Source: Candidatus Nomurabacteria bacterium (GTDB taxonomy: Bacteria; Patescibacteriota; Minisyncoccia; Phycocordibacterales; UBA918). From it: a DNA stretch of 64,000 bases. The notes under the pieces were generated by a model that saw nothing but the letters and a program-made list of their open reading frames with translations, was not told the DNA's origin and did not search any database. The stretch lies in contig JACKGE010000001.1 of the NCBI GenBank assembly GCA_020632155.1, positions 92,011 to 156,010 of the forward strand. Direction: 5' to 3'. This document shows positions 1-64,000 of this stretch, one piece after another. The position numbers were made by a program, and so were the translations under genes. Each line of letters opens with the position of its first letter. Positions within the stretch are counted from its first letter, which is position 1.

Positions 1-387
1 AAAAACGACTTTAAAGTATTCCGTTCATCTGCCGGCCTTGGACTGCGTACGCTTCGTGACTTCAAAAAAGGTGACGAGGTCATTGAATATATTGGTGAAA
101 AGATAACCAGCGATGAGGCCAATCAACGTGGCGGTAAATATCTTTTTGAACTCAATGACGACTACACCATTGATGGCACTACTCGCAAGAATCTAGCTCG
201 GTACATCAATCACTCCTGTAGGCCTAACTGTGAAGCTGAACTTGATGAAGATGAGCTGCGTGTATTTATAAAAGCTCGCCGCGCCATCAAAGCTGGTGAG
301 GAGCTTACGTATGATTACGGGAAAGAATACGTGAACGATTATATAAAGCCTTACGGGTGTCGCTGCGCTAAATGTACCCCTAAGTAA
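1..387 (+). CDS. SET-domain protein (lysine methyltransferase-like), 5' partial
   Basis: Frame-1 translation ...NLARYINHSCRPNCEAE...GEELTYDYGKEY...CRCAKCTPK* shows SET NHSC and ELxYDY motifs plus a Cys-rich post-SET; stop at 385-387; absent from ORF track because it is 5'-truncated. Confidence 0.6.
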   Translation, partial: KNDFKVFRSSAGLGLRTLRDFKKGDEVIEYIGEKITSDEANQRGGKYLFELNDDYTIDGTTRKNLARYINHSCRPNCEAELDEDELRVFIKARRAIKAGEELTYDYGKEYVNDYIKPYGCRCAKCTPK

Positions 388-414
388 AAGCTGGTCGAAT
401 TGACCAGCTTTTAC
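387..414. terminator. bidirectional hairpin terminator between convergent SET gene and ackA
   Basis: AAAAGCTGGTC-GAAT-TGACCAGCTTTT perfect inverted repeat with A/T runs; overlaps ackA stop. Confidence 0.6.
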
Positions 415-1592
415 TTAAGAAATGATTGTGTCACACGGTCCATCTCTCCCAGCTCATCAGTGGTCATGACGGCCAACTGTACACGACTGTCTGCGTGTTC
501 CAGTCGTCCGTCAGTATTAACCGTTTCTTGGTTACGGTGGCGGTCGACCTCAATACCAAGCGGTTTAAGCGGCTCAAGGAGCGCAAAACGAAGCATCGGA
601 TTACGGACAGCTGCGGTTGCAGTAAGTACCAGTGCATCAAGCCCACCGAGAGCAGCGATAAGTGAACCGATGGTTTTCTTGAATTGATGGGTAAACATAG
701 CAAACGCCAGTTCCCCATCAGCGTCATGGGCAGCTACTTTATCAAGGAGCGAACGCATATCAGATACGCCAGCAACACCGGTAAAGCCACACTGGTGGTT
801 GAGGTAGTCGTGGAGTTCCGCTACTGACAGTTGCTTTGATTCCATCAGGCCAAGCAGTAGCGCCGCATCGAGGTCGCCCCCACGGCCACTCATCATAAGG
901 CCACTAGCGGGAGCAAACCCCATCGTTGTATCGAAACTGCGGCCGTCTCTAAGCGCCGTCATACTAATGCCTCCACCCAAATGACAGACAATCGTGCGAG
1001 CTGGCACCGCACTAAACACCTCTGGCAAGCGCCGCGCGATCGACGCCATGGAGAGGCCATGATAGCCAAACTTATGGAGGTCGTACGTATCAGCATCAGC
1101 CTGCGGTAGGCTATAGCGCCAAACAAATTCCGGCCGCGAAGTATGGAACGCGCTGTCCGACACCGCCACTATACGAGCCTGCGGCAGTGCTTCTGTTACC
1201 TGTGAAATGGCGGTCAGTGTTGGGGGTATATGCAATGGCGCCAGTGATTCACGTGCTGACAAAGCAGCTAGGAAAGCCTCGGTCACCTCTTGGTGTTTAG
1301 TAAACTCCGTACCCGGTGCAACAACTCGCACTCCCACAGCATCAATTGCAGACACGTCAGCAATATCACTGCGAGACTGCAGTGTGGTAAGGGTAAATGC
1401 TAACGCATTATCATACGCATCGAGTGTTATGGGACTACAGACCAGCTCCTCTGTCTCTGTACTTACACACATTTCGTGCCCTGCAGGTGTTACTTCAAGA
1501 CGCACGGACGCCCGCAGAATACCGTCGGCAAACAGCGAGAACTTCTTCGAGGTGCTCCCTGTATTCACTATGAGCGTGGTTGCCATACCCAA
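411..1592 (-). CDS. ackA: acetate kinase
   Basis: 393 aa; VNTGSTSKKFSLF N-terminus, HLGGGIS and other acetate/propionate kinase motifs. Confidence 0.85.
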   Translation of the reverse strand: MGMATTLIVNTGSTSKKFSLFADGILRASVRLEVTPAGHEMCVSTETEELVCSPITLDAYDNALAFTLTTLQSRSDIADVSAIDAVGVRVVAPGTEFTKHQEVTEAFLAALSARESLAPLHIPPTLTAISQVTEALPQARIVAVSDSAFHTSRPEFVWRYSLPQADADTYDLHKFGYHGLSMASIARRLPEVFSAVPARTIVCHLGGGISMTALRDGRSFDTTMGFAPASGLMMSGRGGDLDAALLLGLMESKQLSVAELHDYLNHQCGFTGVAGVSDMRSLLDKVAAHDADGELAFAMFTHQFKKTIGSLIAALGGLDALVLTATAAVRNPMLRFALLEPLKPLGIEVDRHRNQETVNTDGRLEHADSRVQLAVMTTDELGEMDRVTQSFLK

Positions 1593-3964
1593 CTGCTTAT
1601 GTCCTCTGGGTCGTCACCATTATCAATGACGTACGTACGATGCTCGACCAGTTTTTGTTCGTATTTTTTGATGAGTTCGTCTTTCTCTTTAACCTTGATA
1701 ACACCCTGTGTCTCAGCTGCCGCAAACGCTTCCATAGCCAAGTTATACCGGTCAGTCTTGTTGCGTACCATCATGTCAAACGGAGTGGTGGTCGAACCAT
1801 GCTCCTCATAGCCATGCACCTTGATGCGTGATGTATCCTCACCGTAATCAAAGAGTACCTGCTTGATGGTCTGCGGGTAGCCGTGGAAGTTTATAAGAAC
1901 CGGCTTGTCTTTAGTGAAGTAGTAGTCAAAGTCATGACGCAGGACGCGGCAGGTAGTGTGTCCAATGCCGAGTGCAGAAAGAGAGGTGACGTTCACAAAT
2001 CGCAGGCGCATCGCCGGCAGTTCACTATGAACGATGTTGATAGCGGCTAGTGTCTCTTTGGTGAGATAGTCACCTACCGCCGCAAAGACCATGTGTGGGT
2101 CCTCGTCACTAGCGAACTTCCAGATATTCACCCCTTCCGCAAGGTCCTCCTTGGCTTCTTCCAATGTACGCCAGCACGGCAACGGCCGTTTGCCACACAC
2201 CATAACGTTGATCTCTTGCTTAGAGGCAAGCATCTGATCCATGACCACGAGAGCTGTATTGGCATCAGCTGGGAAGTACACATTGGTGAAGCAGCCTTGT
2301 CGCTGCAGAACGCCGTCGATAAAGCCGGGGTTCTGGTGGGAAAAGCCGTTATGTTCCTGACGCCAACCAGAAGAAGTAAGGATGTAGTTGAGCGAAGCAA
2401 TATCGCCGCGCCACGGCACATCACGCGCAATGGCTAAGAACTTAGCGTACTGGTCAGCCATACTGGCAACGATTTGCACAAACGCTTCGTACGACGGGAA
2501 GATAGCGTGGCGGCCAGTGAGGACATACCCCTGCATAAGCCCCTGCAAACTATGCTCGGAGAGCATCTCTAGCACCCGACCGTCATGTGAGAGGTCTTTA
2601 TCCCACTCCTTATGTGGCCACATGAACGTGCGAGTCGTGGCCTCAAAGACCGCACCAAGTTTATTGGAGTAGGTTTCATCCGGTGACATGATTCGGAAGT
2701 TACGCTGCCGTTCATTAGCAACAATGACATCACGCAAAAATGTACCGATTTTTTCCATACTACTGACTTCCCCACAGTGCGGATCAGAAAGGTCACACAC
2801 TGACGGTTCTCCGTACGATTCGAGCTTCGGTAGGGTAAGCGGTTTGTACACCTTCTCCCCACCCATGGTATGTGGGTTGTCTCCCATGCGTCGTTCCGGC
2901 TTTGGTATCAGTGATTCAATCTCAAGATCAAAAAGCTCACCGTTCCATAACGCGGTAAAGTCATACGACCGTAACCACTCTTCAAGGAGACGGAGTTCCT
3001 CCTCATCGTGCGCAGCACCATCAGCAATTACTTGGTGTGAGTAGTGATTGTCTTCAATGCGCTTGCCTTTAATTTCCTTGATTGAATGCCAGCCTTTGGG
3101 TGTACGAAGAATAATCATTGGCCAGCAGGGACGTTCTACGGTCTTACCAGAACGAGCAGCCTGCTGAGTAAAGCGAATAGACTCAATGGCAGCGTCAAGC
3201 GTGTCAATCATTTGTTGATGTACGTCATCAGCCACGTACGCGTCAACAATGTGCGGTTCGTAACCGTACCCCTTAAAGAGATGGGTTAGTTCTTCGTCAC
3301 TCATACGACCAAAGAAAGTCGGGCCGGATATCTTGTAGCCGTTGAGGTGAAGAATTGGGAGCACTGCCCCGTTGTGCTCCGGATCAAGCAGCTTATTAAG
3401 ATGCCACGCCGTTGCAGTCGGACCGGTCTCTGCCTCACCGTCTCCTACTAAACAAGCCGCGATGAGGTCAGGATTATCGAGGACCGCTCCATAGGCAGTC
3501 GAGAGTGAGTACCCGAGCTCGCCGCCTTCGAGGATAACCCCCGGAGCTTCAGGGTTGGAGTGGCTCGGAAAGCCGTAGGGCCAGCTGAACTCTTTGGTCA
3601 TGGTCTCCAAGCCCGCGGTGCTTCGCGGTATTTCTTCGTAATATTTAGAAAGTGTACCCTCAATAAACAAGTTTGCTTGTACTGCCGGAAAACCGTGCCC
3701 GGGGCCAAGCAGAAACATCATATTGAGGTCGTGCTCAATGATGGCGCGATTTAAGTGTGCGTAGGTGAAATTGATACCCGGACAGGTTCCCCAGTGACCA
3801 AGTAGACGGCTTTTGATATCTGCTGGCTTTAAATCCTTCTCCAATAGATAGTTGCCTCGTAAATAAATTTGAATGGCAGCGATGTAATCCGCGGCACGAA
3901 TGTACTTAGAAAGTGCTTGTTTCATAGGAGTATTGTAACGCACTGTATCAGCGCATGTGCTCAC
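1568..3964 (-). CDS. xfp: xylulose-5-phosphate/fructose-6-phosphate phosphoketolase
   Basis: 798-aa ORF with GHWGTCPG hallmark and TPP-binding GDGE motif; alternative start at MKQALSKY (3925); forms operon with ackA. Confidence 0.9.
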   Translation of the reverse strand: MSTCADTVRYNTPMKQALSKYIRAADYIAAIQIYLRGNYLLEKDLKPADIKSRLLGHWGTCPGINFTYAHLNRAIIEHDLNMMFLLGPGHGFPAVQANLFIEGTLSKYYEEIPRSTAGLETMTKEFSWPYGFPSHSNPEAPGVILEGGELGYSLSTAYGAVLDNPDLIAACLVGDGEAETGPTATAWHLNKLLDPEHNGAVLPILHLNGYKISGPTFFGRMSDEELTHLFKGYGYEPHIVDAYVADDVHQQMIDTLDAAIESIRFTQQAARSGKTVERPCWPMIILRTPKGWHSIKEIKGKRIEDNHYSHQVIADGAAHDEEELRLLEEWLRSYDFTALWNGELFDLEIESLIPKPERRMGDNPHTMGGEKVYKPLTLPKLESYGEPSVCDLSDPHCGEVSSMEKIGTFLRDVIVANERQRNFRIMSPDETYSNKLGAVFEATTRTFMWPHKEWDKDLSHDGRVLEMLSEHSLQGLMQGYVLTGRHAIFPSYEAFVQIVASMADQYAKFLAIARDVPWRGDIASLNYILTSSGWRQEHNGFSHQNPGFIDGVLQRQGCFTNVYFPADANTALVVMDQMLASKQEINVMVCGKRPLPCWRTLEEAKEDLAEGVNIWKFASDEDPHMVFAAVGDYLTKETLAAINIVHSELPAMRLRFVNVTSLSALGIGHTTCRVLRHDFDYYFTKDKPVLINFHGYPQTIKQVLFDYGEDTSRIKVHGYEEHGSTTTPFDMMVRNKTDRYNLAMEAFAAAETQGVIKVKEKDELIKKYEQKLVEHRTYVIDNGDDPEDISSWVWQPRS

Positions 3965-3998
3965 ATGCGTGTACAGACGTGCGTGACCTTGCGTCTAG

Positions 3999-4628
3999 TT
4001 AGATTTCAGTAGCGGAATCAGTGTCAGGTGATGACTCGGTGTTCGCTGTGTCGTTAGCAGCCGTGTCAGTGTCATTGGTATTAGTATTTTCGTCAGCAAC
4101 CTCTCCTTCCGTAGCAACCTCTTCATTATTGTTAGTGTCATCCTCTTCTGAGATTGCGTCATCACTACTAGTAGCAGTTATGGTGGCTTCTTCTGGTTGC
4201 GGCGCTGGCGACGGAGTGGTTCCTTTACCTTTGCCACGGAGTCCACCATTTACTGGCGCAGCATCGTTGCCGGCAGGAACTGAGACTGTCTGCACATTTA
4301 CTGGCTCCTCACCTTGCGCTGCGGCTTTAGTATTTCGTTCTTCTACAACCGTAGCCACATTTATCTCTCCTTTATCTGTTACACCAAGTACCACACCCGT
4401 ACCGGCGATTAACAACACGATAATAAATACCGCTACCAATAACCGAGGAAACGGTCGTTTTGTGGTTGCGGTTGATGCGGCAGCCGTAGTTGGGGCTTTA
4501 CGCCGCGCCGTTGTCTTAGCGACGGCGGCTCGCTTAGTGGTACTAGAAGTTCGCGTGCGGGTGACACGTTTACGTGGAGTTTTTTTTGCAACCGGTGCAG
4601 TCTCACTCGTTTTGGAAGTACGAGGCAT
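3999..4628 (-). CDS. hypothetical membrane-anchored low-complexity protein (K/R-rich N-term, one TM, acidic Thr/Asp/Asn-rich C-term)
   Basis: ORF 3999..4769 begins with GTG; first ATG gives MPRTSKTSE...; fully overlapped by a plus-strand low-complexity ORF so strand assignment is uncertain. Confidence 0.4.
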   Translation of the reverse strand: MPRTSKTSETAPVAKKTPRKRVTRTRTSSTTKRAAVAKTTARRKAPTTAAASTATTKRPFPRLLVAVFIIVLLIAGTGVVLGVTDKGEINVATVVEERNTKAAAQGEEPVNVQTVSVPAGNDAAPVNGGLRGKGKGTTPSPAPQPEEATITATSSDDAISEEDDTNNNEEVATEGEVADENTNTNDTDTAANDTANTESSPDTDSATEI

Positions 4629-4798
4629 GATGAGTTTCAGTATACCATTTTCGTTTCGAGCCAAAATAGACAAGCTGTGTACCACGCGAATATCAGAACT
4701 GACTTCACTTTTATGGTACCTGTGGTATATTCTACCGAACCAGTACAACTGCGTATGAAATGTACACACAACACATCTTAATCAACTAAGCCCATCCT

Positions 4799-5473
4799 AT
4801 TCTGAGAAAACCAAACTTCAAGTTAAGCAAAGACCACATCCGTATTAACAGCGCTATTAGAGCGAAGGAACTGCGTGTGATTGGTGCCAAAGGTGAAAAC
4901 CTTGGTGTCATCACTGTAGACGAAGCGCTTAAAGCAGCTGATAAAGCAAACTTGGACCTAATTGAGATATCACCAAAAGCAAAACCGCCAGTGGCCAAGA
5001 TCATGGACTTCGGTCAGTTTCAATATGAAAAGAAACGTAAAGCCAGCGCAGTTAAAGCCAAGTCACATGTCACCGAGACTAAGAGTGTGCAGGTAAAGAT
5101 CGGTACCGGTGAACACGACCAGCAGCTTAAAGCGAAGCGTATCGCAGAATGGCTGTCGGAGGGTCATCGCGTCAAAGTCGACCTCTTTCTCTGGGGCCGT
5201 TATAAATACATGGAGCCTGAGTTTCTCAAAGAACGACTGGAGCGGTTCCTTAAAATTGTCCCTGTCGAGTACAAAGTAGCTGATGAGATAAAGAAAAGTC
5301 CCAAAGGTTTTACCACCACTCTCGAGCGCGCCGGCAAAGCTAAATACGAACAAGGCAAAGTTATTGAAGAGACCAAGACACCAAAACCAGCCAAAGCGGA
5401 AAAGGCTACTGAGAATGAGGCCAAATCAAAAAAGAAGTCTCTCGACGAACTCCTTGAAGGCGGGATGATATAG
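4799..5473 (+). CDS. infC: translation initiation factor IF-3, probable non-AUG (AUU) start
   Basis: ORF track starts at GTG 4877 (MIGAKGENLGV...), but in-frame upstream sequence ILEKPNFKLSKDHIRINSAIRAKELRVIGAKGENLG matches the IF-3 N-domain; first in-frame codon after stop 4787-4789 that can initiate is ATT 4799 (also ATC 4838, ATT 4844). Confidence 0.8.
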   Translation: MLRKPNFKLSKDHIRINSAIRAKELRVIGAKGENLGVITVDEALKAADKANLDLIEISPKAKPPVAKIMDFGQFQYEKKRKASAVKAKSHVTETKSVQVKIGTGEHDQQLKAKRIAEWLSEGHRVKVDLFLWGRYKYMEPEFLKERLERFLKIVPVEYKVADEIKKSPKGFTTTLERAGKAKYEQGKVIEETKTPKPAKAEKATENEAKSKKKSLDELLEGGMI

Positions 5474-5566
5474 CTACGTACGGACTGGACTTTGCCAGCG
5501 AAATACGGTATATTTTGCCCACTTTGCCTCTTCTCAGGCAGATACCCCGAAGCAATATTTCAGAGT

Positions 5567-5758
5567 ATGAAGACAAATAAAAGTTACACCAAAAGAATAA
5601 AAGTGACCAAAAATGGCAAGCTGATAGCCCGCAAACCGGGGCAGAACCACTTTAACGCCCGCCAGACCGGTCAGCAACGCCTACGTCGCAAGCGAACACA
5701 GGGCCTCACCCTTAGCAAGCGCGTTACCCGTCGCTTTCTCCCTAAATCAGGTGCTTAA
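5567..5758 (+). CDS. rpmI: 50S ribosomal protein L35
   Basis: MKTNKSYTKRIKVTKNGKLIARKPGQNHFNARQTGQQRLRRKR...; internal Met of ORF 5492..5758. Confidence 0.85.
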   Translation: MKTNKSYTKRIKVTKNGKLIARKPGQNHFNARQTGQQRLRRKRTQGLTLSKRVTRRFLPKSGA

Positions 5759-5783
5759 TTATCAAACCACTAACTAACGAACT

Positions 5784-6128
5784 ATGGCCCGAGTAAAAGG
5801 AGGTTTGATGGCCCAGAAGCGCCGCCGCAATATTCTTGAGCAGGTAAAGGGATACCGCTTTGACCGCTCAAAGAAGAAGCGTGCCGCTCGTGAAGCTATC
5901 AACCACGCAGGAACCTACGCCTTTGCCCACCGCAAAGACAAGAAAAATGATTTCCGTCGTCTATGGATTGCTCGTATCAACGCTGCCCTGCAGCCACTTG
6001 AGATGAAGTACAGCCGCTTTATCAAGCAGCTCAAAGACAAAGAGATTATCATTGACCGCAAGATCCTCGCCACTATCGCTAAGGATCGACCCGACGCATT
6101 TCAAAGAATCGTTGAGAAGGTAAAATAG
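5784..6128 (+). CDS. rplT: 50S ribosomal protein L20
   Basis: MARVKGG...FRRLWIARINAA...IDRKILA; canonical infC-rpmI-rplT order. Confidence 0.92.
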   Translation: MARVKGGLMAQKRRRNILEQVKGYRFDRSKKKRAAREAINHAGTYAFAHRKDKKNDFRRLWIARINAALQPLEMKYSRFIKQLKDKEIIIDRKILATIAKDRPDAFQRIVEKVK

Positions 6129-6137
6129 GTGATAAAT

Positions 6138-6177
6138 GACAAAAAGCTCGAAGTAGATTTACTTCGAGCTTTTTGCT
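6138..6177. terminator. hairpin terminator after rplT (bidirectional-looking)
   Basis: AAAAAGCTCGAAGTA-GATT-TACTTCGAGCTTTTTGCTTTC. Confidence 0.7.
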
Positions 6178-6200
6178 TTCATGCAACATGCACAAGACTA

Positions 6201-6473
6201 CTAACCAGAAACTAGACCAGCTTCATTCAAGGCACGAATGATATATACCGGTACTTCATCAGCCATGGCAGAGCCGCTACCTGAACTAATAGCGGTAGCG
6301 ACACGTTCAAGAGGAAGATCATTTCCTGTTTCAGGGTCGTGTATTGTTTCCTCACCTGTGATAGCTCTGTATCCCTTGAACATTGCAGCCACTTCCTCTA
6401 ATGTTTTTGCATGTTTTATAACTTCAACAAGTCTACTTTGTGGAGTAGGGATACTTTCTGGTGCTCCTTCCAT
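6201..6473 (-). CDS. hypothetical small protein (90 aa), AT-rich codon usage, possibly leaderless
   Basis: Complete ORF; TATAAA 6 nt upstream of ATG and no SD; composition differs from neighbours. Confidence 0.4.
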   Translation of the reverse strand: MEGAPESIPTPQSRLVEVIKHAKTLEEVAAMFKGYRAITGEETIHDPETGNDLPLERVATAISSGSGSAMADEVPVYIIRALNEAGLVSG

Positions 6474-6527
6474 ATAAATTTATACTATTACTTCCAATAT
6501 GTGCATTCTACATTACCTTTTCTATAA

Positions 6528-7886
6528 TTAAAATTCTATCTCTACCTCCTCATTAAGTGAGGGTGCCACCGCATTCACTCCCAAGTAATCACGCAGGCGT
6601 TGCACCAAAAAGAGTGACGAGTGCTCCTCTCCCATGGTGACAAATATTTGTTTGGCCCTATCGCCACCTTTAGCAACAAAGTCCGTCAGCTGCTCTCGGT
6701 CTGCATGTCCAGAGTAGCCACGAATACGGGCAATTTCAGCGCGAACGCGTACGTCAGCATTATCAATGCGCACCTTCTTAGCACCGTCTTGGAGGAGTCG
6801 TCCAAGACTTCCAACTGACTGATATCCGACCAAGAGCAAAGTTGTGTTCTTATCCTCAAGATACCGTTTCTCGTGCATTAAGATACGACCGCCATGGCTC
6901 ATGCCGCTACCGGCAATAATAATTTTGGCGCCTTTCACTTTGGCAATGTCCTGTGAGTCTTTGACTGTGCGGGTGAACTCGAGCTTTGGAAACTCAAAAA
7001 TATCATCGCCAGCTTTAATTTGCTCCTGTATGTGTGTACTCAGATACTCCGAGTAGGTACGATAGAGCTCTGTGACGGCAATGGCCAACGGTGAATCAAG
7101 GAAGGTTGGAATTGGTGCAATAGCACCAGACTCAACGAGGTCATTGATCTCAAGGAGCATGCCCTGAGTACGCTCAAGTGAAAAAGCCGGAATAATGAGC
7201 GTGCCACCGCGACGTTGCGCCGCTTCAATATGATGCTTCAGGAGCATAGTGCGTTCCTTCACCTCTTCGTGCGAGCGATCGCCGTAGACGCTTTCCATCA
7301 CCATGTAGTCATAGCCCTGCGGCACATCAGGTGCGTCCAAGAGCGGTTGCGGCACATTACCAATGTCACCGGTAAAGACGAGCTGTTTGCCACCGCGGCT
7401 AAGGGTAATAGAGGCGGAGCCAAGAATATGGCCGACATTTTTGAACACAGCGGTAACACCGTCAGGTAGTTCCAGATTCTGGTGATAGGACACAGTCTTC
7501 CAGAGTGCTAACGCGGCGTCGATATCCCCTTCTTCGTATAAGCGGTCGATGCCAAAGCGCTCCTCCTCGTAGAGCATGACCTTATATGCGTCTTTTAGCA
7601 TCACGGCAGCGAGCGCCTTGGTTGGTTCGGTTGAGTAGATAGCACCGCGAAAGCCATCGCGTACTAGCTTGGGAATTCTCCCAATATGATCTGCGTGAGC
7701 ATGAGTCACAAGAAGAATATCTGCGTCAGCTGGATTGTACGGGAACGGATCAGCATTTGCAGCCATGGCAAATCGATCCCCCTGAATAAGACCGCAGTCT
7801 ACTAAGATAGCGGTCTCTCCAGTATCAAGCATGAAGTTCGCTCCCGTCACACTGCCAACACCGCCGTAGAATCCAAGAGTACTCAT
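6528..7886 (-). CDS. beta-CASP family MBL-fold ribonuclease (RNase J/CPSF-like)
   Basis: 452 aa; HAHADH metallo-beta-lactamase motif and beta-CASP region. Confidence 0.75.
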   Translation of the reverse strand: MSTLGFYGGVGSVTGANFMLDTGETAILVDCGLIQGDRFAMAANADPFPYNPADADILLVTHAHADHIGRIPKLVRDGFRGAIYSTEPTKALAAVMLKDAYKVMLYEEERFGIDRLYEEGDIDAALALWKTVSYHQNLELPDGVTAVFKNVGHILGSASITLSRGGKQLVFTGDIGNVPQPLLDAPDVPQGYDYMVMESVYGDRSHEEVKERTMLLKHHIEAAQRRGGTLIIPAFSLERTQGMLLEINDLVESGAIAPIPTFLDSPLAIAVTELYRTYSEYLSTHIQEQIKAGDDIFEFPKLEFTRTVKDSQDIAKVKGAKIIIAGSGMSHGGRILMHEKRYLEDKNTTLLLVGYQSVGSLGRLLQDGAKKVRIDNADVRVRAEIARIRGYSGHADREQLTDFVAKGGDRAKQIFVTMGEEHSSLFLVQRLRDYLGVNAVAPSLNEEVEIEF

Positions 7887-8299
7887 AGAGAAAATGTATT
7901 AATGCGCGTAGCAACCGCGTGACCGACAAAGCCGCCGAGTAAACCGACCGTCAGATCTCCAAGCGTATCAAACAGGTAGTTGTTAGCAAATGCGATGGCG
8001 AGTGAAAATTCAAACACCTCCCACAAAAGCGCGACTATAAAAACAAAGATGATGGCGGCTTTCAGTGACAACAACACACGTGGCACCGGCAACCGTAGTT
8101 CGCGCAGGGCAAAGGGAGACAGCGCTACCACAGCGCCGCCAATAAAGTGCATTGGGATATCAAGCCACGGGAATCGCCAATACAAGTAGAGTTCCAAAGA
8201 CACGTAATGTAGCGCCGCAAATACGGATATGGTGATGAGAAAAATGGTCAAATTCAGCCTCGACATGAACCCCATAAGTGTATCATAGGCACCTATCAA
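7883..8299 (-). CDS. hypothetical integral membrane protein
   Basis: 138 aa, about 4 TM segments; 4-nt overlap (ATGA) with downstream MBL gene. Confidence 0.5.
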   Translation of the reverse strand: MIGAYDTLMGFMSRLNLTIFLITISVFAALHYVSLELYLYWRFPWLDIPMHFIGGAVVALSPFALRELRLPVPRVLLSLKAAIIFVFIVALLWEVFEFSLAIAFANNYLFDTLGDLTVGLLGGFVGHAVATRINTFSL

Positions 8300-8315
8300 G
8301 AGCGGCAGGTATGAA

Positions 8316-8340
8316 AAAACCGCTTTCTAAAGCGGGTCTT
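8316..8340 (-). terminator. minus-strand hairpin+T-run (AAGACCCGCTTT-AG-AAAGCGGTTTTTTCAT) 15 nt upstream of membrane-protein gene; attenuator or sRNA terminator
   Basis: stem CCGCTTT/AAAGCGG followed by U6 on minus strand. Confidence 0.5.
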
Positions 8341-8581
8341 TCATGGGAACCACAGACGCATGCTCCTGCCTTAAACAGGTGGGCACCCTTTCCGATTCGT
8401 ATCTGAAATCTTAGCAAGCCAAGTTCTCATCACTCCTCGCGATTGCAGGCAGCCCTGAGCAAAAAATTAACCGGAACATACGTGATGTGGTTCCTTGAGT
8501 ATTATAGCAAACAGTATAGTGAGGAACACAAAATCACCTGTATGACTAAATGAAGGAGTGGGCCAAATGCGCGGCGGACAA

Positions 8582-8629
8582 GAGAAAAGCCGCGAGTCGT
8601 ACCTAGATGTACGGTGAGCGGCTTTTCTC
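8582..8629. terminator. 12-bp stem hairpin downstream of ndk (GAGAAAAGCCGC...GCGGCTTTTCTC) carrying GAGTCGTA-N-TACGGTGAG motif in its loop
   Basis: perfect 12-bp inverted repeat; part of repeated motif family. Confidence 0.55.
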
Positions 8630-8663
8630 GTAGTCCAACAAAGCAGTTGGTGTGCTATTTCAT

Positions 8664-9269
8664 TTAGTCCTTGGTACCATCGAAATTGACGTCATACATA
8701 ATCCGCTCCTGCGCAGTCACGTATTTAAGAACCTCAGCTGGGGTGAACCAAAGTGGTATCTCACGCTGCGCTTCGTCAACAGACTCAGACTGATGAACGA
8801 GGTTACGTACGCCGCGGTTCTCAAGGGTCGCGTGCGCGTACGAGTCAACGGTGTAGTCACCACGGATAGTACCGACGTCAGACGTAGATGGCTCAGTGGT
8901 GCCAACAATCTTAGAAACAACCGCCACAGCCTGATTACCTTCCATGACCATCGCCACCAGTGGTGCGGCCATCATGTACTTTACGAGGTTGCGTACAATA
9001 TCCTTGCCGTACTCAATTGCCTCTTTCTCAACCGGAATAGTATGTGCCTCCATGTCTTTGACGATACCCTCACCTTTGCGCTGGTACCACTCATCATCCT
9101 TGTTGTAGTGAGCAAGTAACTGCTCCTCGGTTGCATAGACCATTTTCATGGCCACAATTTTAAGGCCAGTCTGCTCAAAACGCTTTATAAGCTCCCCAAC
9201 GAGTGAGCGCTGGACTGTATCTGGCTTGAGGAGAACAAGGGATTGTTCTTGGTGTGGTAATCGCGACAT
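8664..9269 (-). CDS. ndk: nucleoside diphosphate kinase (long 201-aa form)
   Basis: LVLLKPDTVQRSLVGELIKRFE...; NDK fold with insertion/C-terminal extension. Confidence 0.85.
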   Translation of the reverse strand: MSRLPHQEQSLVLLKPDTVQRSLVGELIKRFEQTGLKIVAMKMVYATEEQLLAHYNKDDEWYQRKGEGIVKDMEAHTIPVEKEAIEYGKDIVRNLVKYMMAAPLVAMVMEGNQAVAVVSKIVGTTEPSTSDVGTIRGDYTVDSYAHATLENRGVRNLVHQSESVDEAQREIPLWFTPAEVLKYVTAQERIMYDVNFDGTKD

Positions 9270-9335
9270 AGATTGACTTAATGTTTAATCGGTAGTTATT
9301 AGTCTTTAATGCGCTGTGAGTATAACGTATATTCG

Positions 9336-9364
9336 AAAAAAAGAAAGGGCGCAATTGCGCCCTT
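9336..9364 (-). terminator. rho-independent terminator downstream of map
   Basis: minus strand AAGGGCGCAATTGCGCCCTT followed by TCTTTTTTTCG. Confidence 0.6.
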
Positions 9365-9457
9365 GGCGTCCTCCTTATTTCGCCAGGATATTAAGCCTTT
9401 TGACACCGGGGTCTTGGGAGGACTTACTTAGTATAACAAACAAAATAAGAAAACAAA

Positions 9458-10240
9458 CTACTTTTTACTTCCTTGAGTCAACACCTCAGGACCTTTAGCA
9501 GTTATCAAAACGGTGTGCTCCATATGAGCAGCCAGCCCTCCATCAGCAGAAAGGACCGTGTACCCGTCACTCTCATCAAAGATCACGTCTTTGCTGCCAG
9601 CAATTATCATCGGTTCAATGGCAATGACCATACCTGATTCGAGCTCTGGACTATCACCTTTCATAACAAAATTTGGCACAGTTGGCTCTTCATGGACGTT
9701 ATAACCAACGCCGTGTCCGCAGAGTGCCTCAACAATGCCATACTCTTTAGGAACCATCGCCTCAATGGCGGCGCCGATGGCCTTAACGCGCGCACCCGCC
9801 GTAGCTGCCTTTATTCCTGCCTTAAGAGCGGCAGCAGTGATATCAATCAGTGCCTGCGCTTCATGGCTGAGGGTACCGCAGCCAACGGTGCGGGCGGAGT
9901 CGACAACCATGCCTTCAAACCCAATAACAAGGTCGATACTAACCACATCGCCATCCGCAAATGTGATTGGATGTTCGTTAGGAATACCATGTACCACGAC
10001 ATCATTTACAGACACACAAGTAGCAGCGGGATACGGACGCGGCGCAAACTGGGGCCTATAGCCAAGAATCATCGGCTCAACACCATATTCCTCAATGAGT
10101 TCCATAGCGCGATCATCAACGTCAAGTGAGGTGTTGCCCGGTACTACCTCCTTTTCGAGCTCATCTAAAATACGGCCGAGTATCTGCCCGCCCTTGCGCA
10201 ATTTCTTGATATCTTCTTCGGTTTTAAGTGTAATTGCCAT
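9458..10240 (-). CDS. map: type I methionine aminopeptidase
   Basis: 260 aa; MAITLKTEEDIKKLRKGGQILGRIL... and metal-binding D/D/H/E/E residues. Confidence 0.9.
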   Translation of the reverse strand: MAITLKTEEDIKKLRKGGQILGRILDELEKEVVPGNTSLDVDDRAMELIEEYGVEPMILGYRPQFAPRPYPAATCVSVNDVVVHGIPNEHPITFADGDVVSIDLVIGFEGMVVDSARTVGCGTLSHEAQALIDITAAALKAGIKAATAGARVKAIGAAIEAMVPKEYGIVEALCGHGVGYNVHEEPTVPNFVMKGDSPELESGMVIAIEPMIIAGSKDVIFDESDGYTVLSADGGLAAHMEHTVLITAKGPEVLTQGSKK

Positions 10241-10273
10241 AGTGTCTATGTATCATAGATGATACATAAAAAA

Positions 10274-10870
10274 TCAAGTGAGATTTAGTGCTTTGAGAAT
10301 CTGATTGTGCACCCCTTCAATCGTATCAGTGCCGTTTATATCGTGCACGTTGGTGTTTGAACGATTGCGGTAGTACTCGATGACCGGCAGTGTTTCTTGT
10401 CGATACCACGTGAGGCGAGCCTCAATTGATTCTGGTGTGTCATCATGACGCGCTCTGCCTTCCATACGCGCTCGCACCACCTCCTCAGGAGTGTCGAGGT
10501 TGATGATATCAACCGGCTGGCGGTGATAGAACGCGAGTGCACTTTCGAGTACATGGGCTTCAGCCACTACGCGCGGAAACCCATCAATGAGGAGGTGGCA
10601 GTCAGTGTCGACGTGCTCACGCATGGCGTCACCCCAGAGCGTCGTGGAGAGAAAAAGTGGTTGGAGTACACCGGTATTGAGAGTTTCTTGTATCTTTTCT
10701 TCCGTGAAGCCTTCCCCCTTAGCGGCAAGCGCGCGGAAACGGCGTCCAGTCTGAATATCTACTACCTGCCGTGTTGGATCCTTCGCGCTCAGCACTGCAT
10801 CGAGTTTGTCTATCTGTGTGCCCTTACCGCTTCCCTGCGGCCCGATGAAGATAACTGTTTTAGGTGTCAT
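10274..10870 (-). CDS. adk: adenylate kinase
   Basis: IFIGPQGSGKGTQ P-loop, 198 aa. Confidence 0.9.
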   Translation of the reverse strand: MTPKTVIFIGPQGSGKGTQIDKLDAVLSAKDPTRQVVDIQTGRRFRALAAKGEGFTEEKIQETLNTGVLQPLFLSTTLWGDAMREHVDTDCHLLIDGFPRVVAEAHVLESALAFYHRQPVDIINLDTPEEVVRARMEGRARHDDTPESIEARLTWYRQETLPVIEYYRNRSNTNVHDINGTDTIEGVHNQILKALNLT

Positions 10871-11477
10871 TGTGCTGTGTGCTTAAAGTATTAAAAATGT
10901 TGGTAACTATCTCTGCCATCTCTTGATTGGCTGATTCTAACCTGCCTTCTGTATTGTCGATGATAAAGTCGGCGTAGGGTTTTGACTTTACTTCCTCTAC
11001 ATAGCGCTGATGGCGAAGCTCTAGATGTTCTGGAGAGATAGGAGCGCGCGCTAGCGCTCGAGCTTTAAGCTCTTCCCAACTACCAGCTTCAATAAAAATG
11101 AGGGTGCGGTGCTCGTCGGGAACAATGGCTTGTAACTGTTGTACCCCTTGCAGCTCAATTTCAGTGATAAGTACTTCCCCTGCTTCGAGCCGATCGACGA
11201 TCTCAGACCTAAGGGTACCGTAGCGATGACCACTAAAGACAGCCCACTCAAGAAACTCTCCATTCATTACTTTCTTATCGAACTCCTCTTCAGTAATGAA
11301 GTAGTATTCTTTGCCGTTAGTTTCTCCGGGGCGCATAGCGCGCGTGGTGCAAGAGACAGAATAACGAAGCTCTGGGAATTTTTCCGTCAAAAAGCGGACG
11401 ATGCTGCCCTTGCCACTGCCGGTTGGCCCCATGATCAAGATAAGATGTCCAGTGATCTTGTCGGTATCCATGACCAC
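10860..11477 (-). CDS. gmk: guanylate kinase
   Basis: GPTGSGKGS...SCTTRAMRPGETNGKEYYF. Confidence 0.85.
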   Translation of the reverse strand: MVMDTDKITGHLILIMGPTGSGKGSIVRFLTEKFPELRYSVSCTTRAMRPGETNGKEYYFITEEEFDKKVMNGEFLEWAVFSGHRYGTLRSEIVDRLEAGEVLITEIELQGVQQLQAIVPDEHRTLIFIEAGSWEELKARALARAPISPEHLELRHQRYVEEVKSKPYADFIIDNTEGRLESANQEMAEIVTNIFNTLSTQHNDT

Positions 11478-11535
11478 CTAGAGTACCAGCTTTTACCCCA
11501 CATGCAACAAAATATCGTTGTGTTATGCTACTCTC

Positions 11536-12156
11536 ATGCATCGGCCACACATCATTACCCTCTCTGGAAAGCCCGGCAGTGGCAAATCATCCACGTCAGA
11601 CAAGTTGGCTGAACTTCTTGGCTATACACGGTATTCTTCGGGTGATTTGGTACGCAAAGTGGCAAAGCAACATCACCTGACGCTGGAGGAGTTCAACGAA
11701 CGCGCCAAGACCGACCACACACTGGATGATAAAGTGGACGAGGAGCTGCGTAAACTGCGTGATGAGAAAGACGTCGTCATCGATTCACGCCTCGGCTTCT
11801 ACTGGATACCGGAGTCGTTCAAGGTGTATCTTGAACTCGATATTGACCTCGCTTCCGCTCGTATATTTCGCGATAGTGCAATTACTCAGAGCCGCATCGA
11901 CAGTGGCGAGACCGGCAGTATGCAGGAAGTGGTACGCGAGGTAAAAGAACGTTACGAGAATGAACGCGAACGTTTCAGGGCACTATACGGTGTCGATCCA
12001 TATAATCCGCAGCGCTTTGATCTCATTATTGATACCTCACGGCAAAATCCGCAAAGTGTAGCGCTCACCATATTTGATAACTATAAGCAGTGGCTAAAGC
12101 GTGACGAGTGGGAGCAGGTCCGTGTTGATGTGCCGGTCGGGTACTCCTTACAGTAA
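11536..12156 (+). CDS. cmk: (d)CMP kinase-like P-loop nucleoside monophosphate kinase
   Basis: MHRPHIITLSGKPGSGKSST...; archaeal/short-type cytidylate kinase-like; internal start of ORF 11518. Confidence 0.6.
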   Translation: MHRPHIITLSGKPGSGKSSTSDKLAELLGYTRYSSGDLVRKVAKQHHLTLEEFNERAKTDHTLDDKVDEELRKLRDEKDVVIDSRLGFYWIPESFKVYLELDIDLASARIFRDSAITQSRIDSGETGSMQEVVREVKERYENERERFRALYGVDPYNPQRFDLIIDTSRQNPQSVALTIFDNYKQWLKRDEWEQVRVDVPVGYSLQ

Positions 12157-12213
12157 CAATTTTTACAAATTTTGCTGACCCCAAAGCACAGAAACTATTT
12201 TGGATACGCGGCG

Positions 12214-12266
12214 GACAAGAAAAAAGACCCAAGTGGGACAGAGTAGTCCAAGGGTCTTTTTTCTTA
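12214..12266. terminator. bidirectional terminator between convergent cmk and secY
   Basis: AAAAAAGACCC-loop-GGGTCTTTTTTCTT; preceded by CGCGGCGGACAAGA motif shared with 8571-8583. Confidence 0.65.
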
Positions 12267-12414
12267 GCCTAACGAAATAGACTAGTTTCTGGGTGAGGAT
12301 TTTTCTTAGAGAGCGACGTCACGCACCGAAGTGAAACGTTGAGTCGTAGATAGACCTACGGTGAGACGTTGAACAAGGGAGTGTCTAGCTCTCTAGGAAA
12401 AAGACCGGCCAGAA

Positions 12415-13686
12415 TTAGTACTCGCGCATCGAAACCTGCGCATCAAGTCGTCGAATCAAATCCAAGATCACATTAACGACGATAAGAAGGGCGGTACCAC
12501 CAATGGCAAGCGCGGTAATACCAGTTGCCTGCTGCATACCAAACGGCAAGACAGCAATGAGCGCAAGGAAGGTAGCGCCAATAAGGGTGAGCCGCGTAAT
12601 GACATTACCTAGGTAGAGTGCCGTCTGCCCACCCGGACGAATACCCGGGATAAAGGCACCGTTACGCTGCAAGTTCTTAGCGATAGAATCTGGATCGAAG
12701 GTCACCGCGGTATAGAAGAAGGTGAAGAGGAATACGAGCACGAAGTAGACCGAGCCGTATGCCACCACATTATTTGAGAACTGCTGCACCGCAGCCAGTG
12801 CTCCATCGATACCGTTTATGTTGAAGCTGGCAAGAATGTTGAGAATCATTTGCGGAAACAACAAAATTGAGAGCGCAAAGATAATCGGGATCACACCAGC
12901 TTGGTTAAGACGAAGTGGCAGGTAACTCTGGGTTCCACCATACGTTTTACCACCACGACTCTGCTTTGCGTACGTTATTGGAACAGCACGCTCAGCCTCA
13001 GTCACGATGACAACCGCATAGATGACAGCCAGTGCCACGAGCGCGAACCCAACATAGAGTGGCAGCTGCGCGGCATTAAAGCCGAAGGCCAACTGACTTA
13101 CTGTTGCGGGGAGACCCGCTACGATACCAGCAAAGATAATGATGGATACACCATTACCGATACCGTACTCCGTTACGAGTTCACCAATCCACATCAGCAA
13201 CATAGAGCCGCCAACGATCAAGATGACGTTTGTCAGGAAGGCAAACGTTGAAAGACCAACGAGTACACCCTGACTTTGCAAGAGTGAGAGAAATCCGAAA
13301 GCTTGTAGTACAGCCAGTGGCAACGTTAGCATACGCGAATACTGCGTAAACTTAGCGCGACCAGCTTCCCCTTCCTCAGTGTAAAGGCTCTTCATTTTTG
13401 GCGACATCACGGTCATAAGCTGCATAATGATGGACGCCGTAATGAACGGACCTACTCCGAGCATCACAATCGAGAGGTTGGCAAGGCCACCTCCTGAGAA
13501 GATGTTGAGAAGACCGAGGAACTGGTTGTTCTGGAAGAACTGCTGCAGCACCGCGTGGTCAACACCCGGAATTGGGATTGCTGCCAAGGCGCGGAAGACG
13601 AAGAGTGCTCCGATGACAAACAGAACGCGATTGCGAATGGCTGGTTCGGTGAAGATGACTTTGAGTTTGTGAATGAATGTCTTCAT
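12415..13686 (-). CDS. secY: preprotein translocase subunit SecY
   Basis: 423 aa, 10 TM, canonical SecY N-terminus. Confidence 0.92.
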   Translation of the reverse strand: MKTFIHKLKVIFTEPAIRNRVLFVIGALFVFRALAAIPIPGVDHAVLQQFFQNNQFLGLLNIFSGGGLANLSIVMLGVGPFITASIIMQLMTVMSPKMKSLYTEEGEAGRAKFTQYSRMLTLPLAVLQAFGFLSLLQSQGVLVGLSTFAFLTNVILIVGGSMLLMWIGELVTEYGIGNGVSIIIFAGIVAGLPATVSQLAFGFNAAQLPLYVGFALVALAVIYAVVIVTEAERAVPITYAKQSRGGKTYGGTQSYLPLRLNQAGVIPIIFALSILLFPQMILNILASFNINGIDGALAAVQQFSNNVVAYGSVYFVLVFLFTFFYTAVTFDPDSIAKNLQRNGAFIPGIRPGGQTALYLGNVITRLTLIGATFLALIAVLPFGMQQATGITALAIGGTALLIVVNVILDLIRRLDAQVSMREY

Positions 13687-13791
13687 AGTTTAGTTTGTAG
13701 GTGTTAGGTAGTAGGTCATAGGTGCTCACGCTACGTACAGTGTACAGCAGTCGAGTGACAAAACTATAACCTAAAACCGTCGACCTGTACC
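13687..13791. repeat. palindromic heptamer-repeat element copy C4 (TAGGTN x4 ... TATAACCTAAAACC) in secY leader
   Basis: GTAGGTG TTAGGTA GTAGGTC ATAGGTG on plus strand = ACCUA heptamers immediately 5' of secY AUG on mRNA. Confidence 0.6.
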
Positions 13792-14241
13792 TTAGTTTAC
13801 CGTTCCGCCAGCTTTTTCAATCTTTTCTTTGGCGGCCTTTGATACCTCACAGCCAGTGACCGTAAGCTTTTTGCTTACTTCTCCGGTTCCGAGAATTTTA
13901 ACGAGGGGTGCCTTTTTGCGACGGGCATTGATAACACCCGCTGTCACAAGTGCCTTTGGACTAACCTCAGCACCAGCTTCAAAGGTACTCTCGAGCACAC
14001 TAAGGTTCACGGGCACCGGACGTACACGTTCCGCGTTAACGGTTGCGGCACGATTAACACCATGACCACGAAGCTTTGGCAGCTTCTTAATGGTCTCACG
14101 CATCTGTGGCACCGTACTGTTACCAGCACGAGCCTTTTGACCTTTATGACCACGACCTGATGTTTTACCACGCTTTCCACCACGACCAATACGCTTGGCG
14201 GTCTTTCGACTGGTGGATGGCTTTAATTCATGTAGCTGCAT
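13792..14241 (-). CDS. rplO: 50S ribosomal protein L15
   Basis: MQLHELKPSTSRKTAKRIGRGGKRGKTSGRGHKGQKAR. Confidence 0.9.
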   Translation of the reverse strand: MQLHELKPSTSRKTAKRIGRGGKRGKTSGRGHKGQKARAGNSTVPQMRETIKKLPKLRGHGVNRAATVNAERVRPVPVNLSVLESTFEAGAEVSPKALVTAGVINARRKKAPLVKILGTGEVSKKLTVTGCEVSKAAKEKIEKAGGTVN

Positions 14242-14243
14242 AC

Positions 14244-14882
14244 TTATGATTTAAGAAGCTTGAGTGCCTCGACAGCAGCACGTGCGTTGTTAAGTTTATT
14301 CTTGCTGCGTGAAAGCAATTTTGCAGTGACGTCTTTAACGCCAGCAAGTTCAAGGACGGTACGAACTGATGAACCAGCCACGAGACCGCGACCTGGAGCC
14401 GGTAAGATCATTACCTCACTTGAGGCGTACTTTATCGCAACATCATGTGGGATGTGATGGTCCTTATCCATAGTGACGGTAATCATGTTCTTCTTGGCGT
14501 CACGAATGGCTTTTTCAATAGCAAGCTGGGTGTCACCGGCTTTGCCGATACCAACACCAACCTTTCCTTTCTTGTCTCCGATCACCATAGATACGGAGAA
14601 ACTGAAGCGGCGTCCACCAGCCATCACACGCGTAACGCGACGAATACTGATGATTTTTTGATCGAATTCCGGACGAGCACGCTCGTCACGACGACCGCCA
14701 CGGCGTGGGCGGCGAGGGTTACGGCGCTTTTCGCCATCACCACCTCGGCGACCGCGACCACGGGGAGCTCCTTCTGCAGACGTAGCATCTGCAGCAGGTG
14801 CATCGGGCGAAGTCTTGGGCGCTTCTTTTTCTGATACTGGTGTATCAGTTGTAGCTTCCTGCTGTTTATTTTCTTCTGACAT
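14244..14882 (-). CDS. rpsE: 30S ribosomal protein S5 (R/G-rich N-terminal extension)
   Basis: ...IISIRRVTRVMAGGRRFSFSVSMVIGDKKGKVGVGIGKAGD... Confidence 0.9.
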   Translation of the reverse strand: MSEENKQQEATTDTPVSEKEAPKTSPDAPAADATSAEGAPRGRGRRGGDGEKRRNPRRPRRGGRRDERARPEFDQKIISIRRVTRVMAGGRRFSFSVSMVIGDKKGKVGVGIGKAGDTQLAIEKAIRDAKKNMITVTMDKDHHIPHDVAIKYASSEVMILPAPGRGLVAGSSVRTVLELAGVKDVTAKLLSRSKNKLNNARAAVEALKLLKS

Positions 14883-14926
14883 GTTGTTTGTCTTGAGTGC
14901 ATATACGCACTCGGCTTGTAATCTGC

Positions 14927-15277
14927 TTAGAACTCCAATCCACCAGCACGCGCAGCATCTGCAAGCGCGGCGATATTGCCTTGATAGCGATATCCACCAC
15001 GGTCAAACACGACGGCTTTGATGCCAGCGGTGCTTGCAAGCTTGGCAATCTCAGTACCGAGCGCAGTAGCGCGCTCAGCAGTGGTAGCACCTTTTAGCTT
15101 ACGTGAATCTGCGGCGGCAATAGTTGTACCAGTCTCATCATTGATGAGCTGTACATAGAGAGCGACATTACTCTTAAAGACAGCAAGGCGTGGCTTTGTG
15201 GCTGTGCCAATCACACGCGCACGAATACGATTTCGGCGGGCGCTACGGCGAGCTGTCTTAGCTTGTGTTTTCTTCAT
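14927..15277 (-). CDS. rplR: 50S ribosomal protein L18
   Basis: 116 aa, basic N-terminus, L18 core. Confidence 0.9.
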   Translation of the reverse strand: MKKTQAKTARRSARRNRIRARVIGTATKPRLAVFKSNVALYVQLINDETGTTIAAADSRKLKGATTAERATALGTEIAKLASTAGIKAVVFDRGGYRYQGNIAALADAARAGGLEF

Positions 15278-15280
15278 ACG

Positions 15281-15814
15281 TTAGACGGCCTTCTTACCTT
15301 GCTTACGAATAATGTACTCTCCTTGGTATCGGATACCCTTGCCCTTGTATGGCTCAGGCTTCTTGACCTTACGGACATTGGCTGCAAACTGACCGACCAC
15401 TTCTTTATCAGCTGCAGTAAGAGTGATAACGTTCTTTTCTACCGTAGCAGCAACCCCCTCAGGAAGTTCCATTTCTACTGGGTGAGAAAAGCCCATACTC
15501 AGAACGAGTGTGTTACCTCGCAGTTCAGCGCGGTATCCAACTCCCTCAATTTCAAGTACTTTGGTGAAACCCTCGGTAACTCCCGTCACCATGTTGCGCA
15601 CGTGGGCAGCAAAGGTGCCCCAAAGCGCGCGAGCTTCATCAGTTTCGGCAGCTGGTGCTACCGATACTACTCCATTATCAATTGTGATGTTCACGTCTTT
15701 GTGAACAGTGCGAGTCAAAGTCCCTTTTGGGCCTTTGACAGTAAGTACGCTATCAGCGAGCGTTGCCTCAACTCCGTTTGGGAGCGCTACGGGCTGTTTT
15801 CCAAGTCGACTCAT
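15281..15814 (-). CDS. rplF: 50S ribosomal protein L6
   Basis: MSRLGKQPVALPNGVEATLADSVLTVKGPKG. Confidence 0.92.
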   Translation of the reverse strand: MSRLGKQPVALPNGVEATLADSVLTVKGPKGTLTRTVHKDVNITIDNGVVSVAPAAETDEARALWGTFAAHVRNMVTGVTEGFTKVLEIEGVGYRAELRGNTLVLSMGFSHPVEMELPEGVAATVEKNVITLTAADKEVVGQFAANVRKVKKPEPYKGKGIRYQGEYIIRKQGKKAV

Positions 15815-15817
15815 AGG

Positions 15818-16213
15818 CTACCAAATAATAAAGAGCTGTTCACCACCAACATTCTTCTGCCGTGCTTCCTCACCGGTGAGGATACCAGCTGGTGTTGAAA
15901 GGATAACGTGCCCTTTACCAAATTTAACGGGATAAATCTCTGCGACCTTACTATAGAGGCGTCGTCCTGGCTTACTGACACGCTTTACACCGCTGATGTG
16001 ATGCGCGCCGCCAGAGCTATATTTAAGGGTGACTTCAAGGGTCTTCTTTGCCCCTTTGCCTGCTTCTGCAACCTCGCCTACATAACCCGCCTCTTTGAGT
16101 TTGTTTGCGATGTGCAGCTTAAGCTTTGAAAAAGGCACAGATACGGTCGCTTTTTTGACCATACCAGCATTCTTGAGCTGTACGATGAAATCACCAACTG
16201 TGTCGTTTACCAT
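15818..16213 (-). CDS. rpsH: 30S ribosomal protein S8
   Basis: [21 protein letters not shown]... Confidence 0.92.
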
Positions 16214-16392
16214 GATGATTTCTTAATACCTGGGATGTGACCCTCGTTAGCAAGCTCACGGAAGCAGATACGACAGATATCAAAATCTCGCATGTATCCA
16301 TGCTTTCGTCCGCAAAGCTTACAACGGCGGACCACCCGACACTTGTACTTTGGTTCGCGCTCCGCGCGAACCTTAATCGATGTTCGTGCCAT
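16207..16392 (-). CDS. rpsN: 30S ribosomal protein S14 type Z (zinc-binding)
   Basis: 61 aa, CxxC...CxxC. Confidence 0.9.
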
Positions 16393-16628
16393 TAGGTTTA
16401 ATGGTTAGCACTTCGTACATAACACACAAAACGAACTGTCGTTCGCTACGGTGAGATATTGCTATGACGTTGTGCAGTGGAGCAGTATCACCTAGATGTA
16501 GTGACTGACTCCGCTGATAATCCGGCTCGCAGCCTCTGGCTGCTCGCCTTCACAAAAGTGGCTCCCATCTACTCCCAAGCCGCTTTTATGGTGCGCCTAC
16601 TATACGTGAAAATAAGGAAATAGCAAGA

Positions 16629-17108
16629 CTATTCCTGATTTAGTTCTGATCGGAGCTCCATCCATATTTGGCCAAGCCAATTTTGACCTTGCCAGTCTGC
16701 ACCTCGCCCCCAACAACTGTCTTTAGGTGAATCTTCAATCAATTTGGCATTTTCAGTTTGCCGCAGTGTCTTCTCAATGTATGGATGCTGTGAGATCTTT
16801 GCGCGACAAATATCTTTCATGACGACTCTCTTTTCGTCTTCCCAAGATGGACGTAATTTATTCTGATACTTTATAGCCAATTTAAGTGCGTCATGGGCTG
16901 AAGTAGCAGACGCTATCTCTTCAACAATACTTACATCATCGAAACCGGCGGCTTGAAATGCGTGCTCAGATGTCTGCCACAAACGTTCTTGCCACATTAC
17001 TGAAAAAGCAGCAAAGTTGGAAAAACAGTATCCGAACTCTCCTCCGTAGAACAAAACGGGGTCTGTAATCTTCTCTGAGTATGTATTTTCAGAATTGTTT
17101 ACGAACAT
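16629..17108 (-). CDS. NADAR (YbiA-like, DUF1768) domain protein
   Basis: FYGGEFGYCFSNFAAFSVMWQERLWQTSEHAFQAAGF matches the NADAR/YbiA signature. Confidence 0.7.
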   Translation of the reverse strand: MFVNNSENTYSEKITDPVLFYGGEFGYCFSNFAAFSVMWQERLWQTSEHAFQAAGFDDVSIVEEIASATSAHDALKLAIKYQNKLRPSWEDEKRVVMKDICRAKISQHPYIEKTLRQTENAKLIEDSPKDSCWGRGADWQGQNWLGQIWMELRSELNQE

Positions 17109-17133
17109 ACACTATTTTTAGCACATTATTAAA

Positions 17134-17165
17134 AACCGGCCGAGGATCACTCCCCAGCCGGTTCT
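17134..17165 (-). terminator. hairpin terminator overlapping the 3' end of ORF 17147..17824
   Basis: minus strand AACCGGCTGGGGAGTGATCCTCGGCCGGTTTTTAATAAT. Confidence 0.5.
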
Positions 17166-17824
17166 GATATGACTGCCTTCCACAGCCGCTCAAGCTCGCG
17201 CCCGATTCGCAGCCGCCACGATATTTGAAGCCGTAAGAGGTACCGATATACTCCATGAAGCCGACCATACACCCATGAGTAGACATACTTGGGCACACGC
17301 TGGAGTACCGGCGGTACTAGTTTCTGGAGACCCAAAAACGCAACCGATCGGAACAAGAAATGCTGCGTGGACCGTAGCCCATACAACACATATGGTCGCA
17401 CCAAAGGCCAGAAACCAATGATAACGATCACAAAATGACCGAAGTAATGGTGCACGACCACAAACAGTGACACGCTGAAGGTGAGCGACAGAAGTATTCT
17501 AAATGGTGTTGAAACCAGAATATTCAGCCGTGTCTTCAATAGCAGCCAGAATGCGCGGCCGTACTGGCCCACCTGCTTGGATAGGGCGTCTACTCGTTTC
17601 CGTACCCAGCGCGGCGCCAACGGGCGCAAGAACCACAACATTAGGTACTGCGGCGCTGATATCAGCACAAAGCGACGAGTCAGTACCAATATCCACGCTA
17701 CAACCGAGTCGTACGTTACCTCCCTCAAGACCCATTCAATTTGGCGAACCAGTGTGTCCCGAGGCATAGCCTCGGGCGCAAAATATGCCCCCAGCCCAAA
17801 GAGGAGGAACAGCAATTTTCGCAT
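17147..17824 (-). CDS. hypothetical polytopic membrane protein (W/R/L-rich)
   Basis: 225-aa ORF inserted between rplE and rpsN; multiple overlapping alternative-frame ORFs make coding status uncertain. Confidence 0.4.
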   Translation of the reverse strand: MRKLLFLLFGLGAYFAPEAMPRDTLVRQIEWVLREVTYDSVVAWILVLTRRFVLISAPQYLMLWFLRPLAPRWVRKRVDALSKQVGQYGRAFWLLLKTRLNILVSTPFRILLSLTFSVSLFVVVHHYFGHFVIVIIGFWPLVRPYVLYGLRSTQHFLFRSVAFLGLQKLVPPVLQRVPKYVYSWVYGRLHGVYRYLLRLQISWRLRIGRELERLWKAVISEPAGE

Positions 17825-17947
17825 TAACTCCTCCTATGCCTGGATGCGAAGAACGTTCGGCGAAACAATACAATATTTCCTCGAAAAATCAACAAAAAAC
17901 ACTCCTAAGGGAGTGTTTTTTGTTTTCTGGAAGTCGAAAGTAGAGAA

Positions 17948-18502
17948 CTAAGCAGTTTCTTCTACTTTTTGAAACGGTAAACCAATGTGCCTTAGCAGTG
18001 CCTCGGCTTCTTCCTTAGTCTTGGCGGTGGTCACAATAGTAATCGCCAATGAGAATACGTCACGAATGTCTTCGTCAGCAGTCTCTGGGAAGATAGTGTG
18101 CTCCTTGATGCCAATGGTGATATTACCCATTTCATCAATTGCTGTTGCCTTAATACCGCGGAAGTCGCGAGTCTGTGGCAATGCAATGTGAATGAGCTTA
18201 TCAAGGAAGTGCTGCATGCGCTCGCCGCGCAGCGTCACCTGATAGCCAATGATGTCACCTTCGCGTAGCTTAAACGACGCGATGGACTTCTTGGCTGGAC
18301 GCGGTGATGGCTTTTGGCCAGTGATAGTCGCCAAACGCTCAACAATGAGTGCAATGCGATTCTTGTCGTCAATACGGCCAGTACCGGTTGAAACAACCAC
18401 CTTTTCAATACGCGGTGCCTGCATGACGTTTGCGTACGAGAATGTCTCTTTGAGTGCATCAAAGGCAGTCTGTACTTTGGTTTTGATGTTTGAAGTTGCC
18501 AT
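17948..18502 (-). CDS. rplE: 50S ribosomal protein L5
   Basis: 184 aa L5. Confidence 0.92.
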   Translation of the reverse strand: MATSNIKTKVQTAFDALKETFSYANVMQAPRIEKVVVSTGTGRIDDKNRIALIVERLATITGQKPSPRPAKKSIASFKLREGDIIGYQVTLRGERMQHFLDKLIHIALPQTRDFRGIKATAIDEMGNITIGIKEHTIFPETADEDIRDVFSLAITIVTTAKTKEEAEALLRHIGLPFQKVEETA

Positions 18503-18524
18503 AGTATCTATGCATTACCCGCTA

Positions 18525-18836
18525 TTAAATGGTCTTGCCGGTCTTACGAGAAATGCGGACCTTTTTGGCCTCAGCACCCTCACCTTCAGTCTTGTATCCA
18601 ACACGGACCGGCTTCTTGCCTTCTAAGAGAGCGACATTTGATACGTGAATCGCACCACTCTTTTCGATAATCTGTCCTTGTGAACGTGTACGGCGATTCT
18701 TCTGATGATGAGTCTGCACGTTTACACCTTCAACAATGACTTGTTCGGTTGTTGGCATTGAGACAATAACCTCACCGGTCTTGCCTTTATCTTTACCAGA
18801 GAGGACGATCACGGTGTCTCCTTTTTTGATCTTCAT
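18525..18836 (-). CDS. rplX: 50S ribosomal protein L24
   Basis: MKIKKGDTVIVLSGKDKGKTGEV (KOW). Confidence 0.92.
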   Translation of the reverse strand: MKIKKGDTVIVLSGKDKGKTGEVIVSMPTTEQVIVEGVNVQTHHQKNRRTRSQGQIIEKSGAIHVSNVALLEGKKPVRVGYKTEGEGAEAKKVRISRKTGKTI

Positions 18837-18861
18837 ATATATGTTGATTTAATGAGGGACA

Positions 18862-19233
18862 CTACACCACCTCAGGGGCGAGTGACACGATCTTCTGATA
18901 ACCTGCGTCCGCAATCTCACGCGGAATCGGACCAAAGACACGGTTAGCCTTTGGTTCCTTCTTTTCTTTGTCGACGAGCACAACAGCGTTGTCATCAAAG
19001 CTCACGTATGAACCGTCAGCTCGACGAAACGGCTTGCGCTGGCGCACAACGACGCCGTAGACAACGTCCTTTTTCTTCGTTTGCTTGCGTGGCTCAGCGG
19101 TCTGTACAGATAGCACAACCATTTCACCAAGCTCAGCATAACGCTTCTTTGAGCCTCCAAGTACCTTGAAGACGCGGCCGATCTTACCGCCAGAGTTGTC
19201 TGTGATCTTTACGATTGTCTGTGGTTGGATCAT
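18862..19233 (-). CDS. rplN: 50S ribosomal protein L14
   Basis: MIQPQTIVKITDNSGGK... Confidence 0.93.
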   Translation of the reverse strand: MIQPQTIVKITDNSGGKIGRVFKVLGGSKKRYAELGEMVVLSVQTAEPRKQTKKKDVVYGVVVRQRKPFRRADGSYVSFDDNAVVLVDKEKKEPKANRVFGPIPREIADAGYQKIVSLAPEVV

Positions 19234-19236
19234 ACG

Positions 19237-19509
19237 CTATGCATTAGTTACGAGCTCAAAACGCTTACGCTTCGAGAGTGGACGGGTCTCTTTGATTTCG
19301 ACCTTGCTGCCGACAGCAGCGGTATTACCCTTATCGTGCACCAGATACTTCTTAGTGCGACGGAGGAACTTCTTGTACTTTGGATGCTTGACGTAACGCT
19401 CTACCGCAACGGTACAGGTGTCCTGCATCTTAGAAGCCACGACGATTCCGCGGAGTACGCGGCCGCCAGACTTCTCAGTTGTAGTCTCTTTTTCTGTTGC
19501 CATATGCAT
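19237..19509 (-). CDS. rpsQ: 30S ribosomal protein S17
   Basis: 90 aa S17. Confidence 0.9.
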   Translation of the reverse strand: MHMATEKETTTEKSGGRVLRGIVVASKMQDTCTVAVERYVKHPKYKKFLRRTKKYLVHDKGNTAAVGSKVEIKETRPLSKRKRFELVTNA

Positions 19510-19716
19510 CTAGTTAGTCTCTGCCTTAGGAGCTTCCTTACCACGAGCGGTAAGTTCTGTTAGTGCGCGAGCGATCTCGTGACGAGCTGCGCGAACCGCA
19601 CGCACATCACGAGATGCGTGGTTGAAACGCGCGCTGCGCATTTCTTCTCGACGCTCAGTAACAAGCTCTTGTAACTCTTTGTCGCTCAGTTTGCGAATGT
19701 CTGCCATTGTTTTCAT
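19510..19716 (-). CDS. rpmC: 50S ribosomal protein L29
   Basis: MKTMADIRKLSDKELQELVTERREEMRSARF...; start moved to internal Met (ORF begins 19770). Confidence 0.85.
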   Translation of the reverse strand: MKTMADIRKLSDKELQELVTERREEMRSARFNHASRDVRAVRAARHEIARALTELTARGKEAPKAETN

Positions 19717-19814
19717 AATATTTCGTATTTCGCTAGTTCGCTCTTCGTTTTTCGAAGGTGCCCGAGGCACTCTCGAAGTGCTAAAAGCGAGGGACGAAGT
19801 GCGAGAAACTTGGG

Positions 19815-20249
19815 CTACGCCCTAGTTTCTTCACGAGTTACAAAACGGCCTTTAAGAGGAAGTTTGGCGGCTGCTTTGCGCATTGCCTCACGTGCCACCT
19901 CTTCAGAGACACCGTCTACTTCGAATAATACTCGACCGGGTGCTACTTCAAATACAAAGTGGTCTGGGTCACCCTTACCCTTACCCATACCTACCTCAGC
20001 TGGCTTTTTAGTAATCGGCTTATCAGGGAAGATACGAATCCATATCTTACCGGTCTTACCAAGCGTACGTGAGATAACACGACGTGCCGCCTCAATCTGA
20101 TTTGATTTAACGCGAGCCGGTGAGGTGGCCTTAAGGCCGTACGAGCCGAACGCAACAGTGACGCCGCGAGTCTCAGGACGCTGAAGCGCCTCCTCACTCT
20201 TACGACCAATCTGCCACTTTCGGTGTTTTACTTTCTTCGGAAACAACAT
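19815..20249 (-). CDS. rplP: 50S ribosomal protein L16
   Basis: MLFPKKVKHRKWQIGRK... Confidence 0.93.
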   Translation of the reverse strand: MLFPKKVKHRKWQIGRKSEEALQRPETRGVTVAFGSYGLKATSPARVKSNQIEAARRVISRTLGKTGKIWIRIFPDKPITKKPAEVGMGKGKGDPDHFVFEVAPGRVLFEVDGVSEEVAREAMRKAAAKLPLKGRFVTREETRA

Positions 20250-20254
20250 ACGCG

Positions 20255-20974
20255 TTAGTTACGAGGGGTGCGACGAGGACGCGCGGCTGGCTTTTCAGCC
20301 TCACCACTGGCGCGACGATCTGCAAAGACGTCACCACGGTAGATCCACACCTTGATACCAATGGCACCGTACGGAAGTACTGCAGTTACGCGCGCAAAAT
20401 CAATGTCTGCACGTAGGGTTTGTAGTGGGATTCGACCTTTCTTGAGCTCTTCGCGACGAGCCATATCAGCTCCGCCAAGACGTCCGGATACAATGATACG
20501 AACACCTTGTACGTCACGATTAGCCATTACCTTCTCAACGGTCTGCTTAAGCACGCGACGAAATGGCATGCGCTTTTCTAGACCTTCCGCTACCATCTGG
20601 CCGACGATAGTGGCGCTCGTTTCTGGTGAGCGAACCTCTTCAATATCGATCTTAAGCTCTGGCTTCTCCTCAAGTTTGAGGGTACGCAAGAGCATATCGA
20701 CATCCTTCTTTAGTTTAGTAGCTCCTTCGCCGCTACGACCAATGACCAACCCTGGGCGGGCGGTCTTGATGAGGATACGAAGGGCTTTTTCATCACGCTC
20801 GATCTCTACCGTGTCGACTGACATACCTTTAAGGCGCTTTGCCAGCAACTTACGGATAGCAGCATCGGTGCGTAGATATTCACGAAAACGCTTTTGGTCA
20901 GCTGCGAACCAGCGGCTACGCCAGTCGCGGTTGATTCCAATGCGTTGTACGTATGGATGTGCTACGTGTGTCAT
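20255..20974 (-). CDS. rpsC: 30S ribosomal protein S3
   Basis: 239 aa, KH domain plus C-terminal basic tail. Confidence 0.93.
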   Translation of the reverse strand: MTHVAHPYVQRIGINRDWRSRWFAADQKRFREYLRTDAAIRKLLAKRLKGMSVDTVEIERDEKALRILIKTARPGLVIGRSGEGATKLKKDVDMLLRTLKLEEKPELKIDIEEVRSPETSATIVGQMVAEGLEKRMPFRRVLKQTVEKVMANRDVQGVRIIVSGRLGGADMARREELKKGRIPLQTLRADIDFARVTAVLPYGAIGIKVWIYRGDVFADRRASGEAEKPAARPRRTPRN

Positions 20975-21059
20975 AATTTAGGTTATAGGTTATAGGTTAT
21001 AGGGAAATCGTATTCGACAATTTCTGACACCTGAAACCTGACACCTGTTAACTTAGGCT
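20975..21059. repeat. palindromic heptamer-repeat element copy C1 in rplV-rpsC intercistronic space
   Basis: plus strand TAGGTTA TAGGTTA TAGGTTA TAGGG - hairpin GAAATCG..ATTTC - TGACACC TGAAACC TGACACC TG. Confidence 0.65.
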
Positions 21060-21377
21060 TTAGCCTAGTTCGACAGTGATGTGACTGTTTCGACGATTAA
21101 TTGGGGACGCGCTACCGCGGGCACGAGGCATAAAGCGCTTATAGGTTGCGCCCTTGTCTACAGTGACCTTTTTGATGGTAAGGTGGTCGACATTCTTGCC
21201 AGATTGAGCCGCGTTGGCTGCTGCTGACGAAATGACCTTAGCAAACGGACCAGCCGCACGCTTATCGACAAACTGCAAGGTGGCCAACGCCTCCTTTACT
21301 TTCTTGCCGCGTACGAGGTCTGCAATGAGACGAACCTTACGAGGTGACTGGCGGTAATTCTTAAGTACTGCTTTCAT
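21060..21377 (-). CDS. rplV: 50S ribosomal protein L22
   Basis: MKAVLKNYRQSPRKVRLIADLVRGKKV. Confidence 0.9.
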   Translation of the reverse strand: MKAVLKNYRQSPRKVRLIADLVRGKKVKEALATLQFVDKRAAGPFAKVISSAAANAAQSGKNVDHLTIKKVTVDKGATYKRFMPRARGSASPINRRNSHITVELG

Positions 21378-21467
21378 GATTTTAGGTTATAGGTTGTAGG
21401 TTATAGGTTGTAGAGAAATCGTCTTTGAAGATTTCTGAAACCTGAAACCTGTCACCTGCAAACTTCG
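21378..21467. repeat. palindromic heptamer-repeat element copy C2 in rpsS-rplV intercistronic space
   Basis: TAGGTTA TAGGTTG TAGGTTA TAGGTTG TAG - hairpin AGAAATCGTCTTTGAAGATTTCT - GAAACCT GAAACCT GTCACCTG. Confidence 0.65.
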
Positions 21468-21794
21468 TTAGGCGGCCTTAGCTGCTTTAGCTGCTGCTAT
21501 TTCAGCCTCCTTCTTCTTCTGGTCAAGCTCCTTCTGCATCTTACCGCCGTGGCGATAGAACTTCTTGGTTGGGGCAAATTCTCCGAGACGATGACCTACC
21601 ATTTCTTCTGTACACTGGACTGAGAGGTGCTCTCGGCCATTGTGTACGCCAAAAGTAAAGCCAACCATCTCCGGTGAGATGACCGCATCACGTGACCATG
21701 TTTTGATCACTCCTGCCTCGGCCGGCTTCTTGCCGTCGATTTTCTTTAGCAGGCGCTCATCTACGAATGGGCCTTTATATACTGATCGTGACAT
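21468..21794 (-). CDS. rpsS: 30S ribosomal protein S19
   Basis: [19 protein letters not shown]...; Lys/Ala-rich C-terminal tail. Confidence 0.92.
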
Positions 21795-21934
21795 AGATTG
21801 TAGTAACGAATAAACGACTCAAAAAGAGCCTTGTATCGCAGTGCGATTAACGGTCACACAACGACATCATCTTGTTCTTTTTTGTGCGTACCGCTGCTGC
21901 CAGGCTTTAGTACACCGAGGTTTGGAACGGCCGT

Positions 21935-21963
21935 ATACTACGGGAAACTAAGGGGATTGTCAA
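21935..21963 (-). promoter_or_regulatory. putative sigma70-like promoter for rpsS block (TTGACA-17-TAGTAT on minus strand)
   Basis: needed because a terminator follows rplB; sequence-only prediction. Confidence 0.4.
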
Positions 21964-22029
21964 TGTTCTTGCTGAAACGCGCCGGACATGTTTTATTGGT
22001 TATAGAGAACATGTTCTAGGGAGGCTTCA

Positions 22030-22467
22030 ATGAAGGAACATACGCTCCGTCGAATCACTGTGGCCGTGTTTTTTGCACCTTTTTTGGTGAGTTGTCAGTA
22101 TTGCTACGAACTACAGACAGAGATGGCCCCGCAAATGATAGCGGGTAAACCATGGACACCTGCAATGCAAGCTTTTTGGTTTAGGTACACCCAAACCAAC
22201 AGCGTGATGATGGTGTCATTGGCATTATTGATTGTTCTACATTTCTGGAAGTCAGGATCAAGGTCTCGAGCCGCAGATCTGGTGAGATATCTGTACTTCG
22301 GTCTACTTGAAGGACTTACTATTGCCGTTGCGACATACACCTACGGAATCAGTGTGGTATTCACCACGACAACCGCAGAGTGGTTTTCCTACTTTTTGGT
22401 GAGCTGGGGCCTTTATATTGGCCATTTGCAGAGCCACGAACTTTCTCGACTTCTACCCAAAAACTAA
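22030..22467 (+). CDS. hypothetical membrane protein (145 aa), opposite strand, inserted between rplB and rpsS
   Basis: SD GGGAGG 6 nt before ATG; about 4 TM. Confidence 0.55.
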   Translation: MKEHTLRRITVAVFFAPFLVSCQYCYELQTEMAPQMIAGKPWTPAMQAFWFRYTQTNSVMMVSLALLIVLHFWKSGSRSRAADLVRYLYFGLLEGLTIAVATYTYGISVVFTTTTAEWFSYFLVSWGLYIGHLQSHELSRLLPKN

Positions 22468-22480
22468 GGAGGCGAATAGC

Positions 22481-22675
22481 ATGTGTGATCTTGTTCATTC
22501 CATGCATATCAAGGCTTGCGGTGGCGAATATGACGGGAAACACCCCATCGCCGAGCTCAAGAAAAAAGCAAAAAGAGGCGACGCCAACGCAAAAAGCGCA
22601 CTGCTCCTAAGGGCGCAGCTCGGCACATCTGATTCGCATGAGGCGGCAAAAGCAGTGCAAGAACTCGGCCTCTGA
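22481..22675 (+). CDS. hypothetical small protein (64 aa)
   Basis: AAGGAGG-8nt-ATG (MCDLVHSMHIKACGG...); internal start of ORF 22418. Confidence 0.45.
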   Translation: MCDLVHSMHIKACGGEYDGKHPIAELKKKAKRGDANAKSALLLRAQLGTSDSHEAAKAVQELGL

Positions 22676-22725
22676 AGACAAGGGGTTGAAAAAACTAATA
22701 GACTCGGCGAGGAATCGCCGGGTTT

Positions 22726-22764
22726 TCTGTTACCTAGACAAAAGCCGCGCCCTATGGGCGCGGC
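22726..22764 (+). terminator. 18-bp perfect hairpin (TAGACAAAAGCCGCGCCC-TAT-GGGCGCGGCTTTTGTCTA)
   Basis: perfect inverted repeat after small + strand gene. Confidence 0.55.
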
Positions 22765-22796
22765 TTTTGTCTAGGCATAGTGATACGCTTACTAAT

Positions 22797-22833
22797 AATC
22801 AAAAAACCTGCGCAAGGCGCAGGTTTTTTGATT
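22797..22833. terminator. bidirectional terminator abutting the rplB stop codon (AATCAAAAAACCTGCGC-AAG-GCGCAGGTTTTTTGATT)
   Basis: 17-bp stem with A6/T6 flanks; would terminate rplC-rplB transcription before rpsS. Confidence 0.65.
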
Positions 22834-23695
22834 ATTTCTTCCTGTTCTGCATGAGCTTGCCGGGTTTGCGGCGAGACACGATGAACTTGTTTGAGTACTT
22901 CTTTGGTTTACGGGTCTTTTGACCTTTACCAGTCGGACGACCTTGTGCGGTGCGTGAACGCTTGTGACCACGAGGACTGCGTCCCTCACCACCTCCATGT
23001 GGGTGATCAACTGCGTTCTTGGCGCTACCACGTGTCTTCGGGCGAAGACCCATATGGCGAGCACGTCCCGCCTTACCGATGTTTACCAAACGGTGTTCCT
23101 CATTTGAGGCTTCACCAACTGTTGCCCAGCAAGTCGAGAGGATACGGCGCACCTCCGATGATGGGAGTTTGAGCTGCGTGTACCCACCGTCATGAGCTAC
23201 CACCTCGGCGTAGTTACCGGCGCTACGCGCAATGCGAGCTCCAGCACCCGGCTTTAGTTCAATAGCGTAGACAAAGGTACCTGCTGGTAGTTTACCAAGT
23301 GGCAAACGATTACCAAGCTTAGCCTTTGCTTTCTCCGAAACGGTGAAGGTATCACCTACCTTCATACGCTGTGGTGCTACGATGTAGCGACGCTCACCGT
23401 CTTTGTAGAGTACAAGGGCGATAAACGCGCTACGGTAGGGATCGTATTCGACAGATTCTACCTTCGCTGGAATATCCTTCTTATCGAACTTGAAGTCGAT
23501 CTCACGATACTTGCGCTTGTTGCCAGCACCACGATACCACGTAGTGGTACGACCTTGACTGTTACGACCACCGGTTGAACTCTTACCCTTTACAAGGGCC
23601 TTGTGTGGCTGGTTCTTAGAGCCTGAGAGTTTCTCTTTGTATGAGACAACGGTCATGCCACGACGACCAGCTGATGTTGGTTTGTATTTTTTCAT
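22832..23695 (-). CDS. rplB: 50S ribosomal protein L2
   Basis: 287 aa; ...GGGEGRSPRGHKRS... Confidence 0.93.
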   Translation of the reverse strand: MKKYKPTSAGRRGMTVVSYKEKLSGSKNQPHKALVKGKSSTGGRNSQGRTTTWYRGAGNKRKYREIDFKFDKKDIPAKVESVEYDPYRSAFIALVLYKDGERRYIVAPQRMKVGDTFTVSEKAKAKLGNRLPLGKLPAGTFVYAIELKPGAGARIARSAGNYAEVVAHDGGYTQLKLPSSEVRRILSTCWATVGEASNEEHRLVNIGKAGRARHMGLRPKTRGSAKNAVDHPHGGGEGRSPRGHKRSRTAQGRPTGKGQKTRKPKKYSNKFIVSRRKPGKLMQNRKK

Positions 23696-23699
23696 ATAC

Positions 23700-24071
23700 C
23701 TAGACCAGATTTATTGAGTCGCCGTCTTTAAGATAGACGTACGCTTTCTTAAGACCTTTCTCTGATACAGTTCGACCCTTACTGCGAGATTGATATGAAC
23801 GTGGTGCTTTATTGACGATGTTCACCTTCACCGGCGTCACTCCAAAGAGGGCTTTGACTGCATCACGTACATCGTACTTGGTAGCATCGCGTCGCACTAC
23901 AAACGTGTAGACGTTCTGCTCTCCTTTCTGAACCGCTTTTTCGGTGAGACGTGGCTTCTGGATGACCGACTCAAGGTTACGGTCAGTCACAAGCGCTTTC
24001 TTGTGTGACGTTACCTTTGGCGCTGCATCCTTGCTCTCTTGGGTTTTCGTTTTTCGACTAAAGAGTGCCAT
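23700..24071 (-). CDS. rplW: 50S ribosomal protein L23 (N-terminal extension)
   Basis: L23 core ...YTFVVRRDATKYDVRDAVKALFGVTPVKVNIVN... Confidence 0.88.
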   Translation of the reverse strand: MALFSRKTKTQESKDAAPKVTSHKKALVTDRNLESVIQKPRLTEKAVQKGEQNVYTFVVRRDATKYDVRDAVKALFGVTPVKVNIVNKAPRSYQSRSKGRTVSEKGLKKAYVYLKDGDSINLV

Positions 24072-24098
24072 GATTTCTAATTAATTTAACAATTAGCC

Positions 24099-24761
24099 TT
24101 ACGCTACCCGCTTTTCGAGTGCTTCAATAGTAGCGCTTGGTTCTGCCACGAGGACATATTTGTATGTCAGAAGATCAACTGAATTGATGTCCTTGACTTG
24201 CGCAACGAGGAAATTCCCGAAATTACGGAAGCTTTTCTCTGTCGCTTCATTGCGGGTAGGAAGGACAATAAGCGCAGTATTTTTACGCTTGGTTGCAAGG
24301 TCTTCCTTACCAGCACCACCAGCAATGGCTTTGATAATGTTCTTAGCCTCTGCTGCCTTTGGAGACTCGATAGCAAGAGAGTCAACAAATACGACTTCAC
24401 CGTCTGAGAGCTTCTTAGATAGAGTGCTCGCAAACGCCTTGGCGCGTACTTTTTTGTTTATCTTCTTGCTGTAGTCTTTATCACTACGTGGGCCGTGAGC
24501 GACACCACCACCGGTCCAAATTGGACTTCGGCGTGAGCCGTGACGAGCGCGACCAGTACCCTTCTGCCGCCATGGCTTTTTACCACCACCAGAAACCTCA
24601 CTGCGGTCCTTGGTATGAGCAGCGCTGGTACGAGCGTTGGACTGCATAGAGACCACTACCTCGTGAACGAGGTCAGGATTCCATGCGACACCAAACACTG
24701 ACTCAGGCAAAGCAACTTTGCCAGCTTCTTTTCCTTCTTTATTGAAGATCTTGGTTTCCAT
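24099..24761 (-). CDS. rplD: 50S ribosomal protein L4
   Basis: ...GGGKKPWRQKGTGRARHGSRRSPIWTGGGVAHGP... Confidence 0.92.
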   Translation of the reverse strand: METKIFNKEGKEAGKVALPESVFGVAWNPDLVHEVVVSMQSNARTSAAHTKDRSEVSGGGKKPWRQKGTGRARHGSRRSPIWTGGGVAHGPRSDKDYSKKINKKVRAKAFASTLSKKLSDGEVVFVDSLAIESPKAAEAKNIIKAIAGGAGKEDLATKRKNTALIVLPTRNEATEKSFRNFGNFLVAQVKDINSVDLLTYKYVLVAEPSATIEALEKRVA

Positions 24762-24764
24762 ACG

Positions 24765-25385
24765 CTAGACGCTACGAACTTCTACTAATGTCCCTCGTCG
24801 ACCTGGGATTGCTCCCTTAATGAGGATGATATTTTGGTCTGGATTCACCTGCAGAACCTTAAGGTTCTTAACCGTGATACGGTCGCCACCCATGCGGCCA
24901 GCCATGCGGAGGCCTTTGATGACGCGACCAAAACCGGTTGAACCGATTGAACCCGGTTCACGGTGCGAGTGCTTCTGTCCGTGTGAGGCGCGACCACCGG
25001 CAAAACCGTGACGCTTAACCACACCCTGAAAGCCCTTACCTTTGGAAATAGCTGAAACCGCTACGACATCGCCAACCGCAAAGATAGACGCATCGATAGC
25101 CTGTCCCTCACTAAATCCATCAAGTGATTCCGCTTGTCCTTGGCGAACACGGAATTCTTTGACGAAACGCTTGGCGCCACCTTGGTGACCGAGCTCAGCC
25201 TTAGAAAGGCGGTGCTCTTTTTGCTCACCGGCAGCAACCTGAACGGCCTCATAACCGTCCTTCTCAGCCGTCTTAAGAGCGGTGACCACAAGTGGGTCCA
25301 CTTTAAGCACTGTTGCTGGAGAGGCGGTGCCGGTCTCATCGAAGACCTGCGTCATGCCGTCCTTGGTTCCTAAAATAAATTTCAT
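24765..25385 (-). CDS. rplC: 50S ribosomal protein L3
   Basis: 206 aa L3. Confidence 0.92.
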   Translation of the reverse strand: MKFILGTKDGMTQVFDETGTASPATVLKVDPLVVTALKTAEKDGYEAVQVAAGEQKEHRLSKAELGHQGGAKRFVKEFRVRQGQAESLDGFSEGQAIDASIFAVGDVVAVSAISKGKGFQGVVKRHGFAGGRASHGQKHSHREPGSIGSTGFGRVIKGLRMAGRMGGDRITVKNLKVLQVNPDQNIILIKGAIPGRRGTLVEVRSV

Positions 25386-25594
25386 TTACTTTGGACTATC
25401 CTAATAAATTCTTATTAAGACCCAAACAAAATCGCACTTGGCAAGTCGCGAGCACAGCTCACGCATTACCAAGCGCGATTTTGTGCCCATTGGTTCTCAG
25501 GAATGCAGGCACTCCCTCACCGAACATAGGTCTTTAATAAGCTGGTGGTAGTATACGGATTTTGGACAAATTAGCAAGTTGCGCACCAATGTGA

Positions 25595-25624
25595 TTGACA
25601 AAAGCCTCATTGGAGCGGTATGGT
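25595..25624 (+). promoter_or_regulatory. putative promoter TTGACA-18-TATGGT driving the small peptide ORF
   Basis: sequence-only. Confidence 0.35.
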
Positions 25625-25634
25625 ACGAAGTAGG

Positions 25635-25691
25635 AGGGGTCAGCATGCGGACAGACCTTCTCTTGATCCTCGTGATCTTTTTGTACATATT
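25635..25691 (+). CDS. 18-aa hydrophobic peptide MRTDLLLILVIFLYIFRA (type I toxin-like, Ibs/Sib style) between rpsJ and rplC
   Basis: AGGAGGGG SD 6 nt upstream of ATG, own promoter, downstream terminator; too short for ORF track. Confidence 0.3.
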
Positions 25692-25842
25692 CCGCGCATA
25701 AGGAAGCTGCGATGAAAAGCAGGAATTGTGAAAGGATTTTGACAACCTTCGGATTCCTCCTCAACTATCGCAACCCTCATTGGTAGGACTACGAAGCCTG
25801 CCAAAGACCGCTAGGCCGGATAGCCTGTGAGATAAAGAAGCT

Positions 25843-25889
25843 CTGCGATGTAACCACCAACGTGTCACGTCGCAGGGCTTTTCTTTTTG
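25843..25889 (+). terminator. plus-strand hairpin + T-run (CTGCGATG...CGTCGCAG GGCTTTTCTTTTTG)
   Basis: 8-bp stem with G.T wobble, T-rich tail. Confidence 0.5.
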
Positions 25890-25895
25890 AAAATA

Positions 25896-25935
25896 AACCA
25901 AAACCCCGCGGCTGAAGCCGCGGGGTTTTGGTTTT
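25896..25935. terminator. bidirectional GC-rich terminator (AAACCCCGCGGC-TGAA-GCCGCGGGGTTTTGGTTTT) downstream of rpsJ
   Basis: 9-bp GC stem with A/T runs both sides; separates rpsJ from rplC. Confidence 0.65.
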
Positions 25936-26076
25936 GGCAACTAAGTTGAACTATTCTGAGGAAAAATGGATGAGATGCAAGGCACCGGAGGAAAATAATG
26001 TGAGTGCGGCTACTAGCCGAGCGAACATTATTTTACCGATCGGTAACAAAGCAGGTCGCCATTTTTACCAGAATAA

Positions 26077-26433
26077 CTACATCATCTTGACGTCAATAGA
26101 CACCCCAGATGGCAGAGAGAGGTTGGTCAGTGCTTCCACGACCTTTCCGCTCGGGTTCATGATGTCGATGACACGCTTATGCATGCGCATCTCAAACTGT
26201 TCTCGCGCATCCTTATGAACGAAGGTCGAGCGATTTACCGTGTACTTTTTGATCTCAGTTGGAAGCGGAATCGGACCAACAACCTTGGCGTCAAAACGCA
26301 AGGCGGTGTCGATGATCTGCTTTACACTGGTATCGAGGATCTTGTGTTCATAAGCACGAACACGAATACGGAGTTTTTGAATCTCTCCAGCAGGCGCCTT
26401 GGCGCTGCTTTTTGTTGTTTTAGTAGTTGCCAT
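26077..26433 (-). CDS. rpsJ: 30S ribosomal protein S10 (N-terminal extension)
   Basis: ...IRVRAYEHKILDTSVKQIIDTALRFDAKVVGPIPLPT... Confidence 0.9.
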   Translation of the reverse strand: MATTKTTKSSAKAPAGEIQKLRIRVRAYEHKILDTSVKQIIDTALRFDAKVVGPIPLPTEIKKYTVNRSTFVHKDAREQFEMRMHKRVIDIMNPSGKVVEALTNLSLPSGVSIDVKMM

Positions 26434-26538
26434 ATTTTAAGGTTTTAGTTTATAGGTTTAAGGTTTCAGTGTTTGGTGTAAGAAACGCCAAAGCATTTCT
26501 GCAACCATCAAACCTTATCCCTGTCCTTTACATTGTTG
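26434..26538. repeat. heptamer-repeat element copy C3 (diverged) in tuf-rpsJ intergenic leader
   Basis: AAGGTTT TAGTTTA TAGGTTT AAGGTTT CAGTGTT - hairpin AGAAACGCCAAAGCATTTCT. Confidence 0.55.
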
Positions 26539-27729
26539 CTAGGCAACAATTTTAGTTACCACACCGGCACCAACAGTCTTACCACCCTCACGGATAGCAA
26601 AGCTCTGCTGTTCCTCAAGTGCTACTGGAGCTACAAGCTTAACCTTAAAGGTCGCAGTATCACCAGGCATAACCATCTCAACACCATCAGCGAGGCTTAC
26701 CTCACCGGTAACGTCAGTGGTACGAATGTAGAACTGTGGCTTGTAACCGGTAAAGAATGGAGTGTGACGACCACCTTCGTCTTTCGCGAGGACGTATACC
26801 TCAGCTTCAAACTCAGTGTGTGGGGTCACGCTGCCAGGAGCAGAAATGACTTGACCACGGTGAACGTCTTCCTTCTTTGTACCACGGAGCAAGATACCAG
26901 CGTTGTCACCAGCCTGAGCTGAATCAAGTGACTTGTTGAACATTTCAACACCGGTAACAGTGGTCTTAGTAGTGTCTTTGATACCAACGATCTCACACTC
27001 ATCACCAACCTTGACTTGACCGCGTTCTACACGACCGGTTACTACCGTACCGCGACCTTCAATTGAGAAGATGTCCTCGATTGGCATCAAGAATGGCTTG
27101 TCGAGTTCACGAACTGGCATTGGGAAGTATGAATCCATCGCATCAACGAGCTCGAGCACCTTAGCACCCCAGTCTCCATTTGGCTCCTCAAGAGCCTTAA
27201 GACCTGAACCCTTGATGATCGGAGCATCAGCACCTTCATAACCATTGGCAGTAAGGAGTTCACGAAGTTCCTCCTCAACCAACATGATCATGTCCTCATC
27301 GTCGACCATGTCGCACTTGTTAAGGAATACGATGATCTTTGGCACACCCACCTGCTTTGCAAGGAGTACGTGCTCACGAGTCTGAGGCATAGCACCATCA
27401 GTAGCTGCTACTACGAGCACAGCGCCGTCCATCTGGGCAGCACCAGTGATCATGTTCTTGATGTAGTCAGCGTGCCCTGGAGCGTCAATATGAGCGTAGT
27501 GACGATTTGGTGTCCAGTACTCTGAGTGAGAAAGAGAAATAGTAATACCTCGCGCCTTCTCTTCTGGCGCTTTGTCGATGTCCTCAACAGCCTTTACGTT
27601 AGCGCCGTAGTCGCCGCCTTTGGCATTGAGAACCTGAAGGATAGCAGCAGTGAGCGTAGTCTTACCATGGTCTACGTGACCAATGGTACCTACGTTCATG
27701 TGCGGCTTTGAACGATCAAAATCTGACAT
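26539..27729 (-). CDS. tuf: elongation factor Tu
   Basis: [30 protein letters not shown]...; start at internal Met of ORF 26539..27762. Confidence 0.95.
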
Positions 27730-28030
27730 AAACTTTAAGTTAATGTAAGTAATAATCCGCACACAGCTGCTTTTTTAATGCATAAAAAAGCCGTGCACGT
27801 GCACTCAGGGAGAGTGGCGCGAGAACGACACACTCTCTTTGGGCACACATACGTGTGAAAGAGCATTGATATTTACTCCCACACAGCAAAATAGCTGTTA
27901 GCGGTGGCGGTATGGTACATGAGCCGCCTTAAGATTGCAAGTGTGTTTCGTACGCCGCTTGTTGTTTGACAGCTTCCGTTTCTCTGGTACTTTAAATCAC
28001 AATTTGGCACCAAACTTAAGGAGGTTAGCC

Positions 28031-28627
28031 ATGTTCTTCAGATTGCTTCAGGCAGTTTTGTCTGCTCTTCTGTTCAGCACTGCTGCAAGCTATGCTGCGC
28101 AAAAGCAGTTGGCTATCGGCGGGCCCACGTCGCAGCCAATTGGTCACTATGGATTCTGTCAGCGCCTGCCGGCAGAGTGCCGGTCGAATGCGAAAGATTA
28201 CAGGCTGGTCTTGACGCGGGGAATGCTGCTACAAATAAGCGGAATCAACCGGCGCGTAAACGAGTCAGTCCGTCCTCGCAACGACATCGATGTCTACGGA
28301 CGCGATGAGTGGTGGGCTTTGCCGAGCGATGTCGGTGACTGCGAGGACTACGCGCTGCTCAAGCGGCAACTATTGCACCAAGCCGGCATACCGCTATCTA
28401 GCCTTCTAATTGGCGTAGTGCGACAGAAAAATGGCGATGGTCACGCAGTGCTGGTCGTTCGAACAACCAGAGGCAACTTGGTCCTCGATAACCTGACGGA
28501 CAAAATTCGCCCATGGGATGAGGTTCCTTACCGTTGGCTCAAGGTCCAAGCGCCAGAACACAGCGGCAAGTGGCGCACCGTGAATCTCGTTGATCTTGAC
28601 CCAGCCACCGCCTCACTGTCGGAGTAA
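28031..28627 (+). CDS. secreted transglutaminase-like cysteine protease (BTLCP/LapG-like, COG3672)
   Basis: AAGGAGG SD; signal peptide MFFRLLQAVLSALLFSTAASYA; YGRDEWWALPSDVGDCEDYALLKRQLL...DGHAVLVVRTTRGNLVLDN matches the BTLCP Cys-His-Asp core; higher GC than flanks. Confidence 0.7.
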   Translation: MFFRLLQAVLSALLFSTAASYAAQKQLAIGGPTSQPIGHYGFCQRLPAECRSNAKDYRLVLTRGMLLQISGINRRVNESVRPRNDIDVYGRDEWWALPSDVGDCEDYALLKRQLLHQAGIPLSSLLIGVVRQKNGDGHAVLVVRTTRGNLVLDNLTDKIRPWDEVPYRWLKVQAPEHSGKWRTVNLVDLDPATASLSE

Positions 28628-28742
28628 TCAGACGCGGAGGCTCTGAACCATCAGGTTCGGGGCCTTATTAATTCACACGTCTCTACAGTTATCGCTAGCA
28701 AAAAACGGTATCCTATAGACAGAAGCAACGAGGGGAGACCTA

Positions 28743-29150
28743 ATGCTCAGTTTCGACGCCTTGGAACGAGCATTTGAATCTGCTCGTGTTCAATCAAATA
28801 AATACAATGGCCGCACAGCCAACGAAAAGGGGCAACGCGCCGAAGTGCGCTGCCTCAATGCAGTCAAGGAAGTCATCGCTGACTGCCCGTGGGCGTACAG
28901 TGCCCGTCTTGCCAGTCAAAAGGAGGACTCATCCGGCATCGACATCGTGATTGACTCCGTTCTTGGGAAGCTCTATCTTCAAGTAAAGAGTTCCCGGTAC
29001 GGCGCATTTCGATACCGGCGTAAGCGGCGGCGAGCTGAAGCTCTGATAATCATCGTCTTTGAGAATATGCACGATGAAAAGCTCAAGCGAAAGGTGCACA
29101 ATGCCCTATATGTCTTACGCAGACGAGTTCTACAACTGCGGCACAACTAG
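28743..29150 (+). CDS. hypothetical protein (135 aa), possible PD-(D/E)xK-like motif (GIDIVID...LQVK)
   Basis: complete ORF in same higher-GC islet. Confidence 0.45.
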   Translation: MLSFDALERAFESARVQSNKYNGRTANEKGQRAEVRCLNAVKEVIADCPWAYSARLASQKEDSSGIDIVIDSVLGKLYLQVKSSRYGAFRYRRKRRRAEALIIIVFENMHDEKLKRKVHNALYVLRRRVLQLRHN

Positions 29151-29152
29151 CA

Positions 29153-29177
29153 AACCGGCGCTCCCGCGCCGGTTTTG
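29153..29177 (+). terminator. hairpin terminator AACCGGCGC-TCCC-GCGCCGGTTTTG
   Basis: 9-bp GC stem + T-run. Confidence 0.6.
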
Positions 29178-29356
29178 TGATTACTGTTCGATATCTTCAT
29201 CGAACATTCCAAGACAGACAAAGTGTGCTCCCTCACGAAACAGTCCTCGGCGCTGGTGTTTGCTATCGTGAGTTTCCCTGCTCCAGCGGCGCACCAACGC
29301 CTGAAGCGAGATGAGGTCCGTTCTGTATCCATTAACAATGTGCCACGGAATTATGT

Positions 29357-29400
29357 AAAACGCAAAACTACATTACAAGTGTAATGTAGTTTTGCGTTTT
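29357..29400. terminator. perfect 20-bp hairpin AAAACGCAAAACTACATTAC-AAGT-GTAATGTAGTTTTGCGTTTT (bidirectional)
   Basis: perfect palindrome with A4/T4 flanks. Confidence 0.55.
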
Positions 29401-29464
29401 ACTACTTAAGTCCGACTTAGTAGCTTATTCCGCCTTCTTCTTACAGAAGCTGTTCAGGTTGTAT

Positions 29465-29500
29465 GACAGAACCCTGCAAGCAAGCTTGCAGGGTTCTGTC
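29465..29500 (-). terminator. perfect 16-bp hairpin GACAGAACCCTGCAAG-CAAG-CTTGCAGGGTTCTGTC downstream of fusA
   Basis: perfect palindrome 24 nt after fusA stop. Confidence 0.55.
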
Positions 29501-29523
29501 GACAACCTCTTGCAGAATGACAC

Positions 29524-31683
<2,160 letters not shown>

Positions 31684-31825
31684 AAATAATATTTGGTTGC
31701 TTAGTTGCTTAGTAACGTGTGTCAGTTGATAAACCCTCCCTATTTGTGCACTTGGGTCGGCACCTTCGGCGCCGACCCACTCCCGCGCAAACGAAATAGA
31801 AATAGCCCGAAGGCTAGACGGCAGT

Positions 31826-31854
31826 ACTATACGGTATATATGCACGATTAGCAA
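31826..31854 (-). promoter_or_regulatory. putative fusA-specific promoter TTGCTA-17-TATAGT followed by about 140-nt structured leader
   Basis: sequence-only; leader contains UUCG-loop hairpin and 8-bp GC hairpin. Confidence 0.45.
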
Positions 31855-31933
31855 CCGTAAATGAATCTTTTTAACCCCGTTCTAAGAAACATACGTCAGC
31901 TTAACACGTACTAGTTGACATCCTAATTAAAGT

Positions 31934-32557
31934 ATGGTAATACACTGCCACTTACAAATTATGAGAACATCGCTTATGCATTACGTCGAGGCCTATATCT
32001 CCCTCCTTATGGAGGTTGTAGATGATATCGTGGCTGCTTTTGAGTCTGAGACCACCCGCGGTTTTATGATTGCAGCTCTGGTACTTATACCAATCTTTGG
32101 TTCGATGTTCTTTTTTGCGGTTCTCGTTAATGCAGCAGAGTATCTGGCTCCAGCGCCAACGGTCAATATTGAAGCGGCGCAACGCACTGACAATACTATC
32201 GATATACTCCTTAGTGATAATACTGGGCCAATAAACGCTGCTGAGGTAGAGCTCCAGTTTGATCCCTCATATATATATGTATCTGACCTCACTATTGCTC
32301 CGGAGCTATGTGAAGAACGTTTTGTCATCACCAAGGTCATCGATAACGAGATAGGACGTATCTTCTACCAGTGCGGCACTGTCACTCCTTTTACCGGCAC
32401 AAGTACGGTACTAGCTACCCTAGAGGTAACACCACTTGCACTTGGCACCTCTACGCTCTCATTTGCTACCAGTAGCACTAACATACTCGCCCACGACGGT
32501 TACGGCAGTAATGTTACCAAACAGCGGCTAGATGGCTTGTACGCATTCGGCAGCTAA
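31934..32557 (+). CDS. membrane-anchored protein with cohesin-like beta-sandwich domain
   Basis: TM segment MIAALVLIPIFGSMFFFAVLV then ...VELQFDPSYIYVSDLTIAP...TVLATLEVTPLALGTSTLSF... ; start uncertain. Confidence 0.4.
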   Translation: MVIHCHLQIMRTSLMHYVEAYISLLMEVVDDIVAAFESETTRGFMIAALVLIPIFGSMFFFAVLVNAAEYLAPAPTVNIEAAQRTDNTIDILLSDNTGPINAAEVELQFDPSYIYVSDLTIAPELCEERFVITKVIDNEIGRIFYQCGTVTPFTGTSTVLATLEVTPLALGTSTLSFATSSTNILAHDGYGSNVTKQRLDGLYAFGS

Positions 32558-32614
32558 TTTCTGAAAGAATGCGGTATGATACGCGTATGGACCTCTAACC
32601 ATACGCGTTTTCAT

Positions 32615-34672
32615 ATGAACAAAGATTTTGATGTAGTTGTCATTGGTGCCGGCTCCGGTGGTCTTACCGCCGCGATCGGTTTTGCCAAAGTGGGCAAACG
32701 CGTACTTCTTATTGAACGCGAACATATGGGCGGTGAGTGTACGAACTCCGGCTGCGTACCGAGTAAAGCCCTACTCCATTTTGCCAAAGAGCACTACGCC
32801 GGAAACCCGAAGTACGCCAAGCTGGGTGAGGCACTTCCCTACGTGCGCTCCAAGATAGAAGCTATCCGCGCCGAGGAAAGCGTAGACGAGCTTGAGAAAC
32901 ACGGTATTGCTACCGTTATGGGTGAAGCAAAATTTACTGCTCCTTGTGTCGTTGAGGTAAATGGGACTGCGTATCGTTTCAAAAAGGCCGTTATTGCAAC
33001 TGGTTCATCGCCACGCACAACAGAGATTGCTGGACTCAATACAGAAGATCTTCTCACCAACCAAACTATATTTGGGCTTACGGAATTACCAAAACGACTT
33101 CTTATCATCGGCAGTGGTCCTATTGGCCTAGAGATGGCCAATGCCTTTGCCCTCCTTGGAACTAAGGTCACCATTGCAACCATCGATACTACCCTCGCAC
33201 GCCTCGAAGAACCGGCGGTAGCTAAGTTGCTACAAGAACGTTTCAAGGAACTCGATATCGCCGTCATTTTGCGTGCATTTATCAATGAAGTACGCGGTCG
33301 CGAGGCGGTGATTGATATCAAAGACGGTGAGACGATAATCGGACAGGAAACAGCCGCGTTTGACAAAGTGCTTGTCGCCATTGGACGAGTACCCAATCTC
33401 CCTCAAGGACTCGAAGCGGCTGGTATTCAGTTTAACCAGCACGGTATCGAGGTTGATAGCCAGCACCGCACCAGCAATCGACATGTCTATGCAGTTGGTG
33501 ATGTAGCGCAACGTCTTAAGTTCACTCATACTGCCAACGACGTAGCGCGGCAGGTGGTCACCCACGTAGTAAGTCGCGGACTTCTGCGCTTTGATAGTGA
33601 CAAAGCGGTGCCGAAAGTAACCTACACCGAACCGGAAATGGCTCAGGTTGGACTATCGTACGCAGCAGCAGTGGAAAAATATTCAGAGGCGGAAGTGATG
33701 CGTATTGAGGTACCGTATGAAGATAGCGACCGCGCCAAGACTGACAACAATACAACGGGTGTAGTTATTGTAAGCGTGCGACGCCTTAGTGGTACCGTAC
33801 TCGGAGCTAGTATTGCCGGCCAGCACGCCGGTGAGCTCATTAGTATCTTTACACTGGCTATCGATCAAAAGTTATCACTCTGGCGCCTTCGCCGACTGAT
33901 TTTTGCCTACCCCACCTATGGCCTCCTGATAAAGAAGGCAGCGGATGTATTTTTTGCCGAGCAGCTGAGGAACCTCAAGGCTGATTTTCTCTTCCTGCTT
34001 AAAAAACACGCTCCCAAACTTATCGCTCTTACATTCTGGCTTGCACTCATTTACACCTTCCAGCACTATCGTATTTCACACCACCTTACCTACCGCGACA
34101 TGCTATTGTCGCTCTATGAGTTCTTCACCATGTCGATGTGGGGGCCACTTATCTATATTGTGCTCTACGCCTTGCGACCACTCATCCTCTTTCCAGCCAC
34201 CCTCCTGACCGCGCTTTCCGGTGCACTCTTTGGACTCTGGTGGGGCATTCTCTACACCGTAATTGGAGAAAACATGTCAGCGAACTTAGCCTACAGTATT
34301 GGTCGCTTCTTTGGTAAGGACCTTCGCCTTGAGGACACCTTTATGGGCCATTGGGTTGAGTGGCTACGAGCACGCCCGTTTGAGTCGGTACTATTTATGC
34401 GTCTCTTTTACGTACCATTTGACCTTGCCAACTATGGCTCTGGGGTACTTAAGGTATCGTGGCCTAGTTATGCTCTGGCAACGTTTGTCGGTATCATCCC
34501 CGGACTTACCACCTTTGTGGCGCTTGGCGCTGCCGTTGACGTCATGGAGCTACGGATGGAAGGACTTAGTTTCAACGCCTTTGATCCACGGTATCTGGCA
34601 CTTTCGGTAAGTCTGTTCGTGACCTCGGTGGTACTGTCGCGATATCTAAAACGCTGGAAAGCGACACAATAA
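32615..34672 (+). CDS. fusion: FAD-dependent pyridine nucleotide-disulfide oxidoreductase (mercuric reductase/dihydrolipoamide dehydrogenase-like) + C-terminal DedA/TVP38-TMEM64 membrane domain
   Basis: DVVVIGAGSGG, redox-active GGECTNSGCVPSK, NAD-binding GxGxxG; C-terminal ~230 aa polytopic DedA-like segment. Confidence 0.75.
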   Translation: MNKDFDVVVIGAGSGGLTAAIGFAKVGKRVLLIEREHMGGECTNSGCVPSKALLHFAKEHYAGNPKYAKLGEALPYVRSKIEAIRAEESVDELEKHGIATVMGEAKFTAPCVVEVNGTAYRFKKAVIATGSSPRTTEIAGLNTEDLLTNQTIFGLTELPKRLLIIGSGPIGLEMANAFALLGTKVTIATIDTTLARLEEPAVAKLLQERFKELDIAVILRAFINEVRGREAVIDIKDGETIIGQETAAFDKVLVAIGRVPNLPQGLEAAGIQFNQHGIEVDSQHRTSNRHVYAVGDVAQRLKFTHTANDVARQVVTHVVSRGLLRFDSDKAVPKVTYTEPEMAQVGLSYAAAVEKYSEAEVMRIEVPYEDSDRAKTDNNTTGVVIVSVRRLSGTVLGASIAGQHAGELISIFTLAIDQKLSLWRLRRLIFAYPTYGLLIKKAADVFFAEQLRNLKADFLFLLKKHAPKLIALTFWLALIYTFQHYRISHHLTYRDMLLSLYEFFTMSMWGPLIYIVLYALRPLILFPATLLTALSGALFGLWWGILYTVIGENMSANLAYSIGRFFGKDLRLEDTFMGHWVEWLRARPFESVLFMRLFYVPFDLANYGSGVLKVSWPSYALATFVGIIPGLTTFVALGAAVDVMELRMEGLSFNAFDPRYLALSVSLFVTSVVLSRYLKRWKATQ

Positions 34673-34702
34673 AAAAGTCCGAGCACTGCTCGGACTTTTT
34701 TA
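34671..34702. terminator. bidirectional terminator AAAAAAGTCCGAGC-ACT-GCTCGGACTTTTTT
   Basis: perfect 9-bp stem, A6/T6 flanks. Confidence 0.7.
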
Positions 34703-34913
34703 TAGTAGTGTCAGCCTTATTTCTTTTTAGCGGCCTTCTTCACTGCCTTCTTGGCAACTTTTTTCTTTTTGTCCATGATCGTTTGCATAGCTAGTAATGC
34801 ATGATCACCTGTAGTGTGGGGAAGTTACTCCTTGGCCCAAGGGCGCTTCATGTACCAAAATTATACAAGCAAGTTTCAAACTCCAGATACAAGCAGGTGT
34901 GAATACCACAACC

Positions 34914-35897
34914 CTACTTCAACATATCTGCTTTGGTAGCAGAATCGAATACCCCAGTTTCTGTAAGGTCATTCTCTGTTTGGTATTCACGCAGGGCAGC
35001 GGTAGTAATAGAGCCATAGTACCCAGTGGCACCTGCGGCTTGTAGCTGTGCGTGTGCTGGTCCATCACTACGCAGTAGTAAGTACGTTTGAAGGAGTGAA
35101 ACGGCGGTACCTTGATCACCAACAGTAAGTCCCGTTGGAAGCGCTGTCGGGATGCTGTCAATAAGTTTGTTCAGCGTCTCTAGGAGCTTGGCTTCAGTCA
35201 CCACGCCGGCGTCCTCAAGTGCCTCGGTGAATTCATCCGGCAGATCGTAACCGGCCTGCAGCGCTGCTTTAAAGTCAGCAGGGAAGTTCTCAACGAGGAG
35301 TTCTGTGTACGTATCTTTATCATCAACTCCGTCAAGAATGCCTTCGAGGAAAGATACTTTTTCTTTTAAGGTAAACGTGTCTGTCAAACGAGGATAGGGA
35401 TCAAGCGCCTCTCCATCTCTAATTTCAAAGTGCAAATGGTAGGCAATGCCTTTGGCGTTACCAGTATCTCCAACCGTACCGATGAAGTCGCCTACATCAA
35501 GAACGTCTCCCTCATCCAACTCTTCATTAATGGCATCAAGGTGCATGTAGACAAATTGTTCACCCCCCGGATTGGCAGTGCGGACATAGAGACCGGAACT
35601 TACACCGTCGCCGATTCGCAGTACCACTGCCTCTGTCGGTGAGACAATTGGTGTGCCTTGTGGTGCGACAAGGTCTTGGCCTTCATGTGTACGTGTACCA
35701 TCACCACGTGGATCACCAAAATCTGGTGTCACCGTATCGATATCGACTCCAAATAACACTGGTACAGGAAGGTCCTCAACAATATCATCGTCAAGTCTCT
35801 CGACCTTACTGCTATATGAATTGTAGCTACTGCGGGCTTCAGCCACCGGAACAGCTGTAATGAAGACGAGGCTGGCCAAGAATAAAGCTCTATACAT
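34914..35897 (-). CDS. secreted M23 family metallopeptidase with C-terminal peptidoglycan-binding domain
   Basis: signal peptide; HEGQDLVAPQGTPIV...GDTGNAKGIAYHLHFEIR; PG_binding_1-like C-terminus. Confidence 0.8.
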   Translation of the reverse strand: MYRALFLASLVFITAVPVAEARSSYNSYSSKVERLDDDIVEDLPVPVLFGVDIDTVTPDFGDPRGDGTRTHEGQDLVAPQGTPIVSPTEAVVLRIGDGVSSGLYVRTANPGGEQFVYMHLDAINEELDEGDVLDVGDFIGTVGDTGNAKGIAYHLHFEIRDGEALDPYPRLTDTFTLKEKVSFLEGILDGVDDKDTYTELLVENFPADFKAALQAGYDLPDEFTEALEDAGVVTEAKLLETLNKLIDSIPTALPTGLTVGDQGTAVSLLQTYLLLRSDGPAHAQLQAAGATGYYGSITTAALREYQTENDLTETGVFDSATKADMLK

Positions 35898-35984
35898 AGG
35901 CACAAACAAAATTACATGTATTACTTACTAGTGTTGACGAGTTGGCCTCGCCCTCCTTACCTTTACAATTTATTGTATTGCTAC

Positions 35985-36045
35985 TCTAGTGTAAACGACT
36001 TTTTTCCAAAACTACGGCCGTTTATCTGTAGCTCGAGAATATGCT
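35985..36045 (-). pseudogene. orphan duplicate of the 3' end of the AlkC-like gene (encodes ...HILELQINGRSFGKKSFTLE*)
   Basis: about 85% identical to 36512..36580 (…HVLELQINGRSFGKKIFLLK*). Confidence 0.5.
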
Positions 36046-36134
36046 TCCTATAGTACCTAGCGCTTTTAATAACTTTACTTATAGCCTCAGTAGTGTTGTC
36101 ATGACTCTTAAAACGCTAGGAGGCAGAGTAATAG

Positions 36135-36162
36135 AAAACCTCCGGCTGAAGCAAGAGGTTTT
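36135..36162. terminator. hairpin AAAACCTC-loop-GAGGTTTT
   Basis: 8-bp stem with A/T flanks. Confidence 0.45.
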
Positions 36163-36185
36163 GGGTATAAAAGTCCCGAAATAAA

Positions 36186-36422
36186 CTAACGACCAATCGG
36201 ATCGATGGCTTCTCTTGGAAAATACTCGTTCGGATGGTTCTCAAGCGTGTAACCATAACCAGGGTGCTCACTCAATACTATAGTTTCTTCCCCAGTGGAT
36301 TTAATACGCACCATACGACCAGCCGGAATCGGTAGTGGTTGAATGGGGTTACCCTTACGGTGCCAGCTTATCTGACTTCTTTTATCCAAGGTGCGGCGAT
36401 GCTTTTCACGGATTGACGGCAT
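36186..36422 (-). CDS. hypothetical small protein (78 aa)
   Basis: SD GGGAG upstream of ATG. Confidence 0.5.
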   Translation of the reverse strand: MPSIREKHRRTLDKRSQISWHRKGNPIQPLPIPAGRMVRIKSTGEETIVLSEHPGYGYTLENHPNEYFPREAIDPIGR

Positions 36423-36511
36423 GGTTGCTCTCCCTTTCCTGCTACGAGCGTAGCATAAACGTGATTTGATTGAAATACTAGTTTTTATCTAACCTAAAAA
36501 CCATCACATTT

Positions 36512-37654
36512 TTACTTTAGTAAAAAAATTTTTTTTCCAAAACTGCGACCGTTTATCTGTAGTTCAAGAACATGTTTTCCAGGGTATAGCGTGCGAGTAC
36601 TCATAAGCCTGAGAGTATGATTCTTCTCAAGGTGCACGGATTCATTTGGTCTCAGTACCAACTTGCTGAGTTTATAGGTTTTTGGCGCCAGTTTGCCGCT
36701 AGCCTTATTAAAATGAATGATGTAATCGGCCATGACATTTTGTTCTTTGTGACTGGTCGAAGTGAGTGTAAACGAAAATGGAACTGACTCACCCACCCGA
36801 ATGCTCTTACTCCCAAGCGTAAAAGCAGATACCCTGAGATGACCAGTATCAAACCCAATCAGTCGAAGCGCGTCGCTGTCTCCTGCGCGCACCAAGCTAC
36901 GCAGTGCATGGTTGGTGAGGTACGAGAGCTCCCGCGCACTTTGTCGTTTTTCTTTATTCCATTTGCGTAGGAGCCTAAGGGCCAGTGACTTATCTACCTT
37001 AGTGACATCATTAAGATGATTAGCAACTGAGCGCACCACGTACCGCGTTCGGTCAGCATGTAATCTGTCCAGTATCGGTGCTAGTTTTTTTGGTGGCACG
37101 GTAATTTTCTTTGCCCACGGTAGATTCGGGCGCGTACCTTCACTTGCAAGCCTGCGGACATGATAGTTTGTATCTTTTGACCATTTCTCTACCGCCTCCA
37201 GTGTCTCTTTAGGAAAAGCGTTTAAAAAATCGCGAAGCGCTCCCTCAGCTGAGAAGCGTTTGGTAAGTTCACGCAATGCTGCCAGCGAACGCGCAACATG
37301 TTTTTCGGTACACCCGTAGGTGGCAACAAAGTACGAATACGGGGCGTAAATAAAGTCACCAAAGTCATTATCAGTTTTGCCTTCATCAAGTACTGGTGGC
37401 TGCGCAGCAAGAATAATGGGGAGTGCATCAGAATATGCACTTGGTAAAAACTCTCGCAACCGGTCGCGAATACCCCGAACCCGTTCCATGAGTTCTTGCT
37501 CGGGAAAATCCTTGAGAACTGCCTTTATAAAGGCTTTGGTAGCAAACTCGGGATAGACCGCTTCAATTTCTTTAGCCAACTGTTCTACCTTGCGCCGATT
37601 AAAGAGTTCGTCCTTAAGTGAAAATTGCTTTTCAGTCTGACGGTGTTTTTTCAT
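36512..37654 (-). CDS. DNA alkylation repair protein, AlkC/AlkD-like HEAT-like-repeat glycosylase with C-terminal Ig-like domain
   Basis: 380 aa; HVRRLASEGTRPNLPWAKK helical-repeat region; beta-rich C-terminal about 100 aa. Confidence 0.55.
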   Translation of the reverse strand: MKKHRQTEKQFSLKDELFNRRKVEQLAKEIEAVYPEFATKAFIKAVLKDFPEQELMERVRGIRDRLREFLPSAYSDALPIILAAQPPVLDEGKTDNDFGDFIYAPYSYFVATYGCTEKHVARSLAALRELTKRFSAEGALRDFLNAFPKETLEAVEKWSKDTNYHVRRLASEGTRPNLPWAKKITVPPKKLAPILDRLHADRTRYVVRSVANHLNDVTKVDKSLALRLLRKWNKEKRQSARELSYLTNHALRSLVRAGDSDALRLIGFDTGHLRVSAFTLGSKSIRVGESVPFSFTLTSTSHKEQNVMADYIIHFNKASGKLAPKTYKLSKLVLRPNESVHLEKNHTLRLMSTRTLYPGKHVLELQINGRSFGKKIFLLK

Positions 37655-37754
37655 GCGTGGCTACTATTGTCTAGTGTTCGTGAAATAATGCAAGACCACA
37701 AAAACAAAAACCCTCCGGTCTGACCGGTGGGTTTTGTGTTAGACGCTCCGCTTT

Positions 37755-38171
37755 TTAGCCCCAATTGCCGAGGATATACCCAAACAGCATGAAGATGACA
37801 AACTGGTAGCCAGCCTGAACAACAAAGCGAAGCCAGCGCATTTTGCTCGATTCAGCTGTCCAGATGGCGCTGCCAGCCAAGGTCGGCATGACCATACCGA
37901 GCCAGAGCCAAAACGCCACCTCAACCCCCGATACGATATCCCAACCTTTGATAAAGTGGGCGAGAACGTACAGTTGGAGCAGTAGCACCGCGGCCTGAAG
38001 CAGGTAGTCTTTCCACATGCGCTTTTGCATGGCTTCTTTCTCTGTCTCACTTAGACTATCAGCGCCAATAATCCGCATCCACAAACGACCAAACAGAGCG
38101 CCGTACCAAATGGCTCCTACAACCATCGCCAATACGGCACAAATAATGATAGGAAGGTAATGTATTTCCAT
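37755..38171 (-). CDS. DUF1761-like small membrane protein
   Basis: start at internal Met MEIHYLPIIICAVLAMVVGAIWYG... Confidence 0.5.
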   Translation of the reverse strand: MEIHYLPIIICAVLAMVVGAIWYGALFGRLWMRIIGADSLSETEKEAMQKRMWKDYLLQAAVLLLQLYVLAHFIKGWDIVSGVEVAFWLWLGMVMPTLAGSAIWTAESSKMRWLRFVVQAGYQFVIFMLFGYILGNWG

Positions 38172-38172
38172 A

Positions 38173-38811
38173 TTACTGAACTTGTAGGTCGTAACCACCA
38201 TTAAATTGTGCGCCCATATTTTGCATCATGGTCTCCATATCCATGAAGTCAATATCAGCCGGTGGCACAAATTTACCTTGATCAACGCTCCAGATCTTGC
38301 AGTCATACCGCACGTCTTGATCTGGTGTCATTTGCCGTGCCGGCACACTGTCACCTCCAGCTGGAGTTGCTTCGTAGGTGCTGTCATCTGTCTTCATTTT
38401 TAGTGCAAAGGTTCCTTCTGCGGACTCTGACCACGTATACGAGTATTCACCATCTTGTATCATGTGCGATTCCATGACCGTGCCAGCCTGTTCCATCTCA
38501 AAGTCACCGCGCAAACGCTCGCCTGAGATATAAACCGTGCCGGCTACTGCACCGCCTGTCTCGTCGGCAACAGAGGAGAACTCACAGGTAAGATTTTTAC
38601 CGAGACCCATTAAGCTCATAAACGAGCCGAAACCTGATAGAGGTACATTGTCTTTAGTGTCAGCAGTTTGTTGACTGGCAGATGATTCAGCTTCCATACT
38701 GTCAGCGTCAGTACTCGGAGCAGACGCTGGTGCGGCCGGCCGCAGCCAGATGTAGCCTACAAGACCTACTACAATCACGCCCACAAGAAGGGCGGTTAGT
38801 TTAGTATTCAT
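38173..38811 (-). CDS. hypothetical N-terminally anchored secreted protein
   Basis: TM MNTKLTALLVGVIVVGLVGYIWL then Ala/Pro/Ser linker and globular domain. Confidence 0.55.
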   Translation of the reverse strand: MNTKLTALLVGVIVVGLVGYIWLRPAAPASAPSTDADSMEAESSASQQTADTKDNVPLSGFGSFMSLMGLGKNLTCEFSSVADETGGAVAGTVYISGERLRGDFEMEQAGTVMESHMIQDGEYSYTWSESAEGTFALKMKTDDSTYEATPAGGDSVPARQMTPDQDVRYDCKIWSVDQGKFVPPADIDFMDMETMMQNMGAQFNGGYDLQVQ

Positions 38812-38895
38812 AACCCTAGATCACTATGTATAATAAGTTCATTATACTCCCTTCCGTTTATGAGACCAGATGACGGACCGTGAGACGACGAAAAT

Positions 38896-39924
38896 ATGAA
38901 GTTCTGCATTACTATTCTCCTTTGTTTTCTAATAACATCAGTTGCCTATGGCGCGAGCGATAACGCCGGTTTTGTGGAAGGTCTGTGGTTTTCAAATGAA
39001 GTAATCATTGTCGGTGAGCCGGTGCGTATCTACGTAGCTGTTCGCAACAATACCGGCAGTGACCTCTCCGGTACGGTGGAATTTTTTGTGAACGATAAAC
39101 CTATTAGTAAAAACGAGGTTGGGGCGCTCACCGGACGCATTATCGAGACATGGGCCGACTGGACACCAACCGCTGGTACCAGTACCGTTCGCGCCGTACT
39201 CTCCGGTACACAGCTAGAGCCAGTTGGTAGCTCCTCACAACCAATCACGCTCTCCCTCACTGAATCGACGCGCACTATCTTTGCTGATATCGATACCGAC
39301 AACGATGGTATTCCAAATCAAACCGACACCGATGACGATGGTGACGGAGTGAGTGATAGCGATGAACTTGAAAACGGCACTGACCCACTTACCTACGACG
39401 AACCCGAGACAGCGACTGCAGCCAACGAAGACGAAAATGAAGTCGCTAAGACCAACACACTCACCCAAAACACATCGGGAGGTGATAGGCCAGAAGGCTT
39501 AGAGCAGTACCTAAGTGACAATCGTGCTCACAGCGCTTTTGCCGGCGTTACCGAGGTTATTAATACCACCAAGAAACAACTCGATGAGTATCGCAGTGAG
39601 CGAAGCGCCGCCTTAGAGCAGACTAATACTGAAAATGACGTAGGTGAACAAACAACTGCCACCAATACCCTTGCCAGTGAGGGTTTTGGCGCTGGTGGTT
39701 TTGGAACCATCACCCGTAGCACAACAAGTGACGCAGGTGAGAACAGTTTCTTTGCTGGACTCTTGTCACTGATCTCACACCTCTTTCATACCCTTGTCAC
39801 CTTTATACTCTTTGTTATCTCAACCATCCTTGGCCACCCCGCCTTGGTACAAGTTGGACTACTTCTCCTGATTCTCTTCACCACCTATCGCCTCGCCAAA
39901 AAGTTCGGCTCACGGAAGCAATAA
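38896..39924 (+). CDS. cell-surface protein: signal peptide, beta-sandwich domain, Ca-binding DxDxDG repeats, acidic linker, C-terminal TM anchor
   Basis: DTDNDGIPNQTDTDDDGDGVSDSDE repeats; C-terminal hydrophobic helix + KKFGSRKQ. Confidence 0.6.
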   Translation: MKFCITILLCFLITSVAYGASDNAGFVEGLWFSNEVIIVGEPVRIYVAVRNNTGSDLSGTVEFFVNDKPISKNEVGALTGRIIETWADWTPTAGTSTVRAVLSGTQLEPVGSSSQPITLSLTESTRTIFADIDTDNDGIPNQTDTDDDGDGVSDSDELENGTDPLTYDEPETATAANEDENEVAKTNTLTQNTSGGDRPEGLEQYLSDNRAHSAFAGVTEVINTTKKQLDEYRSERSAALEQTNTENDVGEQTTATNTLASEGFGAGGFGTITRSTTSDAGENSFFAGLLSLISHLFHTLVTFILFVISTILGHPALVQVGLLLLILFTTYRLAKKFGSRKQ

Positions 39925-39969
39925 AATAACTAGTGTTGCATTGAAAACCAATCCCAGTATCATACCGAT

Positions 39970-40542
39970 ATGCTATTTGGAATTGCGGGACCAACTGCCA
40001 GCGGCAAGACAACCGTGACTGATGTCCTTACTGGTGAGTACGGCGCTGCCTATATGCGCTACTCCTTGATTCTCTCCGATATCGCTACCGAGCGTGGTCT
40101 TGATCCAACCGACAAAGCAACGCTTCAAGACCTCTACGTTACCCTGCGCGAAACGCGCGGCGAAGACTGGCTGGCTAAAGAGGTACTGCAGCGAGCGCGA
40201 AACATCGACTCACAGAACATCGTCATCGAAGGCAACCGTCGTAAGGTCGACCTTGAAACCTTGAAGGCGGTGGCGAGTACGCGGGGTGAACAGCTCCTAC
40301 TCATATTTATAGATGCCTCACCAGAGACTCGCTTCGTTCGCTACAACTCTCGCCTTCTGAAACAAGGTAAACCGCGAATTGACTGGGAGGCCTTTTTGAA
40401 ATTAGAGCAGAATCCTGCCGAAGATGAGGTGCCCTTCCTGCGTGACTTTGCGAAACAACATGGGGTGTACATTGATACTGACGAATACGGTATTGAGGAA
40501 GTACAGAATCTACTGAGACAAAAAGTTGAGAAAATTTGTTGA
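39970..40542 (+). CDS. P-loop nucleoside/nucleotide kinase-like protein (dephospho-CoA kinase/adenylate kinase superfamily)
   Basis: GIAGPTASGKTTV Walker A at N-terminus; about 190 aa. Confidence 0.5.
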   Translation: MLFGIAGPTASGKTTVTDVLTGEYGAAYMRYSLILSDIATERGLDPTDKATLQDLYVTLRETRGEDWLAKEVLQRARNIDSQNIVIEGNRRKVDLETLKAVASTRGEQLLLIFIDASPETRFVRYNSRLLKQGKPRIDWEAFLKLEQNPAEDEVPFLRDFAKQHGVYIDTDEYGIEEVQNLLRQKVEKIC

Positions 40543-40618
40543 TTTTCAGACGCAGTTGCAAAAATGACTAAGTAGGAGTAAAAAGGACTATCGTCCAAAC
40601 TATTGAGAGGAAGATGCG

Positions 40619-41035
40619 ATGAGATATTTATCCGTTCTTGTGGTCGCCGGCGTAGCGTTCATCTCTAATTCTCCGAGTTTTGCGCAGGAACCAAACCAAT
40701 CGAAAGCACCGCAATTTGGCGAGTATGGGTATCGTCACCGTGACCTACACGAGCGGGGAACCATCCAGCAGCTGATGGATGTGACAGGCAAAAGCTGCTG
40801 TGATGGAGGCGATGGCGGAGAGTGCCGAGTCACGGACATCATCTGGGCCAATGGGGCGACTTTCTTCAATCACAACGGTCTTCTCTGTCCCTTCTCAATC
40901 CCAGTCAACTCGGTTAATCTCCCGCTTGGCGCCCGAGCCGTGGTTTGCGCGTCAAAAGAGCTCCATCAGGACGAGGACGGTCCTAAGGGCTGTCCGGTCG
41001 GCATCTACTGCGCCGGAGCAAGCGGCGGTTCATGA
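40619..41035 (+). CDS. secreted Cys-rich small protein (8 Cys)
   Basis: signal peptide MRYLSVLVVAGVAFISNSPSFA; higher GC. Confidence 0.55.
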   Translation: MRYLSVLVVAGVAFISNSPSFAQEPNQSKAPQFGEYGYRHRDLHERGTIQQLMDVTGKSCCDGGDGGECRVTDIIWANGATFFNHNGLLCPFSIPVNSVNLPLGARAVVCASKELHQDEDGPKGCPVGIYCAGASGGS

Positions 41036-41042
41036 AACAATA

Positions 41043-41078
41043 GGCCCCAGCGCGCGTCGTGCGCCGGGGTTTTCTTTT
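41043..41078 (+). terminator. GC hairpin + T-run (CCCCAGCGCGC-GTCG-TGCGCCGGGGTTTTCTTTTG)
   Basis: stem with one mismatch, T-rich tail. Confidence 0.55.
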
Positions 41079-41120
41079 GTCTCAAAATAAATGAGTCCAG
41101 TATTTAGAGAATATGACTCA

Positions 41121-41395
41121 AAATTAAAACGGCAGATTTACTGCCGCCGGACATGTCCTAGGTGATTAAGCTGGGTTACTGGACCGACACCCAGACCGCA
41201 CTTCCGTGACGCAGGCGACCAGCGCCTGGAGGCCCTGAAACGCGTGGTGCTCAGACTAGCTGTAAGTGGCCAATCTTCACAAAAATTCTGATTGTTAGGT
41301 GGTTCTCTTGCGAGAACGCTTCGTCGGTCCAGCAGTGCGCAGCTTAGCACTTACTGGAATAGTAGCGTGTATGAGAAAAAGCGCAAGAGTCGTAT
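41121..41395 (-). ncRNA. candidate RT-associated structured non-coding RNA (3' of RT, same strand)
   Basis: bounded by hairpin straddling RT stop and hairpin+U-run terminator (41130-41146); 10-bp inverted repeat CTGGACCGAC/GTCGGTCCAG, GCAA-loop hairpin GTTCTCGCAAGAGAAC, palindrome GGACATGTCC; no convincing ORF. Confidence 0.3.
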
Positions 41396-42133
41396 TCACT
41401 CCCGCGCTTTTTTATTCAACCGGCGCACCTGTTTTCGCCAAGCCCGGATGGACCATCTCTGGTCAGCATCGTACCCAGAGCTGTACAGCTTTTGCATGGT
41501 CTTCGTTTTTGGATCGATGCGCGTGCCGCGTATTTCGTACCCTAAAACCTCAAGCGGCTCTTCCAAGGTATTGACCCGTTTGGTCTTGCTGTCGTTAAGC
41601 ACGAAACCATATCGTCCAACAACCCTTCTTACGCTCGGACCTACACGCTTACCAATACGCTTGTCCGAAGAAAGCAGTACGTCATCCACATATCGCGTGC
41701 AGTGCAGACCCGCTGCTTCACAGTACTGTCCGAGCTCAAAGTCTAAGCCGCCAAAGCGGCAATAGATCTCAAACAGATACGGTGACGCAGGCGCACCTTG
41801 GATCAAGCCACCTTCACCCTGTTCGTGGAAGAAGTGGTCACGCGGCTCCAGCAACCTGAGGTCAATCCCAAGGCCATCTACAACTGCATGGAGTCGTTCG
41901 TACGTAACATAGTCGAACGCACTTTTGAGGTCAGTCTTGAAATAGTAGTGGTGTCCTCGCCGTGTGTGTCCGATAATGTCCAGGCCTGGGTCGTGATATT
42001 CGATAGGGCCGGCGTCTTTCAGGAACAGCGTGTGTACATCTCGAACGGCAGTGTTTGGACTGTACGCAACTCTACCGCCATCTAACGTTAATCTTTTAAA
42101 CCCCGGAGGGGTCAGATGCCTAATTTTGGCCAT
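41396..42133 (-). CDS. compact reverse transcriptase (RVT_1 only, 245 aa)
   Basis: RT motifs FKTDLKSAFDYV, QGAPASPYLFEIY, RYVDDVLL (YxDD), LNDSKTK, LGYEI; SD GGGAG-7-ATG. Confidence 0.8.
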   Translation of the reverse strand: MAKIRHLTPPGFKRLTLDGGRVAYSPNTAVRDVHTLFLKDAGPIEYHDPGLDIIGHTRRGHHYYFKTDLKSAFDYVTYERLHAVVDGLGIDLRLLEPRDHFFHEQGEGGLIQGAPASPYLFEIYCRFGGLDFELGQYCEAAGLHCTRYVDDVLLSSDKRIGKRVGPSVRRVVGRYGFVLNDSKTKRVNTLEEPLEVLGYEIRGTRIDPKTKTMQKLYSSGYDADQRWSIRAWRKQVRRLNKKARE

Positions 42134-42233
42134 TCCCTTTCTCCCAGAGTTTGGAACTAATTTAGCCTACTATACTAATTTATTAATCCTTTACAAGTAA
42201 CGAAGCGGTAACGCGCCGAGGTTTTCTTTTTTG

Positions 42234-42503
42234 CTATCGTCTGCGGTATAGATGAGCGAGAAAAATAAGAATGGACAGAGGAATGATACTTAGTGCCATG
42301 GTAAACAAAAGTTGAGGTTGTTTATGCAAGTAAGCATTCAAAAAAATATTAACTTGCAGGAACAACGATCCCCACAACATTAACAACGATACTGCGTTAG
42401 CCTCTTTGAGCTTTATAATACGAATGATCTGTGGCAGGAAAATAGCTGGTGTGATGAAACTGGCAAACACTACAACCCAATCTGAAAGTGAGATTATGTC
42501 CAT
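42234..42503 (-). CDS. small 2-3 TM membrane protein (89 aa) immediately upstream of RT
   Basis: hydrophobic helices, C-terminal RRR. Confidence 0.5.
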   Translation of the reverse strand: MDIISLSDWVVVFASFITPAIFLPQIIRIIKLKEANAVSLLMLWGSLFLQVNIFLNAYLHKQPQLLFTMALSIIPLSILIFLAHLYRRR

Positions 42504-42573
42504 ACAATCATTTTATCAGGTTCTTTTATAGTTCATCGGAATAATCCTCGGCAACTTGTCTACAGTAGCTGAC

Positions 42574-43452
42574 CTACAAACCTTTGAGGCTCAATAACAA
42601 AATTCCTGTAGTTACGATAATAAGTCCAAGGGTATTTTTGAATGTAACTTTTTCTTTTAGGAAAGTTACTCCTAAAATAAATACAAAAATAGGAGTTACC
42701 GCAGTGAGAGGAGAAGCTACTGACGCCGGAAGTATTTCAAATGCTAGCCAAAGCATCAACACTGCTAATGTGCTAAGTAAACCTGAAAGAAAGGCATATT
42801 TATGTTCAGCAAAGCGAGAGAAAAATGTTTTTAATTGACGCAGACTTTGTTTTTGCATCCTCAGGAATACGATCCCAACAGGTACTTCCGCTATAGCTAG
42901 AGCAATGAGAAATGTTCCTGCAGATGTCTGGTCAATTATGTGTTTTCCTGCAACATCAGAAATTGAGACAGCAACCGCAGCCACTAATGGCCACACAATG
43001 AGGTGAAATTGCCAGTGTGCAATCCTATCTTTTACCCACTCACGTTTTGACGGAGAACTTACTATAAGAACTCCAACGACAACCAACCCGAGCGCAATCC
43101 ATGCCCAAAATAAAAGTCTTTCTTGCAAAAATAAATATGCAAAAAATATTGTAAATATTGGGTATGTAGAAAAAAGTACACCTGTAATGATGGTGTCACC
43201 ACGAGCAGTAGCGAAGAATACGAAAGCTTCTGACAAGATAGCGCTCAGTATGGCAATCGGTAGCACATATAGAACATCGCTCCATACTCCATTGGTAAAC
43301 ATTGCAAAAGGTATCCATATCAGGACACCTGTTAAAGCATTCATCATGAAAGCCATGCTTTCAGAAAAATCTTGTAGACTGCGTCGCATAAAAATATACG
43401 ACAATGCCTGAAGCAATGCTGTTAGTAGACCAAAAATGATACCAATCGACAT
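42574..43452 (-). CDS. EamA/DMT family transporter
   Basis: 292 aa, 10 TM, duplicated EamA halves. Confidence 0.8.
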   Translation of the reverse strand: MSIGIIFGLLTALLQALSYIFMRRSLQDFSESMAFMMNALTGVLIWIPFAMFTNGVWSDVLYVLPIAILSAILSEAFVFFATARGDTIITGVLFSTYPIFTIFFAYLFLQERLLFWAWIALGLVVVGVLIVSSPSKREWVKDRIAHWQFHLIVWPLVAAVAVSISDVAGKHIIDQTSAGTFLIALAIAEVPVGIVFLRMQKQSLRQLKTFFSRFAEHKYAFLSGLLSTLAVLMLWLAFEILPASVASPLTAVTPIFVFILGVTFLKEKVTFKNTLGLIIVTTGILLLSLKGL

Positions 43453-43518
43453 GTTTCATAGTATAACAAACTTGCTATTTCAGATAATCTGAATGACAAC
43501 TACTAGAACAGTGATCAT

Positions 43519-43560
43519 ACAAAACAAAACTGCTCCCAATTGGGAGCAGTTTTGTTTTTT
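43519..43560. terminator. bidirectional terminator AAAACAAAACTGCTCCC-AATT-GGGAGCAGTTTTGTTTT downstream of rpsG
   Basis: perfect 17-bp stem. Confidence 0.7.
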
Positions 43561-43680
43561 GAGAAATTTCAGAATTGGATGCTGCGCGAGGCGCTAGCGA
43601 AAAATTATTCGAGTGGGGCAAGTGCCCAGTGAGAATAATTTTTCGCGCGGCAACAAAGCGCCGCGCCGATTCTGGGATTT

Positions 43681-44154
43681 CTACCAGGCGAAGTGGGCAA
43701 AGGCCCTGTTAGCCTCAGCCATCTTATGCGTATCCTCCTTCTTCTTCACGGCATCACCTTCGTTCTTAGCAGCAAGCATAAGCTCGTTTGCTAGTGCTTT
43801 ATGCATTGGGATGCCCTTTTGCTTGCGGGCAGCAGCAATGATCCAGCGCAGGGCCAAAGCAGTGCGGCGCTCTGGACGCACCTCACGCGGCACCTGATAG
43901 TTGGCGCCACCGACGCGACGGCTACGCACCTCCATCATTGGACCGGCGTTTTGGAGCGCCGTGTTGAATATCTCAACCGGCTCACCCCCGCCCTCCTTGG
44001 CGTTCTTAATGATATCGAAAGCAGCATACACGATCTTGCGTGCTGTCTCCTTTTGACCACGAAGCATGATGTAGTTGATAAGGCGCTCAACAGCAACCTC
44101 ACCGAACTTGATGTCAGGCGTGACTATGGGTCGTTTTTTTATTGGTCGTCTCAT
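43681..44154 (-). CDS. rpsG: 30S ribosomal protein S7
   Basis: MRRPIKKRPIVTPDIKFGEVAVERLINYIMLRGQK... Confidence 0.93.
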   Translation of the reverse strand: MRRPIKKRPIVTPDIKFGEVAVERLINYIMLRGQKETARKIVYAAFDIIKNAKEGGGEPVEIFNTALQNAGPMMEVRSRRVGGANYQVPREVRPERRTALALRWIIAAARKQKGIPMHKALANELMLAAKNEGDAVKKKEDTHKMAEANRAFAHFAW

Positions 44155-44399
44155 GACTTTAGTTATTAGTTATGAGCGAAAAAATGAGAAGTATGACACA
44201 TCATATTTTCATTCTTCGCATAATGGTCACTCTTTCGAGTACCAATCGGTATCTGTAGCGAATATAAACTATTAAGTTACTCGTTTTAAATCAGGTGGAA
44301 ATTGTTTTGTAGCGCGGCGCACAAGGAATGTGGCGCGAGCTTTATTTGGCAATAAAGTGAGTGTCACATTACCGCCGTGCAACAAAGCTACAGAACGAT

Positions 44400-44813
44400 T
44401 TACTCTGATTTAGGGCGCTTAGCGCCGTAGCGACTACGTCCCCGACGTCGCGCATCTACACCCGCTGAGTCGTACTTACCTCGTACGACGGTGTAGTTGA
44501 CACCGATGTCTTTAACACGACCGCCACGTACCAATACCACAGAGTGCTCCTGCAAGTTGTGTCCCTCACCAGGGATGTAGGCAGTGATCTCCTGACCGTT
44601 AGTAAGACGAACACGGGCGATCTTTCGAATCGCAGAGTTCGGCTTACGCGGCGTCTTGGTGGTCACACGCGTACAGACCCCACGCTTGAATGGTGAGTTG
44701 TAGCTGTTTGGACGGTTCTTGATCTTGTCAAAACCCGACTGCAGAGCAGCTGTTTTGGTCTTGGTCGCAGTGTCGCGACGCTTACGCTTGGTTAATTGAT
44801 TGATTGTTGCCAT
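44400..44813 (-). CDS. rpsL: 30S ribosomal protein S12
   Basis: [13 protein letters not shown]...[48 protein letters not shown]; internal Met of ORF starting 44858. Confidence 0.95.
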
Positions 44814-44858
44814 AAATAGCCCGCCTACTCTACTACATACAGCCATTTTTGCAACCAA

Positions 44859-45048
44859 AACAAAAGCCCGGCAAGACGCGGGCAGTAAGGACGGGAGGAT
44901 GGCGGGGGCACGCCATCCTCCCTATTTCGCTCACCAGCCGACTGGACGCTGTTGAGCGGGTGGAGACGCGACCTTCGAGGGAAGGGCGGTTTCAAGGCTA
45001 CGCCTCCTATCACGGCTGGGTCGGCCGAGATTCACTAACACAAACCTA
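44859..45048 (-). promoter_or_regulatory. structured rpsL 5' leader: 12-bp GC hairpin (GGGAGGATGGCG/CGCCATCCTCCC) followed by terminator-like hairpin + U-run about 40 nt before AUG
   Basis: GCCCG-CGTCTTG-CCGGGC + TTTTGTTTTGG also serves as terminator for the M50 protease gene. Confidence 0.4.
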
Positions 45049-45687
45049 CTATAATCCGCGAAGACCTGTCAAGAGCTCAAAGACCGAGAATACCAACTGC
45101 GAGAATGGCGCCCAGAAGAGGTGGATGAAGATAAAAATAAAGGCAAAGGTGACAAAAAGACCGTACCGCTCAACCCACATGGTAAGTTCACGATACTTCT
45201 GGGCAGCACCAAACGGTAGCAAAGCGACAATGATTTTTGAGCCATCAAGCGGCGGAATCGGGATGAGGTTAAAAAAGGCCAAGAGGATATTGATATACAC
45301 AATGTAGGTAGCAATATCAAAAAAGGCTGCTGGTAGGCCGAGCGGCACCGCAAACCGTATCATCATTCCAAAAATAAAGGCGATTAGTAAATTTACCGCT
45401 GGGCCGGCAGCAGCCACCTTAGCCTCACCGTACTTTTGATCAGAGAGATTGTACGGGTTATACGGGACCGGCTTAGCCCAACCAAAGAGAATGCCGGCGC
45501 TTGAGACAAACAACAAGAGTGGGATGATGACCGAACCAAGCGGATCGATATGGACAAGTGGGTTAGCCGACAAGCGACCTTGGAGGCGCGCCGTCGGGTC
45601 GCCAAGCCAGTTGGCCATATATCCATGGGCCATTTCATGCAGAACAATTGATAGTATGAGGGCAGTGAGTATAAACAGTGATTCCAT
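45049..45687 (-). CDS. site-2 protease family (M50) membrane metalloprotease
   Basis: HEMAHGYMA HExxH in TM helix, 212 aa polytopic. Confidence 0.75.
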   Translation of the reverse strand: MESLFILTALILSIVLHEMAHGYMANWLGDPTARLQGRLSANPLVHIDPLGSVIIPLLLFVSSAGILFGWAKPVPYNPYNLSDQKYGEAKVAAAGPAVNLLIAFIFGMMIRFAVPLGLPAAFFDIATYIVYINILLAFFNLIPIPPLDGSKIIVALLPFGAAQKYRELTMWVERYGLFVTFAFIFIFIHLFWAPFSQLVFSVFELLTGLRGL

Positions 45688-45763
45688 AGCCCTCCATGGT
45701 ACGCGGCTTTGCTTGCATATTCAAGGCTTTGTGGTAGGATGTCGCCACTAAATATCTATTGAT

Positions 45764-46006
45764 ATGGCAAAGCAATGTGACATCACCGGCAAAAAGACCC
45801 AGATTGGGGGCCGCTACTCTAACCGCACGCGTGCGACGCAGTTTAACCCGTGTGGCAAGACTCGCCGCCAGCCAAACCTGCAGAAGCGACGTATCTATGT
45901 ACCAGAACTTGGCAAGCACGTGATTGTGAACGTTTCTACTAAAGGCCTTCGCACTATCGCCAAGAACGGTGCCTACAAAACCCTCAAGGCAGCCAAGCTT
46001 ATCTAA
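45764..46006 (+). CDS. rpmB: 50S ribosomal protein L28
   Basis: MAKQCDITGKKTQIGGRYSNRTRATQFNPCGKTRRQPNLQKRRIYVPELGK. Confidence 0.88.
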   Translation: MAKQCDITGKKTQIGGRYSNRTRATQFNPCGKTRRQPNLQKRRIYVPELGKHVIVNVSTKGLRTIAKNGAYKTLKAAKLI

Positions 46007-46017
46007 GCTAGGTAGAC

Positions 46018-46052
46018 ACAAAAAGGCCAGTGCGTAGCGCTGGCCTTTTTGT
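46018..46052. terminator. terminator after rpmB (AAAAAGGCCAG-TGCGTAGCG-CTGGCCTTTTT)
   Basis: 6-9-bp stem, A5/T5 flanks. Confidence 0.65.
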
Positions 46053-46087
46053 GTATTCTTGTTTTGCCAGTGAATTACACGCAAACG

Positions 46088-46131
46088 CAGACCTATTAAT
46101 ACTGCGATTAATCGCAGTATTAATAGGTCTG
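46088..46131. repeat. perfect 44-bp palindrome CAGACCTATTAATACTGCGATTAATCGCAGTATTAATAGGTCTG
   Basis: self-reverse-complementary over all 44 nt; between rpmB and comEC C-terminal gene. Confidence 0.8.
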
Positions 46132-46132
46132 A

Positions 46133-47029
46133 TTATTCTAACTGGAGTGTAGTGCCATCACTCACAAAAATAATAGTCCCTTCCTCAGCTGTACTTAGTA
46201 CTTGCACCCGCTTATTAAAGAGTAGATCGGTCACTTCCATATGTGGGTGTCCATAAGAATTATCTTTGCCGGCTGAGATGATAGCGTACGTTGGCATGAC
46301 CTCATCAAGGAATAATTCCGAGGTCGAGGTGCGTGAACCATGGTGACCGACCTTAAGTACATCACTCTTAAGGTGTTCCCCTTCTGTTAAAACCAAATAC
46401 TCCTCGATACTTTTGGGAGAGTCTCCGGTAAGTAAAAATGATGTTTCACCGTAAGTAAGCTGCGCTACAATCGAGGCGGTATTACTTTCCGCCTCTGACA
46501 TATCACGGTCTGGAAAAAGTATCTCCACTGATGCGCCACCGCCAAGGTCAATTACCTGCCCGCGGCGAGCGTAGGTGACCTTGCTCCCCTCAGCTGCTAT
46601 TGCCTCGCTGACCGTCTGCCAGACCGGTGTATCACTCTCGTTTTCGGTGCGGATAACCGCGCTCACGTCGTACTGCTTGAACACCTCCGGAAAGCCGCCA
46701 ACATGGTCGGCGTCCGGATGTGTTAACAGTGCGTAGTCAAGTGCTCTATCTTTGCGATCCATAACGGCCGAAAGTTCGCGCAGTACTTGGCTATCGCGAC
46801 CACTATCAATGAGCATCTGTCCACCAGCCGGCGACTGGATAAAAATTGAATCTCCCTGTCCCACGTCTAAGAACGCCACACACAGTTGCTCACTGGGGCA
46901 ACGCGGAGCACTCACTACTTGCCCCAATAAGGTATCCGGATCGAGTCCAAGCTCCGGTAGCCAAACCGTAAGTAATCCCACCAGAAGCGCCCCTATAACA
47001 GCCAAGCGTTTTTGCACGAGTGCGTCCAT
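46133..47029 (-). CDS. ComEC C-terminal metallo-beta-lactamase domain protein (separate gene, N-terminal anchor)
   Basis: DVGQGDSIFIQSP...LLTHPDADHVGG...VGHHGSRTSTS...YGHPH. Confidence 0.75.
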   Translation of the reverse strand: MDALVQKRLAVIGALLVGLLTVWLPELGLDPDTLLGQVVSAPRCPSEQLCVAFLDVGQGDSIFIQSPAGGQMLIDSGRDSQVLRELSAVMDRKDRALDYALLTHPDADHVGGFPEVFKQYDVSAVIRTENESDTPVWQTVSEAIAAEGSKVTYARRGQVIDLGGGASVEILFPDRDMSEAESNTASIVAQLTYGETSFLLTGDSPKSIEEYLVLTEGEHLKSDVLKVGHHGSRTSTSELFLDEVMPTYAIISAGKDNSYGHPHMEVTDLLFNKRVQVLSTAEEGTIIFVSDGTTLQLE

Positions 47030-47082
47030 ACTTTCGTTTCATGATACAATCCGAAGACCTTATTGGCTAACCGACAGTAACT

Positions 47083-47643
47083 ATGCAATACGAAGCAAAG
47101 ACCTTTACCATTCCGGCACTTGATGGCATTTCCCAGCAGTCAATTGATGAGCATCTCAAGCTATACGCCGGTTATGTTAAACACGTAAACCACATTCGCG
47201 AAGAACTGAAAGACGTAAACGATCCCTATGCGCGCTCAGAGATGCAGCGCCGTCTTGGGTTTGAGTTTGGTGGTATGAAAAACCATGAGTACTACTTCGC
47301 GCAGTTTGAAGGGGGCGCAACAGCGGTGCCTGATGGTGATTTTAAAAGTATGGTCGAGGCAGAGTGGAGCTCAATGGAAGCATTTGTTGAGCACATGAAA
47401 GAGGTAGCAGCAACCCGAGGCGTCGGTTGGGCCATGTGTTACATCGACCGCGCTGAGAAAAAACTGGTCACCGCCTGGATCGATGAACAACACCTTGGCC
47501 AATTAGCCGACCTCGATATCGTTCTCGGTATCGACATGTGGGAGCACTCATACATGCTTGATTACCCGCCAAGTGAGAAGAAGGCCTACATTGACGCAGT
47601 CTTCAAAAACCTGAACTGGGAAGTGGTAGCGAACCGCGTCTAA
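47083..47643 (+). CDS. sodA: Fe/Mn superoxide dismutase
   Basis: 186 aa; DMWEHSYM and metal ligands. Confidence 0.92.
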   Translation: MQYEAKTFTIPALDGISQQSIDEHLKLYAGYVKHVNHIREELKDVNDPYARSEMQRRLGFEFGGMKNHEYYFAQFEGGATAVPDGDFKSMVEAEWSSMEAFVEHMKEVAATRGVGWAMCYIDRAEKKLVTAWIDEQHLGQLADLDIVLGIDMWEHSYMLDYPPSEKKAYIDAVFKNLNWEVVANRV

Positions 47644-47661
47644 GCCTAAGAAAATAATATG

Positions 47662-47692
47662 AGCCCGCCGGAATGCTGTGCCGGCGGGCTTT
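47662..47692 (+). terminator. hairpin AGCCCGCCGG-AATGCTGTG-CCGGCGGGCT after sodA
   Basis: 10-bp GC stem, weak T tail. Confidence 0.5.
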
Positions 47693-47700
47693 GTAGCAAA

Positions 47701-47793
47701 TCATCGGAGCAAAATGATCATAGCCAGTACGATCAACATGACACCAATAGCGATTGCGCGACACACTGGTCGCGAAGAAAGGATTATGTCCAT
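47701..47793 (-). CDS. 30-aa hydrophobic peptide MDIILSSRPVCRAIAIGVMLIVLAMIILLR
   Basis: GGGAGG SD 5 nt before ATG; single TM; too short for ORF track. Confidence 0.3.
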   Translation of the reverse strand: MDIILSSRPVCRAIAIGVMLIVLAMIILLR

Positions 47794-47875
47794 TCTTTCC
47801 TCCCTACGTTTGTATAAATTGTACCGTGCCCTGCTACTCATTCAGCAATACACCAGCAAATAAAATAGTGTCAAC

Positions 47876-49438
47876 TTAGCGAAAAAATATGGGTGTTGCA
47901 GCCAGTGTTTCCGATTGCGGTACACTGGTCTTTGTTTCACTCTGCGCCTCGACCTCTTCAATTGTCCAATAAGCTAACGGATCAAGCGAAGTGCGTTCCA
48001 GTTTGTACCACGCCAGCGCTACCAGCAGATACCCGAGAGGTACCAATACAAACGGAAAAGCTGGTACCACAAAGGCGGCAAAGGATAAGCTGCCAAAATA
48101 CTGAGCCGCCGTGATGATGTACCAGAGCGACAGTTGCGCTGCCAAGCCAAGTACAGCAGCAGCGCTCGGAAACACAAGACCAACAAGCCCCGTACTAAAG
48201 GTGAGTAGCATCGAGAGTGGTACCATCGGCAGCACCAACACATTAACCAAGACCGCCAAGACCGAAAACTGTCCGATCTGGTAGAGCAGCAGTGGTGACA
48301 CGGCAATTTGCGCCGCAATCGTTGCGGTGAGAAAACCGCGCGCACCAAACCAACGTGGTACGGCGCTCAGCCGCTTTTCAATAGCGGGAGCCAAAAGAAT
48401 CAGGCCAAGGGTTGCTAAGAACGAGAGCTGGAAGCCAATATCATAAACTAGCAAGTACGGTTGCCACAACAGCATAAGCACGCCGGCTAGAAAGAGTGCC
48501 CTTGTTACTAGGTACACACGGCCGGTTGCCTGCGCAAGGAGTAAGAGACCGGCCATCAAACTAGCGCGCAGGACAGTAGCGGAAAGTCCTACGATGATAG
48601 CAAAGGCAGCGATAGCAACAAGACCAAATACAACTCTACCGCGCAGTGGCAAAAAGAATGAAAACAAAAACATGATAAACGTCACCACCAACATGACGTT
48701 GTAGCCCGACAGCACCACAATATGAATAATGCCGGTACGGCGAAACATCTCTTCAAGTTCGTCACCGAGCGCCCGCTTCTCGCCGAGGAGTAGCCCTAAT
48801 CCAAGCGCCGCTTCGGGAGCGGGGATGTACCGCTCAATTGAATCCGATAAAAGGTTTTTTACATCATAGAGTCGCGCAATTGATAGCACATTGTCAGTAG
48901 TCGATAGAATTTTCACGTCAGCAAAAGACAGAACCTGAGTGACGCCCCGCGCTTTAAGATAGCCCGCGTAATCAAAGACACGACCAAACTCAGTCTCGAA
49001 GGCTTCCGGCTGTTCTAATTGGCCGGTAGCCGACACACGGTCGCCATAGTGGTACTGCTCGTACGGTTCGGTACGTACCAGTACCAGCGCAGACTCCGTT
49101 TTGACGTAGAGCTGTGTCATGCTCTCGCGTTCGTCCGGTTCACGTGCGACTGTTCCTTCTATGGTGACGGCTCTGCCGCTTTGTGCCTCTAGGGCTGGGG
49201 TACGTAAGTGCTCTGCTTCTGCGTCCGTGCGCAAAAGGCCAATAACGGCACCGAACAAGAAAACCGTTACCAGCAAGAGACTCTGTTCCCGCGAGCGCCG
49301 ATAGACCAGTGCCGCAATAAGAGCCAGCAAAGCCACATATAAGATGGTCGGTAAGCTAACTGGCCAGAGGGTGTAGGTTCCAATACCACAAACAAAACCA
49401 CCAATCGCTGCGTACAGTACTACTGGAGAATGCCTCAT
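47876..49438 (-). CDS. comEC: ComEC/Rec2 competence channel protein (DUF4131 + Competence domain; lacks MBL domain)
   Basis: ...RRTGIIHIVVLSGYNVMLVVTF... polytopic. Confidence 0.8.
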   Translation of the reverse strand: MRHSPVVLYAAIGGFVCGIGTYTLWPVSLPTILYVALLALIAALVYRRSREQSLLLVTVFLFGAVIGLLRTDAEAEHLRTPALEAQSGRAVTIEGTVAREPDERESMTQLYVKTESALVLVRTEPYEQYHYGDRVSATGQLEQPEAFETEFGRVFDYAGYLKARGVTQVLSFADVKILSTTDNVLSIARLYDVKNLLSDSIERYIPAPEAALGLGLLLGEKRALGDELEEMFRRTGIIHIVVLSGYNVMLVVTFIMFLFSFFLPLRGRVVFGLVAIAAFAIIVGLSATVLRASLMAGLLLLAQATGRVYLVTRALFLAGVLMLLWQPYLLVYDIGFQLSFLATLGLILLAPAIEKRLSAVPRWFGARGFLTATIAAQIAVSPLLLYQIGQFSVLAVLVNVLVLPMVPLSMLLTFSTGLVGLVFPSAAAVLGLAAQLSLWYIITAAQYFGSLSFAAFVVPAFPFVLVPLGYLLVALAWYKLERTSLDPLAYWTIEEVEAQSETKTSVPQSETLAATPIFFR

Positions 49439-49820
49439 TAAAAAATTGTAACAAAAATACCGCCTGTAAAAGGCGGCTTGTTCGGGGCCGGCGCGTTAGC
49501 GCCGGCCCGACGTTTCAGTGTATTCGACGTGCCACACCCCACTGGCGCTGACGTGCATACTCGATAGCTGCCGGATCACCTGCCAAAACGCGACGAGCAA
49601 TCTCGGTACGGATGGCACATTTGTCTTTTTTCATCTGCACCACCAAATGGCAACAATGATCAGGCGCCGCGCCGATCTCAACATCGAGACTCAGGTGGCG
49701 CGCGGCCAATGTAGCCGTGTTTTGTTCGTCGACGGACAATGCGTTTCTCCCTCTTTTGTCCAGCCACCAATGGCTAGACTTCAACGGACAAGCCTACCGC
49801 TAGGATTAGAAAAAAGCAAG

Positions 49821-50240
49821 TTACGCGTTATCCATCGCTTCATTAGCCAAACGATCGGCTTCTTTATTTTGCTCGCGGCGCACATGGGTAAGCGTCAAGT
49901 TTGGAAAGTTTGCTACCCGTAAATTATGTATCTCGATAAACAGTGGTACGAGCCCTGGTTCTTTTATCTGGTATTCACCATTTAGTTGTTTTTTTACCAG
50001 TTCACTATCCATGCGCAGTTCAAAAGCCATCTCTTTGGTCTTTTTACCGAAGTGGCTTTTAAGAGTTGAAAGGGCTGTGGCCACGGCTAGGTACTCAGCA
50101 AAATTGTTAGTGGCGTTACCAATGAATTCCGATACTTCTTTGATGACGTCACCTTGCTCATTCACAATCTGAATACCGACACCAGCTGGTCCGGGGTTTC
50201 CACGCGCACCTCCGTCTGTATACGCAATAATTTTTTCCAT
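49821..50240 (-). CDS. rnhA: ribonuclease HI
   Basis: MEKIIAYTDGGARGNPGPAG...NNFAEYLAV...; ORF begins with TTG one codon earlier, ATG at 50238-50240. Confidence 0.9.
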   Translation of the reverse strand: MEKIIAYTDGGARGNPGPAGVGIQIVNEQGDVIKEVSEFIGNATNNFAEYLAVATALSTLKSHFGKKTKEMAFELRMDSELVKKQLNGEYQIKEPGLVPLFIEIHNLRVANFPNLTLTHVRREQNKEADRLANEAMDNA

Positions 50241-50258
50241 CAACTCAATAATAACACA

Positions 50259-50294
50259 CCCCTATATACTCCAGTTAACTGGAGTATATAGGGG
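50259..50294. repeat. perfect 36-bp palindrome CCCCTATATACTCCAGTTAACTGGAGTATATAGGGG (copy 1 of duplicated core)
   Basis: abuts stop of YerC-like gene and lies 18 nt upstream of rnhA ATG. Confidence 0.8.
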
Positions 50295-50696
50295 TTACTT
50301 TAGTGCCCGCTTCCATCGTCCTTTACCCATTGGCGGCATACCTCCCTGCAAAACAGTTTCAAGTGTCTTGAGAAATGCCTCACGATCAAATTTCTTTGAA
50401 CTGACCAATTTCAGTATTGCCGCAAAGTGTCCTTCATCGTATTTGAGAGCATAGTCACTGGCAGTTGTCTCACTCAACTTGAGTGTTTGCGATATTCTAT
50501 ATCGGGAATAACCTTTATCTAACATTACGATGGTCGCCAACCGTTTCATGTACATTACTCGTTCCGACTCAGTAAATAATTCATTAAAAAGTTCTCCAGC
50601 TGTTTTGCTGTTACAAACCGCAAAGAGATCAGTGAGTTGCTTTTGCAGTTGTTGTATGTGAGCTGACTTGAGTTCTTGTTTTGAAACGTTGGTCAT
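50295..50696 (-). CDS. TrpR-like YerC/YecD family DNA-binding protein
   Basis: ...ERVMYMKRLATIVMLDKGYSRYRISQTLKLSETTASDYALKY... resembles the YerC HTH. Confidence 0.6.
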   Translation of the reverse strand: MTNVSKQELKSAHIQQLQKQLTDLFAVCNSKTAGELFNELFTESERVMYMKRLATIVMLDKGYSRYRISQTLKLSETTASDYALKYDEGHFAAILKLVSSKKFDREAFLKTLETVLQGGMPPMGKGRWKRALK

Positions 50697-50722
50697 AATA
50701 CTCCAGTTAACTGGAGTATTAT
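50695..50722. repeat. perfect 28-bp palindrome ATAATACTCCAGTTAACTGGAGTATTAT (copy 2), overlapping ATG and SD of YerC-like gene
   Basis: shares 22-bp core ATACTCCAGTTAACTGGAGTAT with 50259-50294. Confidence 0.8.
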
Positions 50723-50734
50723 AGCATGTTGTTG

Positions 50735-52429
50735 TTAGAGATTCCGCAGGACATCAACGATACGCAGGCGCACCTGATGCCGATTCATGAAGTACGACTC
50801 TTCAACATGCGCGAGAATAGTAATCGGCTCACCTACTTTTGGCTGGTATGAGAATGCATTAGGGGTTTTAAAGAAGGCGATGGCTTCCAGTCGATCACGC
50901 AGGCGCGGCAGAACGAGTTTGACGTGTTCTTTAGTCTTACCAAACATAGCCACTTCTGCAGGCACAACATCCACAAAAGCAAACAGTGGTTTCTCGTTAC
51001 CAACCCCAAACGGTGCGAGCTCTTTAAGGGTAGTGAGCAGTTCGGGACCAATTGCATCAAGTGAAAGTGCTGCATCGACTACAACCTCTTCATCATACTG
51101 CGCCTCATTACCAAGTTCAGCAAAGGCAGCATTCAGTCTCTGCGGCAACGAAAACAGTTGCTCCTCATGTACCGAAAAGCCACCCGACATGTGGTGTCCG
51201 CCATGTTCAATAAATGAATCCCCGACTGTGTCCATGAGCGTGATGACACTGGTTTTGCCTTCGCTCCGGCACGAACCTTTAATGACACCATTACCATCGC
51301 GGCCCCAGAGAAAAACTGGTCGGCCAAACTCACCAGCAAGACTGCTGGCACTGAGGCCAACGAGTGACGGTCGCCACGCGGGATTACCAAGGACAATGAC
51401 TGACGGCAACTCACTCATACCGTCAACACGCTTTTTAAGTTCCTTGGTCATCGCCGCTACTAAGCCTTTGCGCTCACTATTGAGTCGCTCAAGATGTTCG
51501 ACACGACCACCGGCTTCAGTCTCATCGTTTGTAGCCAGCATACGGAAGGCATCTTCGGGGTCATCCATGCGCGAAGCGGCGTTGATGCGCGGTCCCAAGG
51601 TAAAACCGACATCGTCTTCAGTGAGGCGGCGCTGATCAAGTCGATTCTTGCGAAGTAACTGATGAAGTCCGGGGCGACGCGATTTCCGTAGCACCTCAAG
51701 ACCGTAACGCGCGAACACGCGGTTCTCTCCCACGAGTGGCACCATATCCGCTACTGTTGCTACACCTACCATGTCGAGCCACCACTTCTCGAAACCGGAG
51801 GTGAGCTTAAACTCACCGCGCTCAAGGAGCGCCTCAATGAGCTTATAAACCACACCTGCACCACACAGCTCCTTGAACGGATACGTATCCCCTATTTTTG
51901 GATTTACCACAGCTACCGCAGGCGGTAGCTCTTCTTTTGGTTCGTGGTGATCGGTAATAATGACATCGATACCAAACTCGCTCGCACGGGCCACTGCTTC
52001 TATATCTGAAGTGCCGCAATCTATAGTAATGATGAGTTTGGTACCGGACGCAGCTAGTTTTTCGACAGCTTCAGTACTGAGACCAAACCCTTCATAGTGA
52101 CGGTGCGGGATGTAGTTATCAAAGTTGGTGAACAAAATGGCCTGAAAGAAATCGTGTAGCACCACAGCCCCAGGGATACCGTCACAGTCATAATCGGAAA
52201 ATATAGTTATTTTTTCTCCGTCCTTAATCGCTTGCAGTATGCGCGCCGTGGCCAGCTCCATGTTATGTAGGAGAAATGGGTCATGGCGATCAGTGTCGTA
52301 ATTGGGTGATAAAAAACGCTGCTGCTCGGCAGGAGTGGTGTGGCCACGGTGGTGGAGGAGTTTTTTCTTAAGGTCACTCGTATCAGGTAGCTCGTCGGCC
52401 AGTCGGTACTGAGGCATATTGAGATACAT
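50735..52429 (-). CDS. recJ: single-stranded-DNA-specific exonuclease RecJ
   Basis: 564 aa; DHH (DYDCDG...ITDHH) and DHHA1 domains. Confidence 0.9.
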   Translation of the reverse strand: MYLNMPQYRLADELPDTSDLKKKLLHHRGHTTPAEQQRFLSPNYDTDRHDPFLLHNMELATARILQAIKDGEKITIFSDYDCDGIPGAVVLHDFFQAILFTNFDNYIPHRHYEGFGLSTEAVEKLAASGTKLIITIDCGTSDIEAVARASEFGIDVIITDHHEPKEELPPAVAVVNPKIGDTYPFKELCGAGVVYKLIEALLERGEFKLTSGFEKWWLDMVGVATVADMVPLVGENRVFARYGLEVLRKSRRPGLHQLLRKNRLDQRRLTEDDVGFTLGPRINAASRMDDPEDAFRMLATNDETEAGGRVEHLERLNSERKGLVAAMTKELKKRVDGMSELPSVIVLGNPAWRPSLVGLSASSLAGEFGRPVFLWGRDGNGVIKGSCRSEGKTSVITLMDTVGDSFIEHGGHHMSGGFSVHEEQLFSLPQRLNAAFAELGNEAQYDEEVVVDAALSLDAIGPELLTTLKELAPFGVGNEKPLFAFVDVVPAEVAMFGKTKEHVKLVLPRLRDRLEAIAFFKTPNAFSYQPKVGEPITILAHVEESYFMNRHQVRLRIVDVLRNL

Positions 52430-52459
52430 GATATCATGGAGTTTCAGTAACCTTCCGAT

Positions 52460-52870
52460 ATGTCAAAATCAATCTTTACGCAAATCATTAATCGCGATAT
52501 TCCGGCCCATTTTGTCTATGAAGACGAACACTGTGTGGCTATTTTGGATAAATTCCCTACCGTACAAGGCCAGACGCTGGTCATTCCCAAAGAAGAGATC
52601 GACTACGCCTTCGATCTTGATGACGACACATACATTCATCTATTTAAAACCGCAAAGCTCATTGCTAAGGCACTCGATAAGGCCATGGGGGCCAAGCGCA
52701 CCTGTCTTGCTGTTGAAGGTTTTGACGTCCCACATGTCCATATAAAAATTTACCCGATGCAGAGCACGGATAAAGGCCTTGGTGACTTCCTCACTATGGG
52801 TGAAGAAGCTAGTGACGAAGAGTTGGCGCTTATTGCGACCCAAATACAAGCAGCCCTAGGTGAAAACTAG
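52460..52870 (+). CDS. HIT family hydrolase
   Basis: histidine triad DVPHVHIKIY. Confidence 0.85.
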   Translation: MSKSIFTQIINRDIPAHFVYEDEHCVAILDKFPTVQGQTLVIPKEEIDYAFDLDDDTYIHLFKTAKLIAKALDKAMGAKRTCLAVEGFDVPHVHIKIYPMQSTDKGLGDFLTMGEEASDEELALIATQIQAALGEN

Positions 52871-54009
52871 TTGCTGCGAGCGAGTACTGCCTCGATAGCC
52901 GGCAAGGTACCGGTCTCGAGAAAGGTAAGCATAGCGCCACCGGCAGTCGACATAAAACTAAAGTGCTCCTCGATACCAAGTCCCTCCACGGCAGCAATAG
53001 TGTCGCCGCCGCCAATAATGGAATAGGCACCTGAAGCAGCAATGGCGCGTGCCAATGCTTCGGTTTGCTCAGCAAAGCCGTGTTCAAAATTCCCTAACGG
53101 ACCATTCCATAAAATGGTTCTGGCACTCGAAATTACCGGTAACAGGTCTTCAATACTTTGCGGACCAGCATCGAGAATAGATTCTCCTTCTGTTACTTCA
53201 GTAGCGGCTACCGTACGTCTCCCTTGTGGCCCATCGACCACCACATCAGCTGGAACGACGATGTTCTCTTTAGTGAGAATAGCTTCACTACGAAGGTCAA
53301 TATCTGACACAAGTGAGGTTCCCACGTTGTAACCACGCGCTTTGTAGACATCGTTAGCAAGCGCCCCACCGATAAGCACGGTGTCGTACTGCTTTGCATA
53401 CTTAGCTACCAACGGAAGCTTGGTCTCAAATTTAGCTCCGCCGAGAATGAACAGTGCTGGATGCTGTGGCTCCATGGCTTTGCTCAGCTCCTCGTATTCA
53501 TGCAAAAAATTAAAACCAAAATAGCTGGGAAGGAATTGTGGTATGCCTGTGAGCGACGCGTGCGAGCGGTGAGAGGCAGCGAACGCATCATTTACATACA
53601 GGTCAGCCACTGACGCTAGTTCCTTTGCCAAACTATCGTCACCAGCCTTTTCGCGAGGGTCTTGCCGCACGTTTTCAAGGAGGAGCACCTCACCTTCTTG
53701 TAATGAATGAACCGCCGCTTGAACCGCTTCGCCAGTTACTGACGGACACCATTTTGCTCCTACTGCTCGCTCCAGTTCAACATGGACCGGCTGCAGGGTT
53801 TCTTCCGGCTCACGACCAATATGTCCAATAACCACCACCTTCGCTCCCTGCTCGCGAAGATAGTTGATAGTAAGGAGCGCTCGTTTGATACGAAATGCGT
53901 TGGTGACTGTGCCACCCTTGACCGGTACATTAAGTGACGCCCGTAGCAATACTGTTTTGCCCGAAAGCGCAGCGACATCTCTGATACTAGGAAGGGTTGT
54001 TTTTGACAT
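52867..54009 (-). CDS. pgk: phosphoglycerate kinase
   Basis: canonical PGK; start at second Met (ORF to 54021). Confidence 0.92.
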   Translation of the reverse strand: MSKTTLPSIRDVAALSGKTVLLRASLNVPVKGGTVTNAFRIKRALLTINYLREQGAKVVVIGHIGREPEETLQPVHVELERAVGAKWCPSVTGEAVQAAVHSLQEGEVLLLENVRQDPREKAGDDSLAKELASVADLYVNDAFAASHRSHASLTGIPQFLPSYFGFNFLHEYEELSKAMEPQHPALFILGGAKFETKLPLVAKYAKQYDTVLIGGALANDVYKARGYNVGTSLVSDIDLRSEAILTKENIVVPADVVVDGPQGRRTVAATEVTEGESILDAGPQSIEDLLPVISSARTILWNGPLGNFEHGFAEQTEALARAIAASGAYSIIGGGDTIAAVEGLGIEEHFSFMSTAGGAMLTFLETGTLPAIEAVLARSN

Positions 54010-54778
54010 ATCGCTCCCCAATCTTAACTATCTCAGTGAAATCTTTAGCTTTGAGACTAGCGCCACCAATCAAGAAACCGTCGACTTCGCCTTCCTGTAG
54101 TAGTGCTTCGGCATTTTGTGGTTTAACTGATCCTCCATATAGAATCCGTACTTTTTTAAGGGCACTGCGACCAAAACGGTCCATAAGAATCTTCTGTATA
54201 AAAAGGCGCATTTCGTGTGCATCCTCTGGTGTAGCAGTCTCGCCAGTACCGATCGCCCAAACTGGCTCGTAGGCAATAGTGAGGTACTTAAGCCACATTG
54301 GCTTCACGTCACGAAGAGCCGCGCGAAGCTGCGCCTCGACAACACCAAAGTAATTACCGTGCGCATCACGATGGGTCTCGCCAACACAAACTACAGCTAC
54401 CGCCTTACCCTTAAGGACCGTTTGTACATTCTTATATATCTCAAGGTCAGTCTCACCGGCTGCGCGTCGCTCCGAATGACCAATGATAATGTGACTAACA
54501 CCAACACTCTCGAGCATTGAAAGCGACACCTCACCAGTATGCGGTCCGGACTTTTCCGAGTGCACGTCTTGGGCGCCGAGGAGAATGCGCTGACTTGGCG
54601 TAATACGTTCCATTTCTGGTAAATACACCGTTGGAGGAGCTACCACCACCTCAACCTCTGACTTATGACGACCAATACCCTTGCGGATATCAAGCATTAA
54701 TTCCTTGGCACTGCCAATGGTTGGCGGGTTCATTTTCCAATTACCCATCACGAGGAGTTTTGGTGCTGTGTTACTCAT
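53987..54778 (-). CDS. tpiA: triosephosphate isomerase
   Basis: MSNTAPKLLVMGNWKMNPP...; catalytic residues present. Confidence 0.92.
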   Translation of the reverse strand: MSNTAPKLLVMGNWKMNPPTIGSAKELMLDIRKGIGRHKSEVEVVVAPPTVYLPEMERITPSQRILLGAQDVHSEKSGPHTGEVSLSMLESVGVSHIIIGHSERRAAGETDLEIYKNVQTVLKGKAVAVVCVGETHRDAHGNYFGVVEAQLRAALRDVKPMWLKYLTIAYEPVWAIGTGETATPEDAHEMRLFIQKILMDRFGRSALKKVRILYGGSVKPQNAEALLQEGEVDGFLIGGASLKAKDFTEIVKIGERYVKNNPS

Positions 54779-54817
54779 GCCACTATTGTAGCATTCTTAT
54801 ATTGCAGAGACGCCACG

Positions 54818-56230
54818 TCATTCTTCTCGCCAATCAATGAATTTATAGTCGTCTGAGGTGCGCGGGGCAAGTGGAGGCGGATTATCTACGAGCTCACGAT
54901 CGTATGAGTTGTAACGGGTGTTAAAGCCAGAGATAAAAGTGCTGCCACTACTCCATTTTGTGCCCACTCGTCCATTAGAAACTACTGTGCCGTTCATGGT
55001 GAGCGAATTTCGAGTTACGTATGAGTCGTGCATATTAAGAACATCCTGACTGCCACTGGTAGTGTAATGGTTACGACCGAATCTACCATTTTGGGCTACA
55101 AAAATTCCGTTCAGTTCCATATTGTTTGGTACTACAAGACCAACCAACACATCTTCCTCTGCAACGGCCAGTAGGCCCGAGTCTTCGTTGGTGTAGGTAA
55201 TATCTCCATTGAGGATAATACTGTGGTCAACACCGTATGTATCGGTGTCAGCAGCGGCAAGTGATACCTTCATTGGCACATCACCGTCAAGCCATACTTT
55301 GTCTTCCACAAAGATAAGTGGGCACTCAGCATTTAAAGTATACGTGGCGTACGGATCATCGTCTTGAATCACGTTCCGCTCAGTCTGCCAACCATCCTCT
55401 GTGGTGTATCCCCAATAGTTATACGTCTGGTCTACATCACGAACTGTTACAGTGCCATCACTATTAAACGTGATGTGATAGCCGTACACACCCGACGGAG
55501 GAATATAAATACCATTACCATTCTCGGCTCGGTCGCGCATCTGCGCTAAGTCAACCGTGAGGCCCGTAAAGTTTATTGGTGTTGAGGGGAAGGACCAAAG
55601 CGCACTATTAGGGCCAGCCCCAAAGACTCCGTCAACGGTCTGGTTATAGCCGCAACCAAAGGAACTGGTACAAGTCCAAGTTTCCTGACCGCTTGATACA
55701 GTTGAGTTGTTAGTACCATCCATGCGCACACCACCATTAGAGTGGTACGGGCCAATAATGGTCCGATCAGCACCAGCCCAGACATTGGAATTGATGATAT
55801 ACGCGTACTCCGCCACTGTCGGACGAGCATACCTCCCGTAGACCGTGCGCTTAGTATCTGGGTCATCATTGGTGTAACCAGTTGAGTAAATATCGATATT
55901 GGAAACCACCCCGCAGTAGGTAGTACTTGAAACTTCAAGAGAAAACTGTCCAGTGACACCGGACTCGGAATCTTCGTAGTCAACAACATACGGACCGGCG
56001 GTACTGGTTCCGTGCGTAGTATCGTCGGGATTATGTGCCAAATACCACTTATAGTAGTTAAGTCCCGCCTCAGCGATAGCCAGTGCCCGCTCCTGCTCCA
56101 GCTTCTCGTCTTGAATATTTGACTGCGTGACGACAAAACCCATGAAACTAGCGACAATAACAAAAAAAATGGAGCCGAAGACCAACACGAGTACAAGCAG
56201 TGAACCAGATTGTGATAGACGAGACATCAT
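54818..56230 (-). CDS. PilX-like type IV pilus minor pilin / tip-associated protein (470 aa)
   Basis: N-terminal hydrophobic helix without Glu+5; last gene of pilus operon. Confidence 0.5.
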   Translation of the reverse strand: MMSRLSQSGSLLVLVLVFGSIFFVIVASFMGFVVTQSNIQDEKLEQERALAIAEAGLNYYKWYLAHNPDDTTHGTSTAGPYVVDYEDSESGVTGQFSLEVSSTTYCGVVSNIDIYSTGYTNDDPDTKRTVYGRYARPTVAEYAYIINSNVWAGADRTIIGPYHSNGGVRMDGTNNSTVSSGQETWTCTSSFGCGYNQTVDGVFGAGPNSALWSFPSTPINFTGLTVDLAQMRDRAENGNGIYIPPSGVYGYHITFNSDGTVTVRDVDQTYNYWGYTTEDGWQTERNVIQDDDPYATYTLNAECPLIFVEDKVWLDGDVPMKVSLAAADTDTYGVDHSIILNGDITYTNEDSGLLAVAEEDVLVGLVVPNNMELNGIFVAQNGRFGRNHYTTSGSQDVLNMHDSYVTRNSLTMNGTVVSNGRVGTKWSSGSTFISGFNTRYNSYDRELVDNPPPLAPRTSDDYKFIDWREE

Positions 56231-56865
56231 AGATTGTCTTTTACGTTACGCAACGCCGCACTGGAACGAAGCATGTACTGACCAGGGTCACGGATAGGAT
56301 CAATATTGATGATGAGCTGGGCTGTGATATAGCGCACATCAATGAGACCCGTACTGGAAGCTACTTCGTTACCATCAGCATCATAGTACATAAAAGTAGA
56401 GGTGCTCTGCAGATTGTTTTGCACATAGTACGAGAGTGTGTACGTCTCGTCTGGAGTTGAGAGGTTATAGACTGGGGGACTGCCGGTGGCATTGTAGACC
56501 TCTTTGGTGAAGGTAGTGGAATCACTGTACGAATACTCTACGTATTCAACACTTTGGTCACGGTCAATATCACTATAAAAACCAACGCGGTCACTATCCA
56601 TAACCACCAGCGGGAAGCTACCGTCATCAGCAAAGGTCATTTCGCGGATATCGCGAATGAGACCTTGGATACCAAGACGCGCGTTTTGGACTTGGTATGC
56701 CTGCGCAAACGTATAGGCGTTGTACTGGTACATACTATGAATAGCATTGGTGACCACGAGAGACAAAATAGTAAACACCGCGATGTACACAATCGCCTCT
56801 ACCAAGCTGAGTCCGGAATGATTTGTATGTTGTTTTGCAAAAGATCGAACCATATACAAGTGCAC
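56227..56865 (-). CDS. type IV pilin-like pseudopilin
   Basis: prepilin motif HSG|LSLVEAIVYIAVFTIL (Gly-1, Glu+5). Confidence 0.65.
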   Translation of the reverse strand: MHLYMVRSFAKQHTNHSGLSLVEAIVYIAVFTILSLVVTNAIHSMYQYNAYTFAQAYQVQNARLGIQGLIRDIREMTFADDGSFPLVVMDSDRVGFYSDIDRDQSVEYVEYSYSDSTTFTKEVYNATGSPPVYNLSTPDETYTLSYYVQNNLQSTSTFMYYDADGNEVASSTGLIDVRYITAQLIINIDPIRDPGQYMLRSSAALRNVKDNL

Positions 56866-58619
56866 TACAAACTGAGTGACACACTGAGACTACTAGTGGC
56901 ACTGACATGTACGTCGCTTACGACTTCACTAGTGTAACCCGGACTACTGACAGTTAATGTGTAGTCGTCTTCCACGTAAAGACCGCCAGCAAAGTAGGTC
57001 TGTCCGCACAGGCTCGTACTCTGTGTATCATCAACGCCAGTATTTTGTAGCCGCACAGTGGCGTTTGCGATCGGATCATTCGACGGATCAACTACTGTCA
57101 CATGAATGTGCGCCGCCACTGCGGAATCAAGGGTAAGTACTACTGTCTCGTCAGTATTAGGACTGAGGGCTACTGGCACAATTGGACACGCTTCAATGAT
57201 GTCATACGCTCCGGTACCCAATTCGATGTCATACGAATCAAACTCAATATCATTGAGCGCGTACTCACCGCTACCATTAGTACTACCGCTAAACACATTC
57301 TTGTAGACCGGCTGGGCCATGGCATCTGTGCCAATGGTCTTGGCTCCCGTTACGCTAATCGGTACACCAGTGATAGGGCTTTGGGTCTCAGTGTAGACGA
57401 TCTCCCAATCGGCCAGATACGGGGTCTCATCAGTGTCAGTGGTACTGAGTGTCGCGATAAGCGCAAGTGTGCCGTATGTCGCCACGTCAAGTGACTGCAG
57501 GTCGATACTTCCAGAAAAACCAGTGCTGTTGCCCGGCAGATCTCCGTCCGGTATGAGCTCAAGTGTGCCGGCATTGTCATACAGCACCGATACCGTTACC
57601 GTGGTCGACGTGGCTGTGGTAGCAGTGAAGTTCACCGCGTACCAGCTGTCGATAGTGCTTGGACTCGTTGTGGCACTTGTTACCGTACCGGAACCATAGT
57701 ACACACCGCCATTATCCATAATCTCGATCGCTCCCGCACTTCGAGTAGTGCTGCTATAGTCTGCGACCAAGGAATCGTCACTGAAGCTGTCCGCAAAGCT
57801 ACCGGTCGTTGGTAAACCGAGGGCCAAAATAGTCAGGTCACTAAGCTCATCTATTTGAAAGTTCATGGTCGAGACGGCGCTCTCGACCACTGCTACCGGC
57901 GGCGTGGTCGGATTCGGATTAGTGGTTGTGGCCACATACGTGCCATCAGTTGAATACCCGCTGCTGGTAACCGTAATTTCGTAGTTCGCGGCTGCTGGTG
58001 CACCGGCCAAATACGCAACGCCGTCGGCATTGGTATAGCGAGTAGTACTAATGGTGGTGGTAGTGGTGTCGTTATAGAAATACACTTCAGCACCTGATAC
58101 CGGCAATACGTTAGCATCAAACACGTTCACTTTGATGGTACCGCCGCCATCGGTAGTCTCAATTCCGACCGGAACAATATTGCTGACCAGCGACACTGAC
58201 TCGGTGCCGTCCCTACCCTGCCAACTGATCTCAACTTTGACTCGTTTGTAATCAGCCAAGATAGCATTCTCATCACTACCACCAAAACCATCAGCTTCAT
58301 CATCAACATACTCAATCAACACTCGCTGAGCGTAGGTGATGTTGTTAAGGGTGGTGGTGCTGTTTGGTTCGATCGCGCCGCTTGGAACACCACTTACCGT
58401 ACCCACATCGTTGTATGGTAGTGAACGAATGTATTCAAGCTCTTCCACTGCAAGTGCCGTCGCCCCCGCTTTGGCCTTACTGGTACCGATGAGTTCTAGC
58501 ATGTACTGCACGCTGACGAACAACGTACCAAACACCAATGTGATGACGGCGGACGCCACAATGAGCTCAATGAGTGAGAGGCCTCTTTGTTGCATCCGTA
58601 CTCGCATATGCATGATCAA
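56865..58619 (-). CDS. large type IV pilin-like protein (584 aa)
   Basis: prepilin motif QRG|LSLIELIVASAVITLVFG; Thr/Ser-rich beta domain. Confidence 0.6.
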   Translation of the reverse strand: MIMHMRVRMQQRGLSLIELIVASAVITLVFGTLFVSVQYMLELIGTSKAKAGATALAVEELEYIRSLPYNDVGTVSGVPSGAIEPNSTTTLNNITYAQRVLIEYVDDEADGFGGSDENAILADYKRVKVEISWQGRDGTESVSLVSNIVPVGIETTDGGGTIKVNVFDANVLPVSGAEVYFYNDTTTTTISTTRYTNADGVAYLAGAPAAANYEITVTSSGYSTDGTYVATTTNPNPTTPPVAVVESAVSTMNFQIDELSDLTILALGLPTTGSFADSFSDDSLVADYSSTTRSAGAIEIMDNGGVYYGSGTVTSATTSPSTIDSWYAVNFTATTATSTTVTVSVLYDNAGTLELIPDGDLPGNSTGFSGSIDLQSLDVATYGTLALIATLSTTDTDETPYLADWEIVYTETQSPITGVPISVTGAKTIGTDAMAQPVYKNVFSGSTNGSGEYALNDIEFDSYDIELGTGAYDIIEACPIVPVALSPNTDETVVLTLDSAVAAHIHVTVVDPSNDPIANATVRLQNTGVDDTQSTSLCGQTYFAGGLYVEDDYTLTVSSPGYTSEVVSDVHVSATSSLSVSLSL

Positions 58620-59842
58620 CCAATGCTGTCACTTAGTGAATAGATCGGGGCGATCATTGCGAGCGCAAAGAACCCAACTGTGCCACCGATCACAACCATA
58701 AGGAGTGGTTCGATGATGGTGGAGAGGTCCTTGGTCTTTTGTTCGACCTCGTTCTCGTAGAACGTAGCGAGTTGCTCGAGCATAGTCGATATCTGTCCCG
58801 TCTCTTCACCCACCATGATCATTTCACCCACAAAGACCGGATAGAGGTTCTCATGCGCCACAAATACCTCGGAGAGTGCGGTTCCTTTTTCCACCCGCTT
58901 CGCCGCTTCAGCAATAATAGGTTTGTAGTACACGTTCTGGACCACGTCCTCGGTTATGTTAAGGGCGCGAATAACATCAACACCGGAGCTAAGAAGTGAA
59001 GAAAGTGTACGTGACGTCCGAGCAGCGTTGGTCTCTTTGACCATAGTACCAATGACCGGCAAGCGGATGATAAGCCAGTGGAAAATGAGTTTGCCGATTC
59101 GGGTACGAAGTGAATATAAAAACGCAACCACGCCACAAACCATTCCCAGTAATACTACGATGGTGTGAGCGACCATAAAATCACTAATGGCAATGAGCAC
59201 CTTGGTCATGGTCGGCAGGTCAACCTCCAATTTCTTGAATGTTCCCGTGATCGACGGCATGACATAGATCATCATCAATACACCAATAATGGCCATGATG
59301 GTAAGAACGATCGCTGGGTATATCATTGCACCCTTGATCTTCTTTTTGAGGCTCGATGAACGTTCCATTTGGATCGAGAGGGTCTTTAGGGTATCAGCGA
59401 GCGAACCACTTTCTTCACCGGCCCTAACCATAGCAACGTAGAGGTCGTCAAAAATACTTTCGTGGTGGGCAATGGCTTCATTGAACTGTTCTCCTTTTTG
59501 AATGCGTTCACGAACGTCAGCGATAACACGGCGCAAACGTGCGTTACTACTTTGCCTCTCAATGACCGAAAGCGCCCGTGAGACCGGAAGGCCAGCTACG
59601 AGCATCGCGCCAAGGTTACGGGTCATTAAGACCATGTCGTCGGTCTTGATACGACTGGTGTAGTACTCGATGGTCTCAGCCTTGAAGATCTTACCAAGTG
59701 AAAAACGCTTCTTCTCTTTGATACTGTCAACCGTGTGACCGGCCTGACGGGCAATGTCATAGACCGCGTAGCGATCAGCCGCCTCTACTATCTCGGTTAC
59801 CTCGGCGCCGTCTGTATCTTTACCGGTGTACGTGAATTGCAT
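58616..59842 (-). CDS. pilC: type IV pilus assembly platform protein PilC (GspF family)
   Basis: 408 aa, two T2SSF repeats, 3 TM. Confidence 0.88.
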   Translation of the reverse strand: MQFTYTGKDTDGAEVTEIVEAADRYAVYDIARQAGHTVDSIKEKKRFSLGKIFKAETIEYYTSRIKTDDMVLMTRNLGAMLVAGLPVSRALSVIERQSSNARLRRVIADVRERIQKGEQFNEAIAHHESIFDDLYVAMVRAGEESGSLADTLKTLSIQMERSSSLKKKIKGAMIYPAIVLTIMAIIGVLMMIYVMPSITGTFKKLEVDLPTMTKVLIAISDFMVAHTIVVLLGMVCGVVAFLYSLRTRIGKLIFHWLIIRLPVIGTMVKETNAARTSRTLSSLLSSGVDVIRALNITEDVVQNVYYKPIIAEAAKRVEKGTALSEVFVAHENLYPVFVGEMIMVGEETGQISTMLEQLATFYENEVEQKTKDLSTIIEPLLMVVIGGTVGFFALAMIAPIYSLSDSIG

Positions 59843-59847
59843 ATGTA

Positions 59848-61593
59848 TTATTCGTTAATGACACGAAGGACCTCTTCAATAGACGTCACTCCTTGGGCGG
59901 CCTTGTAAATACCGTCTTCTAACATCGTAAGCATGCCTTCTTTTTTGGCGAGAGCCTCCACATCGTCTGACGTGCCGTCGTTCATCATTGACTCCTTGAT
60001 AGTAGGAGAGATGGTCAAGACCTCATGGATGCCGATCCGTCCTTTGTATGCACTATCATCGTCCATGTTCTTTGGTCTGAAAAAGGGGACGTTGCTCCAC
60101 GTCGCATCTTTCTTGACCACACCTTCGTCTTTAAGTACTGAGAGGACCTTATCGAGATCAACCTGCTTACCAAGCTCAGCTTTCTCGCTGGCAGAAAGCG
60201 TGTAACTCTCCTTAGCTTCACCCAAGCGACGAACGAGACGTTGGCCGACCGCAACACGCAGCGTCGAAGCCAGCAAGAAGGTCTCGACCCCCATATCAAC
60301 GAGGCGTGCCACAGTACCGGAAGCGGAGTTAGTGTGGACAGTAGCTAATACGAGGTGGCCGGTAAGCGCGGCGTTGATAGCGAGACTCGCTGTCTCTTGG
60401 TCACGAATCTCACCGACCATGATGATGTCTGGGTCCTGACGCATAAGCGAACGAAGGCCCGAAGCAAAGGTAAAACCAATCTCCGGTTTTACCTGCGTCT
60501 GATTGATACGCGGCATCTGGTACTCAATCGGATCTTCGATAGTAGAAATATTGACCTCAGGAGTATTAAGAAGGTCCAGAATGGTGTAGAGGGTGGTGGT
60601 CTTACCTGAGCCCGTCGGACCGGTTACGAGAATAATACCGGTAGTCTGCTTCATGGCGCTATGTACCCGCTCAAGCGAAGTACCGTGAAAGCCCATTCCT
60701 TCAAGGTTGAAACCGGAACGATTCTCGCGCAAGAGACGCATCACTACCTTCTCACCGAAGTAGATCGGTAGGGTTGAGACACGGAACGACACCTTCTGGC
60801 CATCCATCTCCATTTTAAAGCGACCGTCCTGCGGCAAACGTTTTTCGTCGAGCTTCAGGTTTGAGAGTACCTTAAGGCGCGCCACGATGGTTCCCGACGC
60901 GTGTTTTGGTAGCGTCATCGCGTCATGCAAAATACCGTCGATGCGGTACCGCACCACTACCTCTTTTTCCATTGGTTCAATATGAATGTCAGACGCACCC
61001 TGAATAATGGCGTGACGCAAAAGGGTGTCGACAATACGGACTACCGGCAGATCTTCAGCTAGTTTTTTAAGGTCCGCCTCGGACATTTCTTTGCCTTCTT
61101 CCTCAATCACTTTAAGCGCCGAGGACTCCTTCATGATGATGTCACCAAACTCGTCTTTAAGGGTCTTCTGGTACTGCAAGAGCGCGGTACGCATTGAATC
61201 GGTGTCCGTCAGGCGTGGCAGTATCTTAAGACCCACCTTTTTCTTTACAAAATCGATAGCTGGGAGGTCAGCTGTGTCGAGCATGGCTACCTCTAGCGTG
61301 CCCTCTTGTTTGCGAAAGGCAATAATGTTGTGATTACGGGCCACCGGTTCAGGAATGAGGGAGAGGATCTCAAAATCTATCTTCTGGTCTTTAAGGGAGA
61401 CAAATGGAATGCCGAGTACGTACGATTCAATTCGCCGTAGATCGTCTTCGGTCATAAACCCGCCAGCAATAAGCGCCTCAGCGAGGGTGCGCTCCTCATC
61501 TTTCGAAATTTTTTCGGCCGCAGTAAGGTCCTTCTTCGGTACCAACCCCGCGTCTACCACAAACCGTTTCAATTGTGCATCTTGTATTCGCAC
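59848..61593 (-). CDS. pilB: type IV pilus assembly ATPase PilB (GspE family)
   Basis: T2SSE_N + Walker A VTGPTGSGKTTTLY, Asp box, His box. Confidence 0.92.
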   Translation of the reverse strand: MRIQDAQLKRFVVDAGLVPKKDLTAAEKISKDEERTLAEALIAGGFMTEDDLRRIESYVLGIPFVSLKDQKIDFEILSLIPEPVARNHNIIAFRKQEGTLEVAMLDTADLPAIDFVKKKVGLKILPRLTDTDSMRTALLQYQKTLKDEFGDIIMKESSALKVIEEEGKEMSEADLKKLAEDLPVVRIVDTLLRHAIIQGASDIHIEPMEKEVVVRYRIDGILHDAMTLPKHASGTIVARLKVLSNLKLDEKRLPQDGRFKMEMDGQKVSFRVSTLPIYFGEKVVMRLLRENRSGFNLEGMGFHGTSLERVHSAMKQTTGIILVTGPTGSGKTTTLYTILDLLNTPEVNISTIEDPIEYQMPRINQTQVKPEIGFTFASGLRSLMRQDPDIIMVGEIRDQETASLAINAALTGHLVLATVHTNSASGTVARLVDMGVETFLLASTLRVAVGQRLVRRLGEAKESYTLSASEKAELGKQVDLDKVLSVLKDEGVVKKDATWSNVPFFRPKNMDDDSAYKGRIGIHEVLTISPTIKESMMNDGTSDDVEALAKKEGMLTMLEDGIYKAAQGVTSIEEVLRVINE

Positions 61594-61682
61594 AGTAGTA
61601 AAAAATTCCCAACGAGCTAAAGACCGCTCTTTGTAGTAATTGTAGCATTACTGTTGCTGCTAGTTTACGTTGGTTGCTCACA

Positions 61683-61717
61683 GAAAAAGAAAAAGGTCGA
61701 GGCTTTCGCGCTCGACC
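61683..61717 (-). terminator. terminator downstream of SleB-like gene (GGTCGAG-CGCGAAAGC-CTCGACC + T-run on minus strand)
   Basis: 7-bp stem, U-rich tail. Confidence 0.55.
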
Positions 61718-61810
61718 CTAGTCCCGATCTCACAAATGTGAATTTTGGGAAACTCCGCCGCGGACTTTCCAAAACTCACCGAATGAACTGTTTGATAGAG
61801 GGACATTCGG

Positions 61811-62470
61811 TTACGACACGTGGTCGCAATAGAAAATATGTGCTCCAACCTTTGCTTCTCGGTTCAACGTTGCGAACCAAGCCAAAGCCTTTTTGTTGGT
61901 GGTATAGTCGGCGCGGTAGCTGTGAGCACAAGTGCTCACCTCCGCACCGGCGGCGCGGTCGGCCAGAGCTTTATCAGCCACCGACAGCACCTGTTGCCAG
62001 TCCTTTATGTTTTTGATGTGATTCGGTTTCCCGTCACACATAAAGGAAAACTGGCACCGATTGAGTCGTTCTTCGCCTTGGCGAATCACTCCCTCAACCG
62101 TATTCGGCCAGCGTTTGTCAGTGACGCGGTTGAGGATAACTTCCGCCACCTTACGCTGACCTTCGTAGCTTTCGCCACGCGCCTCGAAGTAGATACCGAG
62201 GGCCAACCAGTAACGGTCGGACTCCTGCTCTACCCCGCTGCGGTCAATCGAACCGGTTGTGACCGGATCAACGGTGATGAAGCTGAGCGTACCCAGATCG
62301 GGAAACACCACTTCCTCAGCTGCGGGACGCGGTGTCGGCACCGGCACACTGGCCGCTACCGGAGCAGCTCGCTCCGGCCACAGGCCGAAGAACGAACCGG
62401 CGGCAACCAGCAGAGCTCCCGCTACAACCGCATTACAAAAAAAACTCAGTCCCCAGATACGCATTGCCAA
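61811..62470 (-). CDS. SleB/CwlJ-like cell wall hydrolase (Hydrolase_2) with signal anchor
   Basis: ...LALGIYFEARGESYEGQRKVAEVILNRV...CQFSFMCDG...; GC-rich. Confidence 0.7.
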   Translation of the reverse strand: MAMRIWGLSFFCNAVVAGALLVAAGSFFGLWPERAAPVAASVPVPTPRPAAEEVVFPDLGTLSFITVDPVTTGSIDRSGVEQESDRYWLALGIYFEARGESYEGQRKVAEVILNRVTDKRWPNTVEGVIRQGEERLNRCQFSFMCDGKPNHIKNIKDWQQVLSVADKALADRAAGAEVSTCAHSYRADYTTNKKALAWFATLNREAKVGAHIFYCDHVS

Positions 62471-62756
62471 TACTCCTTTACTTGCTTGGCATTACAGTTA
62501 CAGTTTGGACTCTCCCCTGTCCATTTACCATAATAGCATATTTTAAGTAAAAGTCAATATATTTTCTCTATAAAATGGCTCTAAATAAGGATTTAATTTA
62601 TTAAAATGACTATAAATGGCCCTTTGACACTTACTTTCCTGTACGGTACTATGTCCGTACTGACTGATAACGCTCGGCCTTTTGGCCGGGCGTTATCTGT
62701 TCAGCATTAACAACTAAAGACGTATACGTCTCACATATATTAAGTACATATATTTT

Positions 62757-64000
62757 ATGTTTGATCTAAAAGTAATAAATTCCGTACTGGGGGAACTCGA
62801 GGAGGAGCGTGGTATTCCCCGCGCGCGCATGATCGATGCTATTGAACAAGCGCTCGCTACAGCCTATAAAAAAGAATTTGGAAAGCGCGGACAAATTGTC
62901 CGAGCGCATTTTGATGAAGCAACTGGCACCACCATCTTTGAACAAGTGAAGATCGTCCTTGATGAGTCAATGATCAAAGAGGAGGATGAGCTAGAGGAAG
63001 GTGAAGAAGCGCCAGAAAGTGCCGAGGAGATGTCAGAAGGAGATGATAAGAAGGTTCGTTTTGATGAGGAGAAGCATATGATGATCGATAGTGCCCGCCT
63101 CATTAAAAAGGATGTACAGTCGGGCGAGGAACTGGTTTTCCCGCTTGAACCAAAAGATGACTTCGGTCGCATCGCCGCCCAGACCGCCAAACAGGTCATT
63201 ATCCAAAAGATCCGCGAAGCGGAAAAAGATGCTGCCCTTGAAGAGTTTGGACAAAAGGAAGGTGACATTGTTATGGGTCACGTGCAGCGTTTTGAACGCG
63301 GCAACCTCTACGTCGACCTTGGTCGCGTTACCGGCGCTATTCCGTATGAGGAGCAAATTCCTGGGGAACGATTTCGCCCCGGAGAGCGTATCCGCGCTAT
63401 CTTGCTCCATGTTGATGAGACCGCGCGCGGCATCTACTTACGCCTCTCACGTTCACACCCAGACTTCTTAGAGGCGCTCTTTACCATTGAAGCACCGGAA
63501 CTACAAAACGGTAGCGTAGAAGTAAAGGCCATTGCCCGCGAAGCTGGTAGCCGAAGCAAGATCGCGGTCTTTGCTAACGAAGAGCACCTTGATCCTGTTG
63601 GTTCACTCGTCGGTCAACGTGGTGTACGTGTATCGACGGTGATGAGTGAACTTGGTGGCGAGAAAATAGACATCATTGAATGGTCCGAAGACCCAGCTGA
63701 ATTCATTGAAGACGCTCTCTCACCAGCTCAAGTACTTGAGGTACGCATTGAATCGCAGCCGAACGAAGAGGAGGGTGAACGTGGTCACGCAGTGGTTGAA
63801 GTGGCGCCTGACCAGCAGTCCCTGGCTATTGGTCGCGGCGGTCAGAACGTACGCCTCGCTGCGAAGCTGACTGGCTGGAAGATAGATATTGTTTCCGCTA
63901 AGGGCGAAGAGCTAGCTGAAGCTGAGGGTGACGAGGTCATGGTTGCACCAGAAAGCACCGAAGGTGCTGATGTTGCTACTATTGAAGAAGAATCTGCCAC
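62757..64000 (+). CDS. nusA: transcription termination/antitermination factor NusA (3' partial, runs off window end)
   Basis: ATG 62757; MFDLKVINSVLGELEEERGIPRARMIDAIEQALATAYKK..., S1 domain GDIVMGHVQRFERGNLYVDLG, KH domains; no stop before window end so absent from ORF track. Confidence 0.9.
   Translation, partial: MFDLKVINSVLGELEEERGIPRARMIDAIEQALATAYKKEFGKRGQIVRAHFDEATGTTIFEQVKIVLDESMIKEEDELEEGEEAPESAEEMSEGDDKKVRFDEEKHMMIDSARLIKKDVQSGEELVFPLEPKDDFGRIAAQTAKQVIIQKIREAEKDAALEEFGQKEGDIVMGHVQRFERGNLYVDLGRVTGAIPYEEQIPGERFRPGERIRAILLHVDETARGIYLRLSRSHPDFLEALFTIEAPELQNGSVEVKAIAREAGSRSKIAVFANEEHLDPVGSLVGQRGVRVSTVMSELGGEKIDIIEWSEDPAEFIEDALSPAQVLEVRIESQPNEEEGERGHAVVEVAPDQQSLAIGRGGQNVRLAAKLTGWKIDIVSAKGEELAEAEGDEVMVAPESTEGADVATIEEESA

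Follow-up and report, generated by a model that had tools for sequence, protein, structure and literature searches.

An old Rhizobiales-type BTLCP gene in a variable fusA-tuf spacer of Candidatus Kaiserbacteria: a probable accessory slot shared with a PD-(D/E)xK-like protein

Introduction

What kind of DNA lies between tuf and fusA in this CPR bacterium, and how did it come to be there? CPR/Patescibacteria are ultra-small bacteria, for the most part uncultured and presumed to live as epibionts, and little is understood of their surface proteins and of those that interact with a host. In the stretch of 64 kb analysed here (the window), a sequence-only reading had marked the interval between the two elongation factor genes as an islet of higher GC, acquired horizontally, that encodes a secreted LapG-like protease and ends in strong hairpins. 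We examined the genes, the flanks and the composition of this interval and compared it with the same site in related genomes.

Results

The spacer and its native flanks

Two plus-strand genes are present between tuf and fusA as had been claimed (28031-28627 and 28743-29150; Table 1), and the peptide motifs quoted for them are found in the translations. tuf and fusA had been called convergent. They are in fact co-directional on the minus strand, and both inserted genes are antisense to them. The first gene, a BTLCP, is transcribed divergently from tuf, which is a native flank; the EF-Tu of the window is 87-90% identical to that of two relatives that also carry the gene (L013 and L014).

The best named matches of the BTLCP are proteobacterial, as would be expected of a chimera in which assembly or binning had wrongly linked proteobacterial DNA with a CPR contig. 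Against this, the order tuf-BTLCP-orf135-fusA is identical in at least eight independently assembled metagenome contigs from several projects and in one NCBI MAG, with both junctions recurring. The arrangement is also syntenic in other CPR genomes, in one of them on an 848-kb contig (JAWVHH010000004.1), and native sequence borders it on both sides, the leader on one and the terminator on the other. Because the independent contigs agree, a chimera is effectively refuted already, and we regard its probability as practically nil.

The interval had been taken to start at 27763. Its initial ~170 nt are a conserved promoter and leader of tuf. Using nhmmer, the leader was found directly upstream of tuf in the BTLCP carriers L013, L014 and L099 as well as in the non-carriers L018-L021. 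RNAalifold predicted 49 base pairs for it, 15 of them with compensatory changes, and this covariation was reached by none of 500 shuffles. The leader had no Rfam match. Because it is conserved in relatives that lack the BTLCP, we read 27763-27935 as native tuf promoter and leader, outside the inserted cargo. At the opposite end, positions 29442-29519 align with DNA located ~110-180 nt downstream of fusA in L020, which has no BTLCP (75.6% over 78 nt).

Table 1. Features between and including tuf and fusA (window coordinates)
Feature	Position	Strand	Basis or remark
tuf (EF-Tu, 396 aa)	26539-27729	minus	ORF; Pfam GTP_EFTU domains on identical contigs
tuf promoter-like boxes (TTGCAA-N17-TAccAT), then structured 5' leader of ~170 nt	27730-27935	minus	nhmmer and RNAalifold
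Region upstream of BTLCP: TTGACA 27966-27971, weak -10 candidate, RBS AAGGAGG 28018-28024	27936-28030	plus	read from sequence
BTLCP (Peptidase_C93), predicted to be exported, 198 aa + stop	28031-28627	plus	PF06035 match
Terminator-like hairpin, 13-bp stem, then UUAUUAAUU	28638-28666	plus	-26.2 kcal/mol, z -5.8; 3' of BTLCP stop codon
orf135, small cytoplasmic PD-(D/E)xK-like protein, 135 aa	28743-29150	plus	profile search, alignment, AF2 model
Intrinsic terminator of orf135, 10-bp GC-rich stem, then TTTTGTG	29152-29175	plus	arms 29152-29161/29166-29175; -18.8 kcal/mol, z -4.7
Non-coding spacer with short minus-strand ORF fragments	29176-29354		no detectable homology to anything examined
Perfect hairpin, 23-nt arms with T/A-rich ends	29355-29402		arms 29355-29377/29380-29402; -31.5 and -31.8 kcal/mol on the two strands
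Perfect hairpin, 17-nt arms, read as native fusA terminator	29465-29500	minus	arms 29465-29481/29484-29500; -39.6 kcal/mol
fusA (EF-G, 719 aa)	29524-31683	minus	native flank

Non-coding searches contributed little. Rfam, tRNA and tmRNA searches of the 64-kb window returned nothing at threshold, and a sub-threshold Rfam match to 'Clostridiales-1' at 29354-29514 (25.6 versus 48 bits) was dismissed as a hairpin artefact. A pseudogene remnant was sought in the spacer behind orf135; it gave no Pfam match at E-values up to 5 and no match to the slot genes of L014, L099 and L100 or of ten relatives. PADLOC defence-system models matched neither BTLCP nor orf135.

A probably exported BTLCP with an intact catalytic site

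The first gene had been described as a secreted BTLCP of 199 aa. The ORF is there, although its product has 198 aa plus the stop codon, and the family assignment is secure: the protein matches PF06035 with 195.4 bits (cutoff 27) and an E-value of 7.3e-58 over profile positions 2-158 of 162. On alignment the Cys-His-Asp triad proved intact. C104, H138 and D153 align with the catalytic residues of LapG and are invariant in 123 homologs, as is the stretch D103-C104-E105-D106, which aligns to the GDCEDY/F of the LapG structures 4U65 and 4FGO. The pair Cys43/Cys50 is conserved as well. Of the positions with a conservation of 95% or more among the 123 BTLCPs, the window protein keeps nearly all, every invariant one included. 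It departs from the consensus at eight positions conserved to 93-99%, namely M27L, Y97L, R113Q, T128G, T142V, D149N, T165V and R172V, and these substitutions may have changed its specificity or even its activity. A search of PHROGs matched only a distant peptidase family.

Judged by eye, a signal peptide covers about residues 1-22 and ends at SYA/AQ (MFFRLLQAVLSALLFSTAASYA/AQ). Hydrophobic leaders also start the copies of L013 (using an upstream ATG), L014 and L099. Upstream of the gene, TTGACA and a weak -10 box form a putative promoter; they are given as candidates since a promoter scan gave no flag there.

Together with the general knowledge of the CPR envelope type, the sequence suggests the following scheme. 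The BTLCP would be exported via Sec by its signal peptide, the Cys43-Cys50 disulfide would probably form, and Ca2+ would probably be bound through D103, E105 and D106. C104, H138 and D153 would then cleave or transamidate an extracytoplasmic protein. As the window holds no LapD, c-di-GMP module, T1SS or giant adhesin, control would most likely be transcriptional, and the most likely substrate would be a protein on the surface of either the bacterium or its host cell.

Relation to LapG and to orphan Rhizobiales proteins

The gene had been called LapG-like. Such a reading would make it a c-di-GMP/LapD-controlled periplasmic protease that frees a giant T1SS adhesin, whose gene would lie at another place in the genome. 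The window protein does have the Pfam family and fold class in common with LapG of P. fluorescens (4U65) and L. pneumophila (4FGO), and the catalytic Cys, His and Asp align with these structures, as does the DCED motif, in which Ca-binding acidic residues flank the nucleophile Cys. However, the similarity to the two structures is remote (E 9e-7 and 7e-3), and the NCBIfam equivalog model for LapG, NF045674, is missed widely (44.5 bits against a cutoff of 320).

The genomic context does not resemble a Lap system either. No LapD-like protein or giant adhesin is encoded among the large ORFs of the 64-kb window, as had been noted before; the largest ORF is a phosphoketolase of 798 aa. GGDEF, EAL and T1SS domains were absent from the ten non-ribosomal window proteins scanned, and no LapD-type GGDEF/EAL receptor lies beside the gene in four other CPR loci. 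In addition, CPR genomes comprise ~1 Mb, and these bacteria are thought to lack an outer membrane. Membership in LapG was therefore rejected on the missed cutoff and the missing Lap partners in the window. We regard a LapG-type system as highly improbable and, from its sequence, classify the gene as an orphan BTLCP of chromosomal type.

Its relatives point in the same direction. The named homologs are almost all alphaproteobacterial, and the best of them belong to Rhizobiales (Rhizobiaceae, Mesorhizobium, Brucella) with 51-57% identity to the window protein. These are orphan BTLCPs of Rhizobiales/Hyphomicrobiales, such as P0050 of Brucella melitensis and a S. meliloti protein encoded beside infC-rpmI-rplT. 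Like the window protein, they have ~200 aa with a signal peptide and contain the motifs GHYxFC...EC, GDCEDY, GHAVL and LDN. They are stand-alone genes with neither LapD nor T1SS among their neighbours. The copy of L013 is closer still to this group: it is 67-69% identical to its best matches among the homologs of the window protein and only ~55% identical to the window copy, and is thus nearer to Rhizobiales proteins than to other CPR copies. One of these matches, P0034 (67.6%), lies in the context pyrF-DUF1330-BTLCP-comM-gshB, which matches the context in Brucella. The foreign origin proposed for the gene is therefore borne out for the BTLCP, with an alphaproteobacterial source.

An alphaproteobacterial member of the family has been studied in Caulobacter crescentus. 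HvyA is a BTLCP that is exported via Sec and needs its Cys-His-Asp triad to function (PMC4241560). Without involving LapD it blocks capsulation, a process of the envelope, and it has homologs in Sinorhizobium (SMc00998 and NGR_c12490) (PMC4241560). Compared by description, HvyA has 272 aa and is embedded in a capsule-export locus. The window BTLCP has no such context; its neighbours are tuf, orf135 and fusA. On sequence grounds, its nearest relatives are the orphan Rhizobiales BTLCPs, a group that includes HvyA-type proteins. It differs from them in residing in a CPR bacterium instead of a diderm alphaproteobacterium, in its position antisense inside a broken str/S10 region, and in the eight substitutions listed above.

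The downstream gene orf135

A possible PD-(D/E)xK-like motif of the type D...QVK had been noted in the second gene, and this proposal is plausible. A profile search collected 1016 clusters for the orf135 family, with few named members, all of them from CPR; neither Pfam nor NCBIfam has a model for it. In an alignment of 79 diverse members D67, Q80 and K82 are invariant and E34, E61 and D62 are conserved to at least 90%; the conserved residues comprise E34, E61-D62, D67, Q80-x-K82 and S83-S84. The AF2 model (pLDDT 97.1) shows an alpha-beta-beta-beta-alpha-beta core with helices at residues 4-45 and 85-94 and strands at 51-56, 68-72, 75-82 and 101-104.

Database matches are weak and concordant. 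In Pfam, DUF4365, RE_MjaI and Mrr_cat were hit, the best E-value of 1e-4 being that of a family member. Foldseek placed Hjc, VRR-NUC and restriction endonucleases at the top (best E-value 0.025, TM up to 0.46). No match to a known nuclease, whether by sequence or by fold, reaches statistical significance. A PDB profile search with the family matched only nucleoporins, and these matches were set aside as chance. Small PD-(D/E)xK nucleases (archaeal Hjc resolvase, VRR-NUC, DUF4365, Mrr_cat, RE_MjaI) are similar to orf135 in size, ~120-140 aa. They have the same core in common with it, an acidic residue opening beta-2 and a Glu in helix 1. In contrast to these proteins, orf135 has long N- and C-terminal helices, and its beta-3 motif QxK carries Gln where the (D/E)xK motif has Asp or Glu. 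Judging from the model and the alignment, orf135 is probably a CPR-type, free-standing small PD-(D/E)xK-like protein and a nuclease.

Other members of the family stand alone in unrelated contexts. At the present locus a terminator separates the two genes, and an analogous strong terminator lies between them in L014. Because of this separation, BTLCP and orf135 appear to be neighbours and not an obligate functional pair.

Hairpins and composition

Three strong hairpins had been described at the end of the interval, two of them as perfect palindromes of 20 and 16 bp. All three exist, with folding z-scores from -4.7 to -9.6, but the arms of the palindromes are longer (23 and 17 nt), and those of the third hairpin measure 10 nt. 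As a feature of an islet they do not hold up, since ten comparable perfect palindromes occur in the 64-kb window. The hairpin at 29355-29402 likely terminates transcription in both directions, lying where two transcription units converge. All in all, the hairpins look like the ordinary terminators of this genome, which would insulate convergent transcription. Their interpretation as element ends was rejected, because this style is found genome-wide and one of them is read as the fusA terminator.

The composition was compared with that of the window. With 51.2% GC, the whole region lies only slightly above the window mean of 49.1% (z 1.1), and its tetranucleotide distance falls at the 81st percentile. 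The region as a whole is thus unexceptional, and we rejected the idea of a strong island in either GC or tetranucleotides. The 58-60% GC claimed for the 60 nt at 28081-28140 was confirmed, the value being 60%; for a stretch of that size, however, this amounts to z 1.5 and is no marked shift. Within the region, the compositional tail is reached only by the BTLCP gene. Its GC of 55.6% (z 2.1) is at the 99th percentile of the window, and its GC3 of 0.613 (z 2.0) is the highest of 34 genes, closely followed by 0.611. orf135 has a GC of 51.5% (z 0.65).

Site conservation, slot variability and age of the transfer

The BTLCP gene occupies the same fusA-tuf site in the same orientation in L013, L014 and L099. 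L013 has the BTLCP without orf135, and in L100 the arrangement is present on its orf135 side, a C-terminal BTLCP fragment lying upstream. Carriers are found in all three EF-G subclades of the Kaiserbacteria clade. Each subclade has a bootstrap of ~100%, and each also contains non-carriers; carriers of two subclades have the downstream orf135 partner in common. Outside the carriers the site is highly variable. Neither BTLCP nor orf135 occurs within 7 kb of fusA in any of the 80 closest species representatives, and the cassette is missing from the nearest relative, L018. Across the 80 representatives, fusA and tuf lie between 117 bp and over 6.7 kb apart, and the cargo in the gap is unrelated. 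Most of the cargo in the ten gaps that were read is predicted to be exported or membrane-bound.

We infer from the conserved site in three subclades and the variable cargo in relatives that an old transfer into a variable slot took place, and not the arrival of a recent islet. In this reading the fusA-tuf spacer of the present Candidatus Kaiserbacteria (CPR/Patescibacteria) genome is a variable accessory slot, which in one genus- or family-level clade holds an old cassette, antisense to the elongation factor genes. Its first gene was acquired from Rhizobiales/Hyphomicrobiales-type Alphaproteobacteria. We assign a probability of roughly 70% to this reading as a whole, that is a variable slot with an old Rhizobiales-type BTLCP that is not a LapG, a CPR-type orf135 and ordinary terminators. 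The data establish the family of the BTLCP, its catalytic residues, its taxonomic origin, the conserved site and the variable slot, while export, Ca2+ dependence, protease activity, target and regulation are inferred. Of the horizontal acquisition proposed earlier, the foreign origin of the BTLCP is retained. Its recent and unitary character is not, given the three subclades and the CPR affiliation of the orf135 family.

The same genes could be seen as a recent mobile island, in which BTLCP and orf135 arrived together, orf135 being the nuclease of the element and the palindromes its ends. The GC3 of the BTLCP and the absence of the cassette from L018 and the 80 species representatives fit this idea. 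Some genes of the orf135 family stand alone and antisense between housekeeping genes, resembling homing endonucleases, and BTLCPs are known from plasmids and phages of Rhizobiales and are exchanged among river viruses. Yet no mobility hallmark (integrase, tRNA target, flanking direct repeats) was found at the locus. The site is the same in three subclades, with a protein divergence of ~45-58%, and neither tetranucleotide usage nor the genome-wide palindromes, the fusA terminator among them, set the region apart. The two genes also differ in affiliation, the named orf135 members being all CPR and those of the BTLCP almost all alphaproteobacterial, and L013 shows that the BTLCP occurs without its partner. 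Scans of viral contigs revealed no BTLCP relative and merely two distant orf135 relatives, and thus no close viral relative. A recent island is quite improbable on this evidence.

A single old transfer also has to be weighed against repeated independent capture of Rhizobiales BTLCPs at a recombination hotspot, in which case the common location would reflect the hotspot and not common descent. In neighbor-joining bootstraps of 122 BTLCPs, all four CPR copies grouped together in 0 of 200 replicates, L014 with L099 in 43% and the window copy with L013 in 10%. This result is weak because the protein is short and on a long branch. Nevertheless, as the CPR copies remain ungrouped and the L013 copy is nearer to Rhizobiales proteins, at least one of them in a Brucella-like context, repeated acquisition or in-situ replacement at the site is possible, and the slot clearly turns over. 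On the other hand, the orientation is identical in all carriers, orf135 lies downstream in two subclades, and the divergence of the BTLCP equals that of neighbouring accessory genes: between L014 and L099, identity is 95% for EF-G, 65% for orf139, 46% for p178 and 50% for the BTLCP. We consider repeated capture unlikely, while giving it some weight, and prefer an old transfer into the slot.

Discussion

The kinds of elements described here, BTLCPs, gene transfer into CPR and PD-(D/E)xK nucleases, are already known, and current knowledge is not overturned. Added to them are a recurrent accessory slot between fusA and tuf, a PD-(D/E)xK-like family of ~1000 clusters that had no annotation, and a conserved structured tuf leader.

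Two bolder proposals go further, and we rate them as improbable, if worth stating. The BTLCP could be a host-derived effector of a Kaiserbacteria epibiont that alters the surface of an alphaproteobacterial host. If so, a captured Rhizobiales envelope-remodelling protease would be secreted to gain or release attachment, for example by suppressing the capsule as HvyA does or by shedding an adhesin. An arms race would then be the reason why the protein has changed so fast around a preserved catalytic core (45-58% identity, compared with 78-95% for EF-G). Alternatively, the orf135 family could consist of CPR-specific, free-standing PD-(D/E)xK endonucleases that open slots such as the fusA-tuf gap.

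Because of its alphaproteobacterial ancestry, its intact catalytic site and its fixed site among ribosomal and elongation factor genes in several Kaiserbacteria lineages, the BTLCP is a specific candidate for an enzyme of surface processing or host interaction. Its ancestry also hints at the gene-exchange partners of these CPR organisms.

Two antisense genes between tuf and fusA

Two plus-strand ORFs were seen between tuf and fusA (Table), and the peptide strings quoted in the sequence-only reading were found in them. That reading had described tuf and fusA as convergent. Both lie on the minus strand and are therefore co-directional, with the BTLCP gene and orf135 antisense to both. The window also encodes PilB, PilC, ComEC and RecJ, the usual content of CPR genomes. 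In exact-sequence look-ups, 8 contigs carried BTLCP and 12 carried orf135; they came from several projects. Both junctions were spanned by 4 contigs, one of them from the NCBI MAG GCA_020428955.1, and the order tuf–BTLCP–orf135–fusA was identical in all of those contigs. The matching protein of this MAG is assigned to Candidatus Kaiserbacteria in its source record. An assembly chimera was excluded, since contigs assembled independently in several projects share this order.

Table. Features of the tuf–fusA region and of compared loci (L numbers, local coordinates)
Feature	Coordinates	Strand	Remarks
rplC–rpsJ gap	25386-26076		~690 nt
tuf	26539-27729	-	ORF call
Region flagged initially	27763-29523
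tuf leader	27730-27935	-	also L013 9586-9779, L014 8838-9051, L018 8978-9178, L019 7312-7491, L020 13515-13703, L021 10064-10255
Cargo proper	~27936-29441
BTLCP gene	28031-28627	+	198 aa; AAGGAGG upstream
Terminator-like hairpin	28638-28666		after BTLCP gene
orf135	28743-29150	+	135 aa
orf135 allele	L002 2238-2645		ERZ28660125; equivalent to window 28743-29150
Hairpin	29152-29175		10-nt arms
Hairpin	29355-29402		23-nt arms
Hairpin	29465-29500		17-nt arms
fusA	29524-31683	-	ORF call
Oxidoreductase–VTT fusion	32576-34672		698 aa
Low-GC stretch	42000-43500
EamA-family transporter	42574-43452	-	adjoins rpsG
rpsL + rpsG	43684-44813
Intergenic palindromic hairpins	22733-22775, 22794-22836, 25895-25934, 34666-34706, 43521-43558, 46088-46131, 50258-50295, 50695-50722
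Gap cargo	L018 7644-8899, L019 5377-6892, L026 3571-5649, L028 9750-13734, L029 9440-14758
178-182-aa family	L014 10503-11695, L099 1700-2248, L100 771-1307

Composition, hairpins and flanking DNA

The gap had been proposed to be a higher-GC islet. GC was 49.1% for the window and 51.2% for the flagged region (z 1.1 against windows of the same length), whose tetranucleotide distance fell at the 81st percentile. The 60-nt stretch originally judged by eye has 60% GC (z 1.5), and orf135 has 51.5% (z 0.65). Only the BTLCP gene stood out in the cassette, and modestly (55.6%, z 2.1); its GC3 of 0.613 was the highest of 34 genes, with the runner-up at 0.611. Thus the raised GC holds for this gene and not for the whole region and, judged by the refutation criterion of the sequence-only reading itself, a composition not significantly different from the genome mean, the compositional argument for an islet is weak. 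The true compositional outlier of the window is the stretch of 38% GC around an EamA-family transporter gene, with the top tetranucleotide distance and a GC3 of 0.31 (z -3.2). Recent transfer is more plausible for this stretch than for the BTLCP cassette.

The three inverted repeats after orf135 are real, slightly longer than first described, and fold far better than shuffled controls. They do not mark an islet: the 64 kb contain ten perfect palindromes, with 14-24-nt arms, and most of these sit at the ends of genes. Therefore, the hairpins are probably the ordinary, bidirectional terminators of this genome, and they insulate convergent transcription in this gap. The intergenic palindromes have arms of 14-24 nt and loops of 0-4 nt, often with A/T-runs at the arm ends. 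Positions 29442-29519, around the 17-nt-arm hairpin, match the post-fusA DNA of L020, which lacks BTLCP, and this supports reading that hairpin as the putative native fusA terminator.

The DNA directly upstream of tuf is likewise not inserted. On the tuf strand it carries conserved promoter-like TTGCAA-N17-TAccAT boxes followed by a ~170-nt multi-helix leader, located at this position in carriers (genomes with BTLCP in the fusA–tuf gap) and non-carriers. Of its 49 predicted pairs, 15 show compensatory changes, better than in shuffle and slide controls, and no Rfam match was found for it. Possibly this is a tuf/S10-operon leader, so far undescribed, of a Kaiserbacteria clade. The str operon is broken up: ~12 kb separate rpsL and rpsG from fusA, and the unrelated genes in this interval include a fusion of a pyridine-nucleotide-disulphide oxidoreductase with a VTT domain. 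L013, a Paceibacterota MAG, likewise has insertions between rpsG and fusA. The rplC–rpsJ gap holds a perfect 19-nt-arm hairpin (25895-25934) and no convincing ORF or Rfam match; small ORFs occupy the matching site in L013.

Family and origin of the BTLCP

Gene 1 is an unambiguous BTLCP (PF06035, 195 bits, E 7e-58). On alignment, the LapG catalytic triad corresponds to C104, H138 and D153, as had been asked of the protein, and the Ca-site motif to GDCEDY. The protein retains nearly every position with at least 95% conservation among 123 homologs, all the invariant ones and the Cys43/Cys50 pair among them; 8 positions, 93-99% conserved elsewhere, are substituted. The alignments thus show a family member with predicted catalytic and Ca-site residues intact, and the N-terminus reads by inspection as a Sec signal peptide. 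The label "LapG-like" failed. Although triad and Ca-site motif can be aligned, the NCBIfam LapG equivalog has a cutoff of 320 bits and the protein scored 44.5, and it matched two LapG structures only at E 9e-7 and 7e-3. No Lap components were found near the gene. A LapG-type system is hardly credible here.

Leaving out an incomplete copy of this protein in the MAG named above, the best homologs share 45-57% identity. All named ones but one are from Rhizobiales (Rhizobiaceae, Mesorhizobium, Brucella, Rhizobium); the exception is the Candidatus Paceibacterota protein of L013. These homologs show an alphaproteobacterial ancestry, in line with the suggested horizontal acquisition. In Brucella, S. 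meliloti and one metagenomic relative the gene stands alone on the chromosome, with no LapD or T1SS beside it. HvyA, the only alphaproteobacterial BTLCP studied, is a Sec-exported capsulation inhibitor with an essential catalytic triad, partly replaceable by its S. meliloti and S. fredii homologs (PMC4241560). Vectors for transfer exist, since BTLCPs occur in 123 alphaproteobacterial plasmid records (Rhizobiales and others) and in Rhizobium phages, and were reported as the most frequent exchanged auxiliary gene in river-water viruses (PMC11283719).

orf135, a neighbour of apparently different origin

A word-indexed search gave only 5 relatives of orf135; an exhaustive profile search gave 1016 clusters at 50% identity, mostly of 115-150 aa. 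The few with a named source are all CPR (Paceibacterota, Parcubacteria) or unclassified bacteria. Among 79 diverse members G30, W50, G65, D67, G75, Q80 and K82 are invariant, and E34, E61, D62, S83 and S84 are at least 90% conserved. The AlphaFold model from this alignment (pLDDT 97) has the order helix, three strands, helix, strand, helix, with D67 just ahead of strand 2 and Q80-x-K82 within strand 3, as in the PD-(D/E)xK layout. Weak Pfam matches fell only in PD-(D/E)xK families (DUF4365 in 9 of 79 members, best E 1e-4; also RE_MjaI and Mrr_cat). Hjc, VRR-NUC, Can2 nuclease domains and restriction/homing endonucleases headed the Foldseek list, although none of the matches reached significance (E 0.025 or above, TM no higher than 0.46). 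The PD-(D/E)xK assignment suggested earlier is therefore probable on concordant layout and weak matches. P0126, a 2178-aa protein from the profile search, matches profile positions 41-78 (W...ED..GID) in 29 separate stretches; this motif may be the repeating unit of the protein, or the matches may be a compositional artefact.

Other family members are solitary, in unrelated contexts and often antisense between housekeeping genes. L013 has BTLCP without orf135, and a terminator separates the two genes in the window and in L014. In contig L002 a natural allele has the change S84Y and stops prematurely at codon 91, while the BTLCP beside it is 100% identical to that of the window; this suggests that orf135 is dispensable in this population. 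Thus, the two genes are neighbours of apparently different origins, and a functional unit is not demonstrated.

A probable old insertion into a variable slot

BTLCP sits at this site in other CPR genomes too, in this orientation and divergently from tuf. It is alone in L013, accompanied by an orf135 homolog and two extra genes in L014 and L015 (including an 848-kb contig), and by the homolog and one extra gene in L099; L100 has the homolog, one extra gene and a C-terminal BTLCP fragment at the contig end. In the L014/L099/L100 lineage a family of 178-182 aa, without Pfam domain and absent from the window, lies between the orf135 homolog and fusA; its members end in LTLCSWKP, 5-6 variable residues and a terminal Cys. 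We scanned the window EF-G (the fusA product) against 185,579 species-representative genomes. None of the best 80 loci (58-85% identity) had BTLCP or orf135 within 7 kb. Their fusA–tuf gaps measure 117 bp to >6.7 kb, and ten that were read hold unrelated ORFs, many exported- or membrane-looking by inspection. Among them are GYAWSxxIGWI-repeat proteins in L018 and L019; L026 and L028 have large proteins there whose repeats are PG-binding-like. Related CPR genomes seem to use the gap repeatedly as an accessory slot.

In the EF-G tree, eight genomes form one clade of three subclades at or near 100% bootstrap: (window, L018), (L014, L099, L019) and (L013, L020, L021). Carriers and non-carriers are mixed in each, and site conservation of BTLCP extends across them. 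Carriers share 45-58% BTLCP identity, a divergence matching that of neighbouring accessory genes; between L014 and L099 identity is 95% for EF-G, 65% and 46% for the accessory genes orf139 and p178, and 50% for BTLCP. On the simplest reading, BTLCP entered a high-turnover slot once, long ago, and was later lost or replaced several times. Repeated capture of BTLCP, or its replacement in situ, is unlikely; it would account for the CPR copies not forming one group in an NJ bootstrap of this short protein, and for the L013 copy being nearer to Rhizobiales proteins (67-69%) than to other CPR copies.

Proposed function

The cassette reflects an authentic and old gene transfer between phyla, by which an orphan BTLCP came into a variable slot of a CPR genome, beside a CPR-type nuclease-like gene. 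Both are known kinds in a new instance. We give about 70% to the overall picture, an old transfer from Alphaproteobacteria together with the following mechanism. The BTLCP would be exported by Sec and may act as a Ca2+-dependent cysteine protease or transamidase on an extracytoplasmic protein, with control that would be transcriptional rather than by c-di-GMP. The target may be a surface protein of the bacterium itself or of its host. A host-derived effector, used by an epibiont on a Rhizobiales host, seems very unlikely.

Follow-up and report, generated by a model that had tools for sequence, protein, structure and literature searches.

A compact retron-type reverse transcriptase and a predicted pseudoknotted RNA encoded 3′ of its gene form a candidate two-component module in Patescibacteria

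In retrons, the non-coding RNA is encoded immediately upstream of, and co-transcribed with, the gene for a reverse transcriptase (RT) of about 300–600 aa; msr and msd parts are enclosed by the a1/a2 helix, msDNA synthesis starts at a branching G, and an effector gene accompanies the pair. Retron RTs are defined by the motifs NAXXH in region X and VTG in region Y (RT7) (PMC7736814). DRT2 (UG2) has only two components, an RT and a pseudoknotted RNA, and does without an effector protein; its template is poorly conserved and is flanked by a stem and a conserved pseudoknot, and its RT grips the RNA with an elongated thumb (PMC12039810). The protein-primed RTs of DRT9 and DRT10 (UG28 and UG17), which also have a dedicated structured RNA, are of ~450–500 aa and carry C-terminal priming residues, a serine in the case of DRT10 (PMC12632851). 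Here we compare these systems with a locus in a 64,000-nt stretch of contig JACKGE010000001.1 from Candidatus Nomurabacteria bacterium (hereafter the window), in which a short RT gene is followed on the same strand by a structured RNA (Table 1).

The RT is entered at NCBI as a hypothetical protein (MCA9366565.1) and matches Pfam RVT_1 with 53 bits, against a cut-off of 29.6. All of the RT motifs quoted in the initial annotation were recovered: the protein carries RT0 to RT7, including YVDD and a motif 4 that reads QGAPASP (QGxxxSP type), as well as the family-specific N-terminal motifs TPPGF and FFHE, and it ends 47 aa past RT7. The enzyme had been described as thumb-less, which is at odds with the AlphaFold (AF2) model (pLDDT 92.7), where residues 210–244 form a short two-helix thumb. 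When the PDB was searched with an RT profile, the best match was the retron RT Ec86 (65 bits), followed by Ec67, Ec78 and Ec83, while Drt2 and group II RTs reached 46 and 45 bits, respectively. In a Foldseek search with the AF2 model the top matches were likewise all retron RTs (TM 0.68–0.73), and GsI-IIC (TM 0.63) and G2L4 (TM 0.58) made up the second tier.

Retron models all scored between 48 and 60 bits against the RT. The best PADLOC retron type reached 60 bits, PADLOC retron models having no listed cut-off, and NCBIfam retron_St85_RT reached 48 bits with a cut-off of 235, the curated NCBIfam retron cut-offs being at least 235. UG17 (43 bits) was the sole DRT model in the best 25 PADLOC matches; Drt2 scored 28 bits (cut-off 390), Drt3a and Drt5 at most 19 bits, and the group II maturase model TIGR04416 gave a weak match of 37.5 bits (cut-off 300). 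None of the curated retron, DRT, group II or DGR models was matched by the RT; the profile-HMM classification proposed at the outset places retron RTs nearest and leaves the protein far below every curated retron or DRT cut-off. Taken with the predicted fold, the profile comparisons support the original view of the RT as a compact, stand-alone enzyme of retron type, neither a group II intron RT nor a DGR RT.

The window RT belongs to a rare family of Patescibacteria. In a profile search, ~45 clusters scored at least 170 bits over their full length, nearly all of them 230–265 aa long, and the next matches were retron-like RTs of 300–420 aa at ~130 bits. The catalytic residues D68, R147, D150, D151, K183 and G198 are invariant across 14 homologues. 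In region X, H56 is invariant and the N and A of the retron motif are absent (IIGH and VRRH are examples), so that the family reads xxxxH; in region Y, VLG stands in place of VTG, the xLG of this motif 7 being shared with group II RTs. We found no family members among IMG/VR viral contigs and GenBank phages, and full-text literature searches did not return a description of an RT-RNA family of this kind.

Table 1. Coordinates of the RT gene, the associated RNA and their structural elements within the window.
Feature	Position	Strand	Remarks
Promoter-like TTGTAA-16-TATAGT	42169..42196	(-)	5′ of RT gene, from a consensus scan; followed by SD-like GGGAG/AAGGG and ATG
RT gene	41396..42133	(-)	Intact ORF, 245 aa; compact retron-related family
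15-bp hairpin across RT stop codon	41376..41412	(-)	-25.4 kcal/mol, z = -4.7; A-run before, U-run after
RT-associated non-coding RNA (approximate span)	41125..41356	(-)	Covariance-model match 41164..41338
P0 hairpin AGUGC-loop-GCACU	41334..41351	(-)	5′ of P1, by eye only; last base overlaps extended P1
P1 5′ strand UGCUGGACCGAC	41323..41334	(-)	Contains the 10-nt repeat arm of the initial annotation
P2 hairpin GUUCUC-GCAA-GAGAAC	41302..41317	(-)	Helix 2: 7/7 pairs compensatory
Single-stranded motif UUUUUGUGA	41277..41285	(-)	Conserved; family consensus UUYGUGA
P4 hairpin AGAUUGGC-loop-GCUAGUCU	41253..41276	(-)	Helix 4: 8 pairs, 5 compensatory, 96.8% of cells paired
P5 variable hairpin CGCGUUUC...GAAGUGCG	41197..41244	(-)	Inner CAGGCG/CGCCUG hairpin; candidate template
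P6 hairpin CUGGGU...ACCCAG	41171..41194	(-)	Loop 41177-41188 GUCGGUCCAGUA = P1 3′ strand
Intrinsic terminator of RNA GGCGGCAG-loop-CUGCCGUU, then U-run	41128..41149	(-)	

The presence of a structured RNA 3′ of the RT gene, suspected from the window alone, was borne out by comparison with relatives. The region has an MFE z-score of -3.7, and G-U pairs and terminators assign the RNA to the same strand as the RT. A covariance model built from six relatives with the window sequence left out (R1) recovered the window RNA over its full length, with E values of 0.09–0.21 in searches of 100–227 kb and 4e-4 locally, and in the 227 kb of fetched loci it matched RT-adjacent sites only. A second model, R2, found the RNA of L040, the closest RT relative, with an E value of 7e-4. 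Neither R1 nor R2 picked up the RNAs of more distant RT homologues; the kinship of those RNAs is judged by topology and position only, and homology of the whole set is accordingly tentative. In an eight-sequence alignment, 90.8% of cells were paired, as against 34–45% when the partners were slid, and 31 of the 45 pairs showed compensatory changes on both sides; none of 500 shuffles reached the observed values. A 5′ segment that pairs perfectly with a hairpin loop over 10 bp or more was present in 12 of 23 RT-downstream regions; the corresponding counts were 5 of 230 for shuffles and 8 of 225 for other genomic segments. RT homologues with identities as low as ~30% are still accompanied by the RNA, which has the same topology in the distant ones. 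It or a topological equivalent lies 3′ of the RT in many different genomic neighbourhoods. Its subtype follows RT relatedness: the window and L040 RNAs share the P6 sequence and a CACCUA motif. The group-B RNAs have a mean identity of 64% over ~330 nt.

Rfam searches of the whole window at gathering thresholds, and of positions 41000–41450 at E values up to 10, returned no relevant family, introns included. The initial annotation had seen no convincing ORF in this region. A 70-aa ORF with a GTG start does exist inside it. Of the possible frames, none stays open across the nine related RNAs, stops occurring in each frame in some of them.

In the fold predicted from the alignment, P1 closes a multi-helix core made up of P2, P4 and P5, and P1 draws its 3′ strand from the loop of P6, which gives a pseudoknot. 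P1 corresponds to the perfect 10-bp inverted repeat of the initial annotation, CTGGACCGAC (41323–41332) and GTCGGTCCAG (41179–41188), lengthened to 12 bp by a G-U and a U-A pair. Nine of its 12 pairs have changed on both sides, 97.9% of cells are paired, and the site bears three unrelated sequences, CUGGACCGAC in the window, CCGGUGUGCC in L040 and GGGGGUCUC in the others. P6 was absent from the model, yet two of its six pairs have changed on both sides, and the P1/P6 topology recurs in distant homologues. The GCAA-loop hairpin noticed earlier is P2. In relatives, P4 takes the form AUCUGGGC-UACG-GCCUAGGU, with UNCG or GNRA loops. Conservation in J2/4 is 1.21 bits per column, and the GUGA of UUYGUGA is invariant in a 7-sequence alignment. 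J4/5 and P5 rank with the least conserved parts (0.5–0.8 bits per column), P2 being similarly variable; in P5, eight of nine pairs are compensatory and 77.8% are paired. Hairpins equivalent to P0 were seen in L016, L041 and L038 (AAUGC/GCAUU). At the priming position of retrons, immediately 3′ of the 5′ strand of P1, an unpaired G occurs in the window and in L040, L016 and L038 but not in L001, L002, L037, L042 or L035. In L001, L002, L037 and L042 a C joins P1 directly to P2, and the base in L035 is an A.

Both of the bounding hairpins reported for the window are present, and both recur. Equivalents of the hairpin across the RT stop codon were found in L040, L004, L019 and L029/L030, and equivalents of the terminator that follows P6 in L001, L002, L016, L035, L037, L038, L040 and L042. 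The stop-codon hairpin probably marks the boundary between the RT mRNA and the RNA gene; because it lies between the two, co-transcription may be absent, unlike in retrons. The promoter-like sequence noted for the RT gene is present as well, although such matches are only as frequent in that region as expected by chance (3 found, 2.0 expected). The intergenic space upstream of the RT is only 100 nt long.

The module has no conserved protein partner. An 89-aa membrane protein encoded upstream had been proposed as an effector; it aligns over nearly its full length with solved SemiSWEET transporters (4rng, E 1e-3) and has a PQ-loop match, its gene adjoins an EamA transporter gene, and it is absent beside every other RT family member. 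When the flanking ORFs of 22 loci were clustered, no family occurred at more than three, and the shared ones reflected housekeeping synteny. A protein with an RpoA-CTD-like domain was dismissed as a partner, being found upstream of the RT in L010 and L020 only; ORFs seemingly common to L010, L012 and L023 lie beside a match to PF10712, which we take to be a marker of antisense 23S rRNA, and are probably spurious. The idea of an acquired islet of unusual GC did not hold up either. The GC content of the RT region (0.50–0.54) falls within the ranges of the surrounding 16 kb (0.39–0.55) and the ribosomal genes (0.46–0.55), the neighbours are housekeeping genes, and in syntenic pairs from related genomes the RT has diverged about as much as its core-gene neighbours. 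This stable, housekeeping-type context argues against a typical mobile defence islet.

We consider it probable, with considerable room for doubt, that the locus is a two-component module in which a minimal retron-clade RT and a dedicated structured RNA of ~175–230 nt, encoded 3′ on the same strand, cooperate, the RNA being copied in part to cDNA. The RT would bind the conserved RNA core, that is, the P1/P6 pseudoknot, P4 and the UUYGUGA strand, and would copy a portion of that RNA into a short cDNA. The variable J4/5–P5 segment, flanked by a stem on one side and the pseudoknot on the other, would be the likeliest template, a logic that can be likened to retron msDNA synthesis and to the templates of DRT2 and telomerase. 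An effector-less RT-RNA particle that copies P5 is thus our best reading of the comparative data, its mechanism and role being inferred. The output could be phage defence, with the cDNA or the particle itself as its agent, or else some domesticated role outside defence; as there is no effector, the known output mechanisms of retrons do not apply. More speculatively, and rather doubtfully as it stands, the family may constitute a previously unrecognised class restricted to CPR/Patescibacteria, in which a vertically inherited, effector-less RT of ~245 aa and a pseudoknotted RNA after its gene would serve a resident cellular function, and not that of a mobile defence cassette, through variable-segment cDNA or a particle, with a non-retron initiation that dispenses with a conserved branching G.

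Among described systems, DRT2 resembles the module in being an effector-less pair of RT and pseudoknotted RNA, and in the poor conservation and placement of the candidate template. It differs in its RT, since the thumb here has only two helices and the Drt2 model score falls far below its cut-off; a Neo-like ORF as in DRT2, where the RNA template gives rise to a concatemeric ORF free of stops, with a reconstituted promoter, was discarded, no frame being stop-free across the nine related RNAs. DRT9 and DRT10 share the dedicated structured RNA, but their RTs have ~450–500 aa and C-terminal priming residues. We found no extra RT domain, no SLATT partner of the DRT10 kind and no A-B-A′ template signature here.

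The strongest competing explanation, which we judge unlikely though worth serious attention, is that the RNA is linked to the RT as a scaffold, regulator or antitoxin-like partner and is not the template, the RT carrying out untemplated, protein-primed or other-RNA copying like AbiK, DRT9, DRT7 or G2L4. The RNA apparently has its own terminator and possibly its own promoter, its priming G is not conserved, and it bears neither the conserved stop-free frame nor the repeat that mark templates of the DRT2 and DRT10 types. In DRT9, the ncRNA is reported to mediate shifts in RT oligomeric state (PMC12489045). Nevertheless, both sequence and fold bring the RT closer to retron and group II RTs, which are templated, than to the Abi/UG polymerases; it lacks the additional C-terminal domains in which AbiK, DRT9 and DRT10 have their priming residue, and a conserved core with a variable hairpin is the template layout of retrons and DRT2 (PMC12039810).

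That the locus is instead a canonical tripartite retron or abortive-infection system with an msr-msd bounded by a1/a2, branching-G msDNA and the 89-aa protein as effector, seems improbable to us. The points of resemblance are as follows: both sequence and fold place the RT closest to retron RTs, a dedicated RNA lies on the same strand, regions X and Y keep their H and G, respectively, and the terminal helix of 10–12 bp resembles a1/a2 in that it encloses conserved hairpins on the 5′ side and a variable one on the 3′ side, in the manner of msr and msd. The a1/a2 analogy of the initial annotation stands as far as a true closing helix is concerned, but its 3′ arm is embedded, pseudoknotted, in the loop of a second conserved hairpin, and no branching G is conserved. 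Further differences set the locus apart from retrons. The RT has 245 aa; its motifs are xxxxH and VLG; retron models give it 48–60 bits, far from the curated NCBIfam cut-offs; the RNA comes after the gene and a terminator-like hairpin, a mismatch with the msr-msd-RT order already remarked upon at the outset; the only candidate effector is SemiSWEET-like and accompanies no homologue; and the CPR host range and housekeeping context are also foreign to retrons.

Chance adjacency, with the RNA as an independent CPR housekeeping small RNA that happens to lie beside the RT in this genome, would fit the housekeeping surroundings and the terminator-like hairpins on both sides, but it is very improbable given the recurrence of the RNA or its topological equivalent 3′ of the RT in many neighbourhoods, the tracking of RT relatedness by RNA subtype and the RT-adjacent location of all model matches in 227 kb. 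Least credible of all, and largely refuted, is a decayed mobile retroelement, a group II intron remnant or a DGR whose 3′ region would represent intron domains or a template repeat: the small, stand-alone RT, the GNRA loop of P2 and the weak maturase match might suggest it, whereas the family has invariant catalytic residues and full-length conservation, no maturase/X or endonuclease domain and no intron RNA domains are present, the 100 nt upstream of the RT are too short for intron domains I–III, no Rfam group II or other family was matched even at E values up to 10, motif 4 is QGxxxSP and not the [ILV]GxxxSQ of DGRs, a repeat of the RNA region as expected for a template/variable pair was not found in the 64 kb even when A positions were ignored, viral contigs and phage genomes yielded no relatives, and the locus is syntenic in related genomes, the RT being as diverged as its core-gene neighbours.

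CPR bacteria have tiny genomes and keep few dispensable genes. If the RT and the RNA cooperate as inferred, the module would add to the retron/DRT world a new branch that lacks an effector and has an odd gene order and a novel RNA fold. Learning what so small a pair, an RT of 245 aa and an RNA of 200 nt, can do unaided would bear on the evolution of RT-RNA systems, on possible non-defence roles of reverse transcription in CPR bacteria and on how priming proceeds in the absence of a retron-type G. Developers of retron-style DNA production and prime-editing tools would also take an interest in an RT that is minimal by nature and comes with a cognate RNA handle.

Several smaller features of the RNA region were also considered. 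Direct repeats flanking P5 (GUCUG in the window, AUCAU in L002) occur in some sequences only and were judged too weak a mark of template jumping, and a cDNA footprint sought in Logan contig ends (150–320 nt after the RT) was abandoned because the end positions were inconsistent. The GGACATGTCC palindrome singled out earlier is present at 41149–41158, outside the conserved core. A P3 hairpin, AGAUC-UUCGUGA-GAUCU, was set aside because an extended P4 is better supported (L038, window). In group-B RNAs, a GAAUCA-UCG-UGAUUC element would allow P3 as an alternative fold.

The 245-aa ORF, which bears the reverse transcriptase (RT) motifs described in the initial annotation, matched Pfam RVT_1 with 53 bits (cut-off 29.6). 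Profile classification gave the best scores to retron models, and no curated family claimed the protein: its top PADLOC match was the retron type III-A RT model (60 bits), and it scored 48 bits with NCBIfam retron_St85 (cut-off 235), 37.5 with the group II model (cut-off 300) and 28 with the Drt2 model (cut-off 390). When solved structures were searched by profile, the Ec86 retron scored highest (65 bits), ahead of Ec67, Ec78 and Ec83, compared to 46 for Drt2 and 45 for group II. The closest structural matches to its AlphaFold model (pLDDT 92.7) were all retron RTs (TM 0.68-0.73), and the model showed a short two-helix thumb (residues 210-244), contrary to the earlier view that a thumb was missing. 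The motifs by which retron RTs are defined, NAXXH and VTG (PMC7736814), are only half kept, as xxxxH and VLG.

Among 5.8 billion proteins, word-indexed searching retrieved 14 relatives, nearly all of 230-263 aa; a profile run against 1.84 billion cluster representatives yielded ~45 full-length members above 170 bits, below which the score fell to ~130 bits with proteins of 300-420 aa that themselves matched retron models. The catalytic residues D68, R147, D150, D151, K183 and G198 are invariant in the family; the same holds for P9/G11 (TPPGF) and F101-F102-H103, N-terminal residues specific to the family. An identical protein is deposited in NCBI as a hypothetical protein of Candidatus Kaiserbacteria; no relative was found in viral contigs or phage genomes, and full-text literature searches turned up no description of the family.

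Wherever the sequence of a relative extends far enough, the RT gene is followed by ~230-400 nt devoid of a conserved ORF, and six close relatives share obvious conserved sequence there. The structured RNA suspected at this place was borne out by covariance search: a model built from these six relatives, with the window left out, matched the window over the model's full length (E = 0.21 in 227 kb, 0.09 in 100 kb and 4e-4 locally), and a second model including the window detected the RNA of L040, the closest relative (23 bits, E 7e-4). In the eight-sequence alignment, 90.8% of cells were paired and 31 of 45 pairs had changed on both sides, values attained by none of 500 shuffles, and pairing fell to 34-45% when the partners were slid. 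The nested helices had been fitted by the covariance model; hairpin P6 lay outside it, with both-side changes in two of its six pairs. Helix P1, the 10-nt inverted repeat, was found where first placed and takes three unrelated sequences at one position: that of the window, CCGGUGUGCC/GGCACACCGG in L040 and GGGGGUCUC/GAGACCCCC in the rest. Since the 3′ strand of P1 lies inside the loop of P6, the RNA folds as a pseudoknot, and G-U pairs, terminators and low reverse-strand scores assign it to the RT strand.

The GCAA-loop hairpin, the terminator and the hairpin spanning the RT stop codon (15 bp, -25.4 kcal/mol, z = -4.7) were likewise confirmed. The palindrome is present, but accounts for no more than a 3-bp hairpin in the minimum-free-energy structure and belongs to a segment that varies among relatives; the promoter-like site also exists, but such matches occur there at chance frequency. 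In several family members a canonical terminator separates the RT gene from the RNA, which may therefore have its own promoter. The GC content of the RT region (0.50-0.54) is inside the local range (0.39-0.55), so the proposed compositional islet does not hold.

Features of the window and of related loci
Locus	Feature	Position	Strand	Remarks
Window	342-aa secreted/anchored protein	38896..39924	+	Asp-rich DxDxDG-type repeats (DTDNDGIPNQTDTDDDGDGVSDSDE), like calcium-binding thrombospondin type-3 repeats; C-terminal hydrophobic anchor
Window	Cys-rich 138-aa protein	40619..41035	+	Signal-peptide-like N-terminus; convergent to RNA
Window	Terminator	41128-41149
Window	Palindrome GGACAUGUCC	41149..41158	-	Between P6 and terminator
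Window	RNA, first covariance model	41164..41338	-
Window	P1 arm GTCGGTCCAG	41179-41188
Window	GCAA-loop hairpin	41302-41317
Window	P1 arm CTGGACCGAC	41323-41332
Window	RT, 245 aa	41396..42133	-
Window	Promoter-like site	42169-42196
Window	SemiSWEET-like 89-aa three-helix protein	42234..42503	-	PQ-loop; residues 4-86 align to PDB 4rng
Window	EamA/DMT transporter, 292 aa	42574..43452	-	SemiSWEET-like gene directly downstream
L010	210-260-aa protein	2066..2848		Same strand, just upstream of RT
L020	210-260-aa protein	75..707		Same strand, just upstream of RT
L010	PF10712 (NAD-GH) match	413..976		Strong
L040	UGGACCGAC	975..990		Between P5 and P6

In L040, UGGACCGAC shares nine identical bases with the window P1 5′ strand (41323..41331) and lacks a complementary strand in that RNA; the match may be fortuitous or a remnant of helix turnover. 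Several short Logan contigs (L034-L037, L040, L041) break off 150-320 nt beyond the RT stop codon, in the RNA or shortly past it, at inconsistent positions, which might reflect low coverage or assembly disturbed by extra DNA copies.

Longer conserved non-coding regions also follow RT homologues of 30-35% identity, with 64% mean identity across ~330 nt in one set of them, group B. These regions have the same topology, in which a 5′ segment pairs with the loop of the hairpin just before the terminator; this pairing was perfect over at least 10 bp in 12 of 23 RT-downstream regions, but arose in just 5 of the 230 shuffles and 8 of the 225 other genomic segments. Neither covariance model detected these RNAs. 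The expectation that the RNA accompanies RT homologues elsewhere thus held in sequence and fold for close relatives, and in topology and position only for distant ones, from which we infer that the distant RNAs are homologous to that of the window.

The RT and its RNA are best read as an RT-RNA system of the retron/DRT kind, with a real chance that the pair is something more distinct. Conservation amounts to 1.2-1.5 bits per column in P1, P4, P6 and the UUYGUGA strand, and to 0.5-0.8 in P5 and J4/5, which are among the least conserved parts; P2 is comparably variable (0.78). P5 lies between stem and pseudoknot, where the RNAs of DRT2 and telomerase have their templates (PMC12039810). This variability and placement lead us to propose that the RT would bind the conserved RNA core and copy the P5 region. 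Retron-style priming is doubtful, because the G after the P1 5′ arm is not conserved among relatives. Tests for a DRT2-type Neo ORF in the RNA, for DGR repeats and for group II intron domains were all negative.

The small membrane protein once considered a partner of the RT can be aligned over nearly its whole length with SemiSWEET transporters of solved structure; together with the EamA/DMT protein it seems to make up a small transport unit that has nothing to do with the RT. No flanking ORF family was common to more than 3 of 22 distinct loci, the common ones being housekeeping synteny (infC-rpmI-rplT, probably 23S rRNA, grpE-hrcA, relA/spoT). In syntenic pairs, the RT diverged about as much as its neighbours (L001 versus L002: RT 75%, IF3 88%, L20 76%, L35 65% identity; L010 versus L012: RT 72%, GrpE 66%, HrcA 92%). 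These findings speak for a module that resides stably in the genome rather than for a typical mobile defence islet. The Cys-rich protein belongs to no family in Pfam, NCBIfam or PHROG, and its exact sequence occurs, unnamed, only in Logan and ENA assemblies. The 64-kb window contains no tRNA or tmRNA gene (ARAGORN) and no RNA family at Rfam gathering thresholds.

The sole recognisable domain of the protein encoded upstream of the RT in L010 and L020, and only there, is the RNA polymerase alpha C-terminal domain, without the RpoA N-terminal domains. PF10712, which also matches upstream regions of L012 and L023, presumably represents reading frames on the antisense strand of 23S rRNA, which would place an rRNA operon ~1-2.5 kb upstream of the RT at these loci. 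L010 is labelled Bdellovibrionales and L012 Candidatus Moraniibacteriota, yet the loci are syntenic and their HrcA proteins share 92% identity; the former label is doubtful, and the RT family may be confined to Patescibacteria.

Follow-up and report, generated by a model that had tools for sequence, protein, structure and literature searches.

Palindromic putative operators on both sides of a TrpR-like regulator gene in Patescibacteria

Analysis of a 64,000-nucleotide stretch of DNA from Candidatus Nomurabacteria bacterium (the window, by which the whole stretch is meant) revealed that a small TrpR-like helix-turn-helix (HTH) gene is enclosed by two copies of one perfect palindrome (Table 1). 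These palindromes are most likely the operators of the encoded protein, through which it would repress its own gene and probably control the adjoining rnhA, while the downstream copy would probably act as a terminator hairpin too. To judge from sequence comparison, the ORF product belongs to a large, hitherto undescribed subfamily of TrpR-like DNA-binding proteins, whose members came from MAGs of CPR/Patescibacteria and from metagenome contigs without classification. The self-bracketing layout, the specificity rule of the N-terminal arm and the partial fusion of the sites with terminators set it apart from the TrpR-type systems known so far. Binding, repression, looping and termination, together with the existence and identity of any ligand, are what we infer.

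Table 1. Features of the locus in window coordinates; the minus-strand order is recJ, 28-bp palindrome, 133-aa TrpR-like ORF, 36-bp palindrome, rnhA (direct reading of 49800-51200 and ORF list).
Feature	Position	Strand	Basis
TrpR-like HTH gene, 133 aa	50295..50696	-	ORF list; Pfam PF01371
Stop codon TAA of the HTH ORF	50295-50297	-	
Start ATG of the HTH ORF	50696-50694	-	
Upstream palindrome (putative operator), 28 bp, perfect	50695..50722	.	
20-bp core TACTCCAGTTAACTGGAGTA of the upstream palindrome	50699-50718		
Downstream palindrome (putative operator), perfect	36 bp 50259-50294; 38 bp 50258-50295 per repeat finder		
20-bp core of the downstream palindrome, at the palindrome apex	50267-50286		
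Predicted extended -10 promoter TGCTATAAT of the HTH gene	50718..50726	-	direct reading
Predicted extended -10 promoter TGTTATTAT of rnhA	50248..50256	-	
rnhA (RNase H)	49821..50240	-	Pfam RNase_H, RVT_3
recJ, co-directional upstream neighbour	50735..52429	-	Pfam DHH, DHHA1, RecJ_OB

Both palindromes were confirmed by direct reading as an earlier sequence-only reading of the window had described them. The 36-bp palindrome abuts the stop codon of the HTH gene, with 18 nt separating its end from the rnhA ATG. The 28-bp palindrome, which has the same 22-bp core, lies 12 nt past the recJ stop codon and overlaps the ATG of the HTH gene, a GGAG, the predicted -10 element and the predicted transcription start. 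The putative operators are 432 bp apart. The 22-bp core ATACTCCAGTTAACTGGAGTAT occurs exactly twice in the 64 kb with three mismatches allowed; no match was obtained in 100 dinucleotide-preserving shuffles, and none is expected by chance. The start of rnhA was placed at the ATG at 50240 (the ORF list begins the gene at TTG 50243), and the resulting N-terminus MEKII is common to the window and the family loci L022, L023 and L088. A protein identical to that of the window was found on contigs of the Patescibacteria (CPR) MAG GCA_020428955.1 and of several metagenome assemblies with the same two palindromes, and three of the contigs carrying it end inside the downstream palindrome. Independent assemblies also break inside flanking palindromes (contig ends in L002, L005 and L007, contig starts in L098, L100 and L101). 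Repeated perfect palindromes are thus a point of assembly fragility, so family loci are probably under-represented in MAGs. The hexamer GTTAAC, an HpaI site, is seen five times in the whole window, where about 16 are expected from base composition, and two of the five are the putative operators.

A profile search returned 153 proteins of about 135 aa, and an exhaustive HMM search returned 1781 clusters (50% identity) at E of at most 1e-3 and 807 at E of at most 1e-10. A metagenome locus scan, for which the profile was built on a 6-sequence alignment, a 52-sequence alignment being too diverse, supplied 40 further loci, and single look-ups added others; among 39 distinct members, the 36 with 60 bp or more of flanking sequence upstream and downstream were used for the bracket count. 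The first five relatives (36-55% identity) were all bracketed by GTTAAC-centred palindromes with arms of their own, and CTTACGGTTAACCGTAAG, TAGTACAGTTAACTGTACTA and TACTACGGTTAACCGTAGTA are examples of such palindromes of relatives. Perfect palindromes of at least 16 bp with an identical core on both flanks were present in 27 of the 36 distinct loci, and most of the remaining nine have a copy carrying one or two mismatches. The density of palindromes is 4.23 per kb within 250 bp of the gene and 0.064 per kb elsewhere in the same loci (a 66-fold difference). The core varies between lineages and is identical within a locus. Cognate cores amount to two to four copies within about 400 bp at the gene, while the remaining ~20 kb of each locus yielded two further core matches only, one exact (L031) and one with two mismatches (L086).

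Gene order around the family is conserved within clades (tatD <-> HTH -> <- metG; ksgA <-> HTH -> <- uvrD; recJ -> HTH -> rnhA; dprA -> HTH -> topA), and the recJ - HTH - rnhA synteny of the window was seen in L022, L023, L047, L070 and L088. Since synteny is stable within clades while the cores differ, the protein and its sites have co-evolved in place. The spacing from upstream to downstream operator is about 432-484 bp across the family, and no common helical phase emerged when the spacings were worked out by hand. The perfect palindromes far exceed 20 bp, with 28-38 bp in the window and up to 54-56 bp in relatives; beyond 20 bp the symmetry is likewise perfect in the divergent promoter regions of L057 (38 bp) and L077 (54 bp). 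A simple dimer footprint does not explain the length beyond 20 bp, which may reflect template-switch perfection, contacts of the basic C-terminal tail, or cruciform formation. Template-switch perfection of quasi-palindromes is a known mutational mechanism.

The centre of the palindrome was found to co-vary with residue 3 of the protein. At all 29 loci with the centre GTTAAC, residue 3 is N (once Y), and at all 11 loci with the centre ATTAAT, ATCGAT or TTCGAA it is H or R; residue-3 switches occur in several separate clades of a neighbour-joining tree. L064 (H3, GATTAATC) is 75% identical to L057 (N3, GTTAAC), and L088 (H3, ATACTGCGATTAATCGCAGTAT), at 48% identity, is the positional orthologue of the window gene in the order recJ - HTH - rnhA. 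Asparagine occupies residue 3 in 112 of 204 family proteins, histidine in 69 and arginine in 20. The residue-3 codons lie outside the palindrome, which makes a trivial DNA-level coupling of the two unlikely. This residue belongs to an N-terminal arm, MTNVSK (window 50679-50696), which is near-invariant across the family alignments A1 and A2 except at residue 3, and conservation of the arm may also stem from translation constraints on leaderless mRNAs. The pattern amounts to a simple rule, N at residue 3 with G at +/-3 of the dyad and H or R with A or T at +/-3, and the site of each member can be read from the flanks of its own gene, which supplies hundreds of matched protein-operator pairs.

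The match of the protein to Pfam Trp_repressor (PF01371) is marginal (27.9 bits against a cut-off of 27), and a family profile searched against the PDB recovered the TrpR-like structures 3KOR, 3FRW and 3G1C at E 7e-5 to 1.4e-4. The AlphaFold model (pLDDT 83.7) is all-helical, with seven helices and a disordered basic tail, GGMPPMGKGRWKRALK. The top 18 PDB matches of this model in Foldseek are all TrpR or TrpR-like, with target-normalised TM of 0.55-0.76 and E above 0.3, the monomer of an intertwined dimer being a poor query. The protein of 133 aa and the family median of 136 aa lie outside the ~95-110 aa of the TrpR family, and the helix at 105-119 and the basic tail of the model are additions relative to TrpR. 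A scan of NCBIfam gave no curated YerC/YecD match, its sole return being a weak IS630 HTH (E 0.015), and profile scans of the protein gave weak similarities of the HTH_23, HTH_29 and IS630 types. Of the YerC/YecD (Trp-repressor-like) HTH region proposed from the sequence alone, the TrpR-like part was therefore borne out by Pfam and the profile matches and the YerC/YecD part was not, given the NCBIfam result; the protein belongs by these comparisons to the TrpR family in the broad sense, and a HisR/YerC-YecD orthologue was rejected on the lack of a curated match, the operator centre GTTAAC with TACTCCA arms, and the neighbours recJ and rnhA. A restriction-modification controller (C) protein was likewise rejected: the ORF list and domain scans contain no restriction-modification genes in the neighbourhood, and C-protein structures match weakly in Foldseek (query-normalised TM ~0.2).

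Across the family loci, the upstream copy always overlaps the predicted core promoter. In half of the loci (18 of 36), a TAnnnT hexamer has its end exactly 6 nt ahead of the ATG, where the background is about two per offset, which implies leaderless mRNAs from these predicted promoters. Three classes were distinguished by the distance of the palindrome. With 18-19 nt between its centre and the ATG, the right outer arm serves as the -10 hexamer and a TTGnnn element stands 17 nt upstream in 6 of 10 loci, so that the operator would form spacer plus -10. Where the distance is 29-31 nt, the palindrome covers the -35 region. In the class of the window (12-14 nt), an extended -10 element, ATGCTAYAAT, directly precedes the palindrome, which covers the predicted transcription start. 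The window element TGCTATAAT has five bases inside the palindrome, its predicted start is at ~50711, and the leader of about 15 nt contains the GGAG. ATGCTAYAAT or ATGATACAAT occurs at the equivalent place in L022, L024, L053 and L085, and in L023 ATGCTACAAT stands before an imperfect upstream copy farther from the ATG. The overlap of the palindrome with the GGAG Shine-Dalgarno was plain on direct reading of the window; as a trait shared with relatives it did not hold, the Shine-Dalgarno in the right arm not being conserved in L022, L024 and L053.

Elements of the form TGnTAnnnT precede many window genes, at 6-7 nt before the start in comEC (47876-49438), the triose-phosphate isomerase gene (53987-54778), the gene at 42574-43452 and rnhA. 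Extended -10 elements close before other starts in the window support the promoter model for this organism, and leaderless mRNAs appear to be common in the source genome. The analysis supplies a predicted CPR promoter architecture of leaderless mRNAs transcribed from extended -10 elements.

On the other side of the gene, TGTTATTAT stands 7 nt before the rnhA ATG, which implies a leaderless rnhA mRNA, and 21 nt from the palindrome centre. The TGnTAnnnT element before rnhA has this distance of exactly 21 nt between its start and the palindrome centre in L022, L023, L070 and L088 as well as in the window, so that the fixed spacing holds in five of six rnhA-linked loci, the exception being L047. 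This offset to the predicted -10 puts the operator centre near -35.5 of the rnhA promoter. Control of rnhA by the HTH protein is plausible from this arrangement, and rnhA is the likely co-regulated gene. However, a 3' copy persists at loci whose neighbouring gene is convergent (metG, uvrD). Control of a downstream gene therefore cannot be what this copy is for in general, and broader functions, for example termination, looping with the upstream site for repression, or a roadblock, have to be considered. The predicted RNA hairpin of the downstream palindrome has -30.6 kcal/mol (z -7.2) and that of the upstream palindrome -16.9 kcal/mol (z -5.8). A terminator scan flagged the downstream copy with the tail GTGTTATTAT; the tail GUGUUAUUAU is moderately U-rich at best. 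The downstream copy probably also terminates the HTH transcript as a hairpin, the predicted 3' end being just past 50258.

Taken as operators, the palindromes would work in the following way. A dimer would bind each 20-bp dyad TACTCCAGTTAACTGGAGTA, the helix-turn-helix reading the arms and the N-terminal arm (N3) reading the central G/C at +/-3. Bound over the extended -10 element and the transcription start, the protein would repress its own synthesis, and from the downstream copy, given its position near -35.5 of a leaderless rnhA promoter, the same protein would probably control rnhA. The downstream copy would in addition sit at the apex of a long terminator hairpin of the HTH transcript, and the two sites may cooperate by DNA looping. 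An autoregulatory circuit that possibly gates rnhA had been proposed in the sequence-only reading, and it is favoured by the conserved bracket, the residue-3 co-variation, the promoter overlap, the 21-nt rnhA spacing and the TrpR precedent.

The TrpR-family factors TrpR and HisR recognise palindromes of 20 bp, and autoregulation is frequent among them (PMC9413887). The motif given there for TrpR is TGTAcTnGTnnACnAgTACA, with the centre GTnnAC, and that for HisR (YerC) is cacTTTA-N6-TAAAgtg; an upstream site and autoregulation are seen for about half of the hisR genes (PMC9413887). The window core fits a TrpR-type operator, being a 20-bp palindrome with a GTnnAC centre over the predicted -10 and transcription start. 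In E. coli, the promoter-operator of trp contains ACTAGTTAACTAGT (100% identity upstream of trpL) and shares the 8-bp centre AGTTAACT with the window core. E. coli TrpR is a small all-helical HTH protein with a ~20-bp palindromic operator over the core promoter and an autoregulated gene; the present protein is likewise small, is predicted to be all-helical with a TrpR-like fold, and has a ~20-bp palindromic putative operator over its predicted core promoter. E. coli TrpR has 108 aa, whereas the present protein has 133 aa with an extra C-terminal helix, a basic tail and the invariant MTNVSK arm; the arm spacing of the operator is TACT-CCA-GTTAAC here and GTACT-A-GTTAAC in the trp operator; and here sites lie on both sides of the gene, without linkage to tryptophan genes. 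The neighbours of the HTH gene are DNA and RNA housekeeping genes. The HisR (YerC/YecD) proteins of Firmicutes are the closest solved relatives by sequence (3KOR, 3FRW, 3G1C) and bind 20-bp palindromes. However, neither the HisR motif nor a histidine-gene regulon was found here, and no 3' copy is described for hisR. The repression loops of lac (O1-O2), gal (OE-OI) and deo also have two or more identical operators a few hundred bp apart, one of them over the promoter, while here the second site lies beyond the stop codon and the whole gene would be enclosed.

In REP/RAYT systems, as here, the flanks of a single-copy gene carry its cognate palindrome, palindrome variants diversify along with the protein, and extragenic copies are scattered and form mixed tandem arrays. 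The differences are that the present protein is an HTH protein, with only TrpR/HTH matches found, in place of an HUH Y1 (IS200/IS605-like) transposase, that the copy number is lower by one to two orders of magnitude, and that the gene is syntenically stable. The tens to hundreds of copies typical of REP/RAYT are absent (two in 64 kb, one to five exact copies per MAG).

The distribution of the core was examined by a search of the 18-mer ACTCCAGTTAACTGGAGT in a species-representative genome collection, which found it in 22 stretches. Of these, 19 are in Patescibacteria-type MAGs, and the other three are labelled as an Acidimicrobiales MAG, a chromosome of Acetobacterium and a contig of Comamonas. 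Each genome has one to five exact copies, each with its own palindromic extension of 18-56 bp. The scattered copies are intergenic, mostly past stop codons or between convergent genes, the adjoining genes are functionally unrelated, and A- and T-tracts flank about a third of the copies. About 11 other CPR MAGs carry the same 18-mer, and the bracketed family gene adjoins it in two only (L031, L041). The possibility that the core is a generic repeat is partly borne out: it does occur at unrelated intergenic sites in those ~11 genomes, but at only one to five copies in each. Tandem arrays of two or three family-type palindromes occupy single intergenic regions in L032 (6805-6891) and L034 (2438-2488 and 3183-3275), with the centres GTTAAC, CATTCGAATG and GATTAATC and no family gene nearby. 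Two copies of the window 20-bp core, 193 bp apart, come after rnhA in L026 (309-1135), from a Kaiserbacteria MAG; a deleted family gene between them was rejected, as no remnant was found in any frame. The idea that L079 and L026, both of 9975 bp, are one contig was rejected because their sequences differ. A DNA-uptake-type signal, considered in view of the comEC and pilus genes nearby, was rejected on the low density of two copies per 64 kb.

The window itself has an orphan 44-bp perfect palindrome, CAGACCTATTAATACTGCGATTAATCGCAGTATTAATAGGTCTG (46088-46131), between two convergent genes, rpmB and one for an MBL-fold hydrolase. The 22-bp core of this orphan is identical to the bracketing site of the H3-type orthologue in L088 and to a site at L034 3252-3275, which implies that the genome of the window has a second specificity and perhaps another paralogue to go with it. 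P0273, the best candidate for that paralogue, was rejected because it comes from another organism, and no locus examined carries two family genes. An Rfam scan of 45500-51500 returned nothing at the two bracketing palindromes and only sub-threshold chance matches around 46088-46131. Taken together, the scattered copies, arrays and orphan suggest that a genome has several paralogues of distinct specificity and that the sites play a wider part. A bolder extension of this, to which we give a low probability, is that N3 proteins read GTTAAC and H3 or R3 proteins read ATTAAT or ATCGAT as insulated paralogues within each CPR genome, and that their palindromes, besides being autoregulatory operators, would in terminator apices and in mixed arrays at other intergenic sites be protein-addressable punctuation (regulated terminators, insulators, roadblocks), a REP/RAYT-like anatomy run by an HTH protein.

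Other explanations of the palindromes were weighed against the operator reading. They might be mainly RNA hairpins, the upstream one ending recJ or occluding the ribosome-binding site (RBS) and the downstream one ending the HTH transcript, with the shared core incidental. The strong folding of both, the terminator call on the downstream copy, the many other long perfect palindromes at gene ends in the window, and the A- and T-tracts beside about a third of the scattered cores are in line with this. However, it leaves unexplained why nearly every family member has a shared core on both flanks and why the core co-varies with residue 3; moreover, upstream copies lie in divergent promoter regions where a terminator is needless (L057, L077), the predicted leaderless classes have the upstream copy before the transcription start and hence untranscribed, and the Shine-Dalgarno in the arm is not conserved. 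We consider hairpins as the main function improbable. The hairpin alternative offered from the sequence alone thus survives in part, a terminator being plausible downstream, while RBS occlusion is unlikely as a general mechanism since half of the family is predicted to have leaderless mRNAs, which would not include the upstream palindrome.

A similarly improbable alternative is that the protein binds specific sites as an architectural factor or a roadblock, in the way of parS/ParB, Ter/RTP or matS/MatP; its sites would then mark gene boundaries and would be only autoregulatory at its own gene. Such a factor would fit the scattered copies, which lie mostly between convergent genes or past stops with no promoter there, and the retention of the 3' copy whatever the orientation of the downstream gene. 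There is also precedent for a gene adjoining its own site, as the rtp and tus genes adjoin, and are autoregulated by, one of their sites. Against this, the cognate sites are overwhelmingly concentrated at the gene itself, the perfect dyads are non-polar whereas Ter sites are polar, and no ParB-like or other partner domain was found.

A REP/RAYT-like or other mobile cassette with the scattered copies as its offspring is least probable of all and was rejected as the main reading because synteny is kept (tatD/metG, ksgA/uvrD, recJ/rnhA, dprA/topA) while the core changes in place, and although a cognate palindrome flanking the gene, the same core scattered intergenically in several CPR genomes, the mixed palindrome flavours of the L032 and L034 arrays and the weak HTH_23, HTH_29 and IS630-type similarities would suit it, the all-helical 133-aa protein has no catalytic domain, the copy number is low (at most five exact copies per MAG), the viral contigs searched contained neither a family relative nor a core copy, and a search for a defence or phage origin gave no match in PADLOC and only noise in PHROGs.

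As putative operators of a TrpR-like protein, the palindromes are of interest beyond this locus. CPR/Patescibacteria make up a large share of bacterial diversity, almost all of it uncultivated and with essentially uncharted regulation, and the locus offers a handle on it. The candidate circuit ties a small repressor to housekeeping genes, to rnhA here and to tatD, topA, metG and uvrD elsewhere, and identical putative operators that enclose a whole gene and are partly fused to terminator hairpins are an unusual layout.

Further palindromes were noted in the course of the analysis. An unrelated one, the conserved intergenic palindrome CCTGCCTGCCGGCAGGCAGG, is shared by four different CPR genomes (L028 3541-3564, L032 1385-1404, L036 1211-1234 and L037 2750-2771). 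The window has many long perfect inverted repeats of 34-48 nt, at 6140-6175, 17891-17924, 22733-22775, 22794-22836, 25895-25934, 29355-29402, 29465-29500, 34669-34703 and 43521-43558. Most of these repeats end in A- and T-tracts, so they probably act as terminators in both directions, and the source organism tolerates unusually long perfect hairpins.
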